From sequence record OZ035759.1: 64,000 nt of DNA; one strand, given 5' to 3'. The stretch comes from Mosigvirus mar005p1. A model generated the notes under the pieces. It saw only the letters and a list, made by a program, of their open reading frames with translations, made no database searches and was not told the origin of the DNA. A program made the translations under genes and the position numbers. The stretch's first letter is position 1; each line of letters starts with the position of its first letter. Below, piece by piece: positions 1 through 64,000 of the stretch.

Positions 1-254
1 TCTTCAGACGGAGCCAAGTTTTTACGTGCTTCAGCCGATTGTTCTTTCCACCATTTCATAGTGGATTTAGCGAAAACTCGCTTCCCTTTCTGAGAAGCTA
101 AATTAAATTTAATTCGCTTACCTCGTTGAACAAGTTCTTCAAATGATTCAACAACTTCAGGGTCGGAATTATATGCAATAACCGCAAGGTCAATAACAGC
201 CGCTTTTGATGTATTGCCGAATGTTTCAAAATCTATAATAACATCAGTGCTCAT
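1..254 (-). CDS. dexA: Exonuclease A (DexA), N-terminal part; 3' end lies beyond window start
   Basis: Minus-strand ORF starting at ATG 252-254, translating MSTDVIIDFETFGNTSKAAVIDLAVIAYN...; DEDD-type exo I motif (IDFET); sits downstream of dda as in T4. Confidence 0.65.
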   Translation of the reverse strand, partial: MSTDVIIDFETFGNTSKAAVIDLAVIAYNSDPEVVESFEELVQRGKRIKFNLASQKGKRVFAKSTMKWWKEQSAEARKNLAPSE

Positions 255-263
255 AATTTTCTC

Positions 264-1577
264 TCAAATAAAATGGACGTCAAAACGACCACGAGTTGTG
301 CCGACATACAATAACTGTTTAGCTAATTCTGAATCGGCATAATGGATACACGGTGTATAAACAAAGGCCGTGTCAACAGACATACCCTGGGCCTTATGGA
401 AGGTTGATACTGGTAGTGCCTTCACCTTAGTGAACATACGTTTAGCATCCCAGAATTCGCTCCATGGAGCTTTACCACCTTTATTCCAGAATTTGTATGT
501 TTCTGCGGTCTTAGCCAAAAACAAATTGAATTTATAAAGCTCTTCTTCAGAAGAAATAACCTTTATATCTTCGCGGATGTATTCTTCATCATCGCCATAT
601 GTTTCTACTGTAAGATTCCAGTATCGTATCATATACTCGCCTGAAACACCACGTGCTTTAACGAATGTAGACGTTTCTACAGCATCTCGAATACGAACGA
701 ATTGCCCGTTATTGAAAAGCATTTCGGTCATATTTTTACCATCTAGCTTATATGTCTTAGTAAATGGCTCTTGTAGAACAATGACTTCATCTTTAATAAA
801 TGGTTTTTCTGTTTCAAGAAGTTTTCGGCGAATAATTGAATTTAACTTGTCCACCGACTTATTTGTGAATGCCATCATTCGATTTTCGAAAAGGTCTTCA
901 GGAGTTTTAACGACGTTAAAATAGTTCATCATATACGATTTAAGGTCTGTATATCCATGAACGCCGTGTCCATCAACTACTTTATCGTAAATCCATTTGC
1001 CATTACGAATATCAGTCGCAACGTCAATAATTGGTGCATTGCTACGTTTAACTTCTGTAAGGTTGCATTGCACGAAGTCTTTGTGAGTGAAGAAAGGACT
1101 TAGATACGCAGTTGATTCGCCTGGGTCTACCGGTCGAATCTGGCATCGGTCACCAATTCCAATTACTGTGCACCATTTAGGGATACTAGCTAACATTATT
1201 TTAAACAGAGAACGGTCGCACATTGATGCTTCATCAAATAACAGTACACGACACAAGGCTAAGTCGGGAACCTTTTTCTGTTCAAACAATACGTTTTCTT
1301 CGTATGTAGTTGGGTTGATTTTAAGAATGCTATGAATAGTCGATGCTTCTTGACCTGCAAGTTTGCTTAGAACCTTTTTAGCTGCATGTGTAGGGGCTGC
1401 TAAAATAATACCTGATTCTCCGGCAGAAATAAGAGCTTCAACAATAAATCTAGTAAGGGTTGTTTTACCTGTACCGGCAGGCCCATTAATAGTTACGTGA
1501 TGTTTCTTTTCTTTAATAGCTTTCATAACAACGTTGAAGGCGTTTTTCTGGCCGTCAGTCAAATCATCAAATGTCAT
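264..1577 (-). CDS. dda: Dda DNA helicase (SF1B)
   Basis: 437 aa; Walker A GPAGTGKT; near-colinear with T4 Dda as recalled. Confidence 0.93.
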   Translation of the reverse strand: MTFDDLTDGQKNAFNVVMKAIKEKKHHVTINGPAGTGKTTLTRFIVEALISAGESGIILAAPTHAAKKVLSKLAGQEASTIHSILKINPTTYEENVLFEQKKVPDLALCRVLLFDEASMCDRSLFKIMLASIPKWCTVIGIGDRCQIRPVDPGESTAYLSPFFTHKDFVQCNLTEVKRSNAPIIDVATDIRNGKWIYDKVVDGHGVHGYTDLKSYMMNYFNVVKTPEDLFENRMMAFTNKSVDKLNSIIRRKLLETEKPFIKDEVIVLQEPFTKTYKLDGKNMTEMLFNNGQFVRIRDAVETSTFVKARGVSGEYMIRYWNLTVETYGDDEEYIREDIKVISSEEELYKFNLFLAKTAETYKFWNKGGKAPWSEFWDAKRMFTKVKALPVSTFHKAQGMSVDTAFVYTPCIHYADSELAKQLLYVGTTRGRFDVHFI

Positions 1578-1885
1578 CGTAAAGTCCCTGCAATTGGAAT
1601 ACTAACAATACGGCCTGTGTCCAGGATTCGTTGATACAATCTTTGCGTCCCCGCATCTAGTTTAATGTGTTTCATTTCAAGCTTATTAAACCAGAACTTA
1701 CGCGGAGTTTCGACCATTCTTAGAACTCCCATTTTTAAATCTGTTTTATACTGGGTTTTCAAAGTATCGAAAACTTTATCTGCAATATCCTTTCTAAAAA
1801 ATACTGCAGGACGATGCTCATCAAGTGGAACCGGGACAGTAAATCCTTCCATATCTCGATAAACTATTGCATATACATAAACCAT
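1574..1885 (-). CDS. hypothetical protein (dda.1 position)
   Basis: 103-aa ORF; ATGA start/stop overlap with dda. Confidence 0.55.
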   Translation of the reverse strand: MVYVYAIVYRDMEGFTVPVPLDEHRPAVFFRKDIADKVFDTLKTQYKTDLKMGVLRMVETPRKFWFNKLEMKHIKLDAGTQRLYQRILDTGRIVSIPIAGTLR

Positions 1886-1887
1886 AA

Positions 1888-2634
1888 TTAACCTTTAATC
1901 AGTTGGAATAATGATGCGCTAAGTGGTAAGCCACGTTTCAATTTTAATTTACCAATGAAACCAATCTTTTCAAAACGTTGCAGACCTTGGATAACTTTAT
2001 CATATGTATCGAAAAGCGATTCAGCGTCAGTTAATTTAGTTTTAGTTTTCCAGTCAGAGCCTTTAAGAAGAACGTTGAGTTTAGTAAGTTCATGGCCTTC
2101 TGCTTGATGTGAGCCGTTAATGCGTGCTTTCAAAGCAACAATTCTAAGTTTAGATTCGTTAGATAAAGGTTGATTTTTCATCATGTTCGCCATATGCTTA
2201 ACACGATTTTCACGTTTTGCTCGGATTTTTAAAATAGTGCCATAAACATTTTTAATTTGGGCCCATTTCTTCTCGTCGAGATTAAGTTTCTCTACTTTAC
2301 GGGCAGAAGGATTAGCAATACGTCTTGCAACAGCGTCGCGTTTCTCAATAAGTTCTTCTAATGTTAAATCAGAACGAGCCGTGTTATATTTTTTCTTAAC
2401 TGGGATAACATTACCTTTAATGTAGCCTATATCATTATTAAAACGTTCTAAGGATAATTTCTCACCTTCAACAGAGTTATTGAAAGATTCACCTGAGTAA
2501 GCGCAGACCTTTTGATCAAGAATGTTTTTAAGGTAATTAAAGTCTAAGTTAAAATCCTTAGAGCGTCTCTTCGCAGAAGCTCTGGTGTGGTCAAGACGAC
2601 GATTGATTTTGTTAATTTTATTATTTGATAACAT
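1888..2634 (-). CDS. hypothetical basic protein at the T4 srd position (possible anti-sigma Srd-like)
   Basis: 248-aa ORF; identity inferred from position only; preceded by early promoter. Confidence 0.45.
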   Translation of the reverse strand: MLSNNKINKINRRLDHTRASAKRRSKDFNLDFNYLKNILDQKVCAYSGESFNNSVEGEKLSLERFNNDIGYIKGNVIPVKKKYNTARSDLTLEELIEKRDAVARRIANPSARKVEKLNLDEKKWAQIKNVYGTILKIRAKRENRVKHMANMMKNQPLSNESKLRIVALKARINGSHQAEGHELTKLNVLLKGSDWKTKTKLTDAESLFDTYDKVIQGLQRFEKIGFIGKLKLKRGLPLSASLFQLIKG

Positions 2635-2684
2635 AATATTTTCCTCTGTCTTACGGACGTTAAGGTCATTTAGCTGATAAGCTT

Positions 2685-2712
2685 ATAATATCATGCCCTC
2701 AGGTAGTGTACA
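2685..2712 (-). promoter_or_regulatory. T4-type early promoter (-35 TGTACA, -10 TATTAT)
   Basis: Minus strand reads GTGTACA-16 nt-TATTAT upstream of the 1888..2634 gene. Confidence 0.45.
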
Positions 2713-2787
2713 CTCTTTTTTCATAAAATGCTTTAATTTTTTATGTGTTATAATGGTTCTGAGTTCCATCCGGTTATTCCAATTCAG

Positions 2788-3396
2788 TCAGTAACTGACA
2801 ATAGACAGATTCCAGATTGTATAACGTCCATCCTGAATAATAGAATCTACACGCAGTGTAGTCCCTATAGGGAGCATAAATTCACATTCGTCAGATATAA
2901 GTCTAGCATTAGACCGTCTTGTCGCTTCAGGGAAAGCTCCATTGAACTCACAAGATGGCGCAGCCAGAATCATGTTAAGCATATGTTCACGGAAGTTGAA
3001 AGCAAATGGTGCATCTTTAATGCAGAACATATTAAATGTTCCGTAAAAATTATACGAAGCAAAGTTACGTGCTACACCGAACACTGGACTAAAGCTCATT
3101 ACTCTGTCAAATTTAATAATACTACCAACGCCTTTATCGTCGAGTGTGGCCATAGTTTTCTTAGAGATTCCACGATACATTGTCTCAGGAACTGAAGAAG
3201 ACCAATTTCTACGAACAATTGCACTTAAATCTTGTTGGATGCTATCAGGCTTGTTTTCCATACACTGCCACAGTACACTTTGTTCAATGTCGCTGAATTG
3301 CTCATCGATTTTGTACTGAAGCATATCTTGATAATCTGGACATTGGGCACGACGAACCATTTCTTCAATTTCACACTCGTTATACGGCATAAACAT
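2788..3396 (-). CDS. modA: ADP-ribosyltransferase ModA-like
   Basis: 202 aa; R-S-ExE ART signature elements (YRG, ECEF); position after srd slot as in T4. Confidence 0.65.
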   Translation of the reverse strand: MFMPYNECEIEEMVRRAQCPDYQDMLQYKIDEQFSDIEQSVLWQCMENKPDSIQQDLSAIVRRNWSSSVPETMYRGISKKTMATLDDKGVGSIIKFDRVMSFSPVFGVARNFASYNFYGTFNMFCIKDAPFAFNFREHMLNMILAAPSCEFNGAFPEATRRSNARLISDECEFMLPIGTTLRVDSIIQDGRYTIWNLSIVSY

Positions 3397-3424
3397 TTTG
3401 GTTTCTCCTCTGGGTGATAGATCT

Positions 3425-3453
3425 ATAATATCATCGTCTGTAGAGTTTGTACA
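3425..3453 (-). promoter_or_regulatory. T4-type early promoter upstream of modA
   Basis: Minus strand TGTACA-17 nt-TATTAT, followed by AGGAG SD and ATG. Confidence 0.45.
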
Positions 3454-4035
3454 CTAAAAATTCAACATTTTCAAATGAATGATTTTGTATAATCGAGATA
3501 AAGGGTCATATTCTAAGTCTTCAATTTCCACAATCTCAAATCTAGAGATACCTGAGACCATGTACTCTTGTTCAGATTCAATCATATCTAGGACGTCAAC
3601 ACGCGTTTCTTCCATAACATGCTTAGGGTTCTTTCCGGCGAGTACAATGTTAACCATGTTTTGGTAGTAATCAAAAATGAACGGAGCATTCCTGAGACTA
3701 AGAATAGTGTACGTCTGATATTCCCATCTCCCAGAGAATTGACGAGCTGTACTGAAATCAGTTGTGAACGATGTTACTCGTCCAGGAGACCAATGGCATC
3801 CAACAGAAAGAAGTGAAAGACGTTCTACTTCTTCTGGAGTTACACCGCGGTAGAGTTCTACTGGTACTGTAGAAGTCATATGCTTACGAACAAGATGGTC
3901 TAATTCATAGTGGAAATCCGGGTCTTCCTTAGAATCGGTGCAAGCCCAGAGAATGTTTTGTTCTTGGCGGGTGAATTTGCTATCAATCAGATTTGTTAGG
4001 TATTCGCGTTCTTGAAGTTCAGATTGACATGTCAT
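3454..4035 (-). CDS. modB: ADP-ribosyltransferase ModB-like
   Basis: 193 aa; YRG...STAR...ESEQE motifs; paralogue of adjacent modA. Confidence 0.65.
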   Translation of the reverse strand: MTCQSELQEREYLTNLIDSKFTRQEQNILWACTDSKEDPDFHYELDHLVRKHMTSTVPVELYRGVTPEEVERLSLLSVGCHWSPGRVTSFTTDFSTARQFSGRWEYQTYTILSLRNAPFIFDYYQNMVNIVLAGKNPKHVMEETRVDVLDMIESEQEYMVSGISRFEIVEIEDLEYDPLSRLYKIIHLKMLNF

Positions 4036-4062
4036 GATAGACCTCCATTTAAAGATAAGCCT

Positions 4063-4091
4063 ATCATAACACGAGAGGAGGGAATGTAAAC
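4063..4091 (-). promoter_or_regulatory. T4-type early promoter upstream of modB
   Basis: Minus strand GTTTACA-16 nt-TATGAT, then SD and ATG at 4035. Confidence 0.55.
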
Positions 4092-4255
4092 TATTTTTTA
4101 AGCTTTCCTACTAAAGGTCCATCAGGGCCAGGTTGTTCTAACATGAATAACGATGCTTTAAAAAGCAATGTCAACCCTTTCACCATTCGATACCATGTCT
4201 CAAAGTCTTTTTCCTTGATTTCTAGTAAGAATTTCTCTTTAAATTTCTCTTTCAT
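4091..4255 (-). CDS. small hypothetical protein (54 aa)
   Basis: ORF below the 60-aa track threshold; ATGA overlap with upstream ORF suggests translational coupling. Confidence 0.3.
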   Translation of the reverse strand: MKEKFKEKFLLEIKEKDFETWYRMVKGLTLLFKASLFMLEQPGPDGPLVGKLKK

Positions 4256-4440
4256 TTCCAAGGACTCCATGGTGGAGGGTCGTCATAATAAGACGCTAGG
4301 TCTTTCAGGACTTCTAACGGTAAACTAAAACCATGACGTTGTATAATATTACCAATTTCATTGACAAGTTCACCACGTTGTTCTTTAGGAGCCTCAACTT
4401 CGGACTCATCAAACATACTCATCAAGTCCATATTATTCAC
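4252..4440 (-). CDS. hypothetical protein
   Basis: 62-aa ORF, start overlaps stop of upstream gene. Confidence 0.45.
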   Translation of the reverse strand: MNNMDLMSMFDESEVEAPKEQRGELVNEIGNIIQRHGFSLPLEVLKDLASYYDDPPPWSPWK

Positions 4441-4897
4441 CGAGATAAAAACTAGCCGGTTCAGAGAATGTTTCTAGTGCTACACCTTTTGTCTTAAAAA
4501 ATTTCCAAATAGCTCGTTGCAAATGGATTAAATCTGCTAATGATGTAATAAAGTATTTTTTGGCAAAATACGTATGGTCTCGCTTTTCAAACAGGTCTAA
4601 ACGCTTTTCAGGATTCACATAAACGGCATTTTCTGTAGATTCATACCCTAAGTCCTTTATGCCTTCTTCAAGACTAAACGGAGAATTTTTAGAATGAGTA
4701 ATAGCTCCAACTCGCTCTACACGAATTTTGTAACCTTTAGGAATCTGCAATTTGCAGAATTCTTCTACGATATATTGCGGATTATTTAGACTTTTGTTAA
4801 TGAGAATAGCTATTTCTAGTGGAGTCTTATCTTCCACTGGTATATGTTTAAATGACTTGGCTTCAAGCAAATACATTTTAAATAGCATAGCATCCAT
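4433..4897 (-). CDS. hypothetical protein (T4 mrh-region position)
   Basis: 154-aa ORF in operon context. Confidence 0.55.
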   Translation of the reverse strand: MDAMLFKMYLLEAKSFKHIPVEDKTPLEIAILINKSLNNPQYIVEEFCKLQIPKGYKIRVERVGAITHSKNSPFSLEEGIKDLGYESTENAVYVNPEKRLDLFEKRDHTYFAKKYFITSLADLIHLQRAIWKFFKTKGVALETFSEPASFYLGE

Positions 4898-5076
4898 TAT
4901 AATTTCCTCGATGGTTCACCCATATAAAGTTTTACAATACGTTCGCCTTCATCTTCGACGAGCTTCTCTTCATGTTTCTGGAATTCTTTAGCCATATTCT
5001 CTTCAAGAACATCCAGCCAATCTTCTGGTCCGACACCATCATTCCAGCTTTTAAACCATTTTACTATTCTGTTCAT
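4897..5076 (-). CDS. small hypothetical protein (59 aa)
   Basis: ORF just below track threshold; ATGA overlap with upstream gene, TAATG overlap with downstream gene. Confidence 0.4.
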   Translation of the reverse strand: MNRIVKWFKSWNDGVGPEDWLDVLEENMAKEFQKHEEKLVEDEGERIVKLYMGEPSRKL

Positions 5077-5309
5077 TCGCAGCTCCCTGAGTCCGAACTA
5101 CAATCGGAATAACTTGAACCAGAATCTCCAGACCAGGATGATACGTAAGAATGATTATAACTTGAAGAGTTTGAAGCAGACTTAGGACGAATAACTTCTT
5201 CCATCATGCCGTCACCAATGTATTCCCAACTTTTTTCGTGTGTATCAGGAATAGGCATCATACCTTCGCCCGGTTTAGCAGCAAACAACTTCTTCAGCAT
5301 CGTAAGCAT
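5073..5309 (-). CDS. hypothetical protein with Ser-rich low-complexity C-terminus
   Basis: Track ORF 5073..5384 trimmed to internal ATG with AGGA SD; start uncertain. Confidence 0.4.
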   Translation of the reverse strand: MLTMLKKLFAAKPGEGMMPIPDTHEKSWEYIGDGMMEEVIRPKSASNSSSYNHSYVSSWSGDSGSSYSDCSSDSGSCE

Positions 5310-5502
5310 TAATTGTTCCTCGAACAAAACGAACACCACCATCATCCCAACGGATTTCGGCATTAAATTTGACGTCTTCACCATCCATCATGAATGAGTG
5401 TACGACTACGTCATCATAATATCCAAGACCGTATTTCAACGAAACTTCTTGTGCAATCAAAGCACCTAATGTGTTATTAGGTTTAATCCAACGATTTAAC
5501 AT
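5275..5502 (-). CDS. hypothetical protein
   Basis: Track ORF 5275..5571 trimmed to internal ATG preceded by GAGGAG; 5' extension overlaps promoter. Confidence 0.45.
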   Translation of the reverse strand: MLNRWIKPNNTLGALIAQEVSLKYGLGYYDDVVVHSFMMDGEDVKFNAEIRWDDGGVRFVRGTINAYDAEEVVCC

Positions 5503-5530
5503 ATTGTTCTCCTCTTGAGTAAGTAAAAAT

Positions 5531-5560
5531 ATCTTAACACAGTTTTTAGTGGTTGTAAAC
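5531..5560 (-). promoter_or_regulatory. T4-type early promoter
   Basis: Minus strand GTTTACA-~18 nt-TAAGAT. Confidence 0.4.
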
Positions 5561-5565
5561 TGTAG

Positions 5566-5594
5566 AAACAAAAAAGGAATCCCGAAGGATTCCT
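5566..5594 (-). terminator. Rho-independent terminator downstream of soc (UUCG tetraloop hairpin + U-run)
   Basis: Minus strand AGGAAUCC-UUCG-GGAUUCCU followed by UUUUUUGUUU. Confidence 0.7.
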
Positions 5595-5602
5595 TAAATT
5601 AT

Positions 5603-5839
5603 TTAACCACTTACTGGTGTAGGGGTAAACATTGCAGCATTCTTAGTTTTCCAGTCAGCTGCATCAGAAACTACAGTAGAATATGCTGCCTTTTCTGATG
5701 GAAAGATTTGGTAATGAGAATCCGCAATCCGATGTTCGTTTGAATAAATCTCAAACGGTACAGAAACTTCCATACCTTTAACTTCTTTGCCTTCACCAGC
5801 AGGATGCGTAAAGGTTTTGATATTAACGTAACCACCCAT
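5603..5839 (-). CDS. soc: Small outer capsid protein Soc
   Basis: 78 aa; GYVNIKTF...HYQ.FPSEKAAYSTV resembles T4 Soc as recalled. Confidence 0.8.
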   Translation of the reverse strand: MGGYVNIKTFTHPAGEGKEVKGMEVSVPFEIYSNEHRIADSHYQIFPSEKAAYSTVVSDAADWKTKNAAMFTPTPVSG

Positions 5840-5884
5840 AATTAACTCCTTTGTTGTTTAATTACAGGTGTATTTATAACTTAA

Positions 5885-6406
5885 TCAGTAACCATTATCC
5901 TGACGTTCAAAGTTGTGTTGGTTTTTCAAGTAGTAAAGTTTAAAGATTTCTTCTGCAGTGAGTCCAAGACCCTGGAACATATTCAGAACAAAGTGGAGGA
6001 TATCAATCATCTCGAATTTAATTTCAAGCTGGTCTTCAGGGGACAGTTCATCGATACGACGATTACGATATTCGGCATGTTGTGCTTTCCAAGGCTTCCA
6101 TACAGAGCTAGCGGCTTTTTCACCATTGCTCATACCACCAAGTGAAGTCAGCAGTTCACGGAATTCATCATCAATATAATCTTTCTGATTACGCAGCCAA
6201 TCAACAACATCACCAGCAGTAGCCAATTCATCAGGATGTTTGTTATGTTCAGGCTTGTCATTTGCCAGACGAACCTGTAAAGATTTCTGCATATCAAGCA
6301 TTACCTGCAGTGGGTCTTTATCTTCGTGAATCAGAGCATTAAAATAAGCTTCTTCTGCTTTATCAACACCAGAAATAAGTTGTGAACATTCGTTAAAGTG
6401 TGCCAT
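5885..6406 (-). CDS. 56: dCTP pyrophosphatase (gp56)
   Basis: 173 aa; colinear with T4 gp56 (MAHFNEC...LYYLKN...ARQDNGY). Confidence 0.88.
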   Translation of the reverse strand: MAHFNECSQLISGVDKAEEAYFNALIHEDKDPLQVMLDMQKSLQVRLANDKPEHNKHPDELATAGDVVDWLRNQKDYIDDEFRELLTSLGGMSNGEKAASSVWKPWKAQHAEYRNRRIDELSPEDQLEIKFEMIDILHFVLNMFQGLGLTAEEIFKLYYLKNQHNFERQDNGY

Positions 6407-6496
6407 TATTTTTTCCTTTCAATTCAGTATAAGAGAGTTAATTCTAACATTAATTTTATAAAGCGTAATAAATAATAAGGTAACTAAGGAGATATT

Positions 6497-6694
6497 ATGT
6501 TTAAACTTCCATCGTTAATCAACGCTATTAAAGGCAATAAAAAGAAAACTGCTATCGCTGCAATAGTTGTAGGTGGCATTATTTCATGGAACTTCGGGAT
6601 TGCACCATTGTTAGTTGCCCATGGTATTATAGTTCCTTCTGTTCCATTGGATACTGTAGTTGATTTGGCCTTTGCTATTGTAGGACTGGTTTAA
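6497..6694 (+). CDS. small hydrophobic membrane protein, plus strand
   Basis: 65-aa ORF preceded by canonical RBS TAAGGAGATATT-ATG; lies in the 56-61 gap. Confidence 0.5.
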   Translation: MFKLPSLINAIKGNKKKTAIAAIVVGGIISWNFGIAPLLVAHGIIVPSVPLDTVVDLAFAIVGLV

Positions 6695-7713
6695 ATCTTC
6701 GAATAACGAGATAATCTCATTTTAGCATGCAACCCACTCGAAATATTCTGTTTCATATATTCTAAAATTTCTTGTGGTGTTGCATTTTCTTTCATTACCA
6801 TATCATTCACATCCTTTGATCTCCATGGAGCTCGGTCCCAGAACATGACACGTTCGCCTGCATCAACTAATCGCTTCATGCGAGCTATAGTATCCGGATG
6901 CCTAGGTTCATTATCCATTACCCATACCCGACGTTCTTTAAATGGTACCACATCTAAATCTATTGAGCCGCCTGTAATAGCGATTGCATTGGGTATGAAT
7001 AAACTATCAATAGGGCCTTCCATTACCCAGACGTCTCCTTCCTTAACACGTTCAACACCATAAATTTTTGTTGCCGACTCAAACGCTTTAATAGTGATAT
7101 ATTTCTGAGGAGCATCTTTACGAAGTGCACGCCCTTGGAATGACTCGGCCTTCCCATCTTTATTAAAAATAGGAATCACTAAACGTGGTTCGGGAATCTC
7201 TTTCTTATACGTACCAGGTTGAATCTTGTTGACCAATTTGGGCCATTCTAATGTGAACCATAGTCTATTCCATGATTCTTTAGGAATGCATCTAGACTTA
7301 ACATATTTCACAATAGGATGCTCTTCAGGCAGCTTGTCCAGACGAGAACAAGACGGCAAAGAATTTATAGTCTTTTTCTCCGGTTCTGGTTTATGTTCAG
7401 GAACCTTTTCAATCTTTGGTTCCATTCTAGCTTTTTCTTTACGAACTTCCATTAGATATTCGCGATAAAGCTCTTCATCATACTCTTTTAAGTATCCGGA
7501 AATTGTATTGTGGTATTGACAGTTATAGCAATGTACATTACCAGGAGTACCGCCATAATACCATCCGCGAGCTTTCATTGCATCTGTCTGGGAGTCGCCA
7601 CAAACTGGACATCGAAATGTTAATTTAAATGTGCTTGAATTATTGATTTGTCTAAAACGAGGTAGGTGAGAAAACGCACGATAAGCAAATTCATTATCTA
7701 TCCATTCAGCCAT
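6691..7713 (-). CDS. 61: DNA primase (gp61)
   Basis: 340 aa; N-terminal zinc ribbon CPVCGDS...C..C; position between 56 and 41. Confidence 0.82.
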   Translation of the reverse strand: MAEWIDNEFAYRAFSHLPRFRQINNSSTFKLTFRCPVCGDSQTDAMKARGWYYGGTPGNVHCYNCQYHNTISGYLKEYDEELYREYLMEVRKEKARMEPKIEKVPEHKPEPEKKTINSLPSCSRLDKLPEEHPIVKYVKSRCIPKESWNRLWFTLEWPKLVNKIQPGTYKKEIPEPRLVIPIFNKDGKAESFQGRALRKDAPQKYITIKAFESATKIYGVERVKEGDVWVMEGPIDSLFIPNAIAITGGSIDLDVVPFKERRVWVMDNEPRHPDTIARMKRLVDAGERVMFWDRAPWRSKDVNDMVMKENATPQEILEYMKQNISSGLHAKMRLSRYSKI

Positions 7714-7752
7714 AGTATTCTCCAGAGGCCTTAAATTAATAAGGCCATCTTA

Positions 7753-8247
7753 TCACAACTTATTAATATTTACTTTAATTCGCTTTCTTTTCTTGGAAGG
7801 AATTTGTTCTGGACCTTTATTTACGACTGCACCTGTAGTTGTTCCTGATGCAATAGCTTGAGGACTGCCGCCTGAATCACCAGCAACCATATCCTCAAAT
7901 AAAGGGAGTTCTTTAAATATTTCTTTCTGTTGTTCTTCAGTAATGTTATAGCGTGAAGCTACAGCACTCCAGGCAGACATCATTGAGGCCATTCCATTAA
8001 GACCCGGAACAGTGCTCATCATTCGCTTCATTGAACGAACTGAAGCATGAAAAGGTGTATAAGCCGCTTTCTCTTCAGGAGTGGAAGGACGTTTAAGAAC
8101 ACTTCCACGTTCATCGATGATTTTGGCTTCATATGCTTTCCATTCGGTAAAAGGTTTTTGCATTAGTCGAATAAACTTATATGCGTAAACAGAATCTATT
8201 GTAGTGTTAATAATACCCATAGGTACCTCCTGAGTATATTTAATCAA
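7753..8247 (-). CDS. hypothetical protein (61.1 region)
   Basis: 164-aa ORF. Confidence 0.55.
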   Translation of the reverse strand: MIKYTQEVPMGIINTTIDSVYAYKFIRLMQKPFTEWKAYEAKIIDERGSVLKRPSTPEEKAAYTPFHASVRSMKRMMSTVPGLNGMASMMSAWSAVASRYNITEEQQKEIFKELPLFEDMVAGDSGGSPQAIASGTTTGAVVNKGPEQIPSKKRKRIKVNINKL

Positions 8248-8437
8248 TCACAAAGATCGCTTTATCACCGTTCGCATCTGTGACTTCATATGTAGTGCCT
8301 TCATACTGTGGAATATTCCAAATTACACCGTCATTAGCTTTTACGCTAATACGGCATTGGTGTTTTGAAACAACTTCATAATCTTCAAAACTTGTAAAAA
8401 CACTAATTTTAGAACCGGTGCAAATTGCAGTAGTCAT
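8240..8437 (-). CDS. hypothetical protein
   Basis: 65-aa ORF, overlapping stop/start with neighbours. Confidence 0.5.
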   Translation of the reverse strand: MTTAICTGSKISVFTSFEDYEVVSKHQCRISVKANDGVIWNIPQYEGTTYEVTDANGDKAIFVID

Positions 8438-8438
8438 T

Positions 8439-9098
8439 TTAACCTCGATTCATAAATGCATTAAATATTTGGTCATCAACAGAAATTTCTAATTCGACTT
8501 CAATTGCTTCGGCCTTTTCTTCAGGTGGTAATTCGTATCCACACACTACAATTTTTTCATCGATATCAAAATATACAGAAGCAATACGATTAATGTTACT
8601 TTCAGTTAAGTCTAAATCAACATCAACATCTTTTTGACCTACACTTAAAGGATAACTAATACGGGTTATTTTATTATCTTTAACAAAGAGTCCACCAACA
8701 TACTCTGTACTACGTTTAAAGTTTACACGTTTCCGAATTGAAAGATATGATGCATCTTTACCATGAGCTCGGCTCATAGGACATAATGAATAGCTAGAAT
8801 AAGAGATGTCAAATCCTACACCTTCAATATGAGCCAACGTGTCATGATTAAACCAATTATAATCATATGCCAAATCCATTATATTGTAATATGTGAAAGG
8901 CACAGGATTAACATCATATGTTGTACCTTTAAAATCTGCCCAGGCAACGATTTCATTATCTTTAACAATTACAAAAATTACACCAATATGATATCCGTTA
9001 TTATTTTCGTTCGGCGTTATATTATAACATTGTGCATTAGGAAATTTACCATATTTAAATGGTGCGTTTTTGTGCATATAATAAATCATATTATTCAC
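8439..9098 (-). CDS. hypothetical protein
   Basis: 219-aa ORF. Confidence 0.55.
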   Translation of the reverse strand: MNNMIYYMHKNAPFKYGKFPNAQCYNITPNENNNGYHIGVIFVIVKDNEIVAWADFKGTTYDVNPVPFTYYNIMDLAYDYNWFNHDTLAHIEGVGFDISYSSYSLCPMSRAHGKDASYLSIRKRVNFKRSTEYVGGLFVKDNKITRISYPLSVGQKDVDVDLDLTESNINRIASVYFDIDEKIVVCGYELPPEEKAEAIEVELEISVDDQIFNAFMNRG

Positions 9099-9384
9099 CT
9101 GTGATTTCGGTTACGATATCTTTGTTATCGAAATTAGGGTCACAATACAAAACATAGTTGTACTGCATGATACCACCAGACTTAAGTTGTTCAACAACTT
9201 TATTAACCATATTAGGACGGTCTCGTTTAGTGATGTTCATAATATCAGAGAAGATTTGTTGTTCAACATCTTCTTGATTTGCAGTCATTGACCACTCACA
9301 GAGGTCTTTATCATAACCTGCCGTAACTGGAGCCGGTGCACATGATACTGCAAGTAAGATTGCTGCCAATGATAACTTTTTCAT
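9091..9384 (-). CDS. sp: Spackle-like periplasmic protein (inhibitor of gp5 lysozyme)
   Basis: 97 aa with signal peptide MKKLSLAAILLAVSCAPA; size and position match T4 sp. Confidence 0.65.
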   Translation of the reverse strand: MKKLSLAAILLAVSCAPAPVTAGYDKDLCEWSMTANQEDVEQQIFSDIMNITKRDRPNMVNKVVEQLKSGGIMQYNYVLYCDPNFDNKDIVTEITGE

Positions 9385-9413
9385 TTTAACTCCTTAGTTG
9401 ATTTGATAGGACT

Positions 9414-9443
9414 ACTATACTATAGTCCATCTATAATGTAAAC
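9414..9443 (-). promoter_or_regulatory. T4-type early promoter upstream of sp
   Basis: Minus strand GTTTACA-~17 nt-TATAGT. Confidence 0.5.
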
Positions 9444-9447
9444 AAGT

Positions 9448-9696
9448 TTATTCTTTTTCGCGAATAATAATTACTTGTTGAGGCTGCTGAGCCGATTTCT
9501 TTTCGGCAACGATAGACCAAATTAAAGTTCCAATCCAACCAACCATCGTCCAGTTAAAGAGTAAAGATACAAAGAAGATTGCTGTTGTGCTTTTTGTGCC
9601 ACGAATAAGTGCGATTACCCAAGGCAACATGTAAATGATGATTGAACCAATACCTGCGATTAAAACTGCTACTGAACTAGCTACGAATAATTCCAT
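9448..9696 (-). CDS. small membrane protein (two predicted TM helices)
   Basis: 82-aa hydrophobic ORF. Confidence 0.55.
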   Translation of the reverse strand: MELFVASSVAVLIAGIGSIIIYMLPWVIALIRGTKSTTAIFFVSLLFNWTMVGWIGTLIWSIVAEKKSAQQPQQVIIIREKE

Positions 9697-9757
9697 GTTA
9701 ATTTCCTCTTGATTTGTTATGTTTATAATATCTTGTTTTAACTTTGGTGTAAACCAA

Positions 9758-10126
9758 TTAATTAAATTTGTTTAAACGTTCAATACACTGGACGTAGTTA
9801 TTCGCGATTTGTTTCTGGGTAGGCTCTTTACCAGTTGTTTCAACATAGCGAATGAATGCGATTTCAGTAGCCTGTAAGCAATGTTCTTTAACGCGTTGTT
9901 CTTTTGACAATGCTACAGTATCAGAGTCACGATAACGTTGAGCATGAGCATCAGCTTGAATCATTCGATTACCTACAGTAACCGGGTCTTCCACTTCAAC
10001 TTTAGGTTGGTCGTACTGTTTAACATTCGGATTGTAAATCAGTTGGCCAACATTATTAGGGATAAAGCCATGGGCACCACAACCGGTTAATCCAAATACC
10101 ATTGCTAAAGCGATTAATTTTTTCAT
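9758..10126 (-). CDS. putative lipoprotein
   Basis: Track ORF trimmed to internal start MKKLIALAMVFGLTGC (lipobox LTGC); 5' extension overlaps promoter. Confidence 0.55.
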   Translation of the reverse strand: MKKLIALAMVFGLTGCGAHGFIPNNVGQLIYNPNVKQYDQPKVEVEDPVTVGNRMIQADAHAQRYRDSDTVALSKEQRVKEHCLQATEIAFIRYVETTGKEPTQKQIANNYVQCIERLNKFN

Positions 10127-10149
10127 TTCAATTTCCTCTGTAGTTGATA

Positions 10150-10186
10150 GAAAGATAGTAACACAGTATTTGGTGCTTGTAAACAC
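10150..10186 (-). promoter_or_regulatory. T4-type early promoter upstream of lipoprotein gene
   Basis: Minus strand GTTTACA-17 nt-TTACTAT. Confidence 0.4.
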
Positions 10187-10399
10187 CTATTTTAAACTTT
10201 TGCGAAATTTGCGTTTTTCCTGACGAATCTGTCGTTTAGTCGGACGTACAGCAAATTTAACGAAGTCCACTTTACCATGTGGAAACTTTTCAGATGCTTC
10301 ACAGTCCATCATTAGTTCCCATCCTTCCAGAATAAGAGCTTTCCATTGTGTAGTTGATGCAAATTCGTATGTTGATGGTTTAAACACAGTTGAATACAT
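10187..10399 (-). CDS. hypothetical protein with C-terminal VRPTKRQ-R-basic motif
   Basis: Track ORF trimmed to ATG preceded by GAGGA SD; paralogue of 39362..39532. Confidence 0.45.
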   Translation of the reverse strand: MYSTVFKPSTYEFASTTQWKALILEGWELMMDCEASEKFPHGKVDFVKFAVRPTKRQIRQEKRKFRKSLK

Positions 10400-10400
10400 A

Positions 10401-10592
10401 TTATCCTCTGAAATCAGCTTCAAAAACTTTCTCGTCATTAACAAATGCTTTAACTAATGCGTTGTTCACTTCAGCAAGTTGTACCGCAACCCACTCGATT
10501 TCTTCGCGATCACCTGATAACATGATATCTTTAGTGAACATCTCACCGCTTTTAAACCAGCCAATAAAAGTAACTTTAGTTAATTTGCTCAT
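10401..10592 (-). CDS. dmd: Dmd-like (discriminator of mRNA degradation) small protein
   Basis: 63 aa from ATG with GAGGAAAT SD; FIGWFK...MFTKDI resembles T4 Dmd as recalled; position next to sp/41. Confidence 0.5.
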   Translation of the reverse strand: MSKLTKVTFIGWFKSGEMFTKDIMLSGDREEIEWVAVQLAEVNNALVKAFVNDEKVFEADFRG

Positions 10593-10906
10593 ATTTCCTC
10601 GCAAAAGGCCCATTCAGCATGATATACTGTAGCGCCTTTAGTATCATTTAAACAAACCACGTCTACCGGAGAAATTACTCGATAGAGACGTGGTTCACCT
10701 CCATAAGAGCGTGCCGCTCGTCCTGCATAAATCTTTGCTAAACCGATATCTTCAGTAAAGAATACACGATCCAAGTTTTTCTTACGTCCGGTTTCAGACA
10801 GAACTCCTGTTTCTTCAGGAGGACAAAGCATGTTTTCGATGTTAGCTGAACTACTTGAACCGTGATAAAAAATCTTAAATTCTGCTTTACAATCGATGGT
10901 TTTCAT
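10589..10906 (-). CDS. hypothetical protein
   Basis: 105-aa ORF, ATGA overlap with dmd. Confidence 0.55.
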   Translation of the reverse strand: MKTIDCKAEFKIFYHGSSSSANIENMLCPPEETGVLSETGRKKNLDRVFFTEDIGLAKIYAGRAARSYGGEPRLYRVISPVDVVCLNDTKGATVYHAEWAFCEEI

Positions 10907-10922
10907 TTTGTTCTCCAGTAGT

Positions 10923-10951
10923 TGATAGGTCTATAATAACACAACTACTGG
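10923..10951 (-). promoter_or_regulatory. T4-type early promoter
   Basis: Minus strand GTTTACTTCTCC...17 nt...TATTAT, then GGAGAA SD. Confidence 0.55.
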
Positions 10952-10961
10952 AGAAGTAAAC

Positions 10962-11336
10962 TTAAAAACGTAATTTAGATATATCTGCGTTGATTTCGTT
11001 TTGGTTTGCGTCGTATGCAATTAAACGAACCGCTTTAGATGGGTCATTCAATGCATAGAAATGATGGAACATTGCTCGAACGATATCACCATTTACGAGT
11101 TCTACCTGGATAGGAGAACCTTTTTCGAGTTGGAAATGTTCATAAGCTTTGATGGTTCGTAGATAATCAAGTTTTTGATTTCCGGCTCCAACGATTTGTA
11201 CGATACGTTTGCCCATGTTTTCCATACGAGATACAATAGTTTTAGGAGCAAGAATAACGTAGGTTGCCAGTGGAGAAACTACTTCAACAGTTGTGTTTTC
11301 GGTGATTGCAGTAAAAATTGCTTGAGACATATTCAT
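10962..11336 (-). CDS. hypothetical protein
   Basis: 124-aa ORF. Confidence 0.55.
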   Translation of the reverse strand: MNMSQAIFTAITENTTVEVVSPLATYVILAPKTIVSRMENMGKRIVQIVGAGNQKLDYLRTIKAYEHFQLEKGSPIQVELVNGDIVRAMFHHFYALNDPSKAVRLIAYDANQNEINADISKLRF

Positions 11337-11365
11337 AATGTTTTCCTCTTGGTTAGTGTAAGTAC

Positions 11366-11395
11366 ATCATATCATGCCTAGAGGAAGATGTAAAC
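11366..11395 (-). promoter_or_regulatory. T4-type early promoter
   Basis: Minus strand GTTTACA-18 nt-TATGAT. Confidence 0.45.
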
Positions 11396-11398
11396 CCC

Positions 11399-11424
11399 GA
11401 AAGGAGACCGAAGTCTCCTTTTTA
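11399..11424 (-). terminator. UUCG-tetraloop hairpin after gene 41 (possibly bidirectional terminator)
   Basis: GGAGAC-UUCG-GUCUCC; U-run weak on minus strand (UUUCGGGGUUU), strong T-run on plus strand. Confidence 0.5.
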
Positions 11425-12867
11425 TTAAAATTTTAACTCGTTGGCTAAGCTATCTAGGTCAGCACGTGTTGCTTTGGCTTTACCTACGCGTTCCGTACGA
11501 TTCACCTCTGCCTGACGCATCTGAGCACCTGCGTTTTCATTTACTGTGTTAGGTGTGTTCATGCCTTCTTGCTCAATCTCAATCCATTTCTGGTTGCCTT
11601 TACGTACACCCATCAGGAATTTATTCCACTTATTCTTATCGCCATATCGTGATTTGATTTGTTTGATAAGTTGTTGTTCAGCTTGTGCAAGTTCTTCGGT
11701 TTCAATTACAGCCAACATGAAATCTGCCGTTGCTGGTAAACCTGCTGATTCTGCAATATCACTCATGTTCATATCCGAAGCATCCCATGCTGCACGTCCT
11801 ACTTGAGCTGCAGTCCATAGAACTGTTTCAGATTCTACTGCTAATGCACGAAGTTCTTCTGCGATAGCTTTAACTAATGTGTAGCTATTTTCAGTGTAAA
11901 CTCTGATACGACAAGACCCACAAATACCTAAGTAATCAACCATGATTACAGATGGCACAAAGTTCTTCTTAAGTTTTAACTCATTAAGCAATGCACGAAA
12001 TGTATTAGCATTAGCTCCACCAGTAGGATACTGTTTAACTACTAAACGTCCTAATGTGGATTTTGAACGCCATTTTTCCATCTTGGCTTTATATTCAGCA
12101 TAAGATACGTTACCATCATCGATATCATCGAGCGATACATCAAGCATGTTTGCATCTATACGCTTAGCACAAACTTCTTCAGCCATTTCCATGGAAATAT
12201 AAAGAACATTATGACCTGTTTGAAGATAATCTGCAGCAAGTGAACAAAGGCCTAAAGATTTACCAACGTTAACACCGGCCATTAAAACATTCAGTGTACC
12301 GGTTTCAGCACCACCTTTAGTGATTTTATTCAGAATGTTTAATTTGAACGGGACCTTACGTGCTTTGTTCAGATAAGAAAGCCAGCGTGCTTCATAGTCT
12401 TCCATCCAGTCATGCCCAACATAACTATCAAACGAAATTGAAAGTGCTTGACGCATAATATCAGGAATAGCTCCTACGTCAGGCATTTTCTTGTTACGTT
12501 GTTCTGGAGGTAGTTCAGCATTAGACTGAATCTCAATGATTTTGGATGTAGCATTATACATCGCTTTTTGCTGGACATATTTCTCAGTTTCTTTAACCAA
12601 CCATTCATGGTCTTCAGGAGTATCAGCCAATTTTTCAATTAGGTCTGAAGTTCCTTTATATTCGGCTTCAGTTAAAGAACTGTTATCTAAAGCCACCTTT
12701 AATGCATTGATAGATGGCATTGCATTATATTCGTTAACGTGGCTCTTTATAATTTTAAAGACATTTTTTGCCGGTCCACGCTCAAAATACTCAGAATCCA
12801 TATAAGGCCAGACCTTAGAAAAATAAGCCTGGTCATATACTAGATGAGACAAAATAATTTCTACCAC
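11425..12867 (-). CDS. 41: Replicative DNA helicase gp41 (DnaB-like)
   Basis: 480 aa; Walker A GVNVGKS; size and position as T4 gp41. Confidence 0.9.
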   Translation of the reverse strand: MVEIILSHLVYDQAYFSKVWPYMDSEYFERGPAKNVFKIIKSHVNEYNAMPSINALKVALDNSSLTEAEYKGTSDLIEKLADTPEDHEWLVKETEKYVQQKAMYNATSKIIEIQSNAELPPEQRNKKMPDVGAIPDIMRQALSISFDSYVGHDWMEDYEARWLSYLNKARKVPFKLNILNKITKGGAETGTLNVLMAGVNVGKSLGLCSLAADYLQTGHNVLYISMEMAEEVCAKRIDANMLDVSLDDIDDGNVSYAEYKAKMEKWRSKSTLGRLVVKQYPTGGANANTFRALLNELKLKKNFVPSVIMVDYLGICGSCRIRVYTENSYTLVKAIAEELRALAVESETVLWTAAQVGRAAWDASDMNMSDIAESAGLPATADFMLAVIETEELAQAEQQLIKQIKSRYGDKNKWNKFLMGVRKGNQKWIEIEQEGMNTPNTVNENAGAQMRQAEVNRTERVGKAKATRADLDSLANELKF

Positions 12868-12876
12868 GATAACTCC

Positions 12877-13239
12877 TTAAAAGAATTTAAATTTTTTCTT
12901 GGTCCGTTCATTAAAAGCTTGTTGTACTTGCATTGTAACACATTTTTCAACATGTGGTGCAAGTTCTGCTTTTCTGTCCTGGTCAAGAACTGCAAAGTCC
13001 ATTACGATTTTACCATCAACCCAGTCTAGTTTTGTAATATAGACTATATGATGAGAACCGTCTTCAAGCGTAATCAGAATCTCTTGAATGACATTTTCCA
13101 TTGCCGAACGGATAATTTTAAGAGATTCATTAAACACTCGTTCTTTGCGAATGTCTTCCCCTTCCGAAGAAGGGGATTCATCAACGATTTCTAGATTTAA
13201 ATCATCGAGATTATTCATCGAAATCTTCCATTTCGTCAA
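12877..13239 (-). CDS. 40: hypothetical acidic protein at gene 40 position
   Basis: 120-aa ORF between 41 and uvsX; assignment positional. Confidence 0.45.
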   Translation of the reverse strand: MTKWKISMNNLDDLNLEIVDESPSSEGEDIRKERVFNESLKIIRSAMENVIQEILITLEDGSHHIVYITKLDWVDGKIVMDFAVLDQDRKAELAPHVEKCVTMQVQQAFNERTKKKFKFF

Positions 13240-14383
13240 GGTCGTTTTCTATATCTGCTGCAGACGGAGCATCAGAAGTTTTAACCGGAACTTTAGTTGT
13301 TGCTTTGCAATTAATAAGGTCATTAACAGCGTCATCAACTTCTTTAATAGAAGAGATAGCACCTAGTTTATATTTAGTTTCAATTGCATCTCGGAAAGGT
13401 TTGTGTTTAAACAACGGTCCCCAGAATTCTACACAATCAGTAGCTTTAGCACGCCATGATTTTTCTTCACGAATCATTTCGCCTGTTTCTTCGTCAAGGA
13501 ATTCGCGAGCATACCACCCGGCTTTAGGCTTAACTACAAATCCAATTTCAGTTGCCATTTCTAACAAGCCACTGAATGGGTCGATACCACCATCAAAATT
13601 AACCGTGATTGGGAAAGTAGATTTTTCTTTAACGGTACGAGATTTTTCCGCTTTCAACGTGAAGTCATAACCGGTCAATTCTGTACCTTCTTTAACCTGA
13701 CGTTTAGAGATAAAGAATACAGTGTTAGCAGAATAAAGAATACCTGTACCACCACCCATAATCTCTTTAGGATATAGTCCGCCGATTTCCATTGCGGTAT
13801 GGTTGATTGCAACACATGGAATATCTTTAATAGTCAGATAAGGAGTCACAATGCGGAACAGAGATTTAAGTGCCTTAGCACGAGACATATCACCTACGAC
13901 TTTCTCGTTCAATGCATCTTCGGTTTCTTTCTTAGATGCAGTATTACCGATTGAATCGATAAAGATAATAACTTTATCACCGCGTTCAATAGCGTCAAGC
14001 TGATTAGTCATATCAACTTTAAGTTGTTCGACGGACTGAATTGGTGTATGAACTACACGGTCTAAATCAACACCCATCGAACGAAAATAAGATTCTGAAG
14101 CACCGAATTCCGAATCATAGAACAAACAGATTGCATCTTTATATTTCTTCATATATGCTGCAACCATGGTCAGCCCAAACAATGTTTTAAAATGTTTAGA
14201 AGGAGCAGCAAAAATAGTTAAGCCTGATTGCAACCCAGCATTCAGTGCACCACCTAATGCAATATTCAACATCGGAATACGAGTAGGGACTTCATCACGA
14301 TTATTAAACAGCTTAGACTTAGTCAAGTCTGCAGTCATTTTAGAAGTAGAAGCTTTAATCAGACGAGATTTTAAATCAGACAT
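13211..14383 (-). CDS. uvsX: UvsX recombinase (RecA-like)
   Basis: 390 aa; RecA-fold P-loop region; size matches T4 UvsX (391 aa). Confidence 0.88.
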   Translation of the reverse strand: MSDLKSRLIKASTSKMTADLTKSKLFNNRDEVPTRIPMLNIALGGALNAGLQSGLTIFAAPSKHFKTLFGLTMVAAYMKKYKDAICLFYDSEFGASESYFRSMGVDLDRVVHTPIQSVEQLKVDMTNQLDAIERGDKVIIFIDSIGNTASKKETEDALNEKVVGDMSRAKALKSLFRIVTPYLTIKDIPCVAINHTAMEIGGLYPKEIMGGGTGILYSANTVFFISKRQVKEGTELTGYDFTLKAEKSRTVKEKSTFPITVNFDGGIDPFSGLLEMATEIGFVVKPKAGWYAREFLDEETGEMIREEKSWRAKATDCVEFWGPLFKHKPFRDAIETKYKLGAISSIKEVDDAVNDLINCKATTKVPVKTSDAPSAADIENDLDEMEDFDE

Positions 14384-14481
14384 TGTATTTTTCCATAGGC
14401 ATCATTATATTTTACTCATGTTTAAAAGATAAGACGATTATATACTAATGGTTATACAGCATTTAAAACTTTAAATGGCTC

Positions 14482-15030
14482 TTAACGAGCCCATTTGATA
14501 ATTTCTGTAATCAAATAATTACGTTCGCTTGCATTAAATCCTATAACTTTGTTAGCACCATCATGATTAAGTAATTGATACGTTTGGATTTCGTTATGAA
14601 TTGCAAACTCTTCAAAATGTGAAATGACTGTATTAAAACCGAATGAAGACAAAGTAATAAGGTCGTCTTCAAAACTTTCAGTCATTTCGTTACGTGTTAA
14701 AATAATTGTGAACACATCATGGTTTTGGCAAAGACGAATATAATCCTGTTCATAAACGTCAAGAACCGAGTCCGCATCTTGTCGAATACGTCCGTAAACC
14801 CAGTTACTAATATATCCACGGTCTAATAGATAAATCTTAGTAGGGTCTAAATAATTCAACATCGTTTCGAAACAGCCAACTTCGTTTCGAGACTTAACAT
14901 CGAAACGCCCATCAACTGTTCGTTTAGGGAAATCAATCTTTACATATCTTTCACTAATTTCCATTATGTCATTAATGAAAGTTGTTTTACCAGCATTATC
15001 CGGGCCATCTACTAAAATAATTTTAGCCAT
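14482..15030 (-). CDS. P-loop nucleotide/nucleoside kinase-like protein (thymidylate-kinase fold)
   Basis: 182 aa; P-loop VDGPDNAGKTT and DRG(Y) motif; not present at this locus in T4. Confidence 0.55.
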   Translation of the reverse strand: MAKIILVDGPDNAGKTTFINDIMEISERYVKIDFPKRTVDGRFDVKSRNEVGCFETMLNYLDPTKIYLLDRGYISNWVYGRIRQDADSVLDVYEQDYIRLCQNHDVFTIILTRNEMTESFEDDLITLSSFGFNTVISHFEEFAIHNEIQTYQLLNHDGANKVIGFNASERNYLITEIIKWAR

Positions 15031-15031
15031 T

Positions 15032-15931
15032 TTATTCCTCGATTACGACATCTTCGTATTTAGGTATATTATACGGCGAAGAAATTAAAGCATTAAAGTA
15101 GATGAACTCGCCAAGACCTGGATGGAATACTTCTTCAGGATTTTCGAAATATTGAATCTTCGGACGTCCTTTAAGAATTTGATAGTACTCAGTTTTAGTT
15201 GGTTTAAAAATTCGAATCAGCGCTTCTTCAGGATACTTATTTCTGTCGAAGCTATTATTTGGATCGGTTATATAAAGCGGTTGACCTAATTGAATTGCAC
15301 ATTCAACCACTTGTTCAAAACGATAACATGGGTCACTAATTCGAAATGGATGAAAAATACCATCTAGATGAATAGGAGCCAAATCACCTACAAGACGCTG
15401 CATGATGGAAGGACGTATAACTTTCTGGGTTATGATAATCTTATTACCATCGGCACCCGCGTTAACCAGCACTTCCTTTTGACGTTTATTCAACACAGTA
15501 GTTTGAAGTGAACGATTAACAGACAACATGTCGGTTTTTAAGAATTCGTCAATATAAAAACGTGGTTTATTAGGGTCTGCAGTGATATTGAAATTGAATT
15601 CTACATCAAAAGCGCCGTCATATCCAGTGATATCTGTGATTAGAAAATCACAATCATAATAAGCAATTAATGAATCAACCACAAATTCATTTTCAGACCA
15701 AAAATATTTACGAGTGTTATACGCGTTATCTTTATACCATAATGGAACAAACTTAAATTCCGGGAAAAGACGTTCACATTCTTTAATATCAGATGCATTA
15801 CGTGGATATGTAATCACATCACCCGGATTAGCACGGTGCAAATGAAGTTGGAAGTTGCCATCCTTAAGGATAGCATACTGTCCAGTTTCATAAGACCGCA
15901 TACTCAAGATTGGTACGCGGAAAATAGCCAT
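15032..15931 (-). CDS. hypothetical protein occupying the beta-glucosyltransferase slot (candidate DNA glycosyltransferase)
   Basis: 299-aa ORF between kinase and gene 42; no recognisable similarity to T4 Bgt; function inferred from context only. Confidence 0.45.
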   Translation of the reverse strand: MAIFRVPILSMRSYETGQYAILKDGNFQLHLHRANPGDVITYPRNASDIKECERLFPEFKFVPLWYKDNAYNTRKYFWSENEFVVDSLIAYYDCDFLITDITGYDGAFDVEFNFNITADPNKPRFYIDEFLKTDMLSVNRSLQTTVLNKRQKEVLVNAGADGNKIIITQKVIRPSIMQRLVGDLAPIHLDGIFHPFRISDPCYRFEQVVECAIQLGQPLYITDPNNSFDRNKYPEEALIRIFKPTKTEYYQILKGRPKIQYFENPEEVFHPGLGEFIYFNALISSPYNIPKYEDVVIEE

Positions 15932-16647
15932 TAGTCAAGGAATCCTTTAACATAATCAAAATCACGTTCAAACACATGGGCACTTACCATGGTATGAGTA
16001 TAATCACCAACTTCTACACCACATTCGTTAGCGATATAATGAAGTAATTTTCCTTGGAGATAAAAATCTAACTGCATAACAACAGCACAGTTCTGAGAAC
16101 GCATATGACAGTGGGTATAAAGCTTACCATCACGAATATAATAAGTCACTGAGTCAGTACATGGATATTCAAGCGTTTCGTCCGAATCAAGCAAAGCCTG
16201 ATCAGAACTTTCTAGAATTTGGAACACAACTCTTCGAGAGTTAGGCTTCTCTTTAAGTTCTTTTAGAAGAGCTGGTAATTGGGCCGCAATGCGAGGACCA
16301 TAGAAAGTGTTGAAGTTCGCCGGCAAAACATCTGATTTTGGTTTAGAAATAAATTTAGCGACATTAGGATATGCCTTAAACGCTTCTTCTGCGTTGGTAC
16401 CACCAGAAATCATAAACTTCCAGAAGTCTTCGGCATATTCATAAGAGATGCGGTTAATACGTGGGTCGGTCATTTTGAATGATGATGGAGTGTCAACAAC
16501 TACTGTCATAGACCCAATTTCATTACAACGTCCAATACGAGAATCAGTTACGAATTCCGGGTTTTCTAAAATTTCACGATTGACTGCTTTAAATGCGGCT
16601 TGAAAATCTGCGGCTTTGATATATTTCATTGTGTTATGTTTTCCCAT
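15931..16647 (-). CDS. 42: dCMP hydroxymethylase homologue (thymidylate-synthase fold)
   Basis: 238 aa; position after uvsX; ...CHMRSQNCAVVMQLDFY... resembles the T4 gp42 core as recalled. Confidence 0.7.
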   Translation of the reverse strand: MGKHNTMKYIKAADFQAAFKAVNREILENPEFVTDSRIGRCNEIGSMTVVVDTPSSFKMTDPRINRISYEYAEDFWKFMISGGTNAEEAFKAYPNVAKFISKPKSDVLPANFNTFYGPRIAAQLPALLKELKEKPNSRRVVFQILESSDQALLDSDETLEYPCTDSVTYYIRDGKLYTHCHMRSQNCAVVMQLDFYLQGKLLHYIANECGVEVGDYTHTMVSAHVFERDFDYVKGFLD

Positions 16648-16654
16648 GTTTACC

Positions 16655-16685
16655 TCAATACAATTTATTATATACTCAATTCGTA
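16655..16685 (-). promoter_or_regulatory. candidate MotA-dependent middle promoter upstream of gene 42
   Basis: Minus strand AGCTTTA (MotA-box-like) -11 nt- TATAAT. Confidence 0.35.
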
Positions 16686-16689
16686 AAGC

Positions 16690-16929
16690 TTATTTGAATT
16701 TCTTGGCAATGTTGATATAACGTAAAGCTTCAGCATCGATATTTCCAAGAACACTATGAAGAAATGCATCAGCATAGTATTCCAATTGAACAGGTTCTTT
16801 AATCACTTTAGCCGCTTTAGTTTCAAACAGGCCCATCAGGGCCTTTTTAAGAATTTGTTCGTTGCTGTTAATTTTAATAGTCAAAATCTCTTCATTAAGT
16901 TGGTGGTTAAAAGTTTTTCTAGAAATCAT
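16690..16929 (-). CDS. hypothetical protein
   Basis: 79-aa ORF. Confidence 0.5.
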   Translation of the reverse strand: MISRKTFNHQLNEEILTIKINSNEQILKKALMGLFETKAAKVIKEPVQLEYYADAFLHSVLGNIDAEALRYINIAKKFK

Positions 16930-18086
16930 TCCGGGTACCTCAAAGCGTCATCAGAGTTAGTTATATCAATAATAGATATAGAGTTTTCTGCTAACCCGTT
17001 TTTAGATAATTGACGTTTATAATATCTTTCACAATATGTACACGTCGTCCCGCAGATCTCATTAGCACAATCGAAATCTGGATGTCTGAACCACCTTTTT
17101 TCTAAAAAGCCATCTAACAAAGAGGTTTCAATATTTACTGTATGTGAAAACTCAGTTTCGTTTTCAAGAGTGAAAATAGTCTCTAAAGGCTTCCACAGTT
17201 CTAACAAATTACCTTCAAACTTTTCAGAAGCGTATGCTTCAAGAACTTTCAAAATGTAGTCTGTGCTACCTGTACGTCCTGAAACTTTGAATTGAGTGAT
17301 ACCAATATCATTATAAAGTTTCAAATCTTGAGGACGAACAAAACGAGTTCTCAACCAGTTAAATGGGTCTGTATCACGAGCTTTAATACAGTGTTGCATT
17401 GGATATCCGTTTAAGGATTTAGCATCATCAGCTGTAACATCAGTACTATGGAAAATATAGCAAGAGTCACGATAGCTACAATGTGTTGTATACCCTTTAC
17501 CAGCATTAGAACAGAACTCATTTACAAGAACTTCAAATATTATATTGTTCTTATTGCAAAACTCTGCTGCACGCTTCAGGAAAGAAACTGAACGGTTCTT
17601 ATGAATTCCACAGCAGACCTTTTTGATATTATATTGGTCATGCAAGTATTTGATTTGAGTTACAGCATCGACATGTAGAATTGTTGAAACTTCAATCTCA
17701 ATGTCTTTATTGACTTCACGAACAATTTCCATAACAACAGGGTTAGCGATAGTAATACGCCATACGCCTATTGACCAAAGATACTGAACATAATCCTGAA
17801 TAGCTTTCTTCTTCCACTCAACTAGTTCTCTTTTTGAACCAGGATTTATCGTGTTGAGTGTATAGTTAAAGCAAATACCTAATTCGTTACAACGTTTAAC
17901 GTAATCTTCTAACATCTTTTTGTCAACGTCAGGAAGCCTAAAATCAGGTCTGGCTGCTACAAAAGCCATTTCTCTTGTAGAGCCGTATACTTCATTTATC
18001 AAGCTATTAGGATAAGTTTTATTGAGCTCTACGATTTTATCAAGAAGAGCTAAATCAAAATTCGTTCCGATTTTAAAAGTATTCAT
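16926..18086 (-). CDS. hypothetical Cys-rich protein (possible metal/Fe-S binding), modification-cluster member
   Basis: 386 aa; C-terminal C-x4-C-x3-C-x2-C (CANEICGTTCTYC) plus several other Cys. Confidence 0.55.
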   Translation of the reverse strand: MNTFKIGTNFDLALLDKIVELNKTYPNSLINEVYGSTREMAFVAARPDFRLPDVDKKMLEDYVKRCNELGICFNYTLNTINPGSKRELVEWKKKAIQDYVQYLWSIGVWRITIANPVVMEIVREVNKDIEIEVSTILHVDAVTQIKYLHDQYNIKKVCCGIHKNRSVSFLKRAAEFCNKNNIIFEVLVNEFCSNAGKGYTTHCSYRDSCYIFHSTDVTADDAKSLNGYPMQHCIKARDTDPFNWLRTRFVRPQDLKLYNDIGITQFKVSGRTGSTDYILKVLEAYASEKFEGNLLELWKPLETIFTLENETEFSHTVNIETSLLDGFLEKRWFRHPDFDCANEICGTTCTYCERYYKRQLSKNGLAENSISIIDITNSDDALRYPE

Positions 18087-18147
18087 TTTTTTTTTTGCAT
18101 CCCACGTTAATTGATGCGATGGTTTTTTGCAGGTCTTACTTAAATTA

Positions 18148-18549
18148 TTATAGATTCGGTTTATACGATTTAAATGTTTCGAATTCGCCTTTATTCATAA
18201 GAGCTTTGAATTCGTCAGGACGCATAGCTTTGTCGTCGATAATCCAATCATATACTGGTTTATGTGTTAGCAAATTATGGTACTTCAATCCAATGTTTGC
18301 TAAGTTCTGAATCAGACTCGGGAGAATGTCAATTGCTATACGACCAGGACCTACTGACTTCATACCGCGAGCAGTGTAAAGCGTTATGGTATGCCCTGCA
18401 TCATACAGGGCATTAATGGCAGACACCATTTCGACGTCCGGCTTGAAGTTCACGTAATCACGATTGTTATTCCACTCTGTTATACAATCATCGACATCAA
18501 AACAAAGATTAAGCATGTTTTCTACACGGCGCATTAGATTCGTTCCCAT
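18148..18549 (-). CDS. HAD-superfamily phosphatase
   Basis: 133 aa; N-terminal DxDx(T) motif FDVDDCIT. Confidence 0.6.
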   Translation of the reverse strand: MGTNLMRRVENMLNLCFDVDDCITEWNNNRDYVNFKPDVEMVSAINALYDAGHTITLYTARGMKSVGPGRIAIDILPSLIQNLANIGLKYHNLLTHKPVYDWIIDDKAMRPDEFKALMNKGEFETFKSYKPNL

Positions 18550-20219
18550 TGATGAGTGATATCGCCACCGATTGGACGATAGGAAACACCAGTTTCTTTA
18601 TCAGTTAGTACCCATTTACCAGGATTTTTTGTAATAAGAGTAGCCGTTACAGGTTCTGCTACGTCATAACTAATAGAGCCGTCCTGAAGTACACGGCCCA
18701 TGTTACGTAATTGCTTAGTCAGAAGTTCCATACCTTTATAATATGCGGCTACCGCTTTAAGTGGATTATTCTTGAAATAACCACCTAATGCAATCCAGAT
18801 AATTGCCACTGCCAAATGATGATACTCGTTAAACGAACTCATCTTTCCATATTTGTAAACTAATGGATTGATGTTAATAGTCACATTACAAGTTGTTTCA
18901 TCAATAGTAAACTGTCCCCAGGTCGGATTAGCGTTGAATTCATCATAACCTGAAACAGCGTAAAGCACTTTAGCTTCATCATACAATTTTGGTCCGTAAA
19001 TCTTGGTTTCACCAAAATATCCACGAGGGTCGATAAACTTGACTTCGCCATTATCAGTAATCATAGTATTACTGAAGTTAGGGTCACCATGAATAACAGA
19101 GTACTGTCCCTGAGAACGGTTATGATAACGAATAAGGTGTTCTAAAGCTTGTTTCAGCATTGGCTTCAGACGTCCAATCTTAGTGTAGTTCACATGTGTG
19201 ATTTTACCAAATGAATCAATCAGCGGTTGAATGCTTTCACAACGATCAATAACTTTCGTATAGAATTCTTTAGTGAAATCACGACGGACAGTTTCAGGAC
19301 TTACAAAATAAGTGTCTGTGCTGAATTTCAGTGCATCTAAAATTGCATCAACAATTTGTGGACGAGCAAGACTTGATTTGGATTTAATATATTCAAATGC
19401 CGGCTTACCTTTAATGCGTTCCATTTCAAAGTTATTTTCATTAACAGAAACTAACTGAGGAACTGAATCTGATTTCACTTTAAGATACCACGAAATCTCA
19501 TCTTTCTGAAGAGCTCGACCCTGTTCGGTTAATGCGAATTTAGTTACAGTTTCTTCGCCAATTTCAACTGCATTAAAACTACGATTAAGTTCACGAACTT
19601 CATGAGCCTTTTCAAGTTTAGGCATATCACCTAAATCAATTAGATTCATAAGCTCTGATTTATTGAATGCGCCACTGTAAAGGAATTCTACGAAATCACG
19701 TCCTTTGCAGTATTCATGAATTTCCTCATCAGTAGAACCCATGTAGAATTCCCAGTCTTTGAACTGATAAATTCCTACAACATTACCGCCTGTTGCACCT
19801 ACATTAGTGATATTTTCACCGTCGAAATTATATCGACATTCGTCACCCTTAACATAGATTGCGTTAACATTCCAAGACCATGAACCAAAATCGGGAATAA
19901 TATCACACCAGTTAACAATTACGTTATGGCCGTCTAAATCTTTGTGTAATTTGGCAAGAGCATAAGCAGAACCATACGCTTCATCAACTGTACGAATAGT
20001 CACATTGAACCCTTCTTGCTCACAATAAGCTCGAACAGTTTCAGCAAATTTTGAATGAACTACTACAATAATTTCATCTGCGCCAAGGTCAGAATAAATT
20101 GTATACAAATTGCTCAGAATAGTGTCTTGTTTATAGTTAACAAGCACCTTAGGAATATGATGCGTTATTGGATACAAACGAGTTGCCAGCCCAGCACCAA
20201 GAATAACAGCTTTTTTCAT
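18534..20219 (-). CDS. bifunctional sugar-1-phosphate nucleotidyltransferase / kinase-like phosphotransferase
   Basis: 561 aa; N-terminal ILGAGLATRL...PK.L (RmlA/GlmU-type NTase); C-terminal VIHGDPNFSNTMI (APH/choline-kinase-like). Confidence 0.65.
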   Translation of the reverse strand: MKKAVILGAGLATRLYPITHHIPKVLVNYKQDTILSNLYTIYSDLGADEIIVVVHSKFAETVRAYCEQEGFNVTIRTVDEAYGSAYALAKLHKDLDGHNVIVNWCDIIPDFGSWSWNVNAIYVKGDECRYNFDGENITNVGATGGNVVGIYQFKDWEFYMGSTDEEIHEYCKGRDFVEFLYSGAFNKSELMNLIDLGDMPKLEKAHEVRELNRSFNAVEIGEETVTKFALTEQGRALQKDEISWYLKVKSDSVPQLVSVNENNFEMERIKGKPAFEYIKSKSSLARPQIVDAILDALKFSTDTYFVSPETVRRDFTKEFYTKVIDRCESIQPLIDSFGKITHVNYTKIGRLKPMLKQALEHLIRYHNRSQGQYSVIHGDPNFSNTMITDNGEVKFIDPRGYFGETKIYGPKLYDEAKVLYAVSGYDEFNANPTWGQFTIDETTCNVTININPLVYKYGKMSSFNEYHHLAVAIIWIALGGYFKNNPLKAVAAYYKGMELLTKQLRNMGRVLQDGSISYDVAEPVTATLITKNPGKWVLTDKETGVSYRPIGGDITHQWERI

Positions 20220-20260
20220 GTTGAAGTCCTCGTTGGTAAGTAGGAGTATTGTACACTATT

Positions 20261-20404
20261 CTAGTTAAAGCATTCATACTTTGCTTGTAGTCCAATCATA
20301 ATCCATCCAATTACAAGTGTTGGAATCATTACTGGAGCCGTTAAGCTCCAGTAGATAGTCATGACAAGCATCAATAGTAAAAGTCCTATTGTTATTGCTT
20401 TCAT
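20261..20404 (-). CDS. small hydrophobic peptide (47 aa)
   Basis: ORF below track threshold; ATGA overlap with SIS gene stop; two TM-like segments. Confidence 0.3.
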   Translation of the reverse strand: MKAITIGLLLLMLVMTIYWSLTAPVMIPTLVIGWIMIGLQAKYECFN

Positions 20405-21036
20405 TGTTCGCCTCGTAACATGGCACCTAGTGCACCGCCTGGATGGAACTTAAGGAAATCATTAGAGGTAAATCCACGTTCAGACGAAAGGTTGATAGCG
20501 AACGTATCGATAAGCGCTAACAACAATGTAGTAGACATTGTCGGAGCTAAAGAGTTCTCGTCAACTTCTACCGCGATACCGGTACAGAACGTATAATCAA
20601 AAAGAGCTTCGTATTCTTGTGGAATGTCAGGGTTACAATGTAACAGAATCTGTTTAACCTGAGGACGAATCATACGAAGATGCTTAGCAACACCTATCAT
20701 TTCTTCAGTCTTACCAGAACGACTGATGTGAACTAATACATCATTAGGTGCAATAAATCCTGCGTCGCCATGAGAATAATGCCCAGTGTTCAAGTACATA
20801 CTCGGGATACCGAGTGAAGCAAATGTCTCAGAAGCTTTAGTTGCGATATTAGCGTTCTTACCAACACCTGTAATAATTACACGACTTTCATAATTACTCA
20901 GTCCAGGGCGACGAAGAGTTTCAAGAATAGCATTATATCGGGCCGGGTTTTGACTAATTACTTTAGCCATAGTGGCAAGAGATGAAGCTTGTTTTACGAT
21001 TGCGTCAATAGCGATAGTGATTGGTGTAGTTTTCAT
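20401..21036 (-). CDS. SIS-domain sugar-phosphate isomerase (arabinose-5-P/phosphoheptose isomerase-like)
   Basis: 211 aa; SIS motifs GVGKNANIA...VHISRSGKTEE. Confidence 0.7.
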   Translation of the reverse strand: MKTTPITIAIDAIVKQASSLATMAKVISQNPARYNAILETLRRPGLSNYESRVIITGVGKNANIATKASETFASLGIPSMYLNTGHYSHGDAGFIAPNDVLVHISRSGKTEEMIGVAKHLRMIRPQVKQILLHCNPDIPQEYEALFDYTFCTGIAVEVDENSLAPTMSTTLLLALIDTFAINLSSERGFTSNDFLKFHPGGALGAMLRGEQ

Positions 21037-21076
21037 ATTTCTCTCATTTAATTAGTTGGCCGTCCTTGGCATTATA

Positions 21077-23788
21077 TCAAAAATCAAACATATCGAACAG
21101 AGATGCTTTCTTCTCGTAATCGAGTTTCGCTGCTGATGTGAATCCTTCAAGTGGTTTAATAAATGTCTTCTCAAGGAGAACAGTGTAGTCCATCCAATGA
21201 AGTACGTCGTCTTTAATTAAATCTGTGATTTCAGTACCAGAAGGCCATGCGATACATTTATCACCGAACGGGTTTCCATCACGTAAAGGCAGAACGTATA
21301 CCTTTTCGCCTTCTACAACTTGTGGAGCATCAATATTACCTTTGATAGCTCGGTTATATGTTAGAATTCCACGAATATGGAATGGGCATTTAGGTCCTGG
21401 ATATCCACCTACATCATATTTAGCAATGTTATTCGCAGAAGATACCGACGCGATGCTAATATAATTCAATTGACGGAATTCTTTTTCAAACTCTTTAAAA
21501 TATTCTTGTAATGATTCTTCACCTTCTTGAAGCATACGACGAATACATTCTTTAAGAGCTTTCTGTACTGCTTTAGGGGTCGAAGATTTCTGAGTCTCTA
21601 GACCCATGATTTTGAGTTTAGGCTCAGCGTAACGAGTACCTTCCATATCCCACACGTTTAATGCATAACGTTTCTTACCAGTCCAGAATCCACCAATACC
21701 TTTAGAACCGAGCGGAGGACCAGCGATAGCTTCTCGGTCCATGAACATTAAGTGTTGTTTATTGTTCATGTATTCACACATTTCACGGAAACCTCTATCA
21801 ATAGCAGGTTCCATACGTTCACGTGCAAACTTATCTAAGAAGTCTACCCAATGGTTGGTATCACGGAATTTAGATTCACCAACCTTATCGATAATTTTAT
21901 CGGCGGATACGTAAATAGAGTCTGTATCACCATAAAGAACGAAAGCTTCACCTTCTGTACCACAAACTTCATTCAGATATTCATTAACTTTACGTTCAAT
22001 CCACTGTAAAGCCATTTGCCCGAATGTTGTGATTGCAGTAGCATTACGCAAATCGTAATAACGGAACCATACGTTACCAAGTGCACCATAAAGTGAGTTG
22101 ATAAGCAATTTACGGTTAATTTGGGCAGTCATACCTGCAACTTCAGTACGTTGAGCTCTGAACAACATTTCATTAAGAGATTTAGCAGACAACTTTTTAA
22201 TCTTTTCTTTAATCTCATCACTGAAGTCGAAACGATAATCAACATCTAATGGTTCATCAACAGAAAGATTAGGATTATGCAATGCCTCTTTAATTATTTC
22301 ACCATTACGTTGAGCTGCAAGCATGTAACCTTTATGTTCTTTACGTTGATTAAAGACCTTAGTGATTTCAGTTGGAACTACACCATCACGGTCTTTATAA
22401 TACATCATGCCGTTAGGAGAGCAACTGTACACATCTGAAGGACGTTCAGCGATTGCGTTAATATAATCATGCAGTGGAGCTACTTTAAACGTTCCTGCTA
22501 TTGTTTCTGGGCTAATATTCACTTGGCGAATAATACTTGGATACAGAGATGTGAGGTCGAAGCTCATCACATATTTGTATCGATTTGGAATAGGTTCCTT
22601 AACAAAAGCGCCAGGATAAGGTTGAACCGGATGAGAACGACCTTGTGGAATCACCTTGTTCTGCTCTTTAAGGCTATTAAAAATAATAGCATCCCATGTT
22701 TTAATTGGGCTAAACACAGATTGAATCTGTATCTTAGCATAATAACCCATGTCCAAACTCAAGTTGATGAACTGACGCTTAGCATCAATTTGCAATACAC
22801 GATACACGTCGATAATGTTATAAGAAATATATCGTTGGTGATTGCTTTCACGAAGCTTAGAAATAGGGCCGTCATATTTCAGTTTACCGACGTTCAATTC
22901 AAATTCTGAAATGTAATCCAGAGAATACGACGGTTGATTGGTAAAAGAGAATTTTTTGTAAAGGTCAATGTAATCAAGAACAGAGATACCGAACAATGTA
23001 ATGATTTCACGAGAACCATACATGTTTTCGATAACTTTAACACGAGTTTTACGATGTGGTGATAAACGTTTCGCAGTTGATTCGCCAAAAATATTCTTGA
23101 TTCGGTTATACACATATGGAATATCAAATGACTCAACGTTCCATCCAGTCAAAATGACAGGAGTTTTCTGTTGCCAGAAGTTGAGATATTCCATCAACAA
23201 TTCTTTTTCGTTATCGAACGGCATATAAATGATTTTATCGATAATTTCAGATGGAACTTCATCACCGCCTTGTTCTTGAAGCTTAGCAGCGATTTCAATA
23301 GACCATTCTTCTACATTACCATATGGAGAATTCAATAGATCAAATACGTAGAACCTGTCGTCAATTGAGTCATAATGGGTGATAGCATCAATCGGATGTT
23401 TTGCTTGTGACGGCTCAGGGAACCCATCCGGGGATGTTACTTCGATGTCGAAGTTAGCCACACGAATTTTTGTATGGTCGTATTTGATTTCATAGTTATA
23501 AGTGTCAGACAAATACGCCAATTTGAAATCGTCCATACCTAATGCTTCAAGACCGATATCTTCCATGCGTTTAATCCATTGGGAAGCATCACGCATATTA
23601 GCGAACAACTTACGAGTACACGGCTTACCGTAGATATCGAAATATTTCGTAGCCTGACTTTCTGGACAATGAGCAAACAGTGATGGTTTATATTCTACTT
23701 CACGAGTACGTTCACGGCCATTAGAATCGATGTAACGTTCAAAAATTGAATCACCAATCTGTTCAACCGTTAAGTAAAATTCTTTCAT
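21077..23788 (-). CDS. 43: DNA polymerase gp43 (family B)
   Basis: 903 aa; exo motif FDIEV, pol motifs SLYPS and YGDTDS; sequence matches RB69 gp43 from memory. Confidence 0.97.
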   Translation of the reverse strand: MKEFYLTVEQIGDSIFERYIDSNGRERTREVEYKPSLFAHCPESQATKYFDIYGKPCTRKLFANMRDASQWIKRMEDIGLEALGMDDFKLAYLSDTYNYEIKYDHTKIRVANFDIEVTSPDGFPEPSQAKHPIDAITHYDSIDDRFYVFDLLNSPYGNVEEWSIEIAAKLQEQGGDEVPSEIIDKIIYMPFDNEKELLMEYLNFWQQKTPVILTGWNVESFDIPYVYNRIKNIFGESTAKRLSPHRKTRVKVIENMYGSREIITLFGISVLDYIDLYKKFSFTNQPSYSLDYISEFELNVGKLKYDGPISKLRESNHQRYISYNIIDVYRVLQIDAKRQFINLSLDMGYYAKIQIQSVFSPIKTWDAIIFNSLKEQNKVIPQGRSHPVQPYPGAFVKEPIPNRYKYVMSFDLTSLYPSIIRQVNISPETIAGTFKVAPLHDYINAIAERPSDVYSCSPNGMMYYKDRDGVVPTEITKVFNQRKEHKGYMLAAQRNGEIIKEALHNPNLSVDEPLDVDYRFDFSDEIKEKIKKLSAKSLNEMLFRAQRTEVAGMTAQINRKLLINSLYGALGNVWFRYYDLRNATAITTFGQMALQWIERKVNEYLNEVCGTEGEAFVLYGDTDSIYVSADKIIDKVGESKFRDTNHWVDFLDKFARERMEPAIDRGFREMCEYMNNKQHLMFMDREAIAGPPLGSKGIGGFWTGKKRYALNVWDMEGTRYAEPKLKIMGLETQKSSTPKAVQKALKECIRRMLQEGEESLQEYFKEFEKEFRQLNYISIASVSSANNIAKYDVGGYPGPKCPFHIRGILTYNRAIKGNIDAPQVVEGEKVYVLPLRDGNPFGDKCIAWPSGTEITDLIKDDVLHWMDYTVLLEKTFIKPLEGFTSAAKLDYEKKASLFDMFDF

Positions 23789-23846
23789 TTAATTTCCTTT
23801 AGACGAGTTATTGTCTTTTGTTTGTTGATGAACTTATTATACTCCA

Positions 23847-23866
23847 AATGGGACCGAAGTCCCATT
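23847..23866 (-). promoter_or_regulatory. UUCG-tetraloop RNA hairpin between regA and gene 43 (possible stability or translational-control element)
   Basis: Minus strand AAUGGGAC-UUCG-GUCCCAUU, no U-run; followed by UGGAGUAUAAU and the gene 43 leader. Confidence 0.4.
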
Positions 23867-23869
23867 GCT

Positions 23870-24238
23870 TTAATTACCAATTGTATATTTTGCTTTCAAA
23901 GTCCAGTCATCTTTCTGTTTAAAAGAGATAACACGGAAGTTATTAGTCAGGCCAAACAGATCTTCACGAGCAGAGTCTTCAATAACAATCAAGCCCCAGT
24001 CTTCAAGCAACTGAGCAATCGAATCACGACGCTGATAGTCTTCACCATCAATATCAACCTGACGTCCATCCATACGCAACATTTCTTTAAAGTGGACAAT
24101 ATAGTACTTACCTTGCTTTTGGAGGATATGACAGGACTGATAAAGAACTTTATCCTTGTTATTAGCGATGCCCATACGGGTTAGAGTCTCTTTGACTTTC
24201 AGAAAATCTTCAGGGTTCTTCAATTTAATTTCAATCAT
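23870..24238 (-). CDS. regA: Translational repressor RegA
   Basis: Track ORF trimmed to MIEIKLKNPEDFLKVKETLTRMGIANNKDKVLYQSCHILQK..., colinear with T4 RegA (122 aa). Confidence 0.85.
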   Translation of the reverse strand: MIEIKLKNPEDFLKVKETLTRMGIANNKDKVLYQSCHILQKQGKYYIVHFKEMLRMDGRQVDIDGEDYQRRDSIAQLLEDWGLIVIEDSAREDLFGLTNNFRVISFKQKDDWTLKAKYTIGN

Positions 24239-24240
24239 TT

Positions 24241-24804
24241 TTACCATTCCAATGCTAATTTTTTAAATTGTTTTTGTTCTTTCACGTTTTTGGTAACTTC
24301 TTTGAGAAATTCATCAGTGACCATGGCCTTCAGTTCTTTAAGGACTATTGGCAACTTGTTATTTTTTTCAAGGAGCCGCTTATACTCGGTAGCATCATTC
24401 ATGTTGATTGTGTAATGTTTCATCAACAGTTTGATAACTAGTAACTCTGAAGTGTCTTCGACTAGTTTAGCCCATTTAGAGAATCGTCGACCACGCGGAA
24501 TTGCTGCCATCATATAGTTGAAGTGCGCTTCATCACTTAATTCAGAGCCGACTAAGTTCATCATGTAAACGGCTGGCATACATTCTGGGAACTGGGATAA
24601 TGAGTTCTCAACCATAAATTTTGAGTAGTCGACCTGAGCAATTGACATAGATTTCTTTTCATTAATAGCATTAATGATTTTAAAGAATTCATTTTCAGGT
24701 TTTTCTTTAAACATATCAGCACATTTTTGAATCGCATCAGCGTCATTAGACTTCCATGCAATTTGGTGCTCGTTAAGCTGGACGTCATCATCGAATAAGT
24801 TCAT
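24241..24804 (-). CDS. 62: Clamp-loader subunit gp62
   Basis: 187 aa, same size and position as T4 gp62. Confidence 0.8.
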
Positions 24805-24805
24805 A

Positions 24806-25768
24806 TTATTTCCAAGTCAGTTCGCAGGTCAGTTGAAGAAGCATATACATAACATGTAATTCAATATTACTTGCTAGTCCATGAAACTTATTATTTTCGC
24901 CTGCAATTTCGTAAAGCGAAATAATACTTTTACCAGGTGCAACTTTGTCATAACACTCAGAAACTAATTTATCGATGAACCATGAATAATCAGCGGCGTA
25001 TTTTGGAGCTAATGCACGAAGCTGTTTGATATCTTTATTTTTCATTGCTTCTATGACATCATCTACCGTGCCACGATCATTGGTTACAATCGACAAAATA
25101 CCTGCATCAAGAACACCTTTAGACGAGTACTGGTCTAATTGACCAATTGTACGACGAAAGTCCGGGAAGTTCTTTTTAACAAGAGCTGCAACAACTTTCA
25201 TATCAGCGATTTCAATATTTTCGTTCTTACAGATTTCAACCATACGATGAATCATTTTCTTCATCATTGAGATTTTATCTTCTTCGGTTGGACGTCCGAA
25301 TTCGATAACTCGACAACGACTACGCAATGGTTCAATAATTCCATCGATGTTGTTGGCAGTAATAATAATAGAACAGTTACTAGAGAATTCTTCCATGAAT
25401 GTACGAAGGTGTCGTTGTGATTCAGCAAGGCCACTACGGTCAAATTCATCGATAACGATAACTTTCGGCCTGCCTTCCATTGAGACTGAACGAGCAAATG
25501 CAGTTAACGGGCCGCGTACAAAATCAATCTTACAATCAGAACCGTTGACAAACATCATTTCGGCATTGATATCATTACATAATGCTTTTGCTACGGTTGT
25601 TTTACCGGTACCAGGAGATGGAGAGTGTAAAATAATATGAGGAAGTTTTCCTTTAGATACTAAAGACTTGAATGTTTCATGGTCATACGCAGGCAGAATA
25701 CATTCGTCAATGGAAGAAGGACGATATTTCTGTTCTAGAATGTGTTCTTTGGAATTGATAGTAATCAT
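24806..25768 (-). CDS. 44: Clamp-loader ATPase gp44 (AAA+)
   Basis: 320 aa; Walker [11 protein letters not shown], Walker B VIVIDEFD. Confidence 0.9.
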
Positions 25769-25843
25769 GTAATTTTCCTCATTATCATTAAACTGGAGGA
25801 TTTCTCCTCCATAATCGTACTACATTAAACGTAAAGCTTTGAC

Positions 25844-26530
25844 TTAGAAGTCGTGAGTAGAATCGGCTTCCATCGCAATAACATAACTTACTTGAGAGCT
25901 TTCAAACTTGGCTGCAACTTTATCACCAGCTCCCCACAACATTACTTTATAGTTACCTGGCTGGATTTTCATATTAGCCATATTGATTACGAAGTTAAAG
26001 TTGTTAGAACCATCATAATCGGTAAGAGTCAAAGAATACTTAGGACGAGTTAGTCCAGAATCTTCAACTTTATTATAGCCATTGATAACAATTTTACCAT
26101 CTTTATTTGTAATAGCAATTGTATCAATCTGAAGACCACGTGAAACTCGAAGCAATTGTTGAAGGTCTTCGGCTTTAATTTCAGTAATCACAGAAGCCAC
26201 TGGAAATTGAATTGGCTTATTAGGAAAAACAATGGTGCTCTTGTCAGCGGCAGGCCAATAAACTGTGGAACGTGTATCTGCAATTTTAATATTGCCATCA
26301 GTGTGCATTGAAATTTCAGCATCATCAGACACTAGACTCAAAATGCTTAAGAAGCTATTCAAATCATAAAGTGCTACGTCAAAATCAATTTCATCAGAGA
26401 TATTTGCTTCCGCATAAGTGGTGCCATTAACTGCACGAGTCATAATAAATTTACCTTGACTCAGCAGAATGCCGGAGTTAATAGAGGCAAAGTTTTTCAG
26501 AATAGCGATAGTATCTTTAGACAGTTTCAT
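25844..26530 (-). CDS. 45: Sliding clamp gp45
   Basis: Track ORF trimmed to MKLSKDT...; 228 aa colinear with T4 gp45. Confidence 0.88.
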   Translation of the reverse strand: MKLSKDTIAILKNFASINSGILLSQGKFIMTRAVNGTTYAEANISDEIDFDVALYDLNSFLSILSLVSDDAEISMHTDGNIKIADTRSTVYWPAADKSTIVFPNKPIQFPVASVITEIKAEDLQQLLRVSRGLQIDTIAITNKDGKIVINGYNKVEDSGLTRPKYSLTLTDYDGSNNFNFVINMANMKIQPGNYKVMLWGAGDKVAAKFESSQVSYVIAMEADSTHDF

Positions 26531-26572
26531 TTTATTTCCTTTCAAGACAATTCAAAGTTTATAACAAATTTA

Positions 26573-26989
26573 TTATGCAGCAACCATCTGCTTTTTAATA
26601 GCTTCAGGCAGTGATTCAATATATTCTGGAATTTTAGAAGCAACAATTTCGCCAGCTGCAATTAGTTGTTCGTCGGCATCAACACAGTAGAAATCTTCCA
26701 GACGCTCAGAACCGTCTTTATCAAGAACGATTTTTCCGCCAGCTTCAATAGAATCTTTATAGTGCTTACGCATCAGATGAATCCACATATCAGATACATC
26801 GTTATCAATAAAACCATAAATCATAAAACGAGTTTCTTGTGGCAAAGATTGGAGTTTTTTAGCACTTGCGTCATCACAATGCAGGACCCATGCTTTACGA
26901 ACACGATTATGGTTATGTGGGTTAGAGTCAGTACGGATAGAAGTAACTTTCAGATCAGCAGCAGTGAAACCTTTAGCAGTAGTAAACAT
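26573..26989 (-). CDS. rpbA: RpbA-like RNA polymerase-binding protein
   Basis: 138-aa ORF directly downstream of 45, as in T4. Confidence 0.5.
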   Translation of the reverse strand: MFTTAKGFTAADLKVTSIRTDSNPHNHNRVRKAWVLHCDDASAKKLQSLPQETRFMIYGFIDNDVSDMWIHLMRKHYKDSIEAGGKIVLDKDGSERLEDFYCVDADEQLIAAGEIVASKIPEYIESLPEAIKKQMVAA

Positions 26990-27001
26990 ATTATTTCTCT
27001 C

Positions 27002-27193
27002 TTATTCGTAGAAGTCGGTAACTGTCCATGCGGAATTGCGATTAGACATTATTTTATTATACTCATCTTTAAAAGCAGATTTGAGCATTTGTTCAGTAAC
27101 AATATGTTCTTCACCTGAAAACGTATTGGTCAAAACATATTTTTTAATTTCAGGGACAACAAGAAGATGTTGTCCGGTTGAATACTCCGCCAT
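27002..27193 (-). CDS. hypothetical protein (45.2 position)
   Basis: 63-aa ORF. Confidence 0.45.
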   Translation of the reverse strand: MAEYSTGQHLLVVPEIKKYVLTNTFSGEEHIVTEQMLKSAFKDEYNKIMSNRNSAWTVTDFYE

Positions 27194-27239
27194 TATAAAT
27201 CTCCATGATTAAAGCAATATAAATAGGTTTATCAATTTA

Positions 27240-27990
27240 TCTGTTGCTGTATCAAATAAGGATTTAGTAAATGAATTATAACTCAATATACGAAAAGCTT
27301 ATCACCAATGCTAAATCAAGAAGTTTAGATGGTTACACAGAACGTCATCACATTATACCACAATGTTTAGGTGGAAGTGATGATGCTTCAAACTTAGTAG
27401 ACTTAACACCAGAAGAACATTATTTGGCACATCAACTGTTGGTAAAAATCTATCCAGATAATGCCTCTTTAATATACGCTGCTCGTATGATGACCATATC
27501 ATCTCCTAAAGCAGATAGAAGCAAAAACAAATTATTTGGATGGCTTCGTCGTAAGAATCAAGAAGTTCAAAAGAACAAAGAATTCACGGCTGAAACCCGT
27601 AAGAAAATGTCCGAGTCTGCAAAAAATAAACCAAAGATTACCTGTCCACATTGTGGTTTAACTGGAACTGAAGGAAACATGCGTCGTTGGCATTTTGATA
27701 ATTGTAAACAAGGTCCAACGCCTAAAATAGTAAAATTATCTGATGATGAAAAACAGAGGATAAGTTCTAAACTTAAAACAATAGAGTGGAAACTCCACAC
27801 ATGTGTACACTGTGGTCTAGAAGGAAAAGCTTGCAATATAGTTCCTCATGAGAAAAACTGCAAACTTAATCCTAATAGAATAAAACCTAATGTAACAATA
27901 GTGGAATGTCCATACTGCTCTAAAAGTGGTTCTATATCAAATATGAAAAGATGGCATTTCGATAATTGTAAATATAAGCCTCATTAAGAG
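27240..27990 (+). mobile_element. free-standing homing-endonuclease gene insertion between 45.2 and 46
   Basis: Only sizeable plus-strand gene in a minus-strand operon; HNH family typical of T-even mob/seg elements. Confidence 0.5.
27271..27987 (+). CDS. HNH homing endonuclease with three C-terminal Cys/His zinc-finger-like repeats
   Basis: 238 aa on opposite strand; HNH motif ERHHIIPQCLGGSDDASNLVDLTPEEH; repeats CPHCG...GNMRRWHFDNCK (x3); converges on gene 46. Confidence 0.8.
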   Translation: MNYNSIYEKLITNAKSRSLDGYTERHHIIPQCLGGSDDASNLVDLTPEEHYLAHQLLVKIYPDNASLIYAARMMTISSPKADRSKNKLFGWLRRKNQEVQKNKEFTAETRKKMSESAKNKPKITCPHCGLTGTEGNMRRWHFDNCKQGPTPKIVKLSDDEKQRISSKLKTIEWKLHTCVHCGLEGKACNIVPHEKNCKLNPNRIKPNVTIVECPYCSKSGSISNMKRWHFDNCKYKPH

Positions 27991-29672
27991 GCTTTCATCA
28001 CAGTAAATCGTCCAACTTTGCTCATTTGAAGATGTTGTCCATAAGCTTGTGGGTCATGGTCTCTGTGACTAATTATAAACACGTTTGCATCGGTTAGAGA
28101 GTTAAGAATTGTTGAAATAGCTTTAATACCTTCAGAATCAGTCGCGGAATCCATGACTTCGTCCATAATTAATGTATTGATTCTAACACCAGAGACCTTT
28201 TCAGCAATATCTCGCCATGTAAACAACAACGCGATATCGATACGTGCCTTTTCACCTTGACTAAATGAAGCATAACTAAAATCTTCACGACCACGTGATT
28301 TTATAGATTCATTGAATTCTTCATCAATAGAAAACACGTAATCAGCTTCCATGATTTTAAGATAATGGTTAATCTGCTTGTTGAACAGAGGCACGTATTT
28401 TTTAATGATAGCACCTTTAATACCAGAATCTTTTAACATATCTGTGATAATACCACGATGATATTTTTCAAGAACGATGTCTGATTTTGTTTTAATGATT
28501 TTATCAAGTTCTTTTTGAAGCAAAGCTATCTCATCGGCATGGTCGATAAACTCCGCCGAGGCTTGTTCTATTGCAGCTTTAACTTTCTTAGCTTTATCAA
28601 TAGTGGCAATCATTGCTTGTTTCTTGGTACGAATATCAGATGCAAGGTCCTGTTTAGTCTTAACATTAGCTCTATATTCGTCCACTAGGACACTCAGATT
28701 ATCTCTGTGACATGTAAGTTGCTCGAATGAGTGATTACATTCATGAAGCTTATCGGTAATCTTAGAGACAATAGGATCACCCTGGTGCAACTGTGATGCA
28801 CAAGTAGGACATGTGCCACCGTCATGATACATCTTAATAACTTTGTTATATGAGTCGATTTTAGATTTAATCAAGAATGCTTCTTGTCCGATCTTGTTGA
28901 ATGCCTCAGTAGGGTCTTCATCAAGAACGATATTAAGTAGTCGCTCATTAGCTTCTTCGATTTCTGCTTTTAATGAACGAGCTTCTTTGGCTAGGTCGTC
29001 ATACATATTCTGTAGACGCGCTACATTATCACCAGATAATTTCTTTTGACGTTCGATATTCTCGTTATAAATCTTAATTTGTTGGATAACACCATCTTTC
29101 TTGGCATCGAGAACTTGCCCTTGGGAATTAAGTTCTCGAACTTGAGACTTATTGATTTTATCCATTTCGGCGAGTGTGCCGACTTCTAAAAGGTCTTCGA
29201 CAAGTTTTCTACGAGCAGGGGTGCTAAGAGCCATGAAAGGGGTATACCCTGCCGTCCCAAGCACAACGATTTGTTTAAAAGACGCGTATGACATTCCGAT
29301 GCTACGTTCAAATTCTTCTTGGAAGTCACGACTGCTGGCAGATTCATCGAGACGAACACCGTCAACGGAGATTTCGAAAATATTGGGCTTTTGGCCACGT
29401 CTAATGAAGTATTTTTTATCATCGAATTCCATCCAAAGCTCAACTAAGAGCTCTTTCTTGTTCGTGCTATTAATGATTTGTCCTTTCTTAACATCACGAA
29501 ATGGTTTACCGAAAAGTCCGAAAGTAATGGCTTCTAACATCGTAGATTTACCACCGCCATTTTTACCAGTGATTAATGTCTTTTGGACTTTATCTAATTG
29601 GATATCAATAGGATTCCCACCTACCGACATGATGTTTTGATAACGAACACGATTTAATTTAAATGATTTCAT
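27984..29672 (-). CDS. 46: Recombination nuclease subunit gp46 (SbcC/Rad50-like ATPase)
   Basis: 562 aa; Walker A GKNGGGKST, coiled-coil middle, signature/Walker B region; T4 gp46 ~560 aa. Confidence 0.9.
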   Translation of the reverse strand: MKSFKLNRVRYQNIMSVGGNPIDIQLDKVQKTLITGKNGGGKSTMLEAITFGLFGKPFRDVKKGQIINSTNKKELLVELWMEFDDKKYFIRRGQKPNIFEISVDGVRLDESASSRDFQEEFERSIGMSYASFKQIVVLGTAGYTPFMALSTPARRKLVEDLLEVGTLAEMDKINKSQVRELNSQGQVLDAKKDGVIQQIKIYNENIERQKKLSGDNVARLQNMYDDLAKEARSLKAEIEEANERLLNIVLDEDPTEAFNKIGQEAFLIKSKIDSYNKVIKMYHDGGTCPTCASQLHQGDPIVSKITDKLHECNHSFEQLTCHRDNLSVLVDEYRANVKTKQDLASDIRTKKQAMIATIDKAKKVKAAIEQASAEFIDHADEIALLQKELDKIIKTKSDIVLEKYHRGIITDMLKDSGIKGAIIKKYVPLFNKQINHYLKIMEADYVFSIDEEFNESIKSRGREDFSYASFSQGEKARIDIALLFTWRDIAEKVSGVRINTLIMDEVMDSATDSEGIKAISTILNSLTDANVFIISHRDHDPQAYGQHLQMSKVGRFTVMKAS

Positions 29673-29923
29673 ATGTATTCTCTTCGAATGAAGTCCTCTA
29701 CATATTTTAACATGTCATCTCTATCAGCAAAATATTCATCTAGTTCTGCATACATAACAACACCTGGTGCGTACTCACAGGTAACATACATTGTTCCAAA
29801 GAAACGAGGAGTTGATTCCTCGTAATTCTCAGTCCATTCAACGATACCAATATAACCGTCACCAATACTAAATTCATGACGATGGATTTCATAATCAGTC
29901 TTCGTCATTATACGCATCCTCAA
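29669..29923 (-). CDS. hypothetical protein
   Basis: 84-aa ORF between 46 and 47. Confidence 0.5.
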   Translation of the reverse strand: MRMRIMTKTDYEIHRHEFSIGDGYIGIVEWTENYEESTPRFFGTMYVTCEYAPGVVMYAELDEYFADRDDMLKYVEDFIRREYI

Positions 29924-30152
29924 TACACGCTTCAGCCATTTTAAGAATAGAGCCAGGAGTATCGTTGTCCATTATATTAAAGCTAAATTCAATAGCCCAG
30001 TCGGTGCAGACATGAACTGCTTTAACTTCATTGCCTTCAACGCGTAATGGCTCAATCCAATACTTGATAGTGTTCTCGAATCCATCATCATCTTTAACAT
30101 CTATTTCAACTTCAAGCCCGAGCCCAGCATTGTTAAATTCATCTAAAGTCAT
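29895..30152 (-). CDS. hypothetical acidic protein
   Basis: 85-aa ORF. Confidence 0.5.
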   Translation of the reverse strand: MTLDEFNNAGLGLEVEIDVKDDDGFENTIKYWIEPLRVEGNEVKAVHVCTDWAIEFSFNIMDNDTPGSILKMAEACIEDAYNDED

Positions 30153-31168
30153 TGTGTTGCCTCAATATAAAGTTCGTTGGAATATTTGACCAGCGCTTCT
30201 CTGTCTTCGTCTGAGATATCTGGAATCGCGTCAATATATTCTTTAATGATATCTTGAAGTGATTTAATCTCGATTTCCTGGTCGTCATCAGATTCAACAC
30301 TGTTATCAACTTTAGAAACCATACGAAGAGAGTGAACTACTTTTTCAAGTTCAGATTCAAACTTAGTCAACTCTGAATCAATTTCTGATACTATAACACG
30401 TAAGGCTAGATTAGTATAATCAGAATAATTGATTTTGCCTTTAAACGGATAAGTGATTCGTCGATGCCATGTTGTTTCATTAGGAATAAATTCCATACGT
30501 TCAACATCAGTGTCAAATACCCAGAATCCGCGCGGGTCGTTCTCATCGCCTGCAGTAAGGGTCCATGGTGTCCCAATATATTTGACGTTAGCAGCTTCAG
30601 AGATTGTGTGGAAGTGGCCGGACCAGACTTGTTTATAGGTCTTTAAGAAATCAGGTTCAAGCCCATGAGACTTCATTCCTTTATAGAAATAAAAACCATT
30701 CAGTTCCCAGTGCCCAACACAATACGCAGCAGAAGAAGTCTTGATGTGCTCTAAGATTTCACCTGTATTTTCTTCACACATCCATGGAACGATATCAATC
30801 AGACATCCGTCAAAATCTACAGTAGTTGGATGCTCGTAAATAGTAAAGTTTTCAAATTGAGTTAACAATTCAGAAACAGTGTTAGGTGTTATGGTATTCT
30901 TAAACGCCATGTCATGATTTCCTATCGTGACATGAACGTGAATGCCTGCTTTAGAAATCATATCAACGATTTCACGATTGAATTCCATTGTACGATGTGT
31001 TATTGCTTTACGGACGTCAAACCAATCACCGTACTGAATCCAAGTTTTAATCCCGTGTTTCTTAGAGTATTCAATTGCTTGACGAATACCATCACGTTGA
31101 ATATCTTGAACCCATGGGTCGTCTTGTTTGACTCCGATATGGAAGTCGCCTAAGTGCAAAATTTTCAT
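30149..31168 (-). CDS. 47: Recombination nuclease subunit gp47 (SbcD/Mre11-like)
   Basis: 339 aa; phosphoesterase motifs LHLGDFH, GNHD; same length as T4 gp47. Confidence 0.9.
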   Translation of the reverse strand: MKILHLGDFHIGVKQDDPWVQDIQRDGIRQAIEYSKKHGIKTWIQYGDWFDVRKAITHRTMEFNREIVDMISKAGIHVHVTIGNHDMAFKNTITPNTVSELLTQFENFTIYEHPTTVDFDGCLIDIVPWMCEENTGEILEHIKTSSAAYCVGHWELNGFYFYKGMKSHGLEPDFLKTYKQVWSGHFHTISEAANVKYIGTPWTLTAGDENDPRGFWVFDTDVERMEFIPNETTWHRRITYPFKGKINYSDYTNLALRVIVSEIDSELTKFESELEKVVHSLRMVSKVDNSVESDDDQEIEIKSLQDIIKEYIDAIPDISDEDREALVKYSNELYIEATQ

Positions 31169-31210
31169 ATTATTTCCTCATTAGTTAATTCATTCTATCA
31201 TCCGTTTATA

Positions 31211-31239
31211 AAGCAAAAAAGGAACTCCGAAGAGTTCCT
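31211..31239 (-). terminator. Rho-independent terminator (UUCG tetraloop) upstream of gene 47
   Basis: Minus strand AGGAACUC-UUCG-GAGUUCCU followed by UUUUUUGCUUU. Confidence 0.7.
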
Positions 31240-31411
31240 ATCCACATAGTACACCGTACAGAGGCTCATTTGAACTTTTAAATCTAATGGGCTTGTATGT
31301 AATAGTTCCTTCGGCTTTAGCTTTATCATAAGACTCTTTAAAACGTCTCATTCTTTCTGCTTTGCCTTTACGGATTTTATCGAAATTTTCAGAAGTCGGG
31401 ATGTTCGTCAT
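31238..31411 (-). CDS. small hypothetical protein (57 aa)
   Basis: ORF below track threshold; stop codon lies inside the terminator hairpin. Confidence 0.3.
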   Translation of the reverse strand: MTNIPTSENFDKIRKGKAERMRRFKESYDKAKAEGTITYKPIRFKSSNEPLYGVLCG

Positions 31412-31449
31412 GCATAATCACCCCTCAGAAATACCTAAATCGATTTCTC

Positions 31450-31656
31450 TCATCGTTTCCACCATTTCTTAACTTGAAATGAATCAACCCACACGAGTTG
31501 TTTTGGGTCTGCCTTTACAATAGGCGGACAAATTTCTGTAATAGAACCGTCGTGATATTCCTTTTCAGAGATTTTAACACAAAGAGGACCTCCCAATTTA
31601 AGGGTGAACCCTGCGTTCAGCTTCAGACGTTTAAACTTTGTTTGAACTAGCGCCAT
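31450..31656 (-). CDS. hypothetical protein
   Basis: Track ORF 31450..31671, start uncertain. Confidence 0.4.
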   Translation of the reverse strand: MALVQTKFKRLKLNAGFTLKLGGPLCVKISEKEYHDGSITEICPPIVKADPKQLVWVDSFQVKKWWKR

Positions 31657-31954
31657 TAATGATGTCCTCAATAGCTTGACGAGTAGTAACCCACTGGATT
31701 TTAATTAACTTGTCATTATATGGTTGTCGTAGAATATCCCGAGATTTCTTAATAGCATATTCGTAAGCTTCGAAGTTGTTTTGAATTGCTGCTTCTTGAG
31801 CATGTGCATAAAGACGGTTTAGTTCAAAACGATTCTTTTTAAGAATCTTTTCGGATTTTTTACGTGCTTCAGCTTCATTTTTCTTTTGGATTTCTTGTAG
31901 CATTTTAGCTACTGCATCTTCTGCTTCTTTATTTTCAATAATCTCGGTAGTCAT
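31631..31954 (-). CDS. hypothetical protein
   Basis: 107-aa ORF in the slot where T4 carries alpha-glucosyltransferase. Confidence 0.5.
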   Translation of the reverse strand: MTTEIIENKEAEDAVAKMLQEIQKKNEAEARKKSEKILKKNRFELNRLYAHAQEAAIQNNFEAYEYAIKKSRDILRQPYNDKLIKIQWVTTRQAIEDIINGASSNKV

Positions 31955-31955
31955 A

Positions 31956-32171
31956 TTATCTCATTAAATTAAAATAAAAACGTCCATCCTCTTCAATACA
32001 GAACTCGTACTCAACTGGAGTTCCATTTATCGAAAATGACACGTCATGTGGGTTCAAAGGGTCGATGTCAAAATTAATTTTAAATTCTCGACCCAACAGT
32101 TTTACCAAATAAGGGATTGCTTCGTCAAAAGGTTCTTCTAAGTAGTTAGAGATGTCAATTGTCATCCTCAT
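31956..32171 (-). CDS. hypothetical protein
   Basis: Track ORF 31956..32249 trimmed to internal ATG just downstream of the gene 55 stop. Confidence 0.4.
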
Positions 32172-32712
32172 ATAAAAAATCCAAACTAGGCGAATCGCTA
32201 ACAACTTCCTTCTTTTCAGCCCCAGGAGCTTTATAAGCGGATTCTTCATAATGCGTCATTTTATCGTAGATGTCTTGAATAAACGTTTCATCTACCAACG
32301 CTACCATATCATCGTCATGACTGTCGTAGACATTATGAACGAAGTAACTATATTTCTTTGCAACTTCCTTACGTTCTTTTTTGATACGTTGGACAAAAGC
32401 ATTAAAACAAGCTCGAGTTATGTATGCATGTGGGTTATTGTACTTAGTTTCGTCGAAATTATGAAGTCCCTTAATAGAGGCTTCAATCCCATCTGCAATC
32501 ATCTCCTGCTTCCAAGACTGGGTATATCCTGAAAAGTTGAAACGTTTGGACAGGCCTTCGGCGATAAGCATAATTGCTAAACCGATGGTATCATTCTGAC
32601 GAATAATTTTGTTTGGGTCTTTATTATTTAAGAGCTCCTTTTTCCACTCGATTATAGCGGCGAGAAGCTCTTTATTATTCACATAGTTATTTTTAGGTTT
32701 TTGTTCAGTCAT
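32155..32712 (-). CDS. 55: Late-transcription sigma factor gp55
   Basis: 185 aa from ATG; near-colinear with T4 gp55 (NYVNNKELL...[25 protein letters not shown]...). Confidence 0.88.
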
Positions 32713-32784
32713 AAGTACCTCTTGGCTCAATTCATAGGTCTATTATATCATAATATTTAGAGACCTATCTTAAAGCACGAGATA

Positions 32785-33054
32785 CTATCGGAGCAAACAA
32801 TAAGCCTGAAACACTTTTTCCATTAAACGTTTGAACTCATGGATATCGATATAAAGCTCAGTAAGACCGGCATTATAAAGAAAATCTAAAAAGTTCTCAT
32901 GTGTTTCGTTATAGTCGCCTTCGTTTAATTGAGATACATGAGTTTCCCAAAAACCAACACCTTTAACGAATGGAAAATACGTGACTTTCATGTATTCGTC
33001 AACATAAAATTCGCCCAGCTTTTCTTCAGTTATACTGATTCGAGTTAATTTCAT
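32785..33054 (-). CDS. hypothetical protein
   Basis: 89-aa ORF. Confidence 0.5.
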   Translation of the reverse strand: MKLTRISITEEKLGEFYVDEYMKVTYFPFVKGVGFWETHVSQLNEGDYNETHENFLDFLYNAGLTELYIDIHEFKRLMEKVFQAYCLLR

Positions 33055-33278
33055 TCTAGTTCCTTTGCTGCTTCAAGAGCAGCATCCAGCGAATCAAATT
33101 GGTCAACGAAATCAATATTCAACGCATCGTCAACCGTAGCATATAACCACCATTGTTTGAATTCGTATTCTAGAATAAATCCAGGACCTTCAATCTGAGG
33201 AAGACCTAGGCTATTTGTACCAACTTCGTAACCAGCTAGACGCAGGTCATTAATCAAAGTTTCTGTTAATACGCTCAT
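33051..33278 (-). CDS. hypothetical acidic protein
   Basis: 75-aa ORF, overlapping start/stop. Confidence 0.5.
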   Translation of the reverse strand: MSVLTETLINDLRLAGYEVGTNSLGLPQIEGPGFILEYEFKQWWLYATVDDALNIDFVDQFDSLDAALEAAKELE

Positions 33279-33655
33279 TTTGCCGCCTTAACAATTTTCA
33301 GATCAACGAATTTTTTCTTACGTTGATTTTTCATACGACGGATAGTCTTTTCAGAGATTTCATGTTTCTGATAAGCTTTAGATTCAACACCAAATGCAGC
33401 AACGTCAAATTCAGAAAGAATATATTGTACTAGAATTTCACGAATAGAATTGCGTCCAATTTTCTGGTCGTGTTTTTGCATAATTTCATAAAGACGGAAT
33501 TCCCACGCGTCAAGAACTTGAGGAGTAACAATATTGCCAGATTCCAGAAGAGCAACAACTTTATCGAAAGCGAAAGAATTAACTACGTTTTTGATTTTAG
33601 TAGACATATTATTTTCCTCGGTTATTTTATTATCCAACGAGAGAATTATACTCAT
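33275..33655 (-). CDS. hypothetical protein
   Basis: 126-aa ORF. Confidence 0.5.
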   Translation of the reverse strand: MSIILSLDNKITEENNMSTKIKNVVNSFAFDKVVALLESGNIVTPQVLDAWEFRLYEIMQKHDQKIGRNSIREILVQYILSEFDVAAFGVESKAYQKHEISEKTIRRMKNQRKKKFVDLKIVKAAK

Positions 33656-33673
33656 CTCTCAAGAGTTTGTATA

Positions 33674-33913
33674 CTATTTTTTAAGCATGAAAAGTAAGTA
33701 ATTTGTATCACGTGGAGTAATATCAACACCCATATCAAAGATGCCTTTATAGATTGGGTATTTGTTTTCAGTTGTATCGAAGCTGAAACTATTTCCATCA
33801 CAACTAACAGTAATAGCATCTGTTAAAATGTCATACTCAATCCTAACAATTGAATCCCCAATTTTAACGTCGAGATGTTTTTTGAATTTGATAAAATCTA
33901 ATTCTTGGGCCAT
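33674..33913 (-). CDS. hypothetical protein
   Basis: 79-aa ORF. Confidence 0.5.
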   Translation of the reverse strand: MAQELDFIKFKKHLDVKIGDSIVRIEYDILTDAITVSCDGNSFSFDTTENKYPIYKGIFDMGVDITPRDTNYLLFMLKK

Positions 33914-33976
33914 GATATTTTCCTCATTTTAAGACGATAGGAAGATAATAACATGTCTTCCTATCGTTGTACATTA

Positions 33977-34177
33977 TTAACCGAACTTTTTGGCACCTTT
34001 CCAGCCTTCGTACATAACTGCACAAGTCAGTAGTACAGCGTGCTGGCATTCTTTGTATTTGTAAATCCAGAACCAGCGTAAGAAGTCTTCATCCTCAACA
34101 CCGTTGAGTTTCATATTGGCAAAGAATTCAGCACGTTCTTCACGAAGCTTTTGCGATAACATAGATTCAGGATTCAT
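33977..34177 (-). CDS. hypothetical protein
   Basis: Track ORF 33977..34189; start trimmed to second Met. Confidence 0.45.
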   Translation of the reverse strand: MNPESMLSQKLREERAEFFANMKLNGVEDEDFLRWFWIYKYKECQHAVLLTCAVMYEGWKGAKKFG

Positions 34178-34308
34178 TTTGTGTTCCACGCCCCATTTTC
34201 ATCGATGAACTTAATCCAGTCATTTACAGACCATTTAGTTGTATCACCCTTTGGATTAACATTTAAAGTATATAATCCCTGCTTAAAAAGCATTCGTTTG
34301 ATATTCAT
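34174..34308 (-). CDS. small hypothetical protein
   Basis: Track ORF 34174..34401 trimmed to internal Met to remove overlap; low confidence. Confidence 0.3.
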   Translation of the reverse strand: MNIKRMLFKQGLYTLNVNPKGDTTKWSVNDWIKFIDENGAWNTK

Positions 34309-34315
34309 AATTTCC

Positions 34316-34609
34316 TCAACTGTAACGATAACATTCGTTAGCTTTACGTTTGGCTTCAGTATGAGAAGTATTATAATCATACTCTTCTTTACTGTAAACA
34401 TCTTTTTTCAACTTACGAACTTCTTTGCGGAGTTGTCGATTCATTTCATTCTTGACTTCAGAATCAACGCCTTTCATACGTTTCCATTTATCTGAGCGGA
34501 AAATGTTTTCAACCATGTCTTTGTGGCTAACACCGTCAGGAGCTTTACGCTTACCAAAATAGTCGTAATCGCGAACTTTCAAATCTTTACGACGATATGT
34601 TTTACCCAT
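34316..34609 (-). CDS. hypothetical basic protein
   Basis: Track ORF 34316..34636 trimmed to Met after upstream stop. Confidence 0.45.
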   Translation of the reverse strand: MGKTYRRKDLKVRDYDYFGKRKAPDGVSHKDMVENIFRSDKWKRMKGVDSEVKNEMNRQLRKEVRKLKKDVYSKEEYDYNTSHTEAKRKANECYRYS

Positions 34610-34616
34610 AAGTACC

Positions 34617-34865
34617 TCAGAGGTTGATTGATACAATGCGTTTGATAAAATTCACTTCACTTACTGAAAGGTCTTTAAGACCGATTGATTCTAAACGCTG
34701 AGTAAGCGTCAACATCGGGATATAATCCCAATGGGTTTTATTTGCTTGATAAGTACGAACGCCATTAGCAATTTCAACATACAAATCGGAAATGGTAACG
34801 AATACCGGTCGCTCGTCATTAACTTTAAGGGTTAGAACAACCTTCTTTGAATCTAAACTAATCAT
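34617..34865 (-). CDS. hypothetical protein
   Basis: 82-aa ORF. Confidence 0.5.
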   Translation of the reverse strand: MISLDSKKVVLTLKVNDERPVFVTISDLYVEIANGVRTYQANKTHWDYIPMLTLTQRLESIGLKDLSVSEVNFIKRIVSINL

Positions 34866-35044
34866 AGCTTAATTTCCTTCGCAATTGAACAGAAGATACC
34901 ACGGTCACAAAGCATTTCGCCAATTTCTGGATATTTGATTGAACGATACCAAACATCCAGGCTTGAAACTCTGGTTATCTGTACTGCATTACCGTTGACA
35001 GAATAGTACTGATCAACCTTAATTTCTTTATCTTCAATTGTCAT
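34862..35044 (-). CDS. hypothetical protein
   Basis: Track ORF trimmed to ATG preceded by GAGGAAA SD. Confidence 0.4.
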   Translation of the reverse strand: MTIEDKEIKVDQYYSVNGNAVQITRVSSLDVWYRSIKYPEIGEMLCDRGIFCSIAKEIKL

Positions 35045-35174
35045 TTTATTTTCCTCTATAGTAGATGGTTTAATCTTAACACATCTATTGAGGATGTAAA
35101 CTGTTTTATGAAAATATTTTTGATTTGAGAGGGGCACAAGGAGATAGTGAAGTGAAGATTCCAATGGATTATAT

Positions 35175-35211
35175 TAGAAATGAGATAAAGAAGACCAGGC
35201 GGCACCTGGTC
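35175..35211 (-). terminator. Rho-independent terminator overlapping the nrdH-like stop
   Basis: Minus strand GACCAGG-UGCCG-CCUGGUC followed by U-rich UUCUUUAUCUCAUUUCU. Confidence 0.55.
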
Positions 35212-35533
35212 AATCTTCTATGATATCAGAGTCATATCCTAATGAAATCAATGACTTTTTAAACTCTGCAATATTCTTTTGTTTCTTATCATTTAAAAAT
35301 ATGACAGGATAACGAATATTAAGTGAAGTGAATCCTGCACGTTTAGCAAGAGATACGATTAAAGGACGGTCATATTCAATCTTACCATTATTAGTGAGGA
35401 CTTTATAAAATGTATAAGGAGCATTGAGCTCCTTTAAAAGTTTTGTAACAGTATAACATCCTGGACAACGTCCAACTTCTTCAGGGATGCCATAAATTTC
35501 AATCTTGTTCTTTAAGTTCGAGTTTTGTTCCAC
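35210..35533 (-). CDS. nrdH: glutaredoxin/thioredoxin-fold protein (NrdH-like)
   Basis: CPGC redox motif; proposed GTG start with AAGGA SD; N-terminal part of track ORF overlaps upstream gene. Confidence 0.5.
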   Translation of the reverse strand: MEQNSNLKNKIEIYGIPEEVGRCPGCYTVTKLLKELNAPYTFYKVLTNNGKIEYDRPLIVSLAKRAGFTSLNIRYPVIFLNDKKQKNIAEFKKSLISLGYDSDIIED

Positions 35534-35816
35534 GAGAAATAATTCCTTGGTAAGCCCAATAAGGAGGATTAACAGAATCCTCACCAGAGTTTTCTTCAGG
35601 AAAATAAACCTGGATAACGAAGCCGGATTCATCAAAGGTAAAATAAACCGTAGGCAGTTCACCTAACAAATCGGCATGAGCGTTGATTTCTTCGAGGTCT
35701 TGTTCACGTCCAGCCCAGAAGCTTGGGTTCAGACTACATTCATAGAAATAATAGTCATTACCGAACATATCAAAACCATTCCAACTCTCTACTACATACC
35801 GCTCAAAACTAATCAT
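35499..35816 (-). CDS. hypothetical protein
   Basis: 105-aa ORF. Confidence 0.5.
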   Translation of the reverse strand: MISFERYVVESWNGFDMFGNDYYFYECSLNPSFWAGREQDLEEINAHADLLGELPTVYFTFDESGFVIQVYFPEENSGEDSVNPPYWAYQGIISRGTKLELKEQD

Positions 35817-35818
35817 AA

Positions 35819-36034
35819 TTAAGCCTTTTTATCAAGAACAGAATTCAGTTTATTAGTAATTTTGTCCAAACGTTCATTGAATTCGTTGGAGGATAAACCC
35901 TTTTCTGGAGAAATTAAACTAATCACGAAAAATACACCAGTAAAAGGAATAAGAAAAATAGCTCCAACTGCCATAAACAAAAAGAACGTTACAGTTGTAA
36001 GAAAATCAGCTAAACCTTTACGAAATTTATACAT
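35819..36034 (-). CDS. small membrane protein
   Basis: 71-aa ORF with one long hydrophobic segment. Confidence 0.5.
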   Translation of the reverse strand: MYKFRKGLADFLTTVTFFLFMAVGAIFLIPFTGVFFVISLISPEKGLSSNEFNERLDKITNKLNSVLDKKA

Positions 36035-36144
36035 ATTTACCCTTAATTAACTAAGCATTGATAAGCATTAAACTATATTGCGAATAAAATTCTGGACCAA
36101 AATTAAAAATCATATCATTTATAGTATCCATAATGTAATTCAAT

Positions 36145-36615
36145 TTAATCATGTTTCCACACCCCATCGGTATTTGACCAAAGTCGCTGGTTATCTGATC
36201 CTCGCCACAGCTTTTTAGTCGGAAGATTTTTCTCATACTTCCCATCAATAATAACATCAACATATTTAAGCATTTCTAGTTGTTTAATATCTTCAAACTT
36301 ATATCCTGTCCACAACCAAATGCTTTTATTTGGATAAAGATTTTTTACTGTTTGAACAATGCAATGAATAACATCTCGGTTATCAGGATAGAGAGGGTCA
36401 CCTCCGGTTATAGTCAATCCTTCTATATAATCATTATTCAAACATTCAATTAATTGTTCTAGTGTCTCTCTAGTGAATGGAACACCATTTCTAGCATTCC
36501 ATGTTGATTTATTATAACACCCTTCGCATTTATGCAAACAACCCGTAACGAAAAGAACGACCCTGCATCCGGGGCCATTCACAAAATCGCAAGGATAAAA
36601 TCTATCATAATTCAT
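36145..36615 (-). CDS. nrdG: Anaerobic ribonucleotide reductase activating protein NrdG (radical SAM)
   Basis: 156 aa; Cys-rich radical-SAM region GCLHKCEGCYN; directly downstream of nrdD. Confidence 0.85.
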   Translation of the reverse strand: MNYDRFYPCDFVNGPGCRVVLFVTGCLHKCEGCYNKSTWNARNGVPFTRETLEQLIECLNNDYIEGLTITGGDPLYPDNRDVIHCIVQTVKNLYPNKSIWLWTGYKFEDIKQLEMLKYVDVIIDGKYEKNLPTKKLWRGSDNQRLWSNTDGVWKHD

Positions 36616-38429
36616 TGGTGTTTAACCCTATGCATGATTTCTTTATTTTTACCGAGATTAAATCCGCGTTCGTTCGGATTTCCCAAATAACCGCATGTTC
36701 TTCTTATGGTGTTCATCTTTTTAGGATCAGTTTCTCCGCAAACTGAACAAACAAATCCGTTTTCAGTAGGAGTCATTTCATGGGTACTTCCGCATGTAAA
36801 ACATTTATCTACTGGCATATTAACACCAAAATAATCTAAATGTTGTGCAGCATAATCCCATACAGCCTCAAGGCCCTTTAAGTTATTTTTCATATCAGGA
36901 AGTTCAACATAAGAAATGTGACCACCTGTCGCAATGAAATGATATGGCGCTTCACGAGAAATCTTTTCAAACGGAGTAATATTTTCTTCTACTGAAACAT
37001 GGAAACTGTTAGTGTACCAGCCTTTATCGGTAACATCCTTTACATTTCCGTATTTTTCTGTATCGAGTTTACAGAAGCGATAACAAAGGTTTTCAGCAGG
37101 AGTAGAATATAAACTAAAAGCAAATCCGGTTCTTTCAGTCCACTGTTTAAGATGAGCATTCATTTTAGTTAAAATTTCTTGTCCAATATCACGACCGACA
37201 AGAATATTCAATTCGTGAATACCAATGTATCCCAAAGACACTGAACTTCTACCATTTTTAAATAACTCAATTATGTCATCATCAGGTTTAAGACGAACCC
37301 CGAATGCACCTTCTTGGTAAAGAATAGGAGCAACAGTAGCTTTAACTCCTTTTAAGGAACTAATTCTACACATCAAGGCTTCAAAACACAGATCCATTCG
37401 TTCATTAAATAGCTCAACAAATTTCTGTTCATTGAACTGTGTTCCAATATAAGAATCTAATGCGATGCGAGGAAGATTCAGTGTTACAACGCCAAGATTA
37501 TTACGTCCATCAAGAATTTCATTACCAGTCGAATCTTTCCATACGCTCAAGAAACTACGGCAGCCCATTGGAGAAACTGGAACTGAAGAACCGGTAATAG
37601 CTTTATTATTCTTAACCGAAATAATGTCAGGATACATTCTTTTGCTTGCACATTCTAACGCAAGTTGTTTAATATCATAGTTCGGATCGTCTTTATAAAG
37701 ATTAACACCTTCTTCAACGAACATAACAAGCTTAGGGAAAATAGGAGTTATTCCATCACGACCAAGACCTTTAATGCGGTTTTTAAGAATTGCCTTCTGA
37801 ATCATTCGTTCAGTCCAATCGGTTCCCGTACCAAATGTAATTGTTACAAAAGGAGTTTGTCCGTTTGAACTAAAGAGAGTATTTACTTCATATTCATAAG
37901 CTTGGAATGCGTCATAGACATCTTTTTCTGTTTTAGATTGAGCATAATTCAGAATGTCTGGTATTTGCCATTTTTCTGCATCTTCAACATGTTTAGCGTA
38001 TGTGCGTTTAACATAAGGAGAAAGAACTTTATCTACATTAGCAAAAGTCGTTCCGCCGTATTGATGGGAAGCAACCTGTGCAGTAATTTGTGCCATAATT
38101 GCAGTAGCAACACCGATTGATTTAGGAGTTTCAATCTGTGCATTACCAAGCTTAAATCCATTCTCAAGCATCCCCTTTAAATCTACTAAACAGCAATTAG
38201 TAAAAGGAAGAGCAGGGGAATAATCAATATCGTGCACGTGAATAATTCCGCTTTCATGCGCTTTCATAATAAAAGACGGGACCATATTTTTGGCAATGTG
38301 TTTAGACACAATACCAGCCATAAGGTCCCGTTGAGTTGGAAAAACACGAGAATCTTTATTAGCATTCTCGTTTAAAAGGTCTTTATTAGTTTTATGAATT
38401 AATCCTTCAATTTCTTTTTCAATTGTCAT
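36612..38429 (-). CDS. nrdD: Anaerobic ribonucleoside-triphosphate reductase NrdD
   Basis: 605 aa; C-terminal glycyl-radical motif RRTCGYLG and Zn-ribbon CFTCGS...CSVCG. Confidence 0.92.
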   Translation of the reverse strand: MTIEKEIEGLIHKTNKDLLNENANKDSRVFPTQRDLMAGIVSKHIAKNMVPSFIMKAHESGIIHVHDIDYSPALPFTNCCLVDLKGMLENGFKLGNAQIETPKSIGVATAIMAQITAQVASHQYGGTTFANVDKVLSPYVKRTYAKHVEDAEKWQIPDILNYAQSKTEKDVYDAFQAYEYEVNTLFSSNGQTPFVTITFGTGTDWTERMIQKAILKNRIKGLGRDGITPIFPKLVMFVEEGVNLYKDDPNYDIKQLALECASKRMYPDIISVKNNKAITGSSVPVSPMGCRSFLSVWKDSTGNEILDGRNNLGVVTLNLPRIALDSYIGTQFNEQKFVELFNERMDLCFEALMCRISSLKGVKATVAPILYQEGAFGVRLKPDDDIIELFKNGRSSVSLGYIGIHELNILVGRDIGQEILTKMNAHLKQWTERTGFAFSLYSTPAENLCYRFCKLDTEKYGNVKDVTDKGWYTNSFHVSVEENITPFEKISREAPYHFIATGGHISYVELPDMKNNLKGLEAVWDYAAQHLDYFGVNMPVDKCFTCGSTHEMTPTENGFVCSVCGETDPKKMNTIRRTCGYLGNPNERGFNLGKNKEIMHRVKHQ

Positions 38430-38899
38430 TTTAAACTCTTTCTAAGCTGCTTCTTAAATGAAGCTATTAACTGTGTTTTGGTGTCAGATTCATTATATTC
38501 AAATCCTCTTTGAAGCATCTCGGCCATCATTTCCTCTTTTCCTAAACGAGAAAATTCCTTTGATTTATCTCCAACAAAATTAGGATGGATATTATTATCA
38601 GAATAATCTTGTTTCAAATAAGCAAGAAGAGCTTCAAGCCATTCGAGGTAGTCGACATCACGACCTTTAAGACCAGAACGGTTGAACTTATGCTTCATTT
38701 GACCTTCTGCTGCGTTGCACAGGTTACATAGTAAACCACGAACCTTACCAGCTTTTGGCCCGTTTAATTCATGGTCGTGGTCAAGATGGTTACCTTGAAC
38801 ATCAGGGTCTAATTCACGGTGGCAAATAGGACACTTACCGTTCTGTGCATCATAAAATTTTTGTTTTTCTTCTTTATATTTTGCGCCGGATAATAACAT
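38426..38899 (-). CDS. 49: Recombination endonuclease VII (gp49)
   Basis: 157 aa; near-identical to T4 endo VII as recalled (CPICHREL...HLDHDHELNGPKAGKVRGLLCNLCN). Confidence 0.93.
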   Translation of the reverse strand: MLLSGAKYKEEKQKFYDAQNGKCPICHRELDPDVQGNHLDHDHELNGPKAGKVRGLLCNLCNAAEGQMKHKFNRSGLKGRDVDYLEWLEALLAYLKQDYSDNNIHPNFVGDKSKEFSRLGKEEMMAEMLQRGFEYNESDTKTQLIASFKKQLRKSLK

Positions 38900-38934
38900 G
38901 ATAAACCCTTACCTTAAATAGATAAGGGTATTTA

Positions 38935-39360
38935 TTAACTTAAACGTCTTTCTAAATATTCAATGTATTCTGCGGCTGCTTGCATCAGGTTACCTTCATA
39001 GCCGTCGTTATTTTCTTGTCCGGCTAATTTAGCTAATGCATAAGAAATTCGTTCACCTTCGAATTCACCAAGTTTACTACCTAGCACATCCGCAATATCA
39101 GCCGAATCAATTTCTTCGAGTTCATCTATTGAATGTGATTCCCAGAAGCACCAAAGAGAAGTATCACGGTCATAGATGCAAAGTTTCTCACCAGTGTTCA
39201 ACATCACTTCAATAATGCCATGGTCGCCATAACCATCTTCGGTCGTAGTACCAATTACCTTGATGATTGTATCTTTCTTTAATTCAGGAAACTTGACTTG
39301 TAGTTCTTCATCTTCTTTAACAATCTTGAACCATTTACCGCGAGTTTCAGAAATATTCAT
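38935..39360 (-). CDS. hypothetical acidic protein (T4 pin-region position)
   Basis: Track ORF trimmed to MNISETRG...; start uncertain. Confidence 0.45.
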   Translation of the reverse strand: MNISETRGKWFKIVKEDEELQVKFPELKKDTIIKVIGTTTEDGYGDHGIIEVMLNTGEKLCIYDRDTSLWCFWESHSIDELEEIDSADIADVLGSKLGEFEGERISYALAKLAGQENNDGYEGNLMQAAAEYIEYLERRLS

Positions 39361-39361
39361 A

Positions 39362-39532
39362 TCAATATTCTCTATAAAAGTTACGATGAGAACGTTTAGC
39401 TTTGCGAAGCTGACGTTTAGTAGGACGAACTGTAAATGGTTGTCCAGAGAAAAAATTCGGATCGGTTTTAATAAGCAAATACCAATCATGTTTGCCATTT
39501 TTTAATAAACGGTACAATAATTTAACTTGCAT
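39362..39532 (-). CDS. hypothetical protein with C-terminal VRPTKRQ-R-basic motif
   Basis: Track ORF 39362..39559; paralogue of 10187..10399. Confidence 0.4.
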   Translation of the reverse strand: MQVKLLYRLLKNGKHDWYLLIKTDPNFFSGQPFTVRPTKRQLRKAKRSHRNFYREY

Positions 39533-39660
39533 AATAATCTCTTCCCATTTCCATATCAATTAATTCATTTATTGAAGGTTCATCATAACATGGTTCTTCG
39601 TCGTTGTAAACCGTTTCGACGTCTGGCTCGACAGTCTCCCATCGAGCAGAATACCACGGT

Positions 39661-40017
39661 TTAACCCCGGAGTTTATTGAGCTCTTCATAATCAATCCAG
39701 GATTCTAGCCCTGACGGCAGGTCACATTCAATGTTCCACAGAAGCTCTTCAATGGCTTGCAGGCGATTATATTCTTCAACGGTAATGGTAACCATTGGTG
39801 CAACCGGTTCTGCCTTTTTAACCATCATATCGTTCATCAGGACGTAAAGGTCATCACGAACGACAGTGTCGTTCCAACCCCATGATTTGGCTTCGTAAGC
39901 TAATGATGAAGGGAGCACATTTAAAACTTCAATAATAGTTGGAGCATCAGGACCAAGTTCATTGGCACAAACTTCGTATACATCTTGGAAATCTTTAAGA
40001 TTTAATGAATATGTCAT
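39661..40017 (-). CDS. hypothetical protein
   Basis: 118-aa ORF. Confidence 0.5.
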   Translation of the reverse strand: MTYSLNLKDFQDVYEVCANELGPDAPTIIEVLNVLPSSLAYEAKSWGWNDTVVRDDLYVLMNDMMVKKAEPVAPMVTITVEEYNRLQAIEELLWNIECDLPSGLESWIDYEELNKLRG

Positions 40018-40277
40018 TTAAAATATTCTCGCAGTTGATCAAATCCACCAATGTGACTTCCATCAGGAGCAAACACTTGAGGCATAGTCAATCCAACTTG
40101 TGATTCACGTCCAAGCTTAACAAGAAGCTCAGTAATTTTCTCATCGTCGAACACACCTTTTTCTGGCATAACATTAATGAATTCGAATGGCTGTTTCTTA
40201 ACAGTCAGCAATCGTTTCGCATTATCACAATAAATGCATTTATGAATAGTAGAGTCATACCCGTACACTTTAAACAT
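40014..40277 (-). CDS. nrdC: Thioredoxin/glutaredoxin NrdC
   Basis: 87 aa from MFKVYGYD; CIYC active site; near-colinear with T4 NrdC. Confidence 0.85.
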   Translation of the reverse strand: MFKVYGYDSTIHKCIYCDNAKRLLTVKKQPFEFINVMPEKGVFDDEKITELLVKLGRESQVGLTMPQVFAPDGSHIGGFDQLREYFK

Positions 40278-40683
40278 TATTTTTCCTTTCATCGATTAAA
40301 TATGCAACGCCAAATACAATACATGTAATAAAACCTGTGATACAGATAGAAACCAACAACACTGTACCAAAGAACCAAATCAAGTTATCTTTAGTAGTTT
40401 GTTTGATATCCATCTCACGAATTTCTATAGCTATCGTATCACCTTTATTCAGAAGCGTATAAAATGACGGTGATACACGCCTGTCAAAAACTCGTCCTTG
40501 CTCATCTTTATAGACTGCAATAAATTCTAATTTAGAATATTTTCCTGTAGATTGGCCTGAGATTAATTCCACTACCTCCACAGGAATTACTTTAGTTTCC
40601 ATGTAAGTATTCTGGCTGTTCCAAATGAATGGGATGATGGCAAAAACTAAAGCTGCAATAAAACAACGAAGGCTATATCTCAT
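40270..40683 (-). CDS. membrane protein
   Basis: 137-aa ORF with N- and C-terminal hydrophobic segments. Confidence 0.5.
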   Translation of the reverse strand: MRYSLRCFIAALVFAIIPFIWNSQNTYMETKVIPVEVVELISGQSTGKYSKLEFIAVYKDEQGRVFDRRVSPSFYTLLNKGDTIAIEIREMDIKQTTKDNLIWFFGTVLLVSICITGFITCIVFGVAYLIDERKNNV

Positions 40684-40988
40684 TATAATGTTCTCTCAAA
40701 TTTGTGGAAGCATTTACGGCATTTCAATTTCAAGTTATCAGTGGTCCAGTTAACCAGTTGGACTTGGATAGTTCCACATTCCGGACATGGATGTTTTGCT
40801 GCCGATTTGGCAGCATTTTCACGTCGTTCAACCATTTTCATAATTTCGTTCCATGCCGGAGGAACGAACTCTTCTTCACTATGAATTTTATCTCGTTGAA
40901 CAAATTCAATCTTTGAACTATCGTCAATAAACTTAACCAAGCGGTGATTAGTGTTCATATCAATATCTTCTAAAAGACGTAGTTTCAT
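40683..40988 (-). CDS. hypothetical zinc-ribbon protein
   Basis: 101 aa; CPECG...CRKC. Confidence 0.5.
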   Translation of the reverse strand: MKLRLLEDIDMNTNHRLVKFIDDSSKIEFVQRDKIHSEEEFVPPAWNEIMKMVERRENAAKSAAKHPCPECGTIQVQLVNWTTDNLKLKCRKCFHKFERTL

Positions 40989-41938
40989 TATAACACCTCA
41001 ATGGCATTTCGTAAACCGTCCGCTTTCGCATTCAGAGCTTTTAACGATTTAGTTTGTTCTTTAATCTGGGCTTCGACTTCTTTCAGACGAGATTTGAGGT
41101 ACTCACGTTCTTCGCTCAAGTTGTCAACTTTTTCTACTTTAGGTTCTTTAATAGTCTTAAGTTTATACTCGTTAGGGTTCTTCAACTTAATTCGGGTACG
41201 AGAACTATATAACATTGAACCGTTATCTTCGGATTCGTCGAACGTTTCAACAACATCCATAGTCTCTAACAATGTAATAAGTTTATAAGACAACGAACGA
41301 ATAGTTTTGTTGTGCTTATTAATTTCTTCGGCTTTCATGGTGCCGAGATTACGTGAGTAGTAATAAGGAACCTGGATATCAATTGATAATGATGCGTTAC
41401 CGTTACCAGTTGGTTTGAATACTGCAGTAACCCAATCTTTAACATGAACTTTATTTGTACGATCATCGCCGCCTGTGAATAATTTACGTGAATGTTTAAA
41501 AAGCATATTCACTTGGTTATTGAATTCACAAGCAAATTTATCAGCAAATTTAGTTTCAGGAATGATAGCTAACCAATCAGCCAAATGAGTCTTTTTAACA
41601 TCATTAACAATAGTGAATTCAACCAAATCGGTTTTAGTTGTCACAGATTTAATAAAGCTCGGCTTCATAAAGTTTTTAATGTTATCGCGAGCTACAGTAG
41701 AAGATAATAAACGAGAACGTTTGAACCATTGAAGCAACGTCCCTAACGAATGAGAATACGCATTTTGAGTATCTTTACAGATATGATTTTCTTGGCCTAT
41801 GTATGTACAAAAATCGCGAAGAATACCACTTACTACATCTCGGTGTGGAACATCAAATCCTAGTGCACCAACAGCGCGCTGGGCATGAACGTTAGCGATA
41901 AGACCGGCAAAGTATTCAATGTAATGTGAACGTGTCAT
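40988..41938 (-). CDS. hypothetical protein with C-terminal coiled coil
   Basis: 316-aa ORF. Confidence 0.55.
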   Translation of the reverse strand: MTRSHYIEYFAGLIANVHAQRAVGALGFDVPHRDVVSGILRDFCTYIGQENHICKDTQNAYSHSLGTLLQWFKRSRLLSSTVARDNIKNFMKPSFIKSVTTKTDLVEFTIVNDVKKTHLADWLAIIPETKFADKFACEFNNQVNMLFKHSRKLFTGGDDRTNKVHVKDWVTAVFKPTGNGNASLSIDIQVPYYYSRNLGTMKAEEINKHNKTIRSLSYKLITLLETMDVVETFDESEDNGSMLYSSRTRIKLKNPNEYKLKTIKEPKVEKVDNLSEEREYLKSRLKEVEAQIKEQTKSLKALNAKADGLRNAIEVL

Positions 41939-41966
41939 AATATTTTCCTCTCGTTAAGATAGATTC

Positions 41967-41996
41967 ATTATACTCCAACCATCCTTGGTTGTAAAC
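41967..41996 (-). promoter_or_regulatory. T4-type early promoter (palindromic spacer CCAAGGATGGTTGG)
   Basis: Minus strand GTTTACA-~18 nt-TATAAT; cassette repeated at ~42985-43015. Confidence 0.5.
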
Positions 41997-42000
41997 TATT

Positions 42001-42960
42001 TTATGATTTTAACGCATTCATTGCGTTAAAAAGTTTAGAATACTGCAACTGGAGATTCGTTACAACACTTTGAGCATCACGAAGCTTAGCTTGTGCTTTG
42101 TCAAGTTCAACGGACAGTTGGTCTACAGTAGCCTTGATTTGATTGTAATGGTAATCTTCGGCCGGAAGAAGGTCATTAGAAACATTTAGTTTTACTGCAG
42201 ACAGTTTGCACACATTTGGCAAACCTTTAAACATTGATTTACCCGAAGTAGAATAAGCACTTAGGACTTCGGCTTGTTCAATTGGGGTCCCAGTAAGCGA
42301 TGCTTCAAACAATGCATTTTCCTTTTTAAGATTTTGATAGTATTCAGAGTCTTTGTGCCACCATGGCGCAGGAACCTTTTTACCAATAGATACACGAGCC
42401 TGGATAGCGATATGGCCCTTATTCTTGATAATGTCAATAATATTAAGCTCACGAGAATAAATCGCTTTAATCTGGTGGATATTATCACCTAAAACTTCCA
42501 ACGCTTGGTGGAATACACGAGCAACGTTATCATTCTTAGGTTTATACGTAAGAGTGAACTCGTTCTCACTGATAACCATGATTTCTAACTTATCGTAAGT
42601 ATATTTCAAATGTTTCATGTTAATTGCTTGAGGACGAATACGAGAAGCAATGGCCATCAGATTGTTAAGGTTATTCCGGAACTGCTTAGCGAAATATTGT
42701 CCTTCACCACCAATACAAAAATTACGAAGTTTCTGTTTGGCTAATAAACGGCTGAACTCACCATTTTTAATGAACTCTTTAACGGGTGTGTTAGTAACGC
42801 ATTCAAATTGAGTAAACTTACGAGAAGTAATCCCATAATATGAACAGACTTCCTCAATCTCTTCAGGAGTCTTTACAGGCATACGGATAGGATTAGGTCC
42901 TGGAGTATATGCGTTCGAGGTAAATTCTTTGATAAGTTCTCTACGTGTAATAAAAGCCAT
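42001..42960 (-). CDS. hypothetical protein with C-terminal coiled coil
   Basis: 319-aa ORF. Confidence 0.55.
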   Translation of the reverse strand: MAFITRRELIKEFTSNAYTPGPNPIRMPVKTPEEIEEVCSYYGITSRKFTQFECVTNTPVKEFIKNGEFSRLLAKQKLRNFCIGGEGQYFAKQFRNNLNNLMAIASRIRPQAINMKHLKYTYDKLEIMVISENEFTLTYKPKNDNVARVFHQALEVLGDNIHQIKAIYSRELNIIDIIKNKGHIAIQARVSIGKKVPAPWWHKDSEYYQNLKKENALFEASLTGTPIEQAEVLSAYSTSGKSMFKGLPNVCKLSAVKLNVSNDLLPAEDYHYNQIKATVDQLSVELDKAQAKLRDAQSVVTNLQLQYSKLFNAMNALKS

Positions 42961-43015
42961 TTTATATTCCTCATGTTGAAAAATTTATTATACTCCAACC
43001 ATCCTTGGTTGTACA

Positions 43016-44011
43016 TCATTCCTTAAGAAGTTTTACTACTTGAATAAGATTAGCTCGTTCTGTTTTATTTTTACCGTTTAAGCCTGCTAATCGTGAGATT
43101 TCATCGTCAGTCTGTTGAATAGTTACATTAAGTTCGTTAATCAAAGCTTCAAAGTATTTGATTTGCTCAGCATGTTTTGATTCAAATTTCTGAACCGGAA
43201 TAACGTCTTGGTTTAGTTCGTCAATAAGGTCTTTAAGAGCATCTTCTTGGTTGATATCATATTCAACTTCTTTTATTTCTTCAACGAGCTCGTCTTTATA
43301 TCTAACGTCTTTTAGTCCTGGAGCTGGTCCTGAAATCTCTTCTTTAAGAGTACAAACATACCCAATACGGTATCCAATGCCGTCTCGCTTGATATCAACT
43401 TCGTCGATAAATCCACAATGTTTAAGACCAGAGCCGATTAGGTTAAAATATCCTTGACGTCGTCCTTCAAACGTTACACGAACTACTAAGACAGTTTTGC
43501 CACCGACCTTTTGAAGCTCACATTTATAAAAGTCAGTTGAACCTGAATAACGTGGATGAGTTTTAAAGTTCATCTGACGATCTAGGCCCATTTGTAAACG
43601 TGCTGCTACGGCCATAAAACGTGTTTGGTTCTCGTTAAGATGAGCAACAATCCATTTCAAAGGCATTTTACACTGTTCACGACCGAACAAATCAGTACGT
43701 CCTAGATTACGCAGGATGTTGTTAGAGTTAATCATCGACAGAACGTTAAGTTTATTCAGCGCGCTGAAGATTCCATCAGCCATTGATTTTCCATAACCTT
43801 TACACGCTTTAATAAGTGCTCGCGGCAGATTAGTATAGATTTCAGACGGCATATGAAAATCAAATTTACTAACCAGTAATTGATGAACTTGGATAGCAAT
43901 TTGTTCATAATTAAGTGCTCTGCGATCGTTATGGTCTTTAAACCACACTTTAATCTGTGAAGCACATAAACCGTTAATTTCATGTTTTACCGCATCAGAT
44001 GTAATGCTCAT
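43016..44011 (-). CDS. hypothetical protein with C-terminal coiled coil
   Basis: 331-aa ORF. Confidence 0.55.
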   Translation of the reverse strand: MSITSDAVKHEINGLCASQIKVWFKDHNDRRALNYEQIAIQVHQLLVSKFDFHMPSEIYTNLPRALIKACKGYGKSMADGIFSALNKLNVLSMINSNNILRNLGRTDLFGREQCKMPLKWIVAHLNENQTRFMAVAARLQMGLDRQMNFKTHPRYSGSTDFYKCELQKVGGKTVLVVRVTFEGRRQGYFNLIGSGLKHCGFIDEVDIKRDGIGYRIGYVCTLKEEISGPAPGLKDVRYKDELVEEIKEVEYDINQEDALKDLIDELNQDVIPVQKFESKHAEQIKYFEALINELNVTIQQTDDEISRLAGLNGKNKTERANLIQVVKLLKE

Positions 44012-44073
44012 AACTATTTCCTCAGATTGAATTGGAACTCAAAACCATTATAACCCGTCCTTGGGTAAAGCGT

Positions 44074-44601
44074 TTATGCGTGAACCGTCTTTAAACGTTC
44101 TTCAAATTTCCGAAGAGTACTAATACGTTCTGCTTTCTGTTTTGTATAGTTTGCAATACGTTCTGAAGTGAGAGCGTATCGTTCGTTTACTGTTTCTTTC
44201 ATGAAGTCAGGGATTTCACGAGAAGCTTTAATTTCATCAAACTTATCGAGTACTGCCTGGTCTTCAGCGATTAAATTTTCGTACATCTCGATATCTTTCT
44301 TGATAAACTCGATATCTTCCTGGGTTACTTTGGATAAACGAGATGCTTTATCCTTTTTGTACTGCTCGTTAGTTTCACGAGACCAGAATAATGTACGTTT
44401 TTTGTTAGTGTTTTTGTAGACTTCCACAATTCCAACTGAATCGATGATAACAATCCAATTCCAGCGAGATTTGAAAATCTGACCTCCGTCCACGGTAATC
44501 TCGTTACCATAAGCAACGTCATTAAAGAACTTGCTTTGTGCTTCAGATTTAAATTTACCGTCGTTATAATTTACCAGGTTGAAAATATCTTTAGCGTTCA
44601 T
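44074..44601 (-). CDS. hypothetical protein
   Basis: 175-aa ORF. Confidence 0.55.
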   Translation of the reverse strand: MNAKDIFNLVNYNDGKFKSEAQSKFFNDVAYGNEITVDGGQIFKSRWNWIVIIDSVGIVEVYKNTNKKRTLFWSRETNEQYKKDKASRLSKVTQEDIEFIKKDIEMYENLIAEDQAVLDKFDEIKASREIPDFMKETVNERYALTSERIANYTKQKAERISTLRKFEERLKTVHA

Positions 44602-44628
44602 GTTTTACCTCCAGTAGTTGATAGGTCT

Positions 44629-44657
44629 ATAATAACATAACCATAGACCTTGTAAAC
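44629..44657 (-). promoter_or_regulatory. T4-type early promoter
   Basis: Minus strand GTTTACA-17 nt-TATTAT. Confidence 0.55.
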
Positions 44658-44659
44658 AA

Positions 44660-44947
44660 CTAAAAGAAACTTTTTTCGGTATTTTTTCCACTGAACCAAA
44701 CAGACTTCGGGATTTTTTGTAATTTTTCAGATTTAAGTTTCTCTTCCTGTTCTTTCTTATATACACTCTTGTCGTACTGGAGCATCTCTATGGCATTCTT
44801 TTGCAAATGATCTAAGGTAATTAAGGCTTTAGTTTTTCCTTTCAAGGAAGAGTCCTGGCGAACCTCCTCGCTATATTGCATCGTAGAACTAACCATACGA
44901 TGAGCATAGAGTTCGACTGCGGCTTTAATTTTTTGCATAAAATCCAT
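44660..44947 (-). CDS. hypothetical protein
   Basis: 95-aa ORF. Confidence 0.5.
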   Translation of the reverse strand: MDFMQKIKAAVELYAHRMVSSTMQYSEEVRQDSSLKGKTKALITLDHLQKNAIEMLQYDKSVYKKEQEEKLKSEKLQKIPKSVWFSGKNTEKSFF

Positions 44948-45084
44948 AACATATCCTCTTTGATTTGTACATCATTATTTTAAATATTTCTATGCCCTCA
45001 GTAGGTTCCTGGTGTCCTTCTTTGAGGTAAGCCATATGATTATTCATCTTTATGGCTTTTGTTACCTCAGAACTTCCTATAAGC

Positions 45085-46086
45085 TTATTTCAGTAAAGTT
45101 ACTTCAGAGATTTCCTCCCAACCATCTTTATCAGTTGAAATAAAATCTGCTACATAAAGAGCCGTACGTAATGATACATTGCGAAGACGAGATACGTTAG
45201 CCTTCATCCAGGACAATGCTTTATACGTTTCTGCATCCGTCAGACCACGTTTCTGCATCATGTCAGTAGATAATATTACATCTTCAACTCGAACCATAAT
45301 CTCTTCATTAGAGTGTACTCCAAGGTCGAGATACACTGAACGAGATACTAAAGCTTGAAGGTGTGGAGCAAGTTTCGAACCCCGTTCTAACTCTTTATCG
45401 ATATCAACGTTTGTAATGAAAACGATAGTACCTTCAAACTCAAATTCTTTATCAATACCCTTATCATCGAGATAAGATGACGCAGTGCTCCAACAAACTT
45501 TGCGTTTATCTCCGGTATCTAATGCTGCTTTAAGAAGGTTCAAGATGTCCATATCTGAGAATACGTCAACGTCGTCGATTAAGAGAACGCTGTCTGCATC
45601 ACGGTTGAGCCAAAGTTGTTCGTAAAGGCCAATACCAGAGATTTTACCATTAATGCTTTTGTATTTGATGAAACCATTATCATTAGCATTATTAAGTGCT
45701 CTATCCAGAGAATACGTCTTACCAATACCGGCTGCACCTGAAATAATGAGTGAACGAATTTTGCCATCGATAATGCCATTCGTCATCATGTTCATTACTT
45801 TAAAGCGTTTGTTGATACGAGTTTTCATATCTTCAGTGCTTTCAACAACTGCAACTGGTGATGTCTCAACTCCTTCCATTACGATGTCTGATTTGAAGAC
45901 CCATACTCCACGTTCAGAACCATCAATCATAACGAAAATTTTACCGTCACCTAAGTGGGAGCATTCAGGATTAAGCTTTGCCGGGAACCAGGTCTTTGTG
46001 GCAACATAAGAACCAGAGATTTCGTTATTACGATAGATACCTTTTTTGATTTGAACGTTGAACATTTTATTCTCCAATTTACTCAT
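45085..46086 (-). CDS. P-loop AAA-type ATPase with N-terminal domain of unknown function
   Basis: 333 aa; Walker A GAAGIGKT, Walker B LLIDDVD. Confidence 0.6.
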   Translation of the reverse strand: MSKLENKMFNVQIKKGIYRNNEISGSYVATKTWFPAKLNPECSHLGDGKIFVMIDGSERGVWVFKSDIVMEGVETSPVAVVESTEDMKTRINKRFKVMNMMTNGIIDGKIRSLIISGAAGIGKTYSLDRALNNANDNGFIKYKSINGKISGIGLYEQLWLNRDADSVLLIDDVDVFSDMDILNLLKAALDTGDKRKVCWSTASSYLDDKGIDKEFEFEGTIVFITNVDIDKELERGSKLAPHLQALVSRSVYLDLGVHSNEEIMVRVEDVILSTDMMQKRGLTDAETYKALSWMKANVSRLRNVSLRTALYVADFISTDKDGWEEISEVTLLK

Positions 46087-46154
46087 TTCGTTTCGATAGG
46101 TCTATAATAACATATCCTAAAAGCATGTACACTACTTTTTAAAAATATTTTAAC

Positions 46155-46180
46155 CCCCTAAAGGGACCCGAAGGTCCCCA
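46155..46180 (-). terminator. hairpin (UUCG-type loop) downstream of the secreted-peptide gene
   Basis: Minus strand GGGACC-UUCG-GGUCCC followed by UUUAGGGGGUU; weak U-run. Confidence 0.4.
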
Positions 46181-46183
46181 CAT

Positions 46184-46465
46184 TTACTTATCGCACTTAG
46201 CAACATAATTAGGCATATCACAGAATACAGAGCGAGTAACTACTCGGCCCTTTGACCATGCTTCAGTTGCTTGTCCGGCCGTGCTATTAATATAGCTTGA
46301 TTTGATATTCTCAATACCCTGAGAATGTGATGCATTTACCGAACCATTGGAAGGCCCAGAAGACTGGTTACCACCAGCTCCTGCACTACCGCCGCCTGGA
46401 CCTGTGGTAGCACCAACAGAGAATGCCATCATTACTGCGAATAAACCAATTACTAATTTTTTCAT
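46184..46465 (-). CDS. small secreted Gly/Ser-rich protein with C-terminal Cys pair
   Basis: 93 aa; signal peptide MKKLVIGLFAVMMAFSVGA; Gly-rich linker; C-terminus CDMPNYVAKCDK. Confidence 0.5.
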   Translation of the reverse strand: MKKLVIGLFAVMMAFSVGATTGPGGGSAGAGGNQSSGPSNGSVNASHSQGIENIKSSYINSTAGQATEAWSKGRVVTRSVFCDMPNYVAKCDK

Positions 46466-46496
46466 ATTTACCTCAAGTTAAGGGTTATTTATCTAT

Positions 46497-47486
46497 TTAT
46501 TTATAGTAAGAATTATGATTTTCGAGATAGACTTGCTCAAGGAAATCATCCCAGAAACTCATATCTACTTTTTGTTGCATACCGTTCTTAGCGGCTTGTT
46601 CTGACGCATGTTCAACTTGGTCAACGATATCTTCTAGGAATTCTTGTACAGTTTTAAACGTATGTTTACCAAGCTTAACATCGAGAATAAATGGAGCATC
46701 CTGAAGTGGGTAAACCAGGTCGCCGGTTTTGTAAATTTCCAATAATTGAAGTCCACCACGACATGCATGACTCAATGCTTTCCAGTCAATACCTTCGTTA
46801 GCTTCTGCCTTACGAGCACGTTCACCGTAGTTCTCTTCCAGTTTAACCAGGATGGCATTGAACTCTTTATTGGTTAACGTGTCTTGGAATTTACGGTCTA
46901 ACAGATTATAGAATGTTTGCTTACCTGTTTTCTCGTTTTCGGTTTCAACCCACGAAGCAAATTCACCTACAGGCAGAACATTCTTCATATGTGATAAACG
47001 AATTACTGCACCATTATCAAAGTATTGTCCCCATTCATTAGAACGTTTAAGGGCTTGTCGAAGAACAGCCAGTCGAGAGCCCTTGACACCGTATTTGGAA
47101 GCTTGCTTACGGACATACCCTAAATAAGATTTCATGTTAGTGGTATAGAAACGAGACCTGTTATCTTGAATATACTTCCACACGACAGGCAAATCAGATT
47201 TAACTACTAGACTTGGTGGAGTGTGAAGCATATCTAATGCGACGGTTTCACCATCCGCAGCTAGTTTAAAGAAATATTTGAGACTATACAACTCATGGTC
47301 CACGTCGTCTTTTGTGTTCTTAGAAGATGTGTTATTCGTGTTCTTGCTCATGTGTTCTTTAACGTTACCGGTCAAGATATCACGAGCATGAGGGACATAA
47401 ATTTCTTTAAAATCGACGTCAGATTCAGGAGTAGACGTTCCATAAAGGTGGCTACCAAAGTAAGTTTTCACAATTGTTTTCATCAT
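46497..47486 (-). CDS. nucleotidyltransferase-fold protein (Pol-beta superfamily motif)
   Basis: 329 aa; N-terminal GSHLYGTSTPESDVDF (GS...DxD NTase signature). Confidence 0.5.
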   Translation of the reverse strand: MMKTIVKTYFGSHLYGTSTPESDVDFKEIYVPHARDILTGNVKEHMSKNTNNTSSKNTKDDVDHELYSLKYFFKLAADGETVALDMLHTPPSLVVKSDLPVVWKYIQDNRSRFYTTNMKSYLGYVRKQASKYGVKGSRLAVLRQALKRSNEWGQYFDNGAVIRLSHMKNVLPVGEFASWVETENEKTGKQTFYNLLDRKFQDTLTNKEFNAILVKLEENYGERARKAEANEGIDWKALSHACRGGLQLLEIYKTGDLVYPLQDAPFILDVKLGKHTFKTVQEFLEDIVDQVEHASEQAAKNGMQQKVDMSFWDDFLEQVYLENHNSYYK

Positions 47487-47956
47487 TTAGCCTTATATTC
47501 AAGAGTAGGACAGACTTTTTCTTTACGAGCTTTAAGGTATTCACCTATTAATGATTTCTTACGTTCAATAGGCTCAAGTCCATTTTTAATTCGTTCTTGG
47601 TTTTGTGCAATGAGCTCAACTTCTTTATAATACTTCCGCTCTCTGTATAAGTCGATTAGCCACGGTATGCCTAATACTAAAACTATAGAAATACCAACAC
47701 ATAATGCAATGAATAAAACACCTACACCAATTGAAGCCGGAACTAATGTCCATAAACTACTAAAAACAAAGAATTTAGTTAAAATTTCCTGGCCAATGAT
47801 TGTGACTGCTGCTAAAATCGCAAATCCAATAATTGAAACAGACAATACTGGGATTAACGTTTTCCAAAAATAAGCACACAACGTTTTCGGACGATTCCAT
47901 GTACTATTGAACGCGGCATAAATTTTAAAGTGCCAAGAGTTTTCATTGATAATCAT
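47483..47956 (-). CDS. membrane protein
   Basis: 157-aa ORF with multiple hydrophobic helices. Confidence 0.5.
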   Translation of the reverse strand: MIINENSWHFKIYAAFNSTWNRPKTLCAYFWKTLIPVLSVSIIGFAILAAVTIIGQEILTKFFVFSSLWTLVPASIGVGVLFIALCVGISIVLVLGIPWLIDLYRERKYYKEVELIAQNQERIKNGLEPIERKKSLIGEYLKARKEKVCPTLEYKAK

Positions 47957-47965
47957 AATAATTCC

Positions 47966-48496
47966 TTATTTCAAAGTCGGGATAATAGAATCGAGATAAG
48001 CTTTAAGAGCAACTGCTTCATCTTTGTCTAATGTAACGATATGTTGACGAAGGTCATCAATTTGACGAATAACTACGACATCACCGTCTTCATAAGAAGG
48101 ATTAACGCCTAGGACTGTTGTATAGTCAGGGCGGTCCTGATTTGTAATAAAAGCATTACGGCATTTAGCCCATTGAAGTTTGGCCTTTTTGGCTGTTTCA
48201 GATTCCATGAATTCTTTCACCTTAGTGACAAATGTTTTCCAATTATTAATAGAAAAACATTCATCTTCAGTTTCGATATTAACCCCACTATAAAGTCCGT
48301 GATAAAAACGAACTTGAAGGTCTTCATCAATGTTAATTACAGATGCATGTCCGGGTGGATTGAGTTTCAAAATCTTGTCCAGTTCCATAGGAAGAATAGT
48401 AGCAGCATCATCTTCTTGTGTCAGAACATACACATAACCACGTTTTTCGATACATAAATCACCAAACAACTCGGTTGTTTCAATTACAGTTTTCAT
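47966..48496 (-). CDS. hypothetical protein
   Basis: Track ORF trimmed to ATG with GGTGA SD. Confidence 0.5.
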   Translation of the reverse strand: MKTVIETTELFGDLCIEKRGYVYVLTQEDDAATILPMELDKILKLNPPGHASVINIDEDLQVRFYHGLYSGVNIETEDECFSINNWKTFVTKVKEFMESETAKKAKLQWAKCRNAFITNQDRPDYTTVLGVNPSYEDGDVVVIRQIDDLRQHIVTLDKDEAVALKAYLDSIIPTLK

Positions 48497-48508
48497 ATTA
48501 TTCACCAA

Positions 48509-48776
48509 TTAAAGTTTCAACAAAATTCACCAAATCATTCTTACGAGCATCAACCTGATTTCTATAAAAATTAAATAAGATCCATCAATTTATTAGCTTG
48601 TTCACGGGTCATTTTACCGTACTCGTTTCAATAAGATTCACTATGCCGTTTACCATGTTATAAGTAAACATCGGATAATTGTATTGTACTATAACATAAG
48701 CGATAAGCAAAAGTTTCATTTTGTTCTCCATTTGTTTTGGTAGGACTACTATAACATAGTCCTACCAAGATGTAAA
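48509..48776 (-). pseudogene. possible decayed gene remnant or cluster of tiny ORFs
   Basis: 268 bp without an ORF of 60 aa or more; three short consecutive minus-strand frames (36, 13, ~20 codons). Confidence 0.25.
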
Positions 48777-48777
48777 C
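48748..48777 (-). promoter_or_regulatory. T4-type early promoter
   Basis: Minus strand GTTTACA-~17 nt-TATAGT within the conserved GGACTACTATAACATAGTCC cassette. Confidence 0.5.
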
Positions 48778-49010
48778 TACCGATTGTGTTTTAAATGTTG
48801 ATAAAGTTCTTCAACTTGTTTAGGGTCCAAAACAATTAAGTCATTTTCTTGACGAAGATAAATCCATCCCTTATCCCCAGGGCCATTTTTACAAAACATC
48901 ACCACCATATCATCATCTTCAGCGCTTTCAGGTAAAAGTTCAAGTACACCGTCTTCAGATTTTCCAGTATAATCGTAAAGCATAATATCCTCACATAATC
49001 TCGTTAACAT
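48777..49010 (-). CDS. hypothetical protein
   Basis: 77-aa ORF. Confidence 0.5.
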   Translation of the reverse strand: MLTRLCEDIMLYDYTGKSEDGVLELLPESAEDDDMVVMFCKNGPGDKGWIYLRQENDLIVLDPKQVEELYQHLKHNR

Positions 49011-49170
49011 ACATTTGCAATTCGGTGTGGGCGTCAGCCATCTTTTTCATAGCTCTGTTAATGTCGATGTCTCCATCTTCGCAACCATGAGCATTTTCCC
49101 AATCAGATACCGCATTAGCGTACTCTTCAATCAAAAACATTAACTTAGAAATTTTTTCTTTACGTGACAT
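48991..49170 (-). CDS. hypothetical protein
   Basis: Track ORF 48991..49239 trimmed to ATG with GAGGAG SD. Confidence 0.45.
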   Translation of the reverse strand: MSRKEKISKLMFLIEEYANAVSDWENAHGCEDGDIDINRAMKKMADAHTELQMYVNEIM

Positions 49171-49197
49171 AACGTTCTCCTCTAGTAAGTAAGGTTT

Positions 49198-49226
49198 ACT
49201 ATAACACAACCTGAGGAGAAGTAAAC
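49198..49226 (-). promoter_or_regulatory. T4-type early promoter
   Basis: Minus strand GTTTACTTCTCC...17 nt...TATAGT. Confidence 0.55.
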
Positions 49227-49235
49227 TGATAGATG

Positions 49236-49265
49236 CCAAAAAGCCCCGACCTTTCGGAAGGGGCT
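49236..49265 (-). terminator. Rho-independent terminator
   Basis: Minus strand GC-rich hairpin AGCCCC...GGGGCU followed by UUUUUGG. Confidence 0.6.
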
Positions 49266-49271
49266 AGTAAA

Positions 49272-49574
49272 TTAGATAGATGTAGGCTCTAATTTTATTT
49301 TCATGAACTCGGCAAATTGTCTGGCAGTTTTTATGCCTTGTTCATGACATTCAAATGCATCATCACAGGGGCTATTTTTGTAATGCTTTGCCATATACTT
49401 ATAGAATTTTTCAGAATTCTCGACATTTTGAATTTCAAACAAAGTATATACGTTTTTAATCCCTGATTCCATAAAGTTATCAAAATATGGGTCGATATAT
49501 GCAGTACCAACGATAGGAGTTGTTGCTGCAAAAAACCCCAGCATCGCCATGACAGCTATCGCTCTTAAGGCCAT
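49272..49574 (-). CDS. secreted protein (signal peptide)
   Basis: 100 aa; N-terminal MALRAIAVMAMLGFFAATTPIVGTA. Confidence 0.5.
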   Translation of the reverse strand: MALRAIAVMAMLGFFAATTPIVGTAYIDPYFDNFMESGIKNVYTLFEIQNVENSEKFYKYMAKHYKNSPCDDAFECHEQGIKTARQFAEFMKIKLEPTSI

Positions 49575-49586
49575 ATAGGCCTCCTG

Positions 49587-49799
49587 TTAATTTTGGCCAG
49601 TATTTATTTTTCGCCTTTGGACGGCCTTAACATCTGTGAGGTATTTTTCCAGCTTGCGCTTGCGTGTATAATCAGCTTTAGAACCAGTTTGACGGATATC
49701 CTCGTTTAAATGAGAAATAGAATGTCCTAATTCTCTTCGGATTTCATCCAATTGGGTTACAGTAAGATTACGAAGTTGTCTTTCGTTTAATTGCTGCAT
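49587..49799 (-). CDS. hypothetical protein
   Basis: 70-aa ORF. Confidence 0.5.
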
Positions 49800-49826
49800 A
49801 TATACCTCTTGGTTAGATATTAGTAT

Positions 49827-50408
49827 TTATAACAACCCTGTCAAATCGTTCCAATGCTTCCGGCATAATGACACATATCTATCGGTATCACCAATTTCAA
49901 TTTGACTGCCATCTGTAATTGGAAGTCCATCTTCCGTGACTCTAGCTACCATTGTGGCCTTTTTACCGCAATGACAGACACCTTTAAGTTCAACAAGCTT
50001 ATCGGCAATAGCCATTAATGCTTGAGAACCTTCAAATAGATTACCTTTAAAATCTGTTCGTAGTCCATATGCCATTACCGGCACATTGTATACGTCAACA
50101 ATACGACTAAGTTGATACACCTTTTCAGTAGTTAAGAACTGAGCTTCATCAACAAATACACAGTGAATATCCTTTTGTGCTGCAGCCCATTTATAGAATT
50201 CAAAGATATCCATGTCTTTTGTAATTATATTGGCATCCTGACGAATACCAATACGAGAGACTATTTCACCTTTTGAATCGCGAGTATCAATAGCCGGTTT
50301 AAGAACTAATACACCCATGCCACGTTCTTTATAGTTATGTGCGGCAGTAAGTAATGAAGCGGACTTACCAGCGTTCATAGCGGCATAGGTAAAAATTAAA
50401 CTAGCCAT
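49827..50408 (-). CDS. tk: Thymidine kinase
   Basis: 193 aa; P-loop AAMNAGKS; C-terminal Zn motif CHCGKKA...C; T4 Tk is 193 aa. Confidence 0.88.
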   Translation of the reverse strand: MASLIFTYAAMNAGKSASLLTAAHNYKERGMGVLVLKPAIDTRDSKGEIVSRIGIRQDANIITKDMDIFEFYKWAAAQKDIHCVFVDEAQFLTTEKVYQLSRIVDVYNVPVMAYGLRTDFKGNLFEGSQALMAIADKLVELKGVCHCGKKATMVARVTEDGLPITDGSQIEIGDTDRYVSLCRKHWNDLTGLL

Positions 50409-50417
50409 AAGAGTCCT

Positions 50418-50600
50418 TTATAGTGAATTCACATAGTCAATGAGTTCTTGTTCTTTCCTGTCAAATGATTCCATCAATGCGTGATATTCTTCATCTGTTA
50501 AAGGAGCATATTCATCATACGCATTGGTGGCCGCTTGCTCATCCAATAGGTCGTGGATAAGTTCGAACAGTTTAGTTTTCTCTTCTTTAGTCAATTTCAT
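50418..50600 (-). CDS. hypothetical acidic protein
   Basis: 60-aa ORF. Confidence 0.45.
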   Translation of the reverse strand: MKLTKEEKTKLFELIHDLLDEQAATNAYDEYAPLTDEEYHALMESFDRKEQELIDYVNSL

Positions 50601-51091
50601 TTAGGTTCCCAATCAACAATCACAATTTCTAGTTTAGTGGAATACGTATCTAAAATCTCTTCGATGACATCCCAGTTTCCACCACCAATACCTGCACCAA
50701 TTCTTGGCATATAAATTACAGGCTTTGTTATCTTATTCTTTCCGAATTCATTTAATTCTATTATACAATTCATTAAAGCAGAGTACTCAAAATTAGGTCC
50801 CGGTTCAAACTGCGTATAAAGATTAAAGCAATAAGCTTTATGGGTCTTAAAATATTTTTCATAAACCGAATAAGTTCCGAGTTTAGACTCATCTCCGAAT
50901 TCGGTTTGAAGTTTATCGGCTTCCAGAATTTTTGGATAAGCCTTTGCTAATTGTCCTGCTACACCGGCGCCCATTGTATGAAAACAATTACACCCATGAG
51001 CAATATTATTACCTTTAGAAAACAGGGCGACAATATCGCCCTTGATATAGTTTTTAATCACTTGCTGCAAGTCCTCTATTATAAGAGTCAA
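50597..51091 (-). CDS. macro-domain protein (ADP-ribose binding/hydrolase family)
   Basis: 164 aa; GDIVALFSKGNNIAHGCNCFHTMGAGVAGQLAKAYP resembles macro-domain signature. Confidence 0.6.
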   Translation of the reverse strand: MTLIIEDLQQVIKNYIKGDIVALFSKGNNIAHGCNCFHTMGAGVAGQLAKAYPKILEADKLQTEFGDESKLGTYSVYEKYFKTHKAYCFNLYTQFEPGPNFEYSALMNCIIELNEFGKNKITKPVIYMPRIGAGIGGGNWDVIEEILDTYSTKLEIVIVDWEPK

Positions 51092-51401
51092 CTAGACGGT
51101 CCACCATAGAATTGCATGCTGCCTTATCTTTAGGTTCCGCCACCGAGCATTCTAATATTTGCCATTTTTTATAGTATCTTTTAATTAAGGTAGACGCCTT
51201 GAACCTACTAGACGCCCCATCTTTTTCTCCGTCTTTATATGCGTATAACAATTTTTGTGAAAAATCTACTTTACACTCTTGACTTTTACCACAATAATCA
51301 GACGCCGTTCTGTTTGTATACTCCGTTACATCAGTATATGTAGTATTAGCAAGAGCGTTAAATGAAACCAAGCCAACTATTAAAGCCAACATTTTGGTCA
51401 T
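51054..51401 (-). CDS. secreted protein (signal peptide)
   Basis: 115 aa; MTKMLALIVGLVSFNALA; overlaps macro gene start. Confidence 0.45.
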   Translation of the reverse strand: MTKMLALIVGLVSFNALANTTYTDVTEYTNRTASDYCGKSQECKVDFSQKLLYAYKDGEKDGASSRFKASTLIKRYYKKWQILECSVAEPKDKAACNSMVDRLVDSYNRGLAASD

Positions 51402-51940
51402 TCTTTTATTTCCAGTAGTTTATTTGATTTAAGGTAATTAGCCTTTTCTAGGACTTCAGAAGCATATTTACTTCCAGCACTTGTCTTCCATCCCGCATTA
51501 TATGAGGATATAGCTTTTCTTATATCCCCGTTATGTATATTTAACCAATAAGAAAATTCGATATAAGCCCATCTGGCTGAATTAGACCGCTTAGATAGCA
51601 TTTTCTTAATTTGGGCATCAGTCATATTATAACCAAGCTGGTTAATTCTTGCCCTCATTGTTGGTAGATAGTTTTGGAACATTCCATACGCATGGTGACC
51701 TTTCTTATCTTTAAGATTAACACCGGCAGATGATTCTTGCCATAGTATTGCGGCCATTATGTATCCAAGTCCTTTCTTATGCATATTTTCATGCGTTTTA
51801 AATTTTCCGTCCTTAGAAAACTGTTCCCCAAACTGATAAGCATAATTCAAGTTATCGAGTTGGACATTACTAAAAGTATGCTCGGAGCTATGTGCTGATA
51901 ATGAAAGAGCAAATAGACCAGCGAGTAGTGCTTTTCTCAT
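51398..51940 (-). CDS. periplasmic protein, lytic-transglycosylase-like
   Basis: 180 aa; signal peptide; ILWQESSAG / HAYGMFQ motifs reminiscent of SLT domain. Confidence 0.45.
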   Translation of the reverse strand: MRKALLAGLFALSLSAHSSEHTFSNVQLDNLNYAYQFGEQFSKDGKFKTHENMHKKGLGYIMAAILWQESSAGVNLKDKKGHHAYGMFQNYLPTMRARINQLGYNMTDAQIKKMLSKRSNSARWAYIEFSYWLNIHNGDIRKAISSYNAGWKTSAGSKYASEVLEKANYLKSNKLLEIKE

Positions 51941-51948
51941 GTTTACCT

Positions 51949-52407
51949 CTAGATTTTAATCACTGCTTTAGAAGCTTTTCCTGGTAGTCGTTTACTGTTA
52001 ATAATAGCCATTCTGCATTGAAGAGTCTTCATTTTGAATGCTGGATTTTCGCGACAAACTGTAAGTCCTAACCAAAGATTTCCATCAGTTATTTCTAAAC
52101 GGCCTGGGCGGTATTCGACACCTTCGACAAAATCTTCATCAACGTCTGGACGTGCCGGCATTGATAAAAATTCTGTAACTTCTTTAACATGATTTTTTAC
52201 TTTATGAAATAATTCAAAAACGTAATTCTCATCTATTTCTCTCTGGATGGCACGATCTAAGAGATGTTGAGAATACTTGATATGAAAGCCTGGTAGTCCA
52301 AGAGACTTTGCAGCATCTTTTATACCGGCATTTATTTTGCGGAACTCCGTTTCAAAGATTCGACGGAGTTTATTACGGCGGATAAAAACTTCCGAATTGA
52401 TAGTCAT
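51949..52407 (-). CDS. regB: Sequence-specific endoribonuclease RegB
   Basis: 152 aa; near-colinear with T4 RegB as recalled (YSQHLLDRAIQREIDE...LQCRMAIINS.RLPGKASKAVIK). Confidence 0.88.
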   Translation of the reverse strand: MTINSEVFIRRNKLRRIFETEFRKINAGIKDAAKSLGLPGFHIKYSQHLLDRAIQREIDENYVFELFHKVKNHVKEVTEFLSMPARPDVDEDFVEGVEYRPGRLEITDGNLWLGLTVCRENPAFKMKTLQCRMAIINSKRLPGKASKAVIKI

Positions 52408-52435
52408 TTTGATTTCTCCTCTAGTTGACAGATCT

Positions 52436-52464
52436 ATAGTAACACAACTAGAGGAGAAGTAAAC
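52436..52464 (-). promoter_or_regulatory. T4-type early promoter upstream of regB
   Basis: Minus strand GTTTACTTCTCC...17 nt...TACTAT, then GAGGAGAAAT SD. Confidence 0.55.
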
Positions 52465-52805
52465 TACTCTTTGAAAGGAATTAACTTTTTAACTGCTTTA
52501 GATACTTCGTCACGAACCTGGTGGAAGTTCTTGAGCTGTTCAAGGCGTTGTTCGTAATACGCAATCTCATCTTCTTCAAGACAATCGTCAGCGTCTTCTT
52601 TCAGATATGCCTTGTACTCATTAAAGAGGGCCCATAGGCGGTTCTCAAAGTCATCAAGGCTTTGAATTTTCTTGTGCTTCGGAACAAGGCCAAAAGGATT
52701 GCTTTCAGTTATGCGTCGAGATGCTTCATAATGAGTTCCAAAGCCTGATAGGATTTGAGCCATTAGTATTTTTCCTCTGGTTGAAATACCGCACGACAAG
52801 CCCAC
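52464..52805 (-). CDS. hypothetical protein
   Basis: 113-aa ORF. Confidence 0.5.
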
Positions 52806-53008
52806 ATACTAGCTTCCTTTAGGCGTTCTTTAGCACAGTTCAATTGGGACAAAGCTGTCAAAGCTTCAGGAGTATTCGCAGACAACGCTTCTTCCGCCAA
52901 GGCATCGAAAATAAGCCCTAATCGAACTTCTGCATCTTTAATAGCGTTCACTTTACCGATTTTATCATCGGTATGCGGCTTGTAGCCTTTGATGTCTTCA
53001 ATCGACAT
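52763..53008 (-). CDS. hypothetical protein
   Basis: Track ORF 52763..53176 trimmed to ATG with GAGGAAA SD. Confidence 0.4.
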
Positions 53009-53222
53009 AAGGAATTTCCTCATCGGTGGCAAGGTCATATTCGACCAATTGGATAGGCTCATTAATACCATATCCACGTACAGTGATATCAGTTGTCGGA
53101 TAGTTTCCAGTAATATCACCCATTCTAAATGCTTCAGTGAATGATTGCTCTCCAGAGCAACTAAACCAGGCGGCAAAACATTTTAAAACATCTTCAGACC
53201 CTTCTATAATCAATTTAGCCAT
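52998..53222 (-). CDS. hypothetical acidic protein
   Basis: 74-aa ORF. Confidence 0.45.
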   Translation of the reverse strand: MAKLIIEGSEDVLKCFAAWFSCSGEQSFTEAFRMGDITGNYPTTDITVRGYGINEPIQLVEYDLATDEEIPYVD

Positions 53223-53584
53223 TATAGACTCTCAGTAAAGGTACGAGCGATAACGTCGCGCTGCTGTTCCGGAGTCAGAGAGTTAAAGCGAACTGCATAA
53301 CCGGATACACGGATGGTCAGCTGCGGATATTTTTCCGGATGCTTAACTGCATCTTCTAGAGTTTCACGACGCAGAACGTTAACGTTCAGGTGTTGACCAC
53401 CTTCAATTTTAACTTTAGGTTGACGTTCAATTTCAATTTCACGGGCATGCAAACCGTAGAAAATTTCCGGGTCTACAATAGCGTCTTCTTTAAAAGTCTT
53501 AGAGACAATAATCCGGGCTTGAGTACCGTCTTCAAAATAAATAGTGCCTTTATGTGCACCTTCAAGAATTTGATATGCTTTCAT
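53222..53584 (-). CDS. grcA: autonomous glycyl-radical cofactor (GrcA/YfiD-like)
   Basis: 120 aa; C-terminal ~60 aa ([60 protein letters not shown]) essentially identical to enterobacterial GrcA/PflB glycyl-radical domain as recalled. Confidence 0.85.
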
Positions 53585-53590
53585 ATAACC

Positions 53591-53899
53591 TCAATTAGAA
53601 AATAAATTTATCCAAGTTTTTTCTTTAATCAAAAATGGGTCGGAATTAAACGCCATTAAACTTTGAGTGATTAATCCCTTAAATGGCCCATCAATAAATT
53701 CCATTTTGAAATGCGGAATACTAGTCATCAACCGTGCATTAGGAGCAGTACAAAGAACCTGCTGCCCTGCGAAAGGACCTTTAGTCAAACGGTATCGTTT
53801 AGGTTTAAAATGGTAAATCTCGTAATTTTCTACAAGGGCCCTTTTATTGCATACTAGGCTGTTATAACAATATTCAAAAACTTCAATAGTGGTCATCAT
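53591..53899 (-). CDS. hypothetical protein
   Basis: 102-aa ORF. Confidence 0.5.
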   Translation of the reverse strand: MMTTIEVFEYCYNSLVCNKRALVENYEIYHFKPKRYRLTKGPFAGQQVLCTAPNARLMTSIPHFKMEFIDGPFKGLITQSLMAFNSDPFLIKEKTWINLFSN

Positions 53900-54435
53900 T
53901 GCATTCCAATCACAAAAAATTGAGGACGAGCATTACCGCCGATGCAATATTTGCTTTTGCAACAGTGTTGGACTGTTTTAATATGGATGTCGTAAATCTT
54001 ATCCATATCAGGAGCTTTAATAGGCTCGTCAATTATATACAGAATACGAGAAAGCGTTAATCCACGGAATTTAGAACCTTCATTGCCAATAAAACTACGG
54101 ACAGAATCAGTAAATAAACGGAATCGAATATCGTCGCTAGAATAACGAGAAAATTCTTTTTCAATGTTGCCAGCAGAAATTTTAGCATAAGCTGAAGTAT
54201 TAGAAAGAACAATAACTGTTCCACCATCATACAGCCAATTAGCAGCAAAGTTAGTCACAGCAATTGATTTACCTGATTGTCTGCCACCGTCTAAACGAAG
54301 TGTACAGTACTGCTTGAGTACGTCTTCAAATGGTGGGACATAACCGTTCTTACAAATTTCTTCTACTCTAGCATCAGAATGGTGTGTAAAAGCATTCATC
54401 AGGGATAGATAAGGACCAGTTAAAAATGTTCTCAT
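53896..54435 (-). CDS. hypothetical P-loop-like protein
   Basis: Track ORF 53896..54504 trimmed to ATG with GAGAGAA SD; GGRQSGKS and ILYIIDEP motifs. Confidence 0.45.
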   Translation of the reverse strand: MRTFLTGPYLSLMNAFTHHSDARVEEICKNGYVPPFEDVLKQYCTLRLDGGRQSGKSIAVTNFAANWLYDGGTVIVLSNTSAYAKISAGNIEKEFSRYSSDDIRFRLFTDSVRSFIGNEGSKFRGLTLSRILYIIDEPIKAPDMDKIYDIHIKTVQHCCKSKYCIGGNARPQFFVIGMQ

Positions 54436-54606
54436 TTTATTCTCTCTAAATTTGGGCCATTCCATGGCGCATGTTAGGTCCTTCGACTCGCTATGTAAAC
54501 CCATTACCGCATTGCGCTCGACCTTATTACAGGTTGGAAAAGGTACATCACTCAGAGGACTCGACGTTCATGAGGAGAGGTTGCGTTTCCCTTTATTAGG
54601 CAAGAA

Positions 54607-54936
54607 TTATACTCTAGGCTTTTGAGCTTGTTTGGTATTGGATTCCCATGCGGCTTTGGTAATTTTGTTAGCGGCATAACCAAAGGCATTAGATAGAACA
54701 CCTTTAGAGTTGAATACATCCAATCCAATAAGTACACCGGCTGTGTTAAATTTAGGAGCAAAGTACGCATTAGTTTTAGAAAGAGCTTTTTTCAATTCAG
54801 GGTCTTGAACCAAGCCATCAAAAACGCCTTTACTATTTACTTTATATGTTACTTTGGGATTTTTACCTTCTTCGATAGCAGCTTTCTGTTCCGCAGATAA
54901 TGTAACTTCAGTGATAAACTCCTGATATGTTTTCAT
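54607..54936 (-). CDS. internal protein (capsid-targeted, CTS leader MKTYQEFITE)
   Basis: 109 aa; N-terminal MKTYQEF leader typical of T4 IPI/IPII/IPIII. Confidence 0.7.
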   Translation of the reverse strand: MKTYQEFITEVTLSAEQKAAIEEGKNPKVTYKVNSKGVFDGLVQDPELKKALSKTNAYFAPKFNTAGVLIGLDVFNSKGVLSNAFGYAANKITKAAWESNTKQAQKPRV

Positions 54937-54961
54937 TTTGTTCCTATTGATTTAATTTATG

Positions 54962-55276
54962 TTATTCTTTAGGGAAGTTTTTAGAGTATGCATCATAAAG
55001 TTTATTACCAATACGGCGGAAGACTTTAGCTGCAAAACGGTTTTCAGGGTTTTTAATCATAATTTGCATCATGTAAGTTCCTGCATCCGAAAGAGCTTCT
55101 TCATAGTACCCATTAATTTCTTTAAGAGTCCTACGTTTACCACCAGGACCATCAACAGTAATTTTCCATTTACCTGTAGAAGTGCGGCTCGGTGGCTCAA
55201 CTTGTTCAATCCAAATATAACCACCTTCAACGCGTTGGTTGGCGGATTCTGCAATAAATTCTTTATACGTTTTCAT
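54962..55276 (-). CDS. internal protein (CTS leader MKTYKEFIAE)
   Basis: 104 aa; same leader family. Confidence 0.7.
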   Translation of the reverse strand: MKTYKEFIAESANQRVEGGYIWIEQVEPPSRTSTGKWKITVDGPGGKRRTLKEINGYYEEALSDAGTYMMQIMIKNPENRFAAKVFRRIGNKLYDAYSKNFPKE

Positions 55277-55340
55277 TTTTTGTTTCCTTGTTTGTTTTGA
55301 TAGAGTAATTATACCATATTAATACTTAAGCGTAAACAAT

Positions 55341-55601
55341 TTAAGCTTTACCGCCAGAAATAATTCCGAAGTTGTTAAAATCATATCCAATATCGTCAAC
55401 ATCTACTTTAGGGCTTGCTACAACATAAGCAATTTCACTACGTTTTGCATAGGTGTTGATTTCTTTACCATCGCCACCTAAGAAAGAATACCCATTACGT
55501 TTTAATGAGCCAAAGTCTTCGGCATCACCAACGAAAGCTTTAACTTTAAATTTAGGACCTTTGGCAACTGCTTCAGCGATAAATTCTTGATACATTTTCA
55601 T
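55341..55601 (-). CDS. internal protein (CTS leader MKMYQEFIAE)
   Basis: Track ORF 55341..55667 trimmed to MKMYQEFIAEA. Confidence 0.6.
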   Translation of the reverse strand: MKMYQEFIAEAVAKGPKFKVKAFVGDAEDFGSLKRNGYSFLGGDGKEINTYAKRSEIAYVVASPKVDVDDIGYDFNNFGIISGGKA

Positions 55602-55608
55602 TTTTTCC

Positions 55609-56022
55609 TTAGTAAATTGATTTACCATAGTATTTGTACCAAGTCGGACGTTGAGCAATTTTTTCATCTAAGCGTGCTTGACTTATCGCAATAGACGCTT
55701 CAGACGGGACATAATTATTACGAAATTCGACAGGGATGTCGGAAATATCCTGGACTGACGTGTCCTTGATTTTGAAACCACGTTTCAAACATTCAGCGAT
55801 TAGCTCGATTTGTCGTAAACGTAAAAATTCGAGTTTGTCGTAAAAGAATGTTACGTGACCTGTGCCTAAGATAAATGTTGGAGAGATTTTAAAATCCTTT
55901 ACACGTTTACCGTTTTGAACATGTTTACGGACTGCACCAAATACGCGTGGTAATTCACGATACTCAGCCATAAGATGTTGGTCGGTCAGTTCAGAAACAA
56001 GTGTTAAATTGATACGAGTCAT
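55609..56022 (-). CDS. denV: Endonuclease V (pyrimidine-dimer DNA glycosylase DenV)
   Basis: Trimmed to [12 protein letters not shown]...; near-identical to T4 endo V as recalled. Confidence 0.92.
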
Positions 56023-56049
56023 AATTTCCTCCAAGTAGTTGATAGATGT

Positions 56050-56079
56050 ATAGTATCAAAGTCCTTGGAGGAAGTAAAC
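56050..56079 (-). promoter_or_regulatory. T4-type early promoter upstream of denV
   Basis: Minus strand GTTTACTTCCTCC...18 nt...TACTAT. Confidence 0.5.
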
Positions 56080-56080
56080 A

Positions 56081-56362
56081 CTATTTTTCTGAAGCGCCTG
56101 AAATATATTTTTCAAGACGTTGTTTCATCAGCGAGCCGTTCTTAGCGATTTCTTCCGGTTTATCGCACATACGTAACAAGGCTTCAAGCTTAGCGATATC
56201 GCTGGTACGTTCAAATTTGCGAGTATCTATCTTACTAGCAAGTTCAGAAATACGTGCTAGTAGACTTTCGGCTTCAACCAAAGCTGCACCTAGCTTAGTT
56301 GCAAATGTGTCAGTAGCTTCGTTAAGAATAGATTCTGATAAAAATTCACTATATGTTTTCAT
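56081..56362 (-). CDS. internal protein (CTS leader [10 protein letters not shown])
   Basis: Track ORF 56081..56377 trimmed to MKTYSEF. Confidence 0.6.
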
Positions 56363-56847
56363 ATATACGCTTTCCAAGTTCCTGTTTTAAATGTTGAGAT
56401 TACGCGTTTCGCGCGATTAGGTGTCTGACGATACCATTTAGATTGGGCGAGATTTACTGCCGCTTCATCCCAACGTTTCTGTTGAAGCATACGAAGAGAA
56501 TTAGTAAAACCGGCGACGCCTGATACACCCATTTGGAAGACCATATTGACCAATGCACATCGACGAACCGCATCTAAAGAATCATATACCGGTTTAAGTT
56601 TAGCATTACCCAAGATTCCGCGAACGGCTTTATCAACGTCTTCATTAAATAGCTTTTCAGCCTCATCAAGGGTAATTGTACCGTTGCATTTACGACCGAT
56701 CATTCTGTCAAGTTCAGCTTTAGCTACGGCTAAAGACGGGTTCTTTGTTACTAAATGGCCTATGCCAATCGTCCAAAAGCCTTCAGTGTCTTTGTATAAA
56801 GTCAGTCTAAGACCTTCGTCATTACGAAGCATTTCAAATATATTCAT
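56359..56847 (-). CDS. e: Endolysin (T4 lysozyme e)
   Basis: Trimmed to MNIFEMLR...; catalytic E11/D20/T26 context DEGLRL..YKDTEG..TIGIGH; colinear with T4 lysozyme. Confidence 0.93.
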
Positions 56848-56881
56848 AATACCTCCCACGTTTATAGGAGGTATTTATTAC

Positions 56882-57340
56882 TTATAGGAGGGTAGTGAGC
56901 ACCTTATATAATGATTTACCCATTACATATTCCCATTGAGAAGGTTTAATTAAAGCGAATGCATCAAATTCAGGAATCTGTCGTCCGTCTGGGAATGTAT
57001 GATAGGAATTACAAACACTGTTTCTGAATTGCTCGTGCTCTACAGGGATGGTATATAGGAACAGATGAATATTCTTATTATCTGAGTAATGATGTTCACC
57101 TAGGTCTTTCAGGAAGGCAGGGTCATATTGTGTAAACCCAGTTTCTTCTTCGCATTCACGAATAGCGGCTTCAATAGGAGATTCACCGGGCTCGACACGT
57201 CCTTTAGGAATATCCCACCGATGAGCTAAAGAACCTTTAGGACGAGAACCAGTTACACGCCCCATGAATAATTCTTTATCTTCGGTAAGGAAAATAATAC
57301 CGGCTGATAGTTCTTTCACTTTATTTTTCTTACTCATCAT
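56882..57340 (-). CDS. nudE: Nudix hydrolase NudE-like
   Basis: 152 aa; Nudix box GRVEPGESPIEAAIRECEEETG. Confidence 0.8.
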   Translation of the reverse strand: MMSKKNKVKELSAGIIFLTEDKELFMGRVTGSRPKGSLAHRWDIPKGRVEPGESPIEAAIRECEEETGFTQYDPAFLKDLGEHHYSDNKNIHLFLYTIPVEHEQFRNSVCNSYHTFPDGRQIPEFDAFALIKPSQWEYVMGKSLYKVLTTLL

Positions 57341-57581
57341 CTCGGCCCCATGATTTGGCCATTAATTCGGACATAAATTCTTCAATGCGCGTTTCTTTAG
57401 ATGGACTTTCACTATTAGAGACCGCAAGTTTGTAATCTGCAATAGGACAGAACATATCAAGGTCCATATTAAGATCGTCTTTGATTTTTTCTTCTGACAC
57501 ATCTTTATCGTATGTGTACAGATAACTATCACATGATTCTGATTTAATGTAAATTGCTATACTCATCTCAAATTCCTGCAT
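57330..57581 (-). CDS. hypothetical acidic protein
   Basis: 83-aa ORF. Confidence 0.5.
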   Translation of the reverse strand: MQEFEMSIAIYIKSESCDSYLYTYDKDVSEEKIKDDLNMDLDMFCPIADYKLAVSNSESPSKETRIEEFMSELMAKSWGRDDE

Positions 57582-58054
57582 TCGGTAATAAAACGTTCAA
57601 CTTCATTATTCTTGGCTTTTATCTTGTCTTTATGTTCTTGTAAACTACTTTTAACAAGATTAATAATGATGCCTACAGTACCTCCACCAATAATACCACC
57701 AACAACACTTATGATAATAGATGCTAATAAGATAGCAATAATATCAACAAAACCGAAAGAACTCACCTTAGTACTGAAAAACCATACCGACGGTACAAAT
57801 ATAATCCATCCTGTTATCCATTGGCACTTATTGAAAAACTTTTCAAGCTCAGCTTGAGTTGTTCGTATTACTTCATCGATAGGTTGATATCCATTAATGT
57901 ATCTGTTCACAATAATACCTGCTGGCTGGTCGATTTTAAATTCTTGGCAAATATGTTTCACTAAGTAGGATGGACATCCTGTCCAATCCACTGAATAGTA
58001 CGAAATACCTTCATTGCCGTCGTCTATATTAGACCAATATGTTTTGTTAATCAT
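57563..58054 (-). CDS. membrane protein, xFIxECR C-terminal-motif family
   Basis: 163 aa; TM helices; C-terminus ...ERFITECRNLR. Confidence 0.55.
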   Translation of the reverse strand: MINKTYWSNIDDGNEGISYYSVDWTGCPSYLVKHICQEFKIDQPAGIIVNRYINGYQPIDEVIRTTQAELEKFFNKCQWITGWIIFVPSVWFFSTKVSSFGFVDIIAILLASIIISVVGGIIGGGTVGIIINLVKSSLQEHKDKIKAKNNEVERFITECRNLR

Positions 58055-58740
58055 TACCAGCCTTCCATAGGGAATTCCAGATAAACTTGGGCATTGACAC
58101 GAATTTCATTGGTAATCTTTTTAACTCGGTCTGTATTACGAGATACACGTCCGAACCAACGCCATCCGTTACTAATTGCACGAGAACCAGTGTGCCATGT
58201 TTGCCAATCAAACTGAAGAAGAGTACGATCTGGAGCTTCCCATTTCTCTAGTTCACCTTTTTCAATTTTTTCGAGGACTTCTTTGTGCCACTGGCGATAG
58301 ATAAGTTCGCCATCAGGAATCTGACTGAACTCTGCAGTTCCTGTTGCAAAATGAGTAGGACACACGTCAGCGTTAACAAGACCAAGAATATGTTCAGAAT
58401 GGTAACGAGGGTTGTCATAGTCAGGTTGTCCTGCAGTAATAAAGTGTTGACCAACTGGAATATCAGGGCGTGGAACATCGTCATGGTGATATCCAGGAAT
58501 AGCAGGGTACCAGCCAGGCATCAGCATGTGGACTCGTGAATCAAATACTACATCCGAGTCTTTCCAATCGTCAGGAAGATTTTGGATAAAGCTACGAGTA
58601 ATTGGGCCGCCATTATCAAAAGCAAAATTCAAATCGCAGTTAAAGAACATAGGCTCGTTTTTAATCTGGTCGTTTTTAATCGCATGAGCAAAACCACCTA
58701 CTGCACGAGCTTGACTATTAAACACTTTAGAACTATTCAT
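58054..58740 (-). CDS. hypothetical protein (His/Asp-rich, possible metal-dependent enzyme)
   Basis: 228-aa ORF; no confident family assignment. Confidence 0.5.
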   Translation of the reverse strand: MNSSKVFNSQARAVGGFAHAIKNDQIKNEPMFFNCDLNFAFDNGGPITRSFIQNLPDDWKDSDVVFDSRVHMLMPGWYPAIPGYHHDDVPRPDIPVGQHFITAGQPDYDNPRYHSEHILGLVNADVCPTHFATGTAEFSQIPDGELIYRQWHKEVLEKIEKGELEKWEAPDRTLLQFDWQTWHTGSRAISNGWRWFGRVSRNTDRVKKITNEIRVNAQVYLEFPMEGW

Positions 58741-58741
58741 A

Positions 58742-59047
58742 TTATTTTCCTCGGCATTCTTTAATGAAATTTTCTAGATTGGTAGATTCAATAGCTTTTT
58801 TACGAGCTTCTGCGTGTTCTTCTTCGGACAATTTACGTTTATAATTGACCCAGACATTATGGTCGAAACCAGACGTGGCATATAATAACAAAGCTCCAAC
58901 GAATAGCAAAAATGGTGATAAAAATATACAACCAGGAACACCATCCATACTGTAAGCCTTTTGTAATACTGCAACAGAAAGAGTTGCGTAAAAAGGTGAT
59001 GCAAGTATTGTTAAAAGACCAATTCGATTGGTTTCTGTTAATTTCAT
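58742..59047 (-). CDS. membrane protein, xFIxECR C-terminal-motif family
   Basis: 101 aa; C-terminus ...ENFIKECRGK. Confidence 0.55.
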   Translation of the reverse strand: MKLTETNRIGLLTILASPFYATLSVAVLQKAYSMDGVPGCIFLSPFLLFVGALLLYATSGFDHNVWVNYKRKLSEEEHAEARKKAIESTNLENFIKECRGK

Positions 59048-59075
59048 AATATTCTCCTCATGTTTTAATAGGACT

Positions 59076-59105
59076 ACTATAACATAGTCCTATAATTGTG
59101 TAAAC
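59076..59105 (-). promoter_or_regulatory. T4-type early promoter
   Basis: Minus strand GTTTACA-~18 nt-TATAGT within GGACTACTATAACATAGTCC cassette. Confidence 0.5.
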
Positions 59106-59117
59106 AGTTTTGTGAAG

Positions 59118-60074
59118 TTATTTGAAAGGTTTTACCATATGGAAATTTTGTTTGAAACGTTTGACGTAATCATTTTTGCCGAGCTTATGATACATAGCCA
59201 CTACTTCATAATAGTTCTCGTATGCGTACTCACGGAACCAACCAGAGGTGATGCTTGTGCAGACTTTTTCTAATGCCATCATGAAACTGGCTTCAGGGTT
59301 AATTTTAAAGTCATTAGGAATCTGAGAACGTTCTAACGCTAGTACACATGATTCTTCGTATACGCCGGCCAATTTGACCATTTCTGGTAATGATTCGAAC
59401 TTCTCGCGTGAGGTCATGACTTCAGAACCATCTTTCATATAAAATGTATACGCTGGACGGTCTGTTAGTGCAATGGCTTCATGAATAGTATCATGGTCAT
59501 ATGTATAGATGTCATCTTTAAAGAACGCACTTTTAGAAGTGTCAAGAACTGGGTGAGCATAATTCAAGGTTTCTTTCTGGCGTTTCAGCATAATTTCAGT
59601 AAGTTCATCGTTCAGTGTAACACCTTTACCACGAAGATACTGAATATGGTTCATAGTCTTTAAAAAGAATGGATTATTTTTCTTGAAACGATGAGACATC
59701 TTAATTGCAAGACATATCTCGGGAGTTGCCCAGTAAAACCCGTTCAAACGGTCTTTAGTCAAATTTTTCTTGGCATATTTTAAAAGGTCATAAGAAGACG
59801 TGAAATCTTCAGGAGTGAGTTCACCAACTAATTCACGGACATTAGTGATTGCCGGAACAATATATGCTTCAAAATGAGTTTCGCGTCCATTATGGAAGCA
59901 TTTGAAAACTTGGACATCAGGGTTATCTTGGTGAACATATACACCCATCATTTGATTTTTGAATGCATTCCAAGAACATTGGTCCGCAATAAAGTCCCAA
60001 TCACTATTTTTGATAGCGCTAGAATCAATAAGACCGTGATAGTGAAGTGCACGAGAACCAATAACTAACAACAT
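59118..60074 (-). CDS. hypothetical protein
   Basis: 318-aa ORF. Confidence 0.55.
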   Translation of the reverse strand: MLLVIGSRALHYHGLIDSSAIKNSDWDFIADQCSWNAFKNQMMGVYVHQDNPDVQVFKCFHNGRETHFEAYIVPAITNVRELVGELTPEDFTSSYDLLKYAKKNLTKDRLNGFYWATPEICLAIKMSHRFKKNNPFFLKTMNHIQYLRGKGVTLNDELTEIMLKRQKETLNYAHPVLDTSKSAFFKDDIYTYDHDTIHEAIALTDRPAYTFYMKDGSEVMTSREKFESLPEMVKLAGVYEESCVLALERSQIPNDFKINPEASFMMALEKVCTSITSGWFREYAYENYYEVVAMYHKLGKNDYVKRFKQNFHMVKPFK

Positions 60075-60102
60075 AATATTTTCCTCGGATTAATTCATTA
60101 AC

Positions 60103-60354
60103 TTAAATTTCACGACATGCGATATTATATTCATCCCAGAGGTCATCATGTGAAGCCTCTACCAATGGAACGATTGTACCGTTTATGTCTTCATTATAAG
60201 GGCAAATTGTACAGTGCGCATCTTCGAATCGGATGCCTTTGTGTTCAGATTTTTTATAACGCATATCGAATATCTTTGCAAACTTTTCACGAGTAATGGT
60301 TTTACCAACCACTTTGGTTCCGATACTTTCGTAATAAATCATTGTGGACTCCAT
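60103..60354 (-). CDS. hypothetical protein
   Basis: 83-aa ORF. Confidence 0.5.
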   Translation of the reverse strand: MESTMIYYESIGTKVVGKTITREKFAKIFDMRYKKSEHKGIRFEDAHCTICPYNEDINGTIVPLVEASHDDLWDEYNIACREI

Positions 60355-60370
60355 TTGTTTTGATAGGACT

Positions 60371-60400
60371 ACTATAACATAGCCCTATCTTGTTGTAAAC
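60371..60400 (-). promoter_or_regulatory. T4-type early promoter
   Basis: Minus strand GTTTACA-~18 nt-TATAGT. Confidence 0.5.
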
Positions 60401-60404
60401 TGTT

Positions 60405-60602
60405 TTAGCAAGAATAACTAGATGATACCCAGCCTTGAACAGTGATACTATTGTGGGATAATGAGATCGCGTCCTGGAGATTCAGACCTGCGTTATCTTC
60501 AATCCATAATGTAACTTCTTCGCGTTCTTCTGTTGCAATTTGGAACAGGTTTTCCAGAGCAGCTACTGCCGTACGTACAGCACAATCTAATTCACGAGAC
60601 AT
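60405..60602 (-). CDS. small protein, WV(S/A)SSxxC C-terminal family (member 1)
   Basis: 65 aa; C-terminus QGWVSSSYSC. Confidence 0.5.
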   Translation of the reverse strand: MSRELDCAVRTAVAALENLFQIATEEREEVTLWIEDNAGLNLQDAISLSHNSITVQGWVSSSYSC

Positions 60603-60611
60603 ATTGTTTCC

Positions 60612-60884
60612 TTAGCAAGTGTGAGAAGATGCGACCCAACCACCAGTTTCGAGGCTCAGGTTGTAGTCGTATTGGTAAACGTCGGCCCATTCAGCATAGC
60701 CGTTTTTTGTACAACGTTCAAGATCGGCTTTAAGATGTCCGGGTGAATGATAGGTTCCACCCATACCATAAGCTGGATACAAGTCGAATGTTGTGTTTTG
60801 TTTATCAGCAATTTCTTTGGCAGCCTCAATAGCAGCATAGATTTTTGCTACAGCTTCAGCCAGTTCGGTTTGTTCTTTAGACAT
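60612..60884 (-). CDS. small protein, WV(S/A)SSxxC C-terminal family (member 2)
   Basis: 90 aa; C-terminus GGWVASSHTC. Confidence 0.5.
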   Translation of the reverse strand: MSKEQTELAEAVAKIYAAIEAAKEIADKQNTTFDLYPAYGMGGTYHSPGHLKADLERCTKNGYAEWADVYQYDYNLSLETGGWVASSHTC

Positions 60885-60893
60885 AATGATTCC

Positions 60894-61199
60894 TTAGCAC
60901 AACGCAGAAGACGAAACCCAAGCACCTTCAGTAATAACGTAACCATTACCTTCACGCTTAACATCGCCACCATTATTTTCAATTTCATCTTTCATCCACT
61001 GGGATACGATTTCACCCTTAGGATAATAAGTACGACCGCTACCATAATCACCTACAGAAAACGATACTGCATATTGGTCTGCGATCTTTGTTGCTTCTTC
61101 TTCGATACGTTCAGCTTGATTCAGAAGTTTATAAATTGCATCTGAAGCAGATTTGGCATCATTAAACTCTGGTACTTTAATTTCAATAATCTTACTCAT
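60894..61199 (-). CDS. small protein, WV(S/A)SSxxC C-terminal family (member 3)
   Basis: 101 aa; C-terminus GAWVSSSALC. Confidence 0.5.
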   Translation of the reverse strand: MSKIIEIKVPEFNDAKSASDAIYKLLNQAERIEEEATKIADQYAVSFSVGDYGSGRTYYPKGEIVSQWMKDEIENNGGDVKREGNGYVITEGAWVSSSALC

Positions 61200-61555
61200 T
61201 TTCTACATTCCTTAATAAAGTTTTCGATTGTTTCATTTTCACGTCTAGCTAGGAGTTCATTATAACTAATCATTTGAGAAGCGTAAACCTTTTTATTTTT
61301 CTTGTTATGGTTTATAAAATCATAGTAAAAATAGACTACAGTACAAAATGATGCGATGGATGCAAAGGCTTGGGTATACCGTAAGTCCTGCCATTGGTCT
61401 GTGAATCCGCCGGTATTCCCTATAAATCCTAACACAACTCCGTCAATAAGAAATCCAACTAATCCAAAGGCAAATCCCATGCCAATACCCATAATAAAAA
61501 TTAGAATGTTCTCACCAAGAGAAGGCCATACGGTTAAGAGTTGAGGCTTTTGCAT
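61196..61555 (-). CDS. membrane protein, xFIxECR C-terminal-motif family
   Basis: 119 aa; C-terminus ...ENFIKECRK. Confidence 0.55.
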   Translation of the reverse strand: MQKPQLLTVWPSLGENILIFIMGIGMGFAFGLVGFLIDGVVLGFIGNTGGFTDQWQDLRYTQAFASIASFCTVVYFYYDFINHNKKNKKVYASQMISYNELLARRENETIENFIKECRK

Positions 61556-61959
61556 CTTATTTCCTTAACGAATTCCATAGCTTCTTCATATTCATACTTT
61601 TTAACAGCTTCATCATACTGAGCTTGGGCTTTTGCGCACTGAACTTTCCATTCTCTTAATCGGGCTCTGTGATGACGGCCTTGGTGCCAATATCCCACCC
61701 AATTAATAGGCATTAATAAAAACGGTACAATAAGTGGTGCGACGAACATTAATGAAAATGCTGCATCAGACGATATAACTTTATTGGAATCTAAAACAGC
61801 TCCTATAATCATAAAGATTAAAAATGCTAAAGCTAAAATAGGGCCAAATAGTACTTCGTTTGGGATTAATTTACGTTTGTATTCGTATGCCCAGGGCTTA
61901 ATTGGCATGTACAGGGTTGGCTTTGACATATTCTCTACATTCCATAATAAATTGCTCAA
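61534..61959 (-). CDS. membrane protein, related C-terminal motif (EFVKEIRCK)
   Basis: 141-aa ORF with TM helices. Confidence 0.5.
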   Translation of the reverse strand: MSNLLWNVENMSKPTLYMPIKPWAYEYKRKLIPNEVLFGPILALAFLIFMIIGAVLDSNKVISSDAAFSLMFVAPLIVPFLLMPINWVGYWHQGRHHRARLREWKVQCAKAQAQYDEAVKKYEYEEAMEFVKEIRCKSLNS

Positions 61960-62515
61960 GGATTAAATTGTTAGTGAAATTAGGACTAACAACCATAGTT
62001 TCATAAAGCGCATCAATAGCACTTAAAGCATCAACTCTTTTAAGCAAAGGCTTGCCTTCATACATAGTTTCAGAATCGACGATTAAAGTGAAGTAGTATT
62101 TTTTATTATTGACCAGAACTTCTGTATCAATATAAAACATGTTAGACCTTAAAAGCTTGTCTCTAAAACCATAATAATCTTTAGAGCGTTCGCTGATATA
62201 TTCCCATTCAGTGTTTAAACAACAAACAGACCATGTAGGAGCAACGAAATCGGTGAATCTAATATCATGGTCTGCAACTAGTTTAGCAATAGCTCCGATA
62301 TCATGAATCATAATACCTGGGGCTAATAAAGATTTTCGGTTATTTGCATATTCAGTTGTCTCATAAGAAGACGACCAGTACCATTTACGTCCAGTTGCAA
62401 CATATCGTAATGAATCAACTAAAGACGTAGGTGGATTTACCTTATCTCGGAACTCTTCGAACATTGAGTCAATATCATTATTTTGGTTTCGCATGTTAAC
62501 TCCTTTATTATCCAA
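61898..62515 (-). CDS. hypothetical protein with C-terminal QFIMECR motif
   Basis: 205-aa ORF. Confidence 0.5.
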   Translation of the reverse strand: MDNKGVNMRNQNNDIDSMFEEFRDKVNPPTSLVDSLRYVATGRKWYWSSSYETTEYANNRKSLLAPGIMIHDIGAIAKLVADHDIRFTDFVAPTWSVCCLNTEWEYISERSKDYYGFRDKLLRSNMFYIDTEVLVNNKKYYFTLIVDSETMYEGKPLLKRVDALSAIDALYETMVVSPNFTNNLILEQFIMECREYVKANPVHAN

Positions 62516-62526
62516 AAGGAGGACCG
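62500..62526 (-). terminator. Rho-independent terminator
   Basis: Minus strand GGAGGAC-UCCG-GUCCUCC followed by UUUUGG. Confidence 0.6.
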
Positions 62527-62543
62527 GAGTCCTCCGTATTATT

Positions 62544-63152
62544 TTATTTCAAAGAGTTAATATATTCTTGTACATCAGCAGAAGTGGTTTCGACACCGGC
62601 TGGAGTGCCATTGAACGTTTCAACACGAGTTAGAGTGTCTTCGATATCAACCTTAGTCAGTGCAGCGATTTCAATTACATCATCGGCCGTAGAGATACCA
62701 AGGGCATTGGCTGCTCGAGTTTCACGAATGTATTCAAGTTTGATTGCCAGGTTCTGACGAGCATCATCAAGTTCAACCACCTTACGAGCAATTTCAATTC
62801 GCATAGCGGCATACCCGTCAGCTTTTGTATTAAGTTGTTCGGCAGTTCGACGATACAGAAGACCAAGCTTAGCATGCATAGTAACATCTTGTCCTTCGGC
62901 CAGGAGCTTACGAATTTCACGTTCCTTAGAAGCGGCTTGCTTGTTCTTTTCATTAACAAGTTCGCGAATACGTTTTTCTTCATTAATAGATTTAACAGAA
63001 GCCGTTTTTAGTTCTTTGATTTGGGTAATCAACTTATCTGCAGCTGCGTTATACTGTTCTTCGACAGTCAGATTTTTAGCCATAGCAGTACCCAGTTTAG
63101 TGCGGATGAATTCAACAAGTTTCTTCAGTGTGTTCATATTATTACCTTTCAA
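62544..63152 (-). CDS. coiled-coil protein (PspA/IM30-like?)
   Basis: 202 aa, predominantly helical heptad-rich sequence; family assignment tentative. Confidence 0.45.
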
Positions 63153-63207
63153 TTGGTGGTTTATTATCCAACGAGAGCATTATACTCTGCTCTCAAGAGT
63201 TTGTAAA

Positions 63208-63435
63208 TTATTTTTTAATCAAATTGACATAAAACTTGGCGTCTTCAGGGTGCATACCTTCGCAGTATTCTTCAACCATGAACTTCTTAACAGCTTCATA
63301 AGGACCACTCAGATTAAGCTCAGTTGTCCAGAACTTGGAATCTTGGACTGAATCGATACGAACTTCAGGGTGGCGGTTGCGAATAACTTCTTCGGTGTAT
63401 TCATAATCAACGACATCAATACTAACTTTAGCCAT
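63208..63435 (-). CDS. hypothetical acidic protein
   Basis: 75-aa ORF. Confidence 0.5.
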   Translation of the reverse strand: MAKVSIDVVDYEYTEEVIRNRHPEVRIDSVQDSKFWTTELNLSGPYEAVKKFMVEEYCEGMHPEDAKFYVNLIKK

Positions 63436-63481
63436 TTTGTTTTCCTCTTGATTTGATGTGATTACTATAACATAAACTTAC

Positions 63482-63646
63482 TTAGATGTAAATTATTTCA
63501 ACGTCACCTTTAGCTGCTTTATAACCTTCAGCCCAAGATACAACAGAGTTTTTATCTGAGGATTCAAATTCAGGCATTGGACTTTCACCAATATTCACAC
63601 AGTACGTTTCTTCATTTTCATCGAACCAAATAATTAAAGTAGTCAT
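63482..63646 (-). CDS. small hypothetical protein (54 aa)
   Basis: ORF below track threshold, flanked by early-promoter cassettes. Confidence 0.3.
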   Translation of the reverse strand: MTTLIIWFDENEETYCVNIGESPMPEFESSDKNSVVSWAEGYKAAKGDVEIIYI

Positions 63647-63714
63647 TTTGTTTACTCCTCTGTAGTTGATAAGTCTATAGTATCACCGTCCTTGGTGCTT
63701 GTACATCGTTATTT

Positions 63715-64000
63715 TTAATTTTTCCAACTTAACAACTTGTAGTGTCCTTCATTCATACGTGGTTTATCCCAAGAAATACTAATATATGATTCGCTGTCAA
63801 TAGAAGTCGCCGGGTTTTTCTCTACCGTAAGACCTTCACTTTCCAGCCATTCAATAGTATTTGCGCATAAATCGGAAGAACACCTCATCGGGAACCGGCA
63901 AGATTTTTCACCTTTAGCCGCAGTGTTATACATCTTTTCTAAAATACGCTTTTGCACGTTTTTAAAAATAGTTTCAGCAGATTCTTCAGATTTTTTATTC
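63715..64000 (-). CDS. hypothetical protein; reading frame stays open to the window end, so the true start may lie beyond it
   Basis: Track ORF 63715..63957 begins at GTG; in-frame codons continue without a stop to position 64000. Confidence 0.4.
   Translation of the reverse strand, partial: NKKSEESAETIFKNVQKRILEKMYNTAAKGEKSCRFPMRCSSDLCANTIEWLESEGLTVEKNPATSIDSESYISISWDKPRMNEGHYKLLSWKN

Follow-up and report, generated by a model that had tools for sequence, protein, structure and literature searches.

The Mosigvirus (RB69-like) sequence record OZ035759.1 contains three adjacent small genes whose products end in nearly the same cysteine-terminated tail, which raises the question of what such a tail is for. 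The window analysed here is a 64,000-nucleotide stretch of mar005p1 DNA from this record. A preliminary description proposed that the tail could be a recognition tag for processing, modification or packaging, and called the family unexplained. That last statement still holds for the literature and databases searched, and a literature search on the families and on phage MenT-like enzymes returned nothing relevant. Because the small family is almost always encoded just upstream of a nucleotidyltransferase (NTase) gene, the two probably operate jointly as an undescribed phage module.

The features of the locus are listed in Table 1. The trio is real: three adjacent minus-strand ORFs are present, each with an MS start and the C-terminus attributed to it. 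The genes are separated by 9 nt, and every junction reads TGC-TAA-GGA, which provides a Shine-Dalgarno site for the next gene of the trio. The start of copy 1 and the stop of the e.3-like gene overlap by 4 nt (ATGA). Searching all six frames of the window for W[VILM][SATG]S[SAT] gave five matches; the G-W-V-x-S-S-x-x-C-stop context at the end of an ORF was found only in the trio, and the remaining two matches lie in stop-interrupted frames. Pairwise BLASTP bore out the proposed paralogy, with E=3e-6 between the 90- and 101-aa proteins and E=4e-4 and 1e-3 between the 65-aa protein and the other two. Copy 1 has the hairpin DYGSGRTYYP, and orthologues of it were detected. Copy 2 has the canonical AYGMGGTY motif, and copy 3 is a shortened paralogue that does not contain the YGxGG hairpin. 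The N-termini had been described as acidic and divergent. Acidity was confirmed and extends to the whole proteins (pI 4.2-4.8), as it does throughout the uniformly acidic family (median pI 4.5, net charge -8.5). Plain divergence was not, since an amphipathic N-terminal helix with the pattern A..I......A..IAD.yg..F is conserved family-wide.

Table 1. Features of the small-gene array and its surroundings (window coordinates)
Feature	Coordinates	Strand	Details
Nucleotidyltransferase-fold protein, DUF7277 + DUF7275	59118..60074	-	318 aa; conserved partner gene downstream of array
83-aa ORF, between array and nucleotidyltransferase	60103..60354	-	phrog_3723 E=1.7e-36
Early-type promoter-like site, between trio and 83-aa ORF	60371..60399	-	consensus scan, 10/12 matches
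Small tail-bearing protein, copy 3	60405..60602	-	65 aa, ...VQGWVSSSYSC; phrog_4882 E=7.7e-37; family HMM E=1.5e-12
Small tail-bearing protein, copy 2	60612..60884	-	90 aa, ...TGGWVASSHTC; phrog_899 E=3.5e-19; family HMM E=4e-27
Small tail-bearing protein, copy 1	60894..61199	-	101 aa, ...EGAWVSSSALC; phrog_899 E=1.3e-22; family HMM E=4.7e-27
Promoter-like site, inside e.3-like gene	61259..61287	-	consensus scan, 10/12 matches; ~60 nt upstream of copy 1

An exhaustive profile search placed the small proteins in a family of 906 clusters (at 50% identity), and the tail proved to be its most conserved feature, clearly retained in orthologues. The pattern W-x-[SAP]-S-S-x-x-C, with Cys last, is present in all three window proteins. 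Among the 142 top representatives, 136 end in Cys; within these 136, Trp(-7) and Ser(-4) are invariant and Ser(-3) occurs in 134. Thr, Ala or a C-terminal extension is almost never found in the tail of the top representatives. Both TCN and AGY codons are used for the tail serines, which points to selection at the protein level. A nucleotide-level origin of the terminal codon, in which it would merely contribute to the following gene's TAAGGA Shine-Dalgarno site, was rejected because Cys is kept in the last genes of arrays and in distant phages, encoded by TGC and TGT. The tail is also retained in paralogues too divergent for the HMM (...DWNSSSYNC, ...RAWHSSMC and ...IDWNYSSC), and in paralogues that have neither the central hairpin nor the greater part of the sheet. 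Its presence on paralogues invisible to the HMM would fit a common recognition element carried on variable bodies. Ser-Ser and the terminal Cys are 0-3 residues apart, and in one type of paralogue a further copy, WxNSSC, is found internally. In 117 of 190 members there is no Cys other than the terminal one, so that an intramolecular disulfide or zinc finger is impossible in them.

The AlphaFold (AF2) monomer model of copy 1 is confident (pLDDT 91.4). It consists of a helix (residues 15-43) and a small beta-sheet, the last strand of which is formed by residues 93-96 (AWVS), followed by a short helix at residues 97-100. No match to this fold was found in the PDB, and the model predicts, with confidence, a novel fold. 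The tail is not free-floating in the model: W-V-S is a beta-strand within the fold, so tail conservation may be partly structural and not enzyme-directed. The final residue has a pLDDT of 61 and is therefore probably exposed.

The trio is followed, 330 nt away on the same (minus) strand, by the nucleotidyltransferase gene. A Pfam scan of its 318-aa product (E<=1) detected DUF7275 and DUF7277 only, with no match to the DUF1814/AbiEii model, and searches of NCBIfam and PADLOC gave no hit. The predicted protein has a bi-lobed, MenT/ANT-like NTase fold with the full catalytic motif set (G/S-x-D-x-D, a catalytic Lys and Asp); D25, D27 and K125 mark its putative active site. Its best structural match is MenT1, from the MenA1-MenT1 (MenAT) nucleotidyltransferase toxin-antitoxin system of Mycobacterium tuberculosis (PDB 8AN4/8AN5; PMC10435456). 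For the enzyme family, 2131 cluster representatives (clusters at 90% identity) were recovered. The 83-aa ORF, or a homologue of it, is found at this place in each of the Tevenvirinae loci that were looked at (the window, L003 and L019). Apparent fusions of a small protein to the enzyme were dismissed: those in L023 and L027 are overlaps created by choosing the first ATG, and the 411-aa enzyme in L029 carries an unrelated extension at its N-terminus.

The linkage of the two families was seen from both sides. In all 40 viral loci with enough flank, one to five family copies precede a DUF7277/DUF7275 gene that has the same orientation. Of the 42 IMG/VR loci, 40 have the DUF7275 gene downstream of the family on the same strand (gap of -113 to 1371 nt), and in the other two the contig stops directly after the small genes. 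When small ORFs were sought within 3.5 kb upstream of the enzyme gene, 74 of 80 loci had one to six that were tail-bearing or HMM-positive; the background of the tail regex was one in 2583 other ORFs. The loci were also sorted into 18 divergent groups whose NTases share less than 60% identity from one group to another. What these groups have in common is the NTase (18/18) and the small family (16/18) only. No other flanking gene family occurred in at least four of the 18 groups, the sole further cluster in four groups being an antisense ORF inside the NTase gene coordinates. The flanking contexts are wholly different (DNA polymerase/RecA/DnaB, Rnl1/PNKP, gp41, or e/nudE). The association is asymmetric: small genes without the enzyme were never seen where flank was available, whereas the enzyme occasionally occurs without small genes. 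Detectable small partners are absent in ~7% of enzyme loci and in the divergent KVP40/actinophage clade, so the enzyme must also have a partner-independent function.

Among large virulent phages, the module has the character of a movable cassette. The phages that carry it are T4-like, rV5-like, ~100-kb (90-120-kb) and jumbo phages, and their hosts include Escherichia, Klebsiella, Acinetobacter, Aeromonas, Pseudomonas, Stenotrophomonas and uncultured marine or freshwater organisms. In the window, the NTase gene, the 83-aa ORF and the trio are located between homologues of e.2 and e.3. In T4 these two genes abut and the cassette is absent at that junction; the 92 kb of T4 sequence covered by the analysis yielded no member of either family. 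Its absence from the syntenic site in T4 may explain why the cassette has escaped study. T4 Tk.1 gave a weak HMM match (E=7e-4 in a tiny database) and was rejected as a family member because it has neither tail nor hairpin. Cellular genomes representing 185,579 species of bacteria and archaea, with one genome per species, were scanned with hairpin-motif patterns. AYGMGGTYY gave no hits, and none of the 103 hits of YGMGGTY was a family member or had a DUF7275 gene nearby.

Two existing labels do not describe the small proteins. An orthologue in a Dhakavirus (ESCO10 record) is labelled 'inhibitor of prohead protease', which is an off-register annotation artefact: the T4 gene names in that record are displaced from their proper genes, and the T4 Inh protein falls in phrog_1051 instead of phrog_899. 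In JK36 the label 'sulfurtransferase' is attached to the e.4-like membrane protein and not to the trio; the e.4-like ORF itself had no Pfam hit.

The site upstream of copy 1 (TTTACG-17-TATAAT, with GCTT 14 nt ahead of the -10 hexamer) is annotated as a T4 middle (MotA-type) promoter in the near-identical phage SA79RD. The early-type site has the form TTTACA-17-TATAGT with an extended TG. It is overlapped by a hairpin (~60363-60388) called a 'terminator' in the SA79RD annotation, a function that is doubtful because no T-run follows the hairpin. With a hairpin and an early-type promoter-like site between the trio and the enzyme gene, strict co-transcription may not hold. No late promoter TATAAATA was found within kilobases of the trio, and all four such sites in the whole window are elsewhere. 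This promoter-like context, middle and early with no late promoter nearby, suggests from the DNA sequence that the module is expressed before late transcription.

How, then, might the two components work together? We tentatively favour the small proteins as protein partners, or clients, of the enzyme, with the Ser-Ser tail as acceptor in the preferred version, a proposal whose probability we put a little short of an even chance. The trio and the downstream nucleotidyltransferase would form a two-component module, each small protein being predicted to pack an N-terminal amphipathic helix on a small beta-sheet and ending in W-x-S-S-x-x-C-COOH. The helix and the tail, as the parts constant across the family, would engage the enzyme, the tail serving as a common docking or acceptor element, and the separate downstream role of each paralogue would come from its hypervariable body. 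In the preferred version, the invariant Ser-Ser hydroxyls near the free Cys terminus would accept an NMP or a phosphate from the enzyme, and the small proteins would be clients, not inhibitors. In this reading, the contact between the proteins, any modification with its acceptor residue and the biological target are all inferred. Relatives of the enzyme fold offer precedents for such chemistry. MenT transfers NMP to the 3'-OH of tRNA, and MenT toxins auto-phosphorylate inside their own active site; ANT and LnuA transfer NMP to the hydroxyls of antibiotics. The suggestion that the tail is a recognition tag for modification can now be considered a reasonable hypothesis, since the family is almost always encoded beside a nucleotidyltransferase-fold enzyme. 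Several observations fit less well. Besides the possible structural share in tail conservation, the enzyme loci without small partners, and the hairpin and promoter-like site ahead of the enzyme gene, there are two features of the tail itself. The variable Ser-Ser to Cys spacing and the internal WxNSSC copy are odd, being unexpected for a rigid active-site substrate, and the strict use of Ser, never Thr, at -4 counts against an acceptor role because it is stricter than most acceptor sites need. A further step, that this is a new phage protein-tagging system in which the enzyme nucleotidylylates (or phosphorylates) the tail Ser-Ser and so activates or targets small acidic effectors early in infection, is a rather unlikely elaboration. 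If it were true, W-x-SS-x-x-C-COOH would be a previously unknown enzyme-addressed C-terminal tag, so far found only in large virulent phages.

Among known systems, the enzyme is closest to those of MenAT, having the NTase fold and catalytic motifs, but it differs in showing no DUF1814/AbiEii Pfam match. The phage small proteins show no homology to the antitoxins MenA1 and MenA3/AbiEi (COG5340) or related proteins. MenA antitoxins do not have a W-x-SS-x-x-C terminus, whereas the phage proteins form arrays of one to six divergent paralogues with an invariant one. MenAT and AbiE are resident in bacterial and archaeal genomes and mobile elements; the phage module is found in virulent phages, and the motif-based cellular scan found no member. 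GlnD-PII and GlnE-GS are protein-directed nucleotidyltransferase systems. MntA-HepT (MNT/HEPN) carries out poly-AMPylation of a Tyr (PMC7641770). In all of these a Pol-beta-fold enzyme acts on a specific hydroxyl of a dedicated small partner encoded next to it, which is the chemistry proposed for the Ser-Ser tail. The phage small proteins are not homologous to HepT or PII, and the residue modified there is a Tyr in a loop, whereas the phage acceptor would be a Ser near a C-terminal Cys. ANT(2'') (4XJE) and LnuA (4WH5) act on small molecules, with no partner protein and no phage context, and do not have the long conserved C-terminal helical domain (DUF7275) of the phage enzyme. Several substrate genes with a constant recognition element and a variable remainder, served by one adjacent enzyme gene, together with a strict residue requirement at the very C-terminus, also recall tag systems and RiPP arrays. 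Ubiquitin-like proteins, ThiS and MoaD (with a Gly-Gly end) and RiPP precursor arrays with one maturase (such as the prochlorosins) are conceptual analogues of this kind. Their enzymes have E1-like, LanM or radical SAM folds, whereas the phage enzyme is a Pol-beta nucleotidyltransferase, and the structure predicted for the phage small proteins is that of a folded acidic domain, unlike leader-core peptides and beta-grasp proteins.

Other explanations of the locus would have the small proteins act on the enzyme or apart from it. They could be antitoxin-like regulators that bind, restrain or time the nucleotidyltransferase, much like the short MenA1 protein, whose gene precedes that of MenT1. The acidic body and tail would then form a pseudo-substrate that mimics a tRNA 3' end and plugs the active site. 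The order of genes, small gene(s) upstream of a same-strand NTase-fold gene, is that of MenA1-MenT1, and no structure matches the enzyme better than MenT1. Acidity is uniform among the small proteins, the substrate cavity of MenT toxins is electropositive, and no small gene is found without the enzyme. Yet one inhibitor would suffice where two to six highly divergent paralogues are the rule, and neither the sequence nor the fold of the small protein resembles MenA1, AbiEi or another PDB entry. Neutralisation of its own toxin would be of little use to a virulent phage, the enzyme stands alone in some phages and matches no DUF1814/AbiEii model, and, unlike TA systems, the family has no member among the 103 YGMGGTY hits in the cellular genomes. 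We consider such regulation not very probable. Independent host-directed effectors, for anti-defence or host takeover, are unlikely in turn. The tail would then dock onto a common host target, and the adjacency of the enzyme would reflect co-mobilisation in a hyperplastic early region. Small acidic proteins and an early or middle promoter-like setting are indeed characteristic of T4-type host-takeover and anti-restriction genes, variation in copy number and the rapid divergence of the bodies hint at an arms race, and the region from e to the tRNA genes varies between T4 and Mosigvirus. What speaks against it is that adjacency, order and strand are kept in 16 of 18 very divergent groups that share no other conserved neighbour, and that one host target for such diverse phages and hosts is less likely than a common phage-encoded partner.

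A purely structural tail, with Trp in the core, Ser and Cys capping the last strand, and the Cys incidental or metal-binding, would agree with the confident model and its strand and short helix at the C-terminus, and with the Cys being the only one in most members (117/190). Conservative exchange is normally tolerated in such a role, however, and here Ser(-4) is invariant, Ser(-3) nearly so and the last-position Cys kept in 136 of 142 representatives; the tail also persists where the hairpin and the greater part of the sheet are lost, and its last residue is probably exposed. This explanation is quite improbable. Least credible, indeed very improbable, is a tag for processing or packaging, by which the trio would be head-internal or otherwise virion-packaged proteins, or RiPP-like precursors, and would undergo cleavage or cyclisation of the tail. 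Near the N-termini there are L/I-x-E motifs, the S-x-x-C spacing resembles a lanthionine-forming motif, and one orthologue record carries the prohead-protease label, which is the artefact described above. Packaging, one of the roles suggested in the preliminary description, is not supported, given the distance to any late promoter, the MotA-type middle promoter-like site upstream and the absence of a T4-type capsid-targeting sequence from the trio N-termini. As for maturation, no Pfam-recognisable RiPP maturase was found in the cassette or its flanks, the small proteins are predicted to be compact folded domains and not leader-core peptides, and a fixed ring is incompatible with an SS-to-C spacing that varies.

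The favoured reading of the small proteins as clients of the enzyme can be approached through the tail, since its invariant, Cys-terminated form is a simple experimental handle on the function of the module. Two large phage families of unassigned function prove to belong to a single, tightly linked module. As the nearest structural relatives of the enzyme are tRNA-modifying toxins and hydroxyl-directed nucleotidyltransferases, this module could serve to manipulate translation, to counter tRNA-directed defences or to modify the phage's own effectors.

The preliminary description of three adjacent small genes that share a Cys-terminated tail is borne out by ORF calls and a scan of the window, which place them on the minus strand at 60405-61199. 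A relaxed tail pattern, W[VILM][SATG]S[SAT], searched in six frames over the whole 64-kb window, gave five matches, and only the three in the trio fall at the end of an ORF in a G-W-V-x-S-S-x-x-C-stop context. The genes are paralogues according to BLASTP, in which the 90-aa protein matched the 101-aa protein (E=3e-6) and the 65-aa protein matched the other two (E=4e-4 and 1e-3). All three products are acidic (pI 4.2-4.8), and the 65-aa protein is a shortened version lacking the central Y-G-x-G-G-T-Y hairpin. Intergenic spacing is 9 nt, and the junctions, TGC-TAA-GGA, include the ribosome-binding site for the next gene.

Features of the trio region and counterparts in related phages (window coordinates unless stated)
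Feature	Coordinates	Strand	Remarks
Small tail-bearing gene, 101 aa	60894-61199	-	C-terminus GAWVSSSALC
Small tail-bearing gene, 90 aa	60612-60884	-	C-terminus GGWVASSHTC
Small tail-bearing gene, 65 aa	60405-60602	-	C-terminus QGWVSSSYSC
83-aa ORF (phrog_3723)	60103-60354	-	H-C-T-I-C-P-Y-N-E-D motif; between array and enzyme
Enzyme, 318 aa	59118-60074	-	DUF7277 + DUF7275; downstream of trio
e.2/e.3/e.4/e.5-like genes	58742-59047, 61196-61555, 61534-61959, 61898-62515	-	Shared C-terminal motif
Counterparts with the e-gene motif	ESCO10 locus (L003) 2113-2649 and 2624-2995
Five tandem tail-bearing paralogues	ESCO10 locus (L003) 2992-4239
TTTACA-17-TATAGT with extended TG	59076-59104, 60371-60399, 63464-63492	-	Upstream of minus-strand genes
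Site of ~269-bp difference	~59047-59118; JK36 locus (L001) 2780-3118		Missing in window

Positions 60000-61600 are 98-99% identical to many genomes of Mosigvirus, T4-type phages resembling RB69 that infect E. coli and Shigella. In annotated relatives the site lies in the early region, with the lysozyme gene e on one side and the tRNA cluster on the other. The counterparts of the trio are RB69ORF136c-139c, labelled hypothetical in all records inspected. In the RB69 reference (NC_004928.1, 69737-70040) the 101-aa gene's orthologue is broken into RB69ORF139c (71 aa) and RB69ORF138c, apparently by a frameshift or sequencing error, so the intact tail is missing on that copy. In T4, e.2 directly adjoins e.3; the enzyme, 83-aa ORF and trio thus behave as a cassette absent there at this site. 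Searches of 92 kb of T4, a span that excludes positions 76-105 kb and 115-169 kb, turned up no member of either family.

Some 60 nt ahead of the first trio gene is a promoter-like sequence, TTTACG-17-TATAAT, in which GCTT precedes the -10 hexamer by 14 nt; a near-identical phage has it annotated as a T4-type middle promoter. The interval separating the trio from the 83-aa ORF holds an early-type site, TTTACA-17-TATAGT with TG, as well as a hairpin. No late promoter consensus was found near the trio. These consensus matches suggest that the genes are expressed ahead of late transcription and speak against a role in the virion. The TTTACA-17-TATAGT sequence occurs three times in 4.5 kb and looks like a reiterated T4-type early promoter punctuating the region.

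Other features of the surroundings were also recorded. Two related loci (L003 and L019) have a homologue of the 83-aa ORF at the corresponding position. A small indel polymorphism marks the edge of the cassette: the ~269 bp missing in the window carry, in JK36 and SA79RD, a 66-aa coiled-coil ORF and a terminator, placed between the nucleotidyltransferase and e.2-like genes. The e.2/e.3/e.4/e.5-like neighbours have a C-terminal motif of their own, distinct from the trio tail (...NLENFIKECRGK, ...IENFIKECRK, ...AMEFVKEIRCKSLNS and ...LEQFIMECREYVK... in the window; ...RFIKECREYAK and ...ETFIKECKS in Dhakavirus), and may form another paralogue family, on either side of the cassette, with a signature in its tail. 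Two of the genes here, the e.3-like one among them, are annotated as putative membrane proteins in related phages. The "sulfurtransferase" label of the e.4-like JK36_00139 (L001 5535-5909) is probably spurious, as Pfam gave its orthologue in the window (61534-61959) no hit at E<=0.01. Product names in Escherichia phage ESCO10 (OM386655.1), among them head outer capsid protein, inhibitor of prohead protease, helicase, UvsY and baseplate, run in the order of the T4 genes, but the small genes that bear them are unrelated; such off-register transfer of annotation could mislead users of the databases.

The trio is assigned to phrog_899 and phrog_4882, both of unknown function. Word-indexed searches and tblastn identified orthologues in phages of Escherichia, Klebsiella, Enterobacter, Serratia, Citrobacter, Yersinia, Edwardsiella, Aeromonas, Acinetobacter, Pseudomonas, Erwinia and Stenotrophomonas and in metagenomes. 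An exhaustive profile search over 1.8 billion representatives returned 906 clusters at E<=1e-3 (289 at E<=1e-10), the match reaching the protein's last residue in almost all cases. Conservation of the tail in orthologues, on which the preliminary description had staked its proposal, is clear: 136 of 142 new top representatives end in Cys, and these carry Trp at -7 and Ser at -4 without exception and Ser at -3 in 134. Members consist of an amphipathic N-terminal helix (A..I......A..IAD.yg..F), a Y-G-M-G-G-T-Y-Y hairpin, an acidic linker rich in Asp, Glu, Ser, Gly and Tyr, and the tail G-W-x-[SAP]-S-S-x-x-C. Across 96 distinct genes the tail serines use both TCN and AGY codons and the cysteine both TGC and TGT, so the constraint is on the protein and not on the DNA or an overlapping Shine-Dalgarno site. 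An AlphaFold2 model of the 101-aa protein (alignment of 28 sequences; mean pLDDT 91.4) predicts a long helix (residues 15-43) against a small sheet, whose last strand, A-W-V-S (93-96), is followed by a one-turn helix, with low confidence at the terminal residue. ESCO10, a Dhakavirus, has five tandem paralogues versus three in the window; a 74-aa copy ends in WYPSSC and holds WLNSSC internally as well, suggesting that the tail was duplicated within it.

Two very distant members, in a 122-kb metagenomic phage and a 371-kb jumbo phage, each lie just upstream of a DUF7275 protein, the family also found downstream of the trio. Among 42 IMG/VR loci picked by the YGMGGTY pattern, 40 have the DUF7275 gene downstream on the same strand (gap -113 to 1371 nt), and the other two contigs stop directly after the small genes. 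Counting from the enzyme instead, 74 of the 80 loci have, in the 3.5 kb upstream, one to six small ORFs that bear the tail or match the HMM; among 2583 other ORFs of these loci, 1 shows the tail pattern. Stretches between HMM-detected members and the enzyme hold further, very divergent ORFs that retain only the helix and tail (...DWNSSSYNC, ...RAWHSSMC, ...IDWNYSSC, ...WEGSSC). When the 80 loci were placed in 18 groups at 60% enzyme identity and all ORFs clustered, all 18 contained the enzyme and 16 the small family; the sole other cluster reaching four was an antisense ORF within the enzyme gene, and flanking genes differed entirely between lineages. The enzyme is preceded by three small copies in Acinetobacter phage AM101 and followed by two in Stenotrophomonas phage Mendera. 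A few enzyme loci truly lack small genes, and no partner was detectable beside the divergent, shorter enzyme of KVP40 and Streptomyces phages. Anecdotally, one partnerless IMG/VR group (L197, L198, L200, L230) has SGRFRT for the otherwise conserved SGWFRE, which may hint at a partner-binding place or at decay; in L200 the enzyme gene appears split. A DNA pattern scan for the YGMGGTY-containing subfamily in one genome for each of 185,579 bacterial and archaeal species gave 103 hits, none a true member and none with a DUF7275 neighbour. The linkage is strong, strand- and order-specific and context-independent, and is best explained by functional coupling of the small proteins with the nucleotidyltransferase.

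The enzyme has no sequence relative in the PDB and no NCBIfam or PADLOC match, and its approximately 2100 homologues are all hypothetical save for an occasional "putative nucleotidyltransferase" label. Structural matches were the MenT1 toxin (8AN4, score 9.8), TglT/MenT3 (6J7N, 8.5), ANT(2'') (4XJE, 8.4), MenT4 (6Y56, 7.6), LnuA (4WH5, 7.0) and further small nucleotidyltransferases. Family-invariant residues are consistent with the Pol-beta pattern: G6-S7 after strand 1, D25-x-D27 in strand 2 and E69 in a later strand, with K125 and D193/H194/D195 from the helical lobe; the published MenT catalytic set is T/S-x-D, D, K, D. Together these indicate a nucleotidyltransferase of the MenT/ANT structural kind. 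The DUF1814/AbiEii Pfam model does not match, and the enzyme is therefore not filed as a MenT family member.

That trio and enzyme function together is considered probable. Relatives of the enzyme's fold move NMP onto hydroxyl groups, and MenT toxins auto-phosphorylate inside their own active site; by this analogy the invariant Ser-Ser beside an obligatorily terminal Cys is a plausible acceptor. In the preferred model, rated somewhat less likely than not, the enzyme would transfer NMP or phosphate onto this Ser-Ser, the small proteins being its clients. Each enzyme usually has several partners (range 1-6), whose bodies have diverged past recognition while the helix and W-x-SS-x-x-C-COOH end stay constant, which favours several partners with one enzyme-addressed element over one inhibitor. 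The client model is weakened by the distance from SS to Cys, which ranges between 0 and 3 residues, by phages in which the enzyme stands alone, and by the tail being partly a strand of the fold. A purely structural tail is quite improbable.

Gene order like that of MenA1-MenT1 and uniform acidity (family median pI 4.5, net charge -8.5) support antitoxin-like pseudo-substrate regulators, a rather unlikely reading. It is distinctly unlikely that the small proteins are independent host-directed effectors merely travelling with the enzyme, and a packaging or processing tag, as first suggested, is very improbable. It is rather unlikely that the system represents a novel type of C-terminal protein tag addressed by an enzyme. 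No paper was found on these ORFs, DUFs or PHROGs, or on a phage MenT-like enzyme with tail-tagged partners. The nucleotidyltransferase fold and the idea of pairing a small protein with such an enzyme are already known; the partner family, its invariant Cys-terminated tail, the multi-copy arrays and their occurrence in large virulent phages are not.
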